A stretch of DNA of 4,664 nt. Origin: Naegleria gruberi. Taxonomy: Eukaryota. This document shows, in pieces, positions 1-4,664 of this stretch; position 1 is the first letter of the stretch, and the number at the start of each line of letters is the position of its first letter. The stretch lies in assembly GCA_000004985.1 (NCBI GenBank), contig GG739177.1; one strand, 5' to 3'. Below the pieces are notes generated by a model that was given only the letters and a program-made list of their open reading frames with translations, ran no database searches and was not told the DNA's origin. Made by a program: the position numbers and the translations under genes.

Positions 1-782
1 ACATAGGTATAATTTCTAATGGCCAAAATATATATCGGGAGCCACCATAAACCCATTTCAAGTGATCTTTCATTTGAGGGAACACTTGCTAACTTTCCAA
101 TTGTAAACTGTACAATTACACTGAATAATATACACGATAAATGTGTTATTCTTGAGGTGTTAGCTCTTTCAACAGCACGTCCCCGAGATTCAATGGCCTT
201 AATTATACCAATGGGGTCTCTTCTTGACCATTTCAAACAATCAACAAGCTTCTGCTCTGAATCTACCTGCTGTTTCATTTCAGATATCACTCCCAGATAC
301 TTTTCTGGTTGCCTAATCCCAGTTGTACTCTTTTTACTTAATGTTTTAGATCTGGGTCCAAACACTCTCTTAGTAAACTCCTTCAAAACTGCAAAACCAT
401 TTTTCAGTGGATTTTCCCAAAATTTACCAAATAAATATCCATTCATCAGCTTTGAGGTACTTCTGTCAAGTGGATCCAAAGGATCATAGGTAATTAATTG
501 GGGGAAGATGTTCGGATATGAATTTAATACTCTCTCCATTCGTTTGTTAATGTGGGAGAATTTAATGATGTCAATAGGATTGTTGGTGGAGAAGGTAACA
601 ATACAAAGTAACAATTCATCGGGAAGTTGATCAAGAGGTGCGGTGATAGGTTGTGATGTCATTTTTTTTGTAAACTTTTCAAATTTGTCACCATCACCAT
701 CATCAAATTCATCAAATAATTTTTGGAGACAACCTGTGAGTATTAAGATTGATTTATTTTTTACAAATTGTTCGTATTCCAT
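1..782 (-). CDS. F-box domain protein, 5' part of the gene; ATG at 782-780, reading frame still open at position 1 so the 3' end lies outside the window
   Basis: I reverse-complemented and translated 782..3 by hand: 260 sense codons, no stop. An in-frame TAA sits at 842-840 immediately upstream of the first ATG. The product begins MEYEQFVKNKSILILTGCLQKLFDEFDDGDGDKFEKFTKKMTSQPITAPLDQLPDELLLCIVTFSTNNPIDIIKFSHINKRMERVLNSYP... Residues ~49-88 (nt ~519-638) fit the F-box consensus L-x-x-LP-x-E-[IL]-L-x-x-I-[FL]...[VI]-x-K-R-[WM]-x-x-[LV]. The downstream ~170 aa matches no domain I recognise. The feature is not in the supplied ORF track. Confidence 0.7.
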   Translation of the reverse strand, partial: MEYEQFVKNKSILILTGCLQKLFDEFDDGDGDKFEKFTKKMTSQPITAPLDQLPDELLLCIVTFSTNNPIDIIKFSHINKRMERVLNSYPNIFPQLITYDPLDPLDRSTSKLMNGYLFGKFWENPLKNGFAVLKEFTKRVFGPRSKTLSKKSTTGIRQPEKYLGVISEMKQQVDSEQKLVDCLKWSRRDPIGIIKAIESRGRAVERANTSRITHLSCILFSVIVQFTIGKLASVPSNERSLEMGLWWLPIYILAIRNYTY

Positions 783-1368
783 TTCTATCAATGTTTGGTC
801 ATGAACTGAAAATTTGGCAAATAGACGTGTTGGTAATAGTTATCAAAAAAGTTATCAGCAGAACAAGAGATGTTTTCGGAGGAAAGTCCACCACTGTGGA
901 GAGCCATGATTCTTCAGAATGTTATTGTCCAAAAAGTTTAAAACAATTATCAGATGAAATATTTGAATTTCATGTTTTAAATGTGAAGATAGAGAACCTT
1001 GAATCATGTATTTGTGAGAAAATCAAGAGTGAGAAGGCTTCATCATCTAGAGAATATTCCAAACTACCTGTATAAAAGCTTTTTACAATTTTGTAAACTG
1101 CAGTTTCTTCAAATAAATCATCAAGTATCAGTTGACCACAGAGAAATTGTTGGAGGAGAAGAGAGTTTGAAAGAATTCAGAGTTTACTTTGTAAACATGA
1201 AGATTTTGTTGTAATTTTGTAAAAACAATTTGAAAATCAGAAAATTGTGGATGATCGAAAAGTGTTGAAGTGAAATTTGTAACGTAATAAATTGTAATTT
1301 CATTCCACTTTACATAAAGCCAACCTTAATTACAAACTTTTTCAGGTAAATTAGAAAGAACACTCAAA

Positions 1369-1764
1369 TCAGTAAAGAGTTGCTTCTTGTTGGAACTCCA
1401 AATCTAATAATTTCTTTGAAAAATCCTTCAAATACAGGAAAACCAAATACTGTTCACATGTTGATACAATGGAAAAGTAATTTTGAATGGAGAGCGTGAA
1501 ATTAATCTTACAATAATAATCGACTAAATATTTAATTTCATGTTTCATTGCCATGTCTAACAATCCAGAAATTTTTTCATTGTCGAATGAAATTCCATAA
1601 CAATATTTGATGATAATTTCCAATAATTCCAAATCTTCTGATTCATCTGGTGTGAAAATTCCATTATTAAAATCACTAAAGGATGATCCACTTTCCAATA
1701 GGTGGGTTTGGTACCTGTCATTATCTCTCTGGTTTGGGATCCGCACATGCTCAGATCTTATAAC
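1369..1764 (-). CDS. Terminal exon (or pseudogene fragment) encoding a BTB/POZ-like domain; stop codon at 1369-1371; no in-frame ATG near the 5' end, so the initiator must be in an upstream exon
   Basis: The frame is open from 1764 (in-frame TAA at 1767-1765) to the TGA at 1371-1369. The track's 'M' at 1746 is a GTG codon, not ATG. The translation ...RYQTHLLESGSSFSDFNNGIFTPDESEDLELLEIIIKYCYGISFDNEKISGLLDMAMKHEIKYLVDYYCKINFTL... aligns with the BTB consensus (..AHKxVLAAxSxYFxxMF.....[DE]..FxxLLxFIYTG......NVxxLLxAAxxLQIxxLxxxCxxFL). No upstream coding exon is found in 1768-2177 on the minus strand, which is AT-rich and full of stops. The next exon is therefore beyond or inside the gap, or the locus is a fragment. 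Confidence 0.5.
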   Translation of the reverse strand, partial: VIRSEHVRIPNQRDNDRYQTHLLESGSSFSDFNNGIFTPDESEDLELLEIIIKYCYGISFDNEKISGLLDMAMKHEIKYLVDYYCKINFTLSIQNYFSIVSTCEQYLVFLYLKDFSKKLLDLEFQQEATLY

Positions 1765-2177
1765 TTATCAATGTGATGTATAATAGTCTGATCTACATGT
1801 GGTAAAAACACGAAGGTGTAATATTCTATATTTATTGAGATAATCAATAAAGTTTAGTAATTGTCAGAAAAACTTGCCCTCTCGCCAAGAATTCATTTTG
1901 CCATATTTGGGATCTGGACTTTTATTGTCTGAAAACAGGCTAGACGTGTTCTATATTCAATAATCTATATGAAAAAAAGAAGAACTCTTGAATTGAGTAT
2001 ATAACGACTATTGATATTACTATATATGGTATTTGGATAATAACTTTCACAGAAATCACTCTTGAAATATAAAATGTACTAGAGTGTGTGAGAAACATAA
2101 TGGTTGTAAAACTGATCAATAACTCGTTGAAATGACTGGTATAGAATGTAAACTATAGTGACAAAGTCCTGTAATTG

Positions 2178-2227
2178 NNNNNNNNNNNNNNNNNNNNNNN
2201 NNNNNNNNNNNNNNNNNNNNNNNNNNN
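2178..2227. other. Assembly gap (run of 50 N)
   Basis: Exactly 50 consecutive N characters, the conventional placeholder for an unknown-size scaffold gap. Confidence 0.95.
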
Positions 2228-2833
2228 ATAATCAACTCGTTTTACCTCGATATTTCTGTGTTTTTTGTTCTCTTGGGCTTGCTAGATACGCAACCATTTG
2301 GCAAAAGGTGAAAAATCGCATAGGTTCAACTTAATTCTCTACAAAATGACGTTGGGACATTTGCATTTAATTCAGTAATTGTTGAGTATTTTGTATTTGA
2401 ATTGGTGTTAAACTTGTTAATTTTCTGTTGCTTAATAGCTGTGTTGAACATAATATTTATTAATATTATTTAGAAGGTGGAAGTGGTAATGCTTCTCACT
2501 CCACAAGTTATTTGCTTGTTGGCAGTGCTAATAGCCATGGATTTAAAGCCATTATTTTGATAATCGCATTAATCAACTCCATTTTTAACCCTTTAAAATA
2601 TTACGATTATCAAAATACAACGCCAAATTACTCTGCTTCCAACACTTTTCCGATGTATGAATCTATTTATCAAGATCATCAGGATAATCTTCAATGATAC
2701 TGAATTTAAGTAGATGGTGGAGGTACCATCTCTTGTTCATCAAGTTGAATCTTCCATCATTTGGTGAGGGAGCAACTTCTCCCTTTCATATTGTTTAATA
2801 AATTATTGTTATTATCATATAATGATACAATTC

Positions 2834-2862
2834 TTGTTGTTGTTTGTTGTTAATTGTTGTTC
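2834..2862. repeat. Imperfect (TTG)n / GTT-rich microsatellite
   Basis: cttgttgttgtttgttgttaattgttgtt is visible directly. Confidence 0.6.
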
Positions 2863-3279
2863 TTAATAGAAGCTGACAATTCCCCCTTAATGGTCATACA
2901 ACCACTGGGTTCTTCATATAAAGCATTTCTAGAAATTAAAGCTATAGCACTGTTGGTTCGGTGGTTGTATGTTGGAGCGTCAATTAAGGGACGAGTGATC
3001 GATTCAAGGTGATTTTACTAACTTATTCATTATTACCACCTTATTTTTTTAGATCTTCCTTAATACTTGACAATTTTAAAAGATATTGATACCACATATA
3101 TAATACTACATATAAACAACTCTATGTCAATTTCAATTGATTTAGCCAAGTATTCATTGATATAGAGTATGATCTGTGACATGATGTATTGACAACTTTA
3201 CAAATATTGATTTAAACAATATAGTTATTTAGAAGAGTCTTATTAATTTGTAATAAATATACTATTTTTCAATTTTCAA

Positions 3280-3610
3280 TTGTTGACTTGATGTACTTAA
3301 TTGACTTGTCTATTCTAAGGTACTTAGGTGACTTGAAGATACTGAGCCATCAATTTGAAACTTTCTCAGATTGTACTCCTCATCAAGAGGAGTGTATTCA
3401 TATTTGATACTAGTATGATATTTTGTAAACTGACTGAGATGGAGTGTAATCTCTTTTTTGAAATGTGATATTTTGAAAGATTGTTATTATTATCATATTG
3501 AATTCAATTCTAAAACTATGAAATTGATACCAGATGTAAAATAGTGTGACTAAACGTATTGGGTAAAGTTACAGAATGATTGGAATAACTTTCACTGAGA
3601 TGGAGTGTTC
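3280..3610. repeat. Degenerate local tandem/duplicated motifs (satellite-like intergenic DNA)
   Basis: Exact 15-mer actgagatggagtgt at 3433-3447 and 3594-3608, each preceded by [ag]tgatattttg (3417-3426, 3467-3477 approx.). ga[tg]ggagtgt[at] occurs x3 (3388-3397, 3438-3448, 3599-3609). tacttaattgacttg (3294-3308) matches tacttaggtgacttg (3320-3334). ttgacttg occurs x3. ttttcaattttcaattg is at 3266-3282. Confidence 0.5.
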
Positions 3611-3654
3611 ACTAGGATATATATAATGTTGATATCTGTTGAAGGGATTCACCG

Positions 3655-3673
3655 GCTTTTTTAACGGGATCCC
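3655..3673 (+). repeat. Left arm of a perfect 19-bp inverted repeat, gcttttttaacgggatccc
   Basis: Its exact reverse complement, gggatcccgttaaaaaagc, occurs at 4484-4502. The match does not extend by even 1 bp on either side. It contains a GGGATCCC 8-bp palindrome. Confidence 0.85.
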
Positions 3674-3705
3674 TCATAATTTGACAGGATCCTCCATTTT
3701 ACTTC

Positions 3706-3717
3706 CAAGCGCGCTTG
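3706..3717. repeat. Perfect 12-bp palindrome CAAGCGCGCTTG (GC-rich core in AT-rich DNA); possible dimeric protein-binding site
   Basis: The sequence reads identically on both strands. It lies 33 bp inside the left IR arm, next to two other 8-bp palindromes, GGGATCCC (3666-3673) and AGGATCCT (3687-3694). Confidence 0.4.
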
Positions 3718-4483
3718 AAAACCGTTACATTAAAAATTTAACAAATTCTAATTTACAGGTTAATTTCCACTCTTCAACAAACAACATCAACAAAAAAATA
3801 GGCAACGTGTTACGGGCAATACCACATCTCCTCTAGCAAGGTCCTTTCTCTTCATCATGCCCCACCACACTACCAGATAAGACTTGCAAGCAATACAGGA
3901 AGCTATCTTCCGTTCACATGGTTGTTGCCACTTCTGCTCTCATCACAGTTCTCTTTGAATGACCTGTTATGGTTCTCATGGAGGAGGAAGACATTCCCAT
4001 TGGTGAATATTGTGTTCCTGAACATACAACTACAACCAATATTGTTTTGGTTGTAGAAACAATAATAAAACTTAAATTTTTTAAATATTTGTTGTTGGAC
4101 TTTATTTGCTTATTTGGTACTCAGTCCGAAACAACCTTCCATTTCAGTTCCACTTCAACTGAGTTGAGTTTGAAAAATAGCTCAACTTTAACCCTGCATA
4201 TCTTTGTCCAGACAATAAATATCAACAAACCAATGATTGTGGTTATATTTCAAGATGTTTTGAGTACATATCTCGATATTTGGAGCTTGGCATATACTGG
4301 TTCTGGTTTTATTGGATTTTGAAATTTTCATATATGTTTTCACTCAATTGAGGTTTTCAATCGACCTACTACACATAAACTGCTGAAAACAATTCTGATG
4401 ATAGTTAACATACAGGCGCACACCATACAAGTTAAATTATGATGAATCACTAAGTAACTATTCTGTTGTGGGTCATCAAAGTT

Positions 4484-4502
4484 GGGATCCCGTTAAAAAA
4501 GC
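4484..4502 (-). repeat. Right arm of the 19-bp inverted repeat (partner of 3655-3673)
   Basis: gggatcccgttaaaaaagc is the exact reverse complement of 3655-3673. The arms are ~810 bp apart. Confidence 0.85.
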
Positions 4503-4664
4503 GGAGGGAGTTTGTGTATAGATATTGTGAACTGACTCTGTTGGATACCAAATCTATAAATATAACAAGACGAAAAGTGTCAACATTCAATTTCACATGC
4601 ATCTCACTTTAGAAAGTCATCATTATATCATCTAAATAGGTAGCACTTAAAGTGTCAGTGGAAT

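What the first reader, a model, noticed from the sequence alone, without database searches (positions are those of the whole stretch)
1..842. Largest real gene in the window is missing from the ORF track: minus-strand F-box protein running off the 5' edge
Hand translation of the minus strand from the ATG at 782-780 gives 260 uninterrupted codons down to position 1. A clear F-box (LDQLPDELLLCIVTFSTNNPIDIIKFSHINKRMERVL) sits at aa ~49-88, and an in-frame stop (842-840) lies just 5' of the ATG. The track instead shows a '+' ORF at 19..489, which is the antisense shadow of this gene. A 31-nt gtaaaa...cag stretch at 724-754 looks intron-like, but removing it would shift the frame into a stop, so the gene is read unspliced here. 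The C-terminal ~170 aa (…WSRRDPIGIIKAIESRGRAVERANTSRITHL…) is not a domain I can name.
Basis: partly seen in the sequence, partly recalled or inferred. Interest (0 to 1): 0.55.

Follow-up and report, generated by a model that had tools for sequence, protein, structure and literature searches.

The report
Known Naegleria F-box membrane-protein gene fragment
The open reading frame is real, but it is an already-annotated, truncated copy of a Naegleria gruberi gene for an F-box protein with a multi-pass membrane domain, and it was missing from the ORF list only because it runs off the end of a tiny scaffold.

Summary
The minus strand is open for 279 codons from the TAA at 842-840 to base 1, against a maximum of 202 in 1000 shuffles. 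The quoted F-box-like string and the + strand ORF 19..489 are both present.

The window is a whole 4,664-bp Naegleria gruberi scaffold. GenBank already has a partial model here (NAEGRDRAFT_76832, start ATG 662-660). A 432-aa twin, NAEGRDRAFT_73574, on a 286-kb scaffold is 100% identical over 209 residues, and UniRef calls it "F-box domain-containing protein".

The window's own F-box is below Pfam threshold (E 0.12 to 0.01). However, paralogues pass Pfam (8.5e-8), and a family profile hits only F-box proteins in the PDB (Skp2, 1e-4).

The family is therefore F-box plus a polytopic membrane domain, with only 7 relatives among 1.84 billion representatives.

Corrections:
- The start codon is unresolved (782 or 662).
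- The last 11 codons are a frame-slipped reading, caused by one extra nucleotide near position 35.
- The GT..AG stretch is at 734-764, not 724-754.

Overall this is ordinary and already annotated. The membrane-embedded F-box architecture is a modest curiosity.

The parts
36..662 (-). Coding sequence from the annotated start (MTSQ..., ATG 662-660) to ...GLWWLP. It encodes 209 residues identical to the 432-aa twin NAEGRDRAFT_73574. The GenBank partial model NAEGRDRAFT_76832 covers 662-135 (176 aa).
663..782 (-). Its status is unresolved.
   Evidence: For: the frame stays open for 59 codons upstream of ATG 662, with P about 0.006 by shuffles, and G is enriched at codon position 1. Its codon-usage score of 0.19 bits/codon is like real genes and sits at the 95th percentile of stop-free chunks from the rest of the window. 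Against: both GenBank models start at MTSQ. No homologue covers it. The closest orthologue has a tRNA-Lys ending 47 nt before its ATG. Its GC content is 26% against 37% in the gene body.
840..842 (-). In-frame TAA that closes the frame upstream.
525..635 (-). Divergent F-box-like motif, LDQLPDELLLCIVTFSTNNPIDIIKFSHINKRMERVL. The LPxELL part is intact. The usual C-x-x-W is replaced by N-K-R-M.
   Evidence: sub-threshold Pfam; family-level F-box
144..524 (-). Soluble linker with two blocks conserved in the orthologue: NGYLFGKFWENPLKN (443-399) and KLVDCLKWSRRDP (251-213). No known domain was found.
75..143 (-). First hydrophobic (predicted transmembrane) segment, HLSCILFSVIVQFTIGKLASVPS.
1..53 (-). 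Family-conserved GLWW(L/I)PY motif (53-36) and the start of the second hydrophobic segment. One extra nucleotide at about position 35 shifts the frame relative to the twin, and there is a second discrepancy in the last 4 nt.
19..489 (+). Antisense ORF (156 aa). It is not a gene. It is an open frame on the opposite strand of the real coding sequence.

Best explanation
Window 1-662 (possibly 1-782) on the minus strand is the 5' half of an intronless Naegleria gruberi protein-coding gene. GenBank already lists it as NAEGRDRAFT_76832 (partial). It is a duplicate or allelic copy of NAEGRDRAFT_73574 (432 aa), and it is truncated because the 4.7-kb scaffold ends.

The protein belongs to a small family that appears restricted to Naegleria. 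Its layout is a short N-terminus, a divergent F-box, a soluble linker of about 120 aa, and a C-terminal domain of about 260 aa with about 7 hydrophobic helices.

Most likely mechanism (inferred, about 50%): it is a membrane-embedded substrate receptor of an SCF ubiquitin ligase. The cytosolic F-box would dock Skp1-Cul1-Rbx1, while the polytopic domain fixes the ligase in a membrane and selects membrane-resident substrates.

Shown here: the gene is real, the reading frame is correct, it is homologous to proteins that pass F-box models, and the hydrophobic blocks are conserved. Inferred only: Skp1 binding, membrane insertion and topology, and ligase function.
For: - Open frame of 279 codons against a shuffle maximum of 202.
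- 100% identity over 209 aa to P0001 and P0002 of N. gruberi.
- Exhaustive HMMER search: 7 relatives, including a full-length match to N. gruberi NAEGRDRAFT_69101 (1.1e-18) and N. lovaniensis C9374_003567.
- Codon-position substitution pattern of 63/42/87 against the environmental orthologue L001.
- Pfam F-box-like/F-box hits in 3 of the 4 members that have an N-terminal region, best 8.5e-8. PF12937 is also precomputed for P0008 and P0006.
- The profile of the five family F-boxes hits only F-box proteins in the PDB: Skp2 at 1e-4, then FBXO31, FBXL5 and FBXW7.
- Kyte-Doolittle analysis shows hydrophobic segments in P0001 and about 7 hydrophobic blocks conserved across the alignment.
- Family members on other contigs were called as single ORFs, so they are intronless.
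Against: - The window's own F-box is below Pfam gathering scores and lacks the usual Cys-x-x-Trp, so Skp1 binding by this paralogue is not assured.
- Structure prediction was poor: mean pLDDT 39 for the single sequence and 52.5 with six sequences, and below 50 across residues 1-149. The three-helix F-box fold could not be confirmed.
- No dedicated TM predictor was available.
- No transcript or protein evidence was reachable.
- The window copy ends in indel-ridden sequence, so this copy may not be an independent functional locus.
Confidence: 0.8

Rival explanations
1. The window copy is not an independent gene. It would be an unmerged allelic haplotig or a redundant assembly fragment of the NAEGRDRAFT_73574 locus, or a truncated duplicate, with a low-quality end. 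This rival concerns the locus, not the protein's nature, so it is compatible with the best explanation.
For: The protein is 100% identical to the twin over 209 aa. The scaffold is only 4,664 bp and contains a 50-N gap at 2178-2227. One extra nucleotide at about position 35 and another discrepancy in the last 4 nt fit ragged read ends.
Against: The DNA of the 286-kb scaffold could not be fetched, so identity outside the CDS is unknown. The next ORF along (1372-1764) has no annotated protein match anywhere, so there is no evidence that the rest of the scaffold is duplicated.
Confidence: 0.45
2. The protein starts at the reader's ATG at 782-780, giving a 472-aa product with an acidic 40-aa N-terminal extension, rather than at the annotated ATG at 662-660.
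For: The frame stays open for 59 codons upstream of ATG 662. The probability of that is P = 0.006, and P = 0.009 for an open in-frame ATG at least 40 codons upstream. G is concentrated at codon position 1. The in-frame codon-usage score of 0.19 bits/codon is the best of the three frames, is typical of real Naegleria genes, and only 5% of stop-free chunks elsewhere in the window reach it.
Against: Both GenBank models begin at MTSQ. No relative matches profile positions 1-39. In the closest orthologue a tRNA-Lys ends at 206 and the ATG is at 254, which leaves no room for an extension. The extension has 26% GC, like intergenic DNA, and contains a GAT/GGT repeat that can mimic codon periodicity.
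Confidence: 0.45
3. The F-box-like motif in this paralogue is a degenerate relic that no longer recruits Skp1. The protein would then act purely as a membrane protein of unknown function.
For: Pfam scores are sub-threshold. The conserved Cys and Trp of helix 3 are replaced (SHINKRM against SHVCKQW in paralogues) both here and in the closest orthologue.
Against: The LPDELLL core and the hydrophobic pattern are kept. The variant SHIN(K/H)RMER(V/I)LNSYPN is conserved between the window and the orthologue at 55% overall identity, which implies selection on it.
Confidence: 0.25
4. The + strand ORF 19..489 is the real gene and the minus-strand frame is the shadow.
For: It is a 156-aa ATG-initiated ORF.
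Against: It has no Pfam hit and no similarity to the family. The minus frame has identical and distant homologues, and the substitution pattern fits the minus frame.
Confidence: 0.01

Closest known systems
N. gruberi NAEGRDRAFT_73574 (XP/UniRef 'F-box domain-containing protein', 432 aa) and the partial model NAEGRDRAFT_76832
   Same: Identical over all 209 comparable residues. NAEGRDRAFT_76832 is annotated on this very scaffold.
   Different: The window copy is cut off by the scaffold end and has a 1-nt frame slip about 35 nt before the end. The public models start at ATG 662, not 782.
Paralogues NAEGRDRAFT_69101 (N. gruberi, 443 aa) and C9374_003567 (N. lovaniensis, 519 aa)
   Same: They share the architecture of an N-terminal F-box, a linker, the GLWW(L/I)PY motif and about 7 hydrophobic helices, and they align end to end.
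   Different: Only 22-26% identity. Their F-boxes keep the canonical C-x-x-W and pass Pfam, which the window's does not.
Canonical SCF substrate receptors, e.g. human Skp2 (PDB 1FS1, 1FQV)
   Same: The family F-box profile aligns to the Skp2 F-box (DSLPDELLLGIF...VCKRW) at E = 1e-4. The presumed role is docking to Skp1.
   Different: Skp2 and other characterised F-box proteins carry soluble LRR, WD40 or other substrate-binding domains. Here the partner domain is a polytopic membrane domain with no detectable relatives outside the family.
Membrane-associated F-box proteins (FBXL2 and Legionella AnkB via a prenylated CaaX, FBXL4 on the mitochondrial outer membrane), from my own knowledge and not tested here
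   Same: An F-box held at a membrane surface, so that SCF acts on local substrates.
   Different: Those use a lipid anchor or a single targeting segment. This family would be integral, with about 7 helices. No CaaX box is evident at the C-terminus (...ILLKCY).
Polytopic RING E3 ligases of ERAD (Hrd1, Doa10/MARCH6), from my own knowledge
   Same: The logic of a ubiquitin-ligase component embedded in the membrane by multiple helices.
   Different: Those have a RING catalytic domain, not an F-box adaptor. No sequence or fold relationship was detected.

Membership tests
F-box (Pfam PF00646 / PF12937) | The sequence matches the F-box HMM at or above the curated gathering score. | tested here: inconclusive
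   The window protein alone scores PF12937 E = 0.12, 12.6 bits (cutoff 24.3). The isolated 66-aa segment scores PF12937 at 16.1 bits and PF00646 at 16.1 bits (cutoff 20.5), E about 0.01. This is below threshold, but the matches are the top and only hits and cover the right region.
F-box (Pfam PF00646 / PF12937) | Homology to proteins that are bona fide F-box matches, with the motif in the equivalent position. | tested here: met
   Three of four N-terminus-bearing family members hit F-box-like or F-box, best 8.5e-8. The window ORF aligns to P0004 from the LP motif onward at E = 4e-14. The five-sequence family profile retrieves only F-box proteins from the PDB, with Skp2 at 1e-4.
F-box (Pfam PF00646 / PF12937) | Conserved residues: L-P-x-E-(I/L)-L at helix 1 and a hydrophobic C-x-x-W in helix 3. 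| tested here: inconclusive
   LPDELLL is present. SHINKRM replaces SHVCKxW, with Cys changed to Asn and Trp to Met, both here and in the L001 orthologue.
F-box (Pfam PF00646 / PF12937) | Three-helix F-box fold. | tested here: inconclusive
   The AlphaFold2 models show helices at 15-25, 29-34 and 37-48, but pLDDT is below 50 across residues 1-149.
F-box (Pfam PF00646 / PF12937) | Binds Skp1 and assembles into an SCF complex. | not testable with these tools
   This needs binding assays or a multimer prediction.
Naegleria F-box plus polytopic membrane domain family (unnamed) | Colinear alignment over the F-box, the linker blocks, the GLWWxPY motif and the conserved hydrophobic helices. | tested here: met
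   The window itself contains the part up to the start of helix 2, and the rest is inferred from the identical twin.
Integral (polytopic) membrane protein | Several hydrophobic segments of about 20 residues that are long and hydrophobic enough to span a bilayer. | tested here: met
   Kyte-Doolittle 19-residue means reach 1.7-2.15 for four or more segments of P0001. About 7 hydrophobic blocks are conserved across the family alignment. Actual membrane insertion and topology were not testable.

The most novel reading that the evidence does not exclude
Naegleria carries a lineage-restricted family of F-box proteins whose substrate-binding module is a polytopic membrane domain of about 7 helices. 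That would be an SCF ubiquitin-ligase receptor built into a membrane, a design I could find no description of. The window copy would be one (possibly allelic) member, and it may also carry an unannotated acidic 40-aa N-terminal extension.
Probability: 0.4. Interest if true: 0.45.

Novelty: new member of a known kind. Interest (0 to 1): 0.2.

Why it matters
For the genome scan, this is a lesson about the ORF track. ORFs that run off a contig end are not listed, so their antisense shadows can be mistaken for genes.

Biologically, the gene is already in GenBank and UniProt as a hypothetical or F-box protein, so the finding itself adds little.

The one point worth recording is the architecture. 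An F-box is fused to a multi-pass membrane domain, in a family with only 7 detectable relatives, all of them Naegleria or Naegleria-like. If these proteins do bind Skp1, they would show how SCF ligases can be hard-wired into membranes in a deep-branching eukaryote. That would bear on membrane-protein turnover in Heterolobosea, including relatives of the pathogen N. fowleri.

Tried and rejected
- Fetching the twin's genomic DNA, to test whether the window is a haplotig and to read upstream of the twin's start. Exact look-ups failed for P0001, P0002 and P0004, so the N. gruberi assembly is not in that index.
- Two metagenome scans for closer orthologues, one with the window protein and one with the P0001+P0003 profile. 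Neither gave a confirmed relative.
- A single-sequence PDB search with P0001 gave only a chance hit to histone H3, E = 0.58.
- Literature. No paper mentions either locus tag, and no paper contains phrases such as 'transmembrane F-box'. The Naegleria + F-box search returned nothing relevant to this family.
- Neighbouring ORF 1372-1764(-), which looked BTB-like by eye. It has no Pfam hit and no homologue, so I dropped that impression.
- Intron hypothesis for the 31-nt GT..AG at 764-734. Rejected because the length is not a multiple of 3, which would shift the frame. It lies in the disputed N-terminal extension, which no homologue covers, so the twin's model cannot settle it.
- Rfam and tRNA scans of the window found nothing.

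Full report
**1. Observation**

Translating the minus strand from 842 to 1 gives TAA (842-840), 19 sense codons, ATG (782-780), and then 260 codons without a stop down to the window edge. The open run of 279 codons exceeds every one of 1000 dinucleotide-preserving shuffles of 1..842, which had a mean of 77 and a maximum of 202.

The quoted F-box-like string is at ORF residues 50-86, which is window 635-525. The + strand ORF 19..489 (156 aa) is in the mechanical ORF list, while the minus-strand ORF is absent because ORFs that run off an end are not listed (and the tool description).

**2. Where the window comes from**

The ORF retrieves two Naegleria gruberi proteins at 100% identity:
- NAEGRDRAFT_76832, "partial", 176 aa. 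Its only contig is 4,664 bp long, so it is this window, and the window is a whole scaffold.
- NAEGRDRAFT_73574, 432 aa, on a 286,411-bp scaffold, which UniRef names "F-box domain-containing protein".

The gene is therefore already annotated, and there is no neighbouring window to extend into. The full-length twin supplies the missing 223 residues.

Identity to the twin runs without gaps from MTSQ (ATG 662-660) to ...GLWWLP (window 36), which is 209 residues. That confirms there is no intron across the part of the gene shared with the twin's model.

Reading window 34->1 one frame over gives YIFWPLEIIPM. The window therefore has one extra nucleotide at about position 35, and a further discrepancy in its last 4 nt. 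This is typical of a ragged scaffold end.

**3. Which strand is the gene**

- The minus frame aligns to the paralogue NAEGRDRAFT_69101 at E = 4e-14, from the LP motif to WW(L/I)P. The + ORF gives E = 4.1 and has no Pfam hit.
- Against the closest orthologue (environmental contig L001, 55% identity over 183 codons), differences fall 63/42/87 on codon positions 1/2/3 of the minus frame. That is the signature of purifying selection in that frame.

**4. Is it an F-box?**

- The window protein hits PF12937 at only E = 0.12, 12.6 bits, against a cutoff of 24.3.
- The isolated segment reaches 16.1 bits for both PF12937 and PF00646, E about 0.01, which is still sub-threshold.
- The full twin gives nothing.

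The family context settles the question.
- An exhaustive HMMER search of 1.84 billion representatives found just 7 relatives: this scaffold's model; N. gruberi NAEGRDRAFT_69101; N. lovaniensis C9374_003567; and four predicted proteins from three metagenome contigs.
- Three of the four members with an N-terminal region match Pfam F-box-like or F-box, best E = 8.5e-8.
- A profile of the five family F-boxes retrieves only F-box proteins from the PDB: the Skp2 F-box at 1e-4, then FBXO31, FBXL5 and FBXW7.

The window's motif keeps LPDELLL but has SHINKRM where paralogues have SHVCKxW. The same variant is conserved in the L001 orthologue. It is a divergent F-box, not a chance resemblance.

**5.

Residues after the F-box form a linker of about 120 aa with two orthologue-conserved blocks, NGYLFGKFWENPLKN and KLVDCLKWSRRDP, and no known domain.

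From window 143 downward the protein becomes hydrophobic.
- HLSCILFSVIVQFTIGKLASVPS (window 143-75) is the first hydrophobic segment.
- The family-conserved GLWW(L/I)PY motif (53-36) opens the second.
- In the twin, 19-residue Kyte-Doolittle means reach 1.7-2.15 in several segments. About 7 hydrophobic blocks are conserved across the family alignment.

The architecture is therefore F-box + linker + polytopic membrane domain. Nothing outside the family resembles the membrane domain:
- Pfam gives nothing at E <= 10 for the full twin.
- AlphaFold2 models were too poor to use, with pLDDT 39 and 52.5.

**6. Start codon**

The evidence conflicts.

For the annotated ATG at 662:
- Both GenBank models start there.
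- No relative covers the 40-aa extension.
- In L001 a tRNA-Lys(UUU) at 134-206 ends 47 nt before the orthologue's ATG at 254.
- The extension has 26% GC against 37% in the gene body.

- The frame is open for 59 codons upstream of 662, with P about 0.006 by shuffles, while the other two minus-strand frames have 4 and 9 stops.
- G is concentrated at codon position 1.
- A codon-usage log-odds trained on N. lovaniensis and Naegleria-like genes scores the extension at 0.19 bits/codon in frame. That is the best of the three frames, it is typical of real genes, and only 5% of stop-free chunks elsewhere in the window reach it.

I leave this at roughly even odds. Transcript data would decide it.

**7. 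Mechanism**

The most likely function is a membrane-integral substrate receptor of an SCF ubiquitin ligase. The cytosolic F-box would bind Skp1 (established knowledge for F-box domains), and the polytopic domain would anchor the complex and select membrane substrates. Only the domain content is shown here. Skp1 binding, topology and ligase function are inferred, and I put that mechanism at about 50%.

The rivals are a relic F-box without Skp1 binding (about 25%) and, at the locus level, the window being an unmerged haplotig or redundant fragment of the 73574 locus (about 45%). I could not test the locus-level rival because the large scaffold's DNA was unreachable and the next ORF along has no annotated counterpart.

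**8. Novelty and score**

The architecture is a mild curiosity. No paper in the library mentions these locus tags or phrases such as "transmembrane F-box". Membrane-associated F-box proteins I know of (FBXL2, AnkB, FBXL4) use lipid or single anchors; that comparison rests on my own knowledge and was not tested. I rate it a new, uncharacterised member of a known kind, with interest 0.2.

Noticed in passing
window 3655-3673 and 4484-4502: A perfect 19-nt inverted repeat (GCTTTTTTAACGGGATCCC / GGGATCCCGTTAAAAAAGC) with arms 810 nt apart. It encloses the ORF 3969-4322(+), which has no Pfam hit. These may be the terminal inverted repeats of a small non-autonomous DNA transposon. I saw no obvious target-site duplication by eye.
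   Followed up: partly
window 1372-1764 (-): The second-longest open frame, 131 codons. By eye it reads like a BTB domain (LLEIIIKYCYGISFDNEKISGLLDMAMKHEIKYL), but it has no Pfam hit at E <= 1 and no homologue in the 5.8-billion-protein search. It could be a degenerate or orphan sequence.
   Followed up: yes
window 2178-2227: A run of 50 N (a scaffold gap) in the middle of this 4.7-kb scaffold. This fits a low-coverage leftover piece of the assembly.
   Followed up: no
window 135 (end of GenBank partial model NAEGRDRAFT_76832): The public partial model stops at ...ITHLS (window 135), although the frame stays open and identical to the twin for another 33 codons down to window 36. The reason is unknown. 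The predictor may have called a donor site (GTGTAT) there.
   Followed up: no
L001 134-206 and 254-1508: In the environmental orthologue contig a tRNA-Lys(UUU) gene lies 47 nt upstream of the gene. The orthologue's reading frame is broken twice by 1-nt shifts, once inside the F-box after LDHLPD and once after WSRRDP. That makes it either a pseudogene or an assembly with indel errors. The prokaryotic gene caller split it into P0005 and P0003.
   Followed up: partly
P0007 (JGI metagenome contig, 648 aa): In this protein, the linker and membrane domain, near-identical to P0006, follow an N-terminal region that reads like an Old Yellow Enzyme-type flavin oxidoreductase by eye, in place of the F-box. 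This is probably a gene-call fusion or a chimeric contig.
   Followed up: no
window 690-710 (-): A GAT/GGT trinucleotide-rich tract encoding DDGDGD inside the disputed N-terminal extension. It contributes to the apparent codon periodicity there.
   Followed up: partly

What the first reader, a model, noticed from the sequence alone, without database searches (positions are those of the whole stretch)
1..1764. Two adjacent, co-oriented genes both encode cullin-RING ligase substrate-adaptor folds (F-box then BTB/POZ)
F-box proteins recruit substrates to SCF/Cul1 ligases via Skp1, and BTB proteins recruit them to Cul3. Two different adaptor classes lie ~590 bp apart on the same strand. That is the arrangement reported in lineage-specific expansions of these families (for example the F-box and MATH-BTB families in nematodes and the F-box families in plants), which are often clustered and rapidly evolving. 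The family assignment is established knowledge, whereas any shared function or co-regulation is inference. I recognise only the motif-level signatures, not specific orthologues.
Basis: partly seen in the sequence, partly recalled or inferred. Interest (0 to 1): 0.5.

Follow-up and report, generated by a model that had tools for sequence, protein, structure and literature searches.

The report
F-box-like gene beside decayed BTB relics
This small Naegleria gruberi scaffold holds the front half of one annotated, probably F-box-type gene, and the "BTB gene" next to it is a broken, start-less leftover of a BTB-domain gene (with a second such leftover beside it), so this is ordinary gene-family decay, not a working pair of ubiquitin-ligase adaptors.

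Summary
The window is a 4664-bp orphan scaffold of Naegleria gruberi. Both open frames exist on the minus strand as described.

**ORF 1-782** is the 5' part of an annotated gene. It is 100% identical to residues 1-209 of NAEGRDRAFT_73574. F-box support is suggestive only: PF00646 and PF12937 score about 15 bits (E 0.016-0.017), below their cut-offs.

An exhaustive search still links it (E 1.6e-12) to the C-terminal BTB region of two N. gruberi NHL-repeat/BTB paralogues. A family profile hits solved BCL6 and PLZF BTB domains.

It is not an intact gene:
- it has no ATG and follows two in-frame stops;
- about 17 residues at the BTB N-terminus are absent, by a three-sequence alignment;
- the family's roughly 580 upstream residues are missing;
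- reading the family C-terminus needs two frameshifts;
- no gene model covers it.

The "590-bp spacer" holds a second BTB relic (1325-858). It passes Pfam BTB only after frameshift correction.

Verdict: one F-box-like gene with two BTB pseudogene fragments upstream. Interest is low.

The parts
1..662 (-). 5' part of an annotated N. gruberi protein-coding gene (NAEGRDRAFT_76832 partial; same protein as residues 1-220 of NAEGRDRAFT_73574, 432 aa). The open frame also extends upstream to an alternative ATG at 782 and to a stop at 840-842.
   Evidence: 100% identity for P0001 residues 1-209 to 662..36 and for P0002 residues 1-176 to 662..135. One search gives the translation.
516..635 (-). F-box-like motif (residues 10-49 of the annotated protein: LDQLPDELLLCIVTFS...INKRMERVL).
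   Evidence: PF12937 E 0.016, 15.4 bits (cut-off 24.3); PF00646 E 0.017, 15.5 bits (cut-off 20.5). E 0.12 on the 260-aa frame. UniRef name. Sub-threshold, so suggestive only.
78..140 (-). First hydrophobic, transmembrane-like segment of the F-box-like protein (residues 175-195). At least three more lie beyond the window in the full-length twin.
   Evidence: Kyte-Doolittle scan of P0001, 19-residue windows >= 1.6.
34..36 (-). One-base frame discrepancy relative to the full-length twin, in an AT run 35 bases from the scaffold end.
   Evidence: P0001 1-209 to 662..36 in frame -1, then 210-220 to 34..2 in frame -2.
1329..1764 (-). BTB relic A: decayed C-terminal part (BTB domain plus tail) of a member of the N. 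gruberi NHL-repeat/BTB family. The family C-terminus continues in two other frames (about 1441..1394 and 1397..1329), which implies frameshifts near 1441-1447 and 1394-1400.
   Evidence: E 1.6e-12 to P0003 628-721; E 7e-10 to P0005; P0003 BTB 34.5 bits; tblastn E 6e-19; linked HSPs in two frames; family HMM 82 bits; shifted pieces E 0.006 and 0.01; alignment gap of about 17 residues at the BTB N-terminus; profile hits BCL6 BTB E 6e-5.
1765..1770 (-). Two consecutive in-frame stop codons (TGA TAA on the minus strand) that close relic A on its 5' side. No family homology lies upstream of them.
   Evidence: translation; no NHL or middle-region match anywhere in 1770-4664.
858..1325 (-). BTB relic B: a second BTB-like domain split over three reading frames (1325..1131, 1176..973, 1022..858), with frameshifts near 1138-1142 and 1012-1018 and no ATG. 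It fills the supposed spacer between the two ORFs.
   Evidence: frames; hand-joined sequence hits PF00651 at 24.4 bits, E 3.4e-5, cut-off 20.5, profile positions 4-98 of 110; single frames give no hit, a one-shift join gives 21.9 bits, shuffles give no BTB; best PDB match is the CP190 BTB, E 0.13.
2178..2227 (.). Run of 50 N: an assembly gap joining two contigs of the scaffold.

Best explanation
The window is a small orphan scaffold of the Naegleria gruberi draft genome.

Its left end carries the first ~220 codons of one real gene. This is an N-terminal F-box-like motif followed by a linker and the start of a multi-pass hydrophobic region. It is the same protein as NAEGRDRAFT_73574.

Directly upstream, on the same strand, lie two non-functional remnants of BTB-domain genes.
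- Relic A (1764-1329) is the 3' end of a paralogue of the N. gruberi NHL-repeat/BTB family. It has lost everything upstream of the BTB. By a three-sequence alignment it also lacks about 17 residues at the start of the BTB. It has no start codon and needs two frameshifts to read the family C-terminus.
- Relic B (1325-858) is a BTB domain of a different lineage, broken by two frameshifts.

Shown: the homologies, the frame breaks, the missing parts and the absence of gene models.

Inferred:
- The breaks are real mutations, so these are pseudogene fragments left by birth-and-death turnover of a lineage-specific family.
- The F-box-like gene, if it works as its motif suggests, recruits Skp1/Cul1 through residues ~10-49. 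In that case its membrane-embedded C-terminal half would place the ligase at a membrane or select substrates there.
- The F-box gene and the BTB relics have no functional relation. Their adjacency is incidental.
For: - Organism and gene identity.
- ORF1 is perfect over 209 residues against the full-length twin. Sequence quality next to the relics is therefore good.
- ORF2 has no Pfam hit, no PDB hit, and no match among 5.8 billion predicted proteins. No gene model was ever called on it.
- The exhaustive search finds only two true relatives, both N. gruberi. P0003 has six NHL matches plus a C-terminal BTB above threshold.
- tblastn and the family HMM show the family tail continuing in two other frames.
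- The alignment shows a 17-residue gap where the paralogues have 'GTYDFRVKLSEDEFLYC'.
- No NHL or middle-region homology occurs anywhere in the window.
- The family profile hits solved BTB domains.
- Relic B reaches the Pfam BTB threshold only after frameshift correction, and the controls are negative.
- P0005, one of the two paralogues, itself has a 26-residue gap inside its BTB and only one NHL repeat (alignment). This suggests other degenerate or mis-modelled copies exist in the genome.
Against: - All frameshifts rest on one draft Sanger assembly of an orphan scaffold, and reads could not be inspected. ORF1 itself shows a one-base discrepancy near the scaffold end, so sequencing errors exist here.
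- The 131-codon frame is somewhat longer than expected for neutral AT-rich DNA (p about 0.04). This fits either recent decay or residual constraint.
- The relic B join was made by eye with the BTB consensus in mind, and its score (24.4 bits) is only just above the cut-off.
- The shifted pieces of relic A are individually weak (E 0.006 and 0.01 among 318 fragments).
- The 17-residue gap depends on a three-sequence MAFFT alignment.
- The F-box assignment is below the Pfam cut-offs. Shuffled controls show that unrelated hits at E 0.06-0.2 are common.
- The main-scaffold copy of this region could not be retrieved.
Confidence: 0.7

Rival explanations
1. The BTB segments belong to one or two intact genes in the living organism. 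The frameshifts, and perhaps the stops, are sequencing or assembly errors of a low-coverage orphan scaffold, and the missing N-terminal parts lie in the N gap or off the scaffold.
For: - The scaffold is a 4.7-kb leftover with an internal gap.
- ORF1 shows a one-base discrepancy against its twin at base 35.
- The ORF2 frame is longer than most random frames.
Against: - ORF1 is error-free over 627 bases right next to relic B, whereas four shifts fall within about 900 bases.
- No near-identical protein model exists anywhere in the N. gruberi proteome (best hit 43-53% identity). An intact twin on the main scaffold was therefore never predicted.
- About 1.7 kb of NHL and middle-region coding sequence would be needed upstream. 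Nothing of it is detectable in 2.9 kb.
- Part of the BTB N-terminus appears deleted in frame.
Confidence: 0.15
2. One reading: two functional, neighbouring substrate-adaptor genes (F-box for Cul1, BTB for Cul3), part of a clustered and rapidly evolving adaptor array, possibly co-regulated.
For: - Same strand and close spacing.
- F-box-like motif.
- BTB ancestry of ORF2.
- A second BTB-like segment in tandem.
Against: - ORF2 fails the BTB and Skp1 models directly.
- It has no start codon and is truncated and frameshifted.
- Relic B is also frameshifted.
- There is no second F-box and no further family member in the window.
- No evidence of any kind bears on cullin binding or co-expression.
Confidence: 0.07
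3. ORF 1369-1764 is a chance open frame in AT-rich intergenic DNA with no protein ancestry at all.
For: - No Pfam, PDB or word-index hit.
- The frame length is only marginally significant.
- AlphaFold models have low confidence.
Against: - Exhaustive phmmer gives E 1.6e-12 and 7e-10 to two N. gruberi paralogues.
- tblastn gives E 6e-19.
- The family HMM gives 82 bits.
- There are 30 invariant columns in the three-way alignment.
Confidence: 0.02

Closest known systems
N. gruberi NHL-repeat/BTB paralogues NAEGRDRAFT_47424 (762 aa) and NAEGRDRAFT_74363 (392 aa), both uncharacterised 'predicted proteins'
   Same: Relic A aligns with their BTB domain and C-terminal tail at 39-53% identity. The motifs LL(D/S)(M/T)AMK(H/Y)E.KYL, NF..(S/T)..NYF..VS.C..Y and the tail KK.LF.D....LP.K are shared.
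   Different: The window copy has no NHL repeats, no ~200-residue middle region and no start codon. It has a gap at the BTB N-terminus, two frameshifts and upstream stops, and it is not annotated as a gene.
BTB/POZ domain superfamily (Pfam PF00651; solved examples BCL6, PLZF, KEAP1, KBTBD2, CP190)
   Same: The family profile that includes ORF2 hits BCL6 (E 6e-5) and PLZF (E 0.008) BTB domains. Relic B, once frame-corrected, passes the Pfam BTB threshold.
   Different: ORF2 alone does not match the model, and neither relic is an intact reading frame. Many BTB proteins (BCL6 and PLZF, the best matches) are transcription regulators, and ion-channel T1 domains are also BTB folds. BTB ancestry therefore does not by itself imply a Cul3 adaptor (established knowledge).
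BTB-Kelch (KLHL/KBTBD) Cul3 substrate adaptors
   Same: The intact N. gruberi paralogue combines a beta-propeller-type repeat region (NHL) with a BTB domain, the same two kinds of module.
   Different: The order is reversed (propeller N-terminal, BTB C-terminal), and the repeat is NHL, not Kelch. No BACK-domain hit was seen and Cul3 binding is untested. The window holds only the decayed BTB end.
F-box proteins (Pfam PF00646 / PF12937), SCF substrate receptors; specifically NAEGRDRAFT_73574, named 'F-box domain-containing protein' in UniRef
   Same: There is an N-terminal LPDELL...I..F..INKRM..VL motif at residues 10-49. The two F-box models are the only Pfam hits, and the protein is identical to the annotated one.
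   Different: Scores are below both curated cut-offs, and Met replaces the usual Trp. No PDB F-box is matched by sequence. The C-terminal half is a multi-pass hydrophobic region, not a WD40, LRR or Kelch substrate-binding domain. No homologue outside N. gruberi was found.
Lineage-specific, clustered expansions of F-box and MATH-BTB genes in nematodes and plants
   Same: Family members are species-restricted, with degenerate copies lying next to one another. This is the pattern expected of birth-and-death evolution.
   Different: Only two decayed BTB pieces and one F-box-like gene are present. There is no MATH domain, no tandem array of intact paralogues and no measurement of evolutionary rate. 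The two relics are not detectably related to each other.

Membership tests
BTB/POZ domain (PF00651): ORF 1369-1764 | Significant match of the product itself to the BTB profile | tested here: not met
   No Pfam family at E<=10 for the 131-aa product or for the frame-corrected 149-aa version. No PDB sequence hit.
BTB/POZ domain (PF00651): ORF 1369-1764 | Homology to proteins whose BTB domain passes the curated threshold | tested here: met
   E 1.6e-12 to P0003 residues 628-721. P0003 BTB at 586-684 scores 34.5 bits against a cut-off of 20.5, or 39.3 bits for the isolated C-terminus. The three-sequence profile hits BCL6 BTB at E 6e-5 and PLZF at E 0.008.
BTB/POZ domain (PF00651): ORF 1369-1764 | Complete domain core, including the N-terminal strands preceding helix 1 | tested here: not met
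   MAFFT alignment A1 places a 17-residue gap where the paralogues have GTYDFRVKLSEDEFLYC / KTSDLKIQMDENNYLYC. This rests on only three sequences. AlphaFold models show helices only, at pLDDT 41-45, and are unusable.
BTB/POZ domain (PF00651): ORF 1369-1764 | Intact, translatable gene (start codon, uninterrupted frame through the family C-terminus) | tested here: not met
   No ATG before residue 71, and stops at 1765-1770. The family tail is readable only in two other frames. No gene model exists.
BTB/POZ domain (PF00651): segment 1325-858 | Significant match to the BTB profile | tested here: inconclusive
   Hand-joined across two frameshifts: 24.4 bits, E 3.4e-5, profile 4-98 of 110. With one shift: 21.9 bits. 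Single frames and shuffles give nothing. The join was chosen by eye, and the segment is not an open frame.
Cul3 substrate adaptor (functional class) | Cul3-binding surface (phi-x-E loop, 3-box/BACK) and demonstrated Cul3 interaction | not testable with these tools
   No confident structure model and no BACK hit. The best solved matches (BCL6, PLZF) are not classical Cul3 adaptors.
Skp1 (PF01466 / PF03931) | Match to either Skp1 profile | tested here: not met
   No hit at E<=10.
F-box (PF00646 / PF12937): ORF 1-782 | Profile match at or above the curated threshold | tested here: inconclusive
   15.5 bits (cut-off 20.5) and 15.4 bits (cut-off 24.3), E 0.016-0.017, on the N-terminal 81 aa. E 0.12 on the 260-aa frame, and no hit on the full 432-aa twin. 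Shuffled controls give unrelated hits at E 0.06-0.2.
F-box (PF00646 / PF12937): ORF 1-782 | Conserved L-P-x-E-(I/L)-L ... I ... V-(S/C)-(K/R)-x-W pattern near the N-terminus | tested here: met
   Read directly: LDQLPDELLLCIVTFS...FSHINKRMERVL at residues 10-46 of the annotated protein. Met stands in place of Trp.
F-box (PF00646 / PF12937): ORF 1-782 | Binding to Skp1 / three-helix F-box fold | not tested
No PDB sequence match.
N. gruberi NHL-repeat/BTB family | N-terminal NHL repeats and ~200-residue middle region upstream of the BTB | tested here: not met
   tblastn with P0003 and P0005, and a family HMM against all six-frame fragments, find nothing outside 1329-1764.
Tandem array of adaptor paralogues | Further intact F-box or BTB paralogues in the flanks | tested here: not met
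   Only the second decayed BTB segment was found. There are no Pfam hits in the other open frames of 783-4664. Flanks beyond the scaffold are not available.

The most novel reading that the evidence does not exclude
The N. gruberi NHL-repeat/BTB proteins, of which relic A is a dead copy, may be a heterolobosean-specific class of Cul3 substrate adaptors. They would be built in reverse order to animal BTB-Kelch proteins and would be evolving by rapid birth and death. The neighbouring orphan gene may be a membrane-embedded F-box receptor, an architecture with few precedents. Neither point is excluded by the data, and neither is tested.
Probability: 0.12. Interest if true: 0.4.

Novelty: new member of a known kind. 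Interest (0 to 1): 0.14.

Why it matters
It matters little beyond annotation. The result adds two unannotated BTB pseudogene fragments to the N. gruberi genome. It shows that the apparent pairing of an F-box gene with a BTB gene is incidental, so no inference about coupled Cul1/Cul3 adaptor function should be drawn.

There are two modest leads.
- N. gruberi has a small, species-restricted family that joins NHL repeats to a C-terminal BTB domain, and copies of it are decaying.
- The F-box-like gene has a multi-pass hydrophobic C-terminal half, which is unusual for F-box proteins and would be worth a direct Skp1-binding test.

Tried and rejected
- Direct Pfam and PDB sequence searches with ORF2 found nothing. 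The word-index search of 5.8 billion proteins also found nothing.
- A third word-index search, with the C-terminal 391 aa of P0003, returned nothing, not even P0003 itself. It gave no extra family members.
- P0004, the second hit of the exhaustive search (E 8e-11 summed over 9 repeats), is a highly repetitive 1856-aa protein without a BTB. Each repeat matches ORF2 only weakly (tblastn E 0.002-0.13). I treated it as a repeat-summation artefact.
- AlphaFold on ORF2 alone and with the three-sequence alignment gave pLDDT 41.5 and 44.6, so no fold search was run.
- Exact look-ups of P0001 and P0002 in the contig collection failed, so the main-scaffold context could not be read.
- Metagenome and viral contig scans found no relatives.
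- Rfam and tRNA scans of the window were empty.
- Introns cannot explain the frame changes. Homology is continuous across every junction with no spare bases.
- Relics A and B are not a recent tandem duplicate of each other. No pairwise or profile similarity was found.
- Literature searches found nothing specific on Naegleria F-box, BTB or NHL families.
Full report
**Origin of the window.** The sequence is AT-rich (26-38% G+C) and contains a run of 50 N at 2178-2227. A protein search with the frame 782..1 returned two Naegleria gruberi entries. One is NAEGRDRAFT_76832, a partial 176-aa model recorded on a contig of exactly 4664 bp, which is this window. The other is NAEGRDRAFT_73574, 432 aa, on a 286-kb scaffold. 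The window is therefore a small orphan scaffold of the N. gruberi draft genome. It duplicates, or is allelic to, part of a large scaffold. Accessions and names are confirmed.

**Checking the observation.** Both open frames are on the minus strand, at the stated coordinates and 586 bp apart.

The left frame is a true coding sequence. P0001 residues 1-209 map to 662..36 at 100% identity. The annotated start is the ATG at 662. The frame is open further upstream to an ATG at 782 and a stop at 840-842, and I cannot tell which start is used. At base 35 the window differs from the full-length model by one base in an AT run, and the match continues in another frame. This lies 35 bases from the scaffold end and may be a read-end error.

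The right 'gene' is only a stop-to-stop frame of 131 codons.
- Its first ATG is at codon 71.
- Two in-frame stops lie directly upstream, at 1765-1770.
- A frame of this length arises in 3.9% of first-order Markov simulations of the non-ORF1 sequence.

**The F-box claim.**
- On the 260-aa frame, Pfam gives only F-box-like PF12937 at E 0.12 and 12.6 bits, against a cut-off of 24.3.
- On the first 81 residues of the annotated protein, PF12937 (E 0.016, 15.4 bits) and PF00646 (E 0.017, 15.5 bits, cut-off 20.5) are the only hits. Both cover residues 10-49.
- The full 432-aa protein gives no hit.
- Four shuffled control sequences of similar size gave unrelated hits at E 0.06-0.2. The E 0.12 hit alone is therefore worthless, and the E 0.016 pair is only suggestive. 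The two models are related, so they do not count as independent evidence.
- The motif LDQLPDELLLCIVTFS...INKRMERVL fits the F-box pattern, with Met in place of the usual Trp (direct reading).
- UniRef names the twin 'F-box domain-containing protein'.
- No solved F-box protein is matched by sequence.
- No homologue outside N. gruberi was found.

I rate the F-box assignment as probable, about 70%, but unproven. The C-terminal half of the full-length protein has at least four hydrophobic, transmembrane-like segments. Only the first of them (78-140) lies in the window.

**The BTB claim.**
- The ORF2 product has no Pfam hit at E<=10, including BTB and the Skp1 families. It has no PDB sequence hit and no match in the word-indexed search of 5.8 billion proteins. 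No gene model containing this sequence exists in the N. gruberi proteome.
- The exhaustive HMMER search of 1.84 billion representatives did find relatives. P0003 scored E 1.6e-12, with query 29-120 aligned to residues 628-721. P0005 scored E 7e-10 at 53% identity.
- Both are N. gruberi 'predicted proteins', NAEGRDRAFT_47424 and NAEGRDRAFT_74363.
- P0003 has NHL/teneurin-NHL repeats over its first ~370 residues and a BTB domain at 586-684 that passes the Pfam threshold (34.5 bits against 20.5; 39.3 bits for the isolated C-terminus).
- A profile of ORF2 plus the two paralogue C-termini hits solved BCL6 BTB domains (E 6e-5), PLZF (E 0.008) and, more weakly, KBTBD2, KEAP1, BTBD6 and Kaiso.
- The third hit, P0004, is a repetitive protein without a BTB. 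Its score is a sum of nine weak repeats, and I discard it.

ORF2 therefore descends from a BTB domain.

**Why ORF2 is not an intact BTB gene.**
1. There is no start codon, and stops lie immediately upstream.
2. The family's ~580 upstream residues (NHL repeats and a middle region) are absent. tblastn with the full paralogues and a family HMM against every six-frame fragment of the window find nothing outside 1329-1764.
3. In the three-way alignment, ORF2 lacks the 17 residues (GTYDFRVKLSEDEFLYC in P0003) that precede the 'HKTIL' helix. This is the N-terminal strand region of the BTB core. The point rests on three sequences only.
4. The conserved family C-terminus is not read in the ORF2 frame.
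   - The piece FPVFEGFFKEIIRFGV (family: FFESFFKELLKFGI) lies in a second frame at about 1441-1394.
   - The piece NKKQLFTDLSVLSNLPEKVCN-stop (family: NRKKLFYDSETVSRLPPKLCQ) lies in a third frame at 1397-1329.
   - This implies two one-base frameshifts, near 1441-1447 and 1394-1400.
   - Homology is continuous across the junctions, so introns cannot explain them.
5. AlphaFold models are of low confidence (pLDDT 41.5 and 44.6) and add nothing.

**A second relic in the 'spacer'.** While listing stop-to-stop frames I saw that the minus strand between the two ORFs reads as BTB-like text in three successive frames:
- ...LFDHPQFSDFQIVFTKLQQNLHVYKVNSEFFQTLFSSNNFS (1325-1131);
- GQLILDDLFEETAVYKIVKSFYTGSLEYSLDDEAFSLLIFS (1176-973);
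- HKYMIQGSLSSHLKHEIQ... (1022-858).

Joined across two frameshifts, the sequence hits Pfam BTB at 24.4 bits, E 3.4e-5, covering profile positions 4-98 of 110. With only the first shift it scores 21.9 bits. Each single-frame read-through and four shuffles give no BTB hit. The best solved match is the CP190 BTB at E 0.13.

The join was made by eye, so I treat it as probable, not certain. The segment has no ATG. It is not detectably similar to relic A, so the two are not a recent tandem duplicate.

**Real mutations or sequencing errors?** The adjacent ORF1 is identical to its twin over 627 bases, whereas four frame breaks fall within about 900 bases. No near-identical intact protein exists in the proteome. 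Large parts of the ancestral gene are missing. These points favour genuine pseudogene fragments. The reads and the main-scaffold copy could not be examined, so I leave about 15% for assembly error. One of the two paralogues, P0005, itself has a 26-residue gap inside its BTB and only one NHL repeat. This hints that degenerate or mis-modelled copies are common in this family.

**How it most likely works.** Only the F-box-like gene is likely to work.
- By analogy with F-box proteins (established knowledge), residues ~10-49 would bind Skp1 and so link to Cul1-Rbx1.
- The hydrophobic C-terminal half would then anchor the complex in a membrane or select membrane substrates. This step is inference and is untested.
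- The two BTB segments most likely do nothing as proteins. They are debris from turnover of lineage-specific BTB genes.
- Nothing links them functionally to the F-box gene.

**Comparison with known families.**
- Relic A is a dead member of the N. gruberi NHL-repeat/BTB family, and through it a member of the BTB/POZ superfamily.
- The intact paralogue resembles BTB-Kelch Cul3 adaptors in pairing a propeller-type repeat with a BTB. The order is reversed, the repeat is NHL, and Cul3 binding is untested.
- The closest solved BTB domains, BCL6 and PLZF, are transcription regulators. BTB ancestry does not imply a Cul3 adaptor.

**Rest of the window.** There are no tRNA or Rfam matches. The other open frames have no Pfam hits. 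No relatives were found in metagenome or viral contigs.

**Verdict.** BTB ancestry is real and the F-box is plausible. There are not two working adaptor genes, and there is no evidence of a functional cluster. The finding is ordinary: an annotated gene next to pseudogene fragments in a draft-assembly leftover. Interest is 0.14, and the novelty class is a new member of a known kind (unannotated BTB relics).

Noticed in passing
window 858-1325, minus strand: A second BTB-like domain fills the supposed spacer between the two ORFs. It is split over three frames by two frameshifts and has no ATG. It passes the Pfam BTB threshold only after a hand join (24.4 bits), and it is unrelated at sequence level to the 1369-1764 relic.
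   Followed up: yes
window 3655-3673 and 4484-4502: A perfect 19-nt inverted repeat (GCTTTTTTAACGGGATCCC / GGGATCCCGTTAAAAAAGC) brackets 810 bp that include a 119-codon open frame (3963-4319, +) with no Pfam hit. No target-site duplication is visible at the arm ends, so a MITE-like element is possible but unsupported.
   Followed up: partly
window 34-36 (minus strand), near the scaffold end: There is a one-base difference in an AT run relative to the coding sequence of the full-length twin NAEGRDRAFT_73574, which shifts the frame for the last 11 codons. It could be a read-end error or an allelic indel.
   Followed up: partly
P0001 (NAEGRDRAFT_73574) residues 175-371; only 78-140 of the window: The F-box-like protein has at least four hydrophobic transmembrane-like segments in its C-terminal half in place of a WD40, LRR or Kelch domain. 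No homologue outside N. gruberi was found. This architecture is unusual for an F-box protein.
   Followed up: partly
P0003 (NAEGRDRAFT_47424) and P0005 (NAEGRDRAFT_74363), not in the window: N. gruberi has a species-restricted family with N-terminal NHL repeats, a ~200-residue helical middle region and a C-terminal BTB, the reverse order of BTB-Kelch proteins. P0005 has only one NHL repeat and a 26-residue gap inside its BTB, so it may itself be a degenerate or mis-modelled copy.
   Followed up: partly
window 19-489, plus strand: A 156-codon ATG-initiated ORF lies antisense to the F-box-like coding sequence and has no Pfam hit. It is most likely a shadow frame of the real gene.
   Followed up: partly
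window 663-782, minus strand: The reading frame of the F-box-like gene is open for 40 further codons upstream of the annotated start (MEYEQFVKNK...DGDGDKFEKFTKK), beginning with an ATG at 782. The true start codon is undetermined.
   Followed up: no
tool behaviour: The word-index protein search with the C-terminal 391 residues of P0003 returned no hit at E<=0.001, not even P0003 itself, although P0003 is in that collection. A negative result from that tool should therefore be read with care.
   Followed up: no

Follow-up and report, generated by a model that had tools for sequence, protein, structure and literature searches.

A perfect 19-nt inverted repeat pair on an unplaced Naegleria gruberi scaffold, possibly left by a small non-autonomous DNA transposon

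The window analysed here is a whole unplaced scaffold of the Naegleria gruberi nuclear assembly, 4,664 bp long with a G+C content of 32%, and it is interrupted by a 50-N gap at 2178-2227. Long prokaryote-style ORFs are absent from the 4,664 bp. The left end of the scaffold cuts through a minus-strand ORF (3-662), which is 100% identical to XP_002668258.1 / EFC35514.1, a record entitled 'hypothetical protein NAEGRDRAFT_76832, partial [Naegleria gruberi]', and for which neither a paralogue nor a homologue was recovered among 5.8 billion proteins. Read by eye, this protein carries an F-box-like motif (LDQLPDELLLCIV) that has no Pfam match at E <= 0.1. Upstream, ORF fragments at 970-1746 on the minus strand appear BTB-like by eye (FSDFQIVF...LHVYKVNSEFFQTLF; LELLEIIIKYCYG), again with no Pfam match at E <= 0.1, and a protein search with the 124-aa BTB-like fragment returned no homologue. 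The F-box-like and BTB-like ORFs may be fast-evolving or decayed genes. No Pfam family was detected in nine ORFs of the window or in the six-frame translations of 2228-4664. Exact look-up of the window's ORFs in assembly and protein collections recovered neither a second assembly of the locus nor paralogous loci, and a similarity search of the window against plasmids and vectors found nothing.

The feature that concerns us lies in the right-hand part of the scaffold, where two 19-mers that are exact reverse complements of each other face one another across 810 nt (Table 1). The first-pass annotation had reported this pair as bracketing an ~848-bp segment; its coordinates and sequence proved exact, the arms are 100% complementary, and the palindrome GGGATCCC was located in each arm, as had been described. 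Among the window's perfect inverted repeats the pair is the longest, and no third copy of the 19-mer occurs in the window at up to three mismatches. The accompanying assertion that such a match would hardly arise by chance was borne out by simulation: across 300 first-order Markov sequences the longest inverted repeat fell within 11-16 nt in 299, the one exception gave 18 nt, none reached 19 nt, and the expectation is 3.6e-4 per window. Calculated analytically for a 41-Mb genome of such composition, about 3.2 pairs of 19 nt, of whatever sequence, would be expected by chance. The arms, with G or C at 9 of their 19 positions, are less ordinary than that figure implies, since at least 9 G/C positions occur in 0.4% of chance matches; this lowers the expectation to about 0.012 per genome, so that pure chance is unlikely even genome-wide. 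Pure chance is thus an unlikely source of the pair with a genome-wide screen allowed for, and less so if many genomes were screened.

The identity between the arms stops abruptly at both ends, as the first-pass annotation also had it, and alignment of 200-400 nt around each arm, with and without gaps, returned the 19-mer alone. Its suggestion that the arms might be internal fragments of a larger repeat family is disfavoured, as the identity extends by 0 bases to either side whether or not gaps are admitted. The outer flanks run ...GGGATTCACCG on the left and GGAGGGAGTTTG... on the right, and when read by eye they contain no direct repeat of 2-11 bp, imperfect ones included, that abuts the outside of the arms.

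Between the arms, the G+C-richer island noted earlier was recovered, its surroundings lying at 30-35%. The verdict that the interior holds no convincing ORF is roughly right in that no homologues were found, but it passes over a plus-strand frame (3633-4322) with only 2 internal stops in 230 codons. Stops as few, in any frame, appeared in 54 of 5000 shuffles (1.1%), and in positional base composition this frame is like the window's one real coding sequence. A homologue of its translation was absent among 5.8 billion proteins, and one of the 117-aa ORF that it contains was absent among 1.84 billion representatives. The frame may be a decayed, orphan or unannotated coding remnant. A tRNA scan of the interior was negative, and an Rfam search of it at E <= 1 returned no family, its one match being noise at 17 bits. 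Several palindromes cluster just inside the left end, namely GGGATCCC (3666-3673), GGATCC (3687-3692) and CAAGCGCGCTTG, with no counterpart at the right end. The word GGATCC occurs five times in the window (472, 1737, 3667, 3687 and 4485) against 0.6 expected, a roughly 8-fold over-representation; five copies were seen in 0 of 200 dinucleotide shuffles, and the excess remains when the two arm copies are counted once. It may reflect a genome-wide word bias or local history.

Table 1. Features of the repeat-bounded segment, in positions of the 4,664-bp window; roles assigned under the TTAA reading are putative
Feature	Position	Strand	Basis
Left arm of the perfect 19-nt inverted repeat, GCTTTTTTAACGGGATCCC	3655..3673	+	Sequence, repeat search
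Right arm, GGGATCCCGTTAAAAAAGC, exact reverse complement of the left arm	4484..4502	-	Sequence, repeat search
GCTTTT, host DNA under the TTAA reading	3655..3660		Reconstructed empty site
TTAA in the left arm, candidate left copy of the duplication (or TA, 3662-3663)	3661..3664		Sequence; TTAACGGG located; role inferred
Candidate 828-bp body of a non-autonomous element, TTAA reading	3665..4492		Sequence; no protein, RNA or domain homologue
TTAA in the right arm, candidate right copy of the duplication (or TA, 4494-4495)	4493..4496		Sequence; role inferred
AAAAGC, right half of the putative palindromic target flank	4497..4502		Reconstructed empty site
Low-stop frame, 2 internal stops in 230 codons, holding a 117-aa ATG ORF (3969-4322)	3633..4322	+	ORF scan, shuffles
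12-bp perfect G+C-rich palindrome, CAAGCGCGCTTG	3706..3717		Palindrome search
G+C-richer island, 47%	3800..3990		Composition; no significant RNA structure, no homologue
Perfect hairpin, 10-bp stem and 7-nt loop (CTACAACCAA/TATTGTT/TTGGTTGTAG), mid-segment, followed by an A/T-rich stretch	4030..4056		Fold and repeat search

Because a target-site duplication is a direct repeat, an inverted repeat can conceal only one that reads the same on both strands. Each arm, read inwards, consists of GCTTTT, TTAA and CGGGATCCC, and its palindromic substrings are GC (arm positions 1-2), TA (8-9), TTAA (7-10), CG (11-12) and GGGATCCC with its inner parts (12-19). Two of these match known insertion chemistries: TA is the duplication made by Tc1/mariner elements and TTAA that of piggyBac (PMC4122938), while TTAA duplications are likewise made by Kolobok, which has been reported in Naegleria (PMC9587614). 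The first-pass statement that no target-site duplication flanks the pair consequently holds for the DNA outside the arms; it overlooks the palindromic TTAA or TA inside them as a possible duplication.

From this anatomy, the reading we favour, with a probability of a little under 40%, is that the segment arose when one small cut-and-paste DNA transposon of a non-autonomous kind inserted here, its TTAA (or TA) duplication lying inside the repeat. The 19-nt repeat would then be a composite of terminal inverted repeat, palindromic duplication and host flank. Its innermost part, CGGGATCCC (9 bp, 3665-3673) with its complement GGGATCCCG (4484-4492), would be the terminal inverted repeat of the candidate element; the two TTAA tetramers would be the duplication, with TA in their place should the element extend a further base in both directions; and the outer 6 bp on either side (GCTTTT and AAAAGC) would be host DNA, mutually complementary by happenstance, because the insertion would have hit the middle of a short, A/T-rich palindrome, GCTTTTTTAAAAAAGC. 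In this scheme, TTAA would have been cut in staggered fashion by a transposase whose gene lies at another place in the genome, the element's ends would have been joined to the cut, and gap repair would have duplicated the TTAA. The analysis establishes the anatomy of the pair, its departure from chance and the lack of a coding or RNA function and of an external duplication; from these we infer that the segment was mobile, how the 19-nt repeat divides among host flank, duplication and terminal repeat, and any superfamily.

This TTAA reading would explain together why no duplication is found outside the arms, why their identity ends abruptly and why they are perfect. The first-pass annotation had offered the terminal repeats of an old element as one option; a mobile element is indeed the best reading available, but the arms, being perfect, do not look old. 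Perfect arms point to a young element, whose duplication should be intact, and the only direct repeats available to serve as one are the palindromes inside the arms. The interior fits a non-autonomous element as well, in its length (828 bp, or 848 bp with the full arms), in a composition slightly off that of the left flank (35% G+C in the candidate body, 3665-4492, against 30%), and in having no Pfam, Rfam, tRNA or protein match. Joining the two flanks around one TTAA gives a reconstructed empty site, GCTTTT-TTAA-AAAAGC, that is itself the 16-bp palindrome GCTTTTTTAAAAAAGC; with the segment absent, the site is predicted to read CACCGGCTTTTTTAAAAAAGCGGAGGG. A preference for palindromic targets wider than the duplication is common to many cut-and-paste transposons, and from a single copy the end of an element and its target site are indistinguishable (PMC2577343); the same ambiguity between end and target arose for the Spy elements, where it was resolved only with empty sites (PMC4122938). 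In the TA variant, the dinucleotides at 3662-3663 and 4494-4495 would flank a 10-bp inverted repeat (ACGGGATCCC...GGGATCCCGT), TA being nearly uninformative in A/T-rich DNA.

Several points count against the TTAA reading. The candidate ends, 5'-CG...CG-3', fit the signature of neither Kolobok nor piggyBac. A terminal repeat of 9-10 bp is short for a transposase binding site, and on alignment the two ends share nothing more. The 6-bp palindromic host flank of the reconstructed site is improbable, at about 5e-4 a priori, and is itself a coincidence: of 46 TTAA sites counted across the window, all have palindromic flanks of 2 bp at most. The choice of TTAA by piggyBac is stated to be independent of flanking sequence (PMC2577343). 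Finally, about a sixth of random A/T-rich 19-mers would contain TTAA, so its presence in the arms is weak evidence.

The search for relatives covered viral, metagenomic and bacterial/archaeal DNA. The 19-mer had 0 matches in the viral collection and 0 in the metagenome collection, and its single match, in a Eubacteriales metagenome-assembled genome, has dissimilar flanks, consistent with the few chance matches expected in ~600 Gb. A 19-nt left-end probe designed on the TTAA reading (TTAACGGGATCCCTCATAA) found one metagenome match, in which 23 nt (TTTTAACGGGATCCCTCATAATT) are exact between OBEQ012110662.1 (510-532) and the window (3659-3681), with no further similarity. The matching stretch is an in-frame part of a 258-codon exon belonging to an unrelated gene of a eukaryote; the match is most likely a coincidence.

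Weak, degenerate direct repeats (~60%) lie on both sides of the segment, at 2011-2165, 3071-3191, 3404-3628 and 4516-4653. As a possible paralogous empty site, they gave an alignment score of 22 against a shuffle mean of ~15.5 and shuffle maxima of 23-26; with scores not above those of the best shuffles, we rejected them as empty-site evidence. The left flank also contains a perfect 15-nt direct repeat, ACTGAGATGGAGTGT, at 3433-3447 and 3594-3608.

Compared with characterised systems, the structure appears, on its sequence features, to most resemble in function a non-autonomous TTAA- or TA-targeting DNA transposon. Under the TTAA reading it would, as Kolobok and piggyBac elements do, carry TTAA immediately beyond a short terminal inverted repeat at either end of a small non-coding unit, and the host genus has been reported to carry both classes. 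Elements of the piggyBac type usually end in CCC...GGG and possess outer plus subterminal inverted repeats, whereas the ends here are CGG...CCG, the terminal repeat is 9 bp long, convincing subterminal repeats are lacking, and the structure is known from one copy. Many chance pairs in the window are at least as good as the best subterminal inverted match (3668-3685 / 4431-4448; 18 nt, 83%). Kolobok termini follow the pattern 5'-RR...YY-3' (PMC9587614), in contrast to the CG...CG found here, and TTAA is present but inside the inverted repeat. With regard to host records, fragments of the piggyBac class have been annotated in N. lovaniensis, repeats make up 5.1% of N. gruberi (PMC6125883), and MuDR has also been reported in Naegleria.

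Any likeness to miniature Tc1/mariner elements would lie in a TA that flanks a 10-bp inverted repeat, a length below 1 kb and the absence of coding capacity. Tc1/mariner terminal repeats usually span 20 bp or more, against 10 bp here, and TA is nearly uninformative at 32% G+C. As in MITEs generally, terminal inverted repeats stand at the exact ends (19 nt, or 9-10 nt under the TTAA or TA reading) of a small unit (828-848 bp) with no coding capacity, as judged by the lack of Pfam families in six frames and of protein homologues. In hAT elements, an 8-bp duplication flanks short terminal inverted repeats (PMC4122938). A hAT assignment, in which GGGATCCC would be the 8-bp duplication within a 30-bp palindrome, was rejected, the resulting inner ends (TCATAATTTGAC... 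/ ...GGTCATCAAAGTT) forming no inverted repeat. The Spy elements, which are related to PIF/Harbinger and known from invertebrates only, share with our segment terminal inverted repeats that lack a visible duplication and adjacent host bases that mimic an extension of the repeat. They insert between AAA and TTT without duplication and carry terminal GGANNNNG (PMC4122938). Membership of the Spy group was rejected, the flanks here being ...CACCG and GGAGG... and the ends GCTTTTTT, with neither AAA/TTT nor GGANNNNG. Since one defining feature of each is missing, we do not class the segment under Kolobok, piggyBac, hAT or Spy.

Among the alternatives, we rate as unlikely an origin without any mobile element, in which 19 nt were duplicated once in inverted orientation ~0.8 kb away by template switching during repair or replication, or by conversion from such a patch. 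This would account for a very short, perfect repeat that ends abruptly and lacks both a duplication and a family, and it calls for no transposon signature around an interior that is otherwise unremarkable and without homologues. It leaves unexplained the low-stop frame and the shift in composition of the interior, and the window offers nothing by which donor and copy could be told apart. The distance between a template-switch patch and its template, furthermore, is usually tens to a few hundred bases.

Rather unlikely, in our estimate, is a transposon whose terminal inverted repeats are the full 19 bp and which has no duplication, either because it inserts without one or because its flanks were swapped by recombination between copies. 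At 19 bp, the terminal repeat would be of a more typical length than at 9 bp, the perfect identity with abrupt ends would follow, and duplication-free transposons exist, Spy being an example (PMC4122938). The Spy signature of AAA/TTT flanks and terminal GGANNNNG is, however, missing where CACCG and GGAGG flank the arms; not even an imperfect duplication of 2-11 bp abuts them; and for recombined flanks, the window contains no second copy that could have been the partner.

A chance match, brought to the surface by the screening of many windows, is distinctly unlikely. A 41-Mb genome of this composition should by chance contain about three perfect inverted pairs of 19 nt that lie within 4.6 kb, no other property of the segment demands explanation, and the two exact matches in public collections are themselves chance. 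Set against this are the nine G/C positions, which bring the expectation down to ~0.012 per genome, and the failure of any of the 300 simulated windows to produce 19 nt.

We hold it very unlikely that the arms are paired protein-binding sites around ~0.8 kb, whether crossover sites of a site-specific recombinase or a regulatory or boundary motif. The dyad GGGATCCC in each arm would suit a dimeric binding protein, the G+C-rich palindromes GGATCC (3687) and CAAGCGCGCTTG (3706) cluster inside the left arm alongside the 8-fold excess of GGATCC, and the geometry is like that of bacterial invertible segments. In the Hin/Gin systems of bacteria and the FLP/FRT system of the yeast 2-micron plasmid, ~1 kb lies between short, identical, dyad-bearing sites in inverted orientation, with no duplication. 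Here, by contrast, no recombinase gene is nearby, a recombinase or any other domain being absent from the six frames of 2228-4664 and from the main ORFs of 1-2178. Each 19-mer also lacks the second arm of a two-armed site, the sequence across GGGATCCC being unrelated, and no third or degenerate copy of the motif occurs in the 4.6 kb. We know of no invertible-segment system in Naegleria, nor of anything comparable to Hin/Gin or FLP/FRT described in Heterolobosea.

An artefact of assembly or cloning, in which a fragment with the same oligonucleotide at both ends was built into a low-coverage mini-scaffold, strikes us as highly improbable. It would suit a window that is a whole unplaced scaffold with an internal gap, and the geometry of adaptor, insert and reversed adaptor, with abrupt ends and no duplication; CGGGATCCC also equals 9 of the 10 bases of CGGGATCCCG, a commercial BamHI linker. 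Yet the window has no similarity to plasmids or vectors, the outer half of the arm (GCTTTTTTAA) is not linker-like, and the DNA outside the arms shares its composition and short repeats with the rest of the scaffold. To our knowledge, the N. gruberi shotgun libraries were blunt-cloned without linkers. Barely credible, lastly, is the structural stem that the first-pass annotation had listed, a long-range RNA helix closing a structured non-coding RNA: on either strand the arms are indeed paired in the minimum-free-energy and centroid folds (z ~-3.4), but a z that is equal on the two strands is to be expected from the built-in 19-bp helix itself, the fold of the G+C island is no more stable than those of its shuffles (z -0.9), no Rfam family matches, and support does not reach beyond the arms.

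Should the transposon reading be true, the segment would add another non-autonomous DNA transposon, so far uncharacterised, to a genome already known for several superfamilies, which would be useful for Naegleria repeat annotation but not surprising. The inverted repeat is real, in our view, but of an ordinary kind; the most it may be is a small, unclassified DNA transposon of a protist genome. The wider lesson is one of method: a palindromic duplication (TA or TTAA) and a palindromic target preference can merge into an apparently duplication-free terminal inverted repeat, and with the duplication absorbed into the repeat, screens that demand an external duplication will miss such insertions. 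Wider interest attaches only to readings of low probability, a duplication-free element or a eukaryotic invertible switch. That the 19-mers are functional ends or sites of a kind new to Heterolobosea, belonging either to a duplication-free cut-and-paste family or to a ~0.8-kb invertible segment, seems to us a long shot; in the latter case, the segment would be switched by a site-specific recombinase encoded elsewhere, for instance by a tyrosine-recombinase element.

Elsewhere in the scaffold, a further inverted repeat of 19 nt, imperfect (89%) and with a spacer of 27 nt (TATTTTGATAATCGCATTA / TATTACGATTATCAAAATA), lies at 2553-2617 in otherwise featureless A/T-rich DNA.
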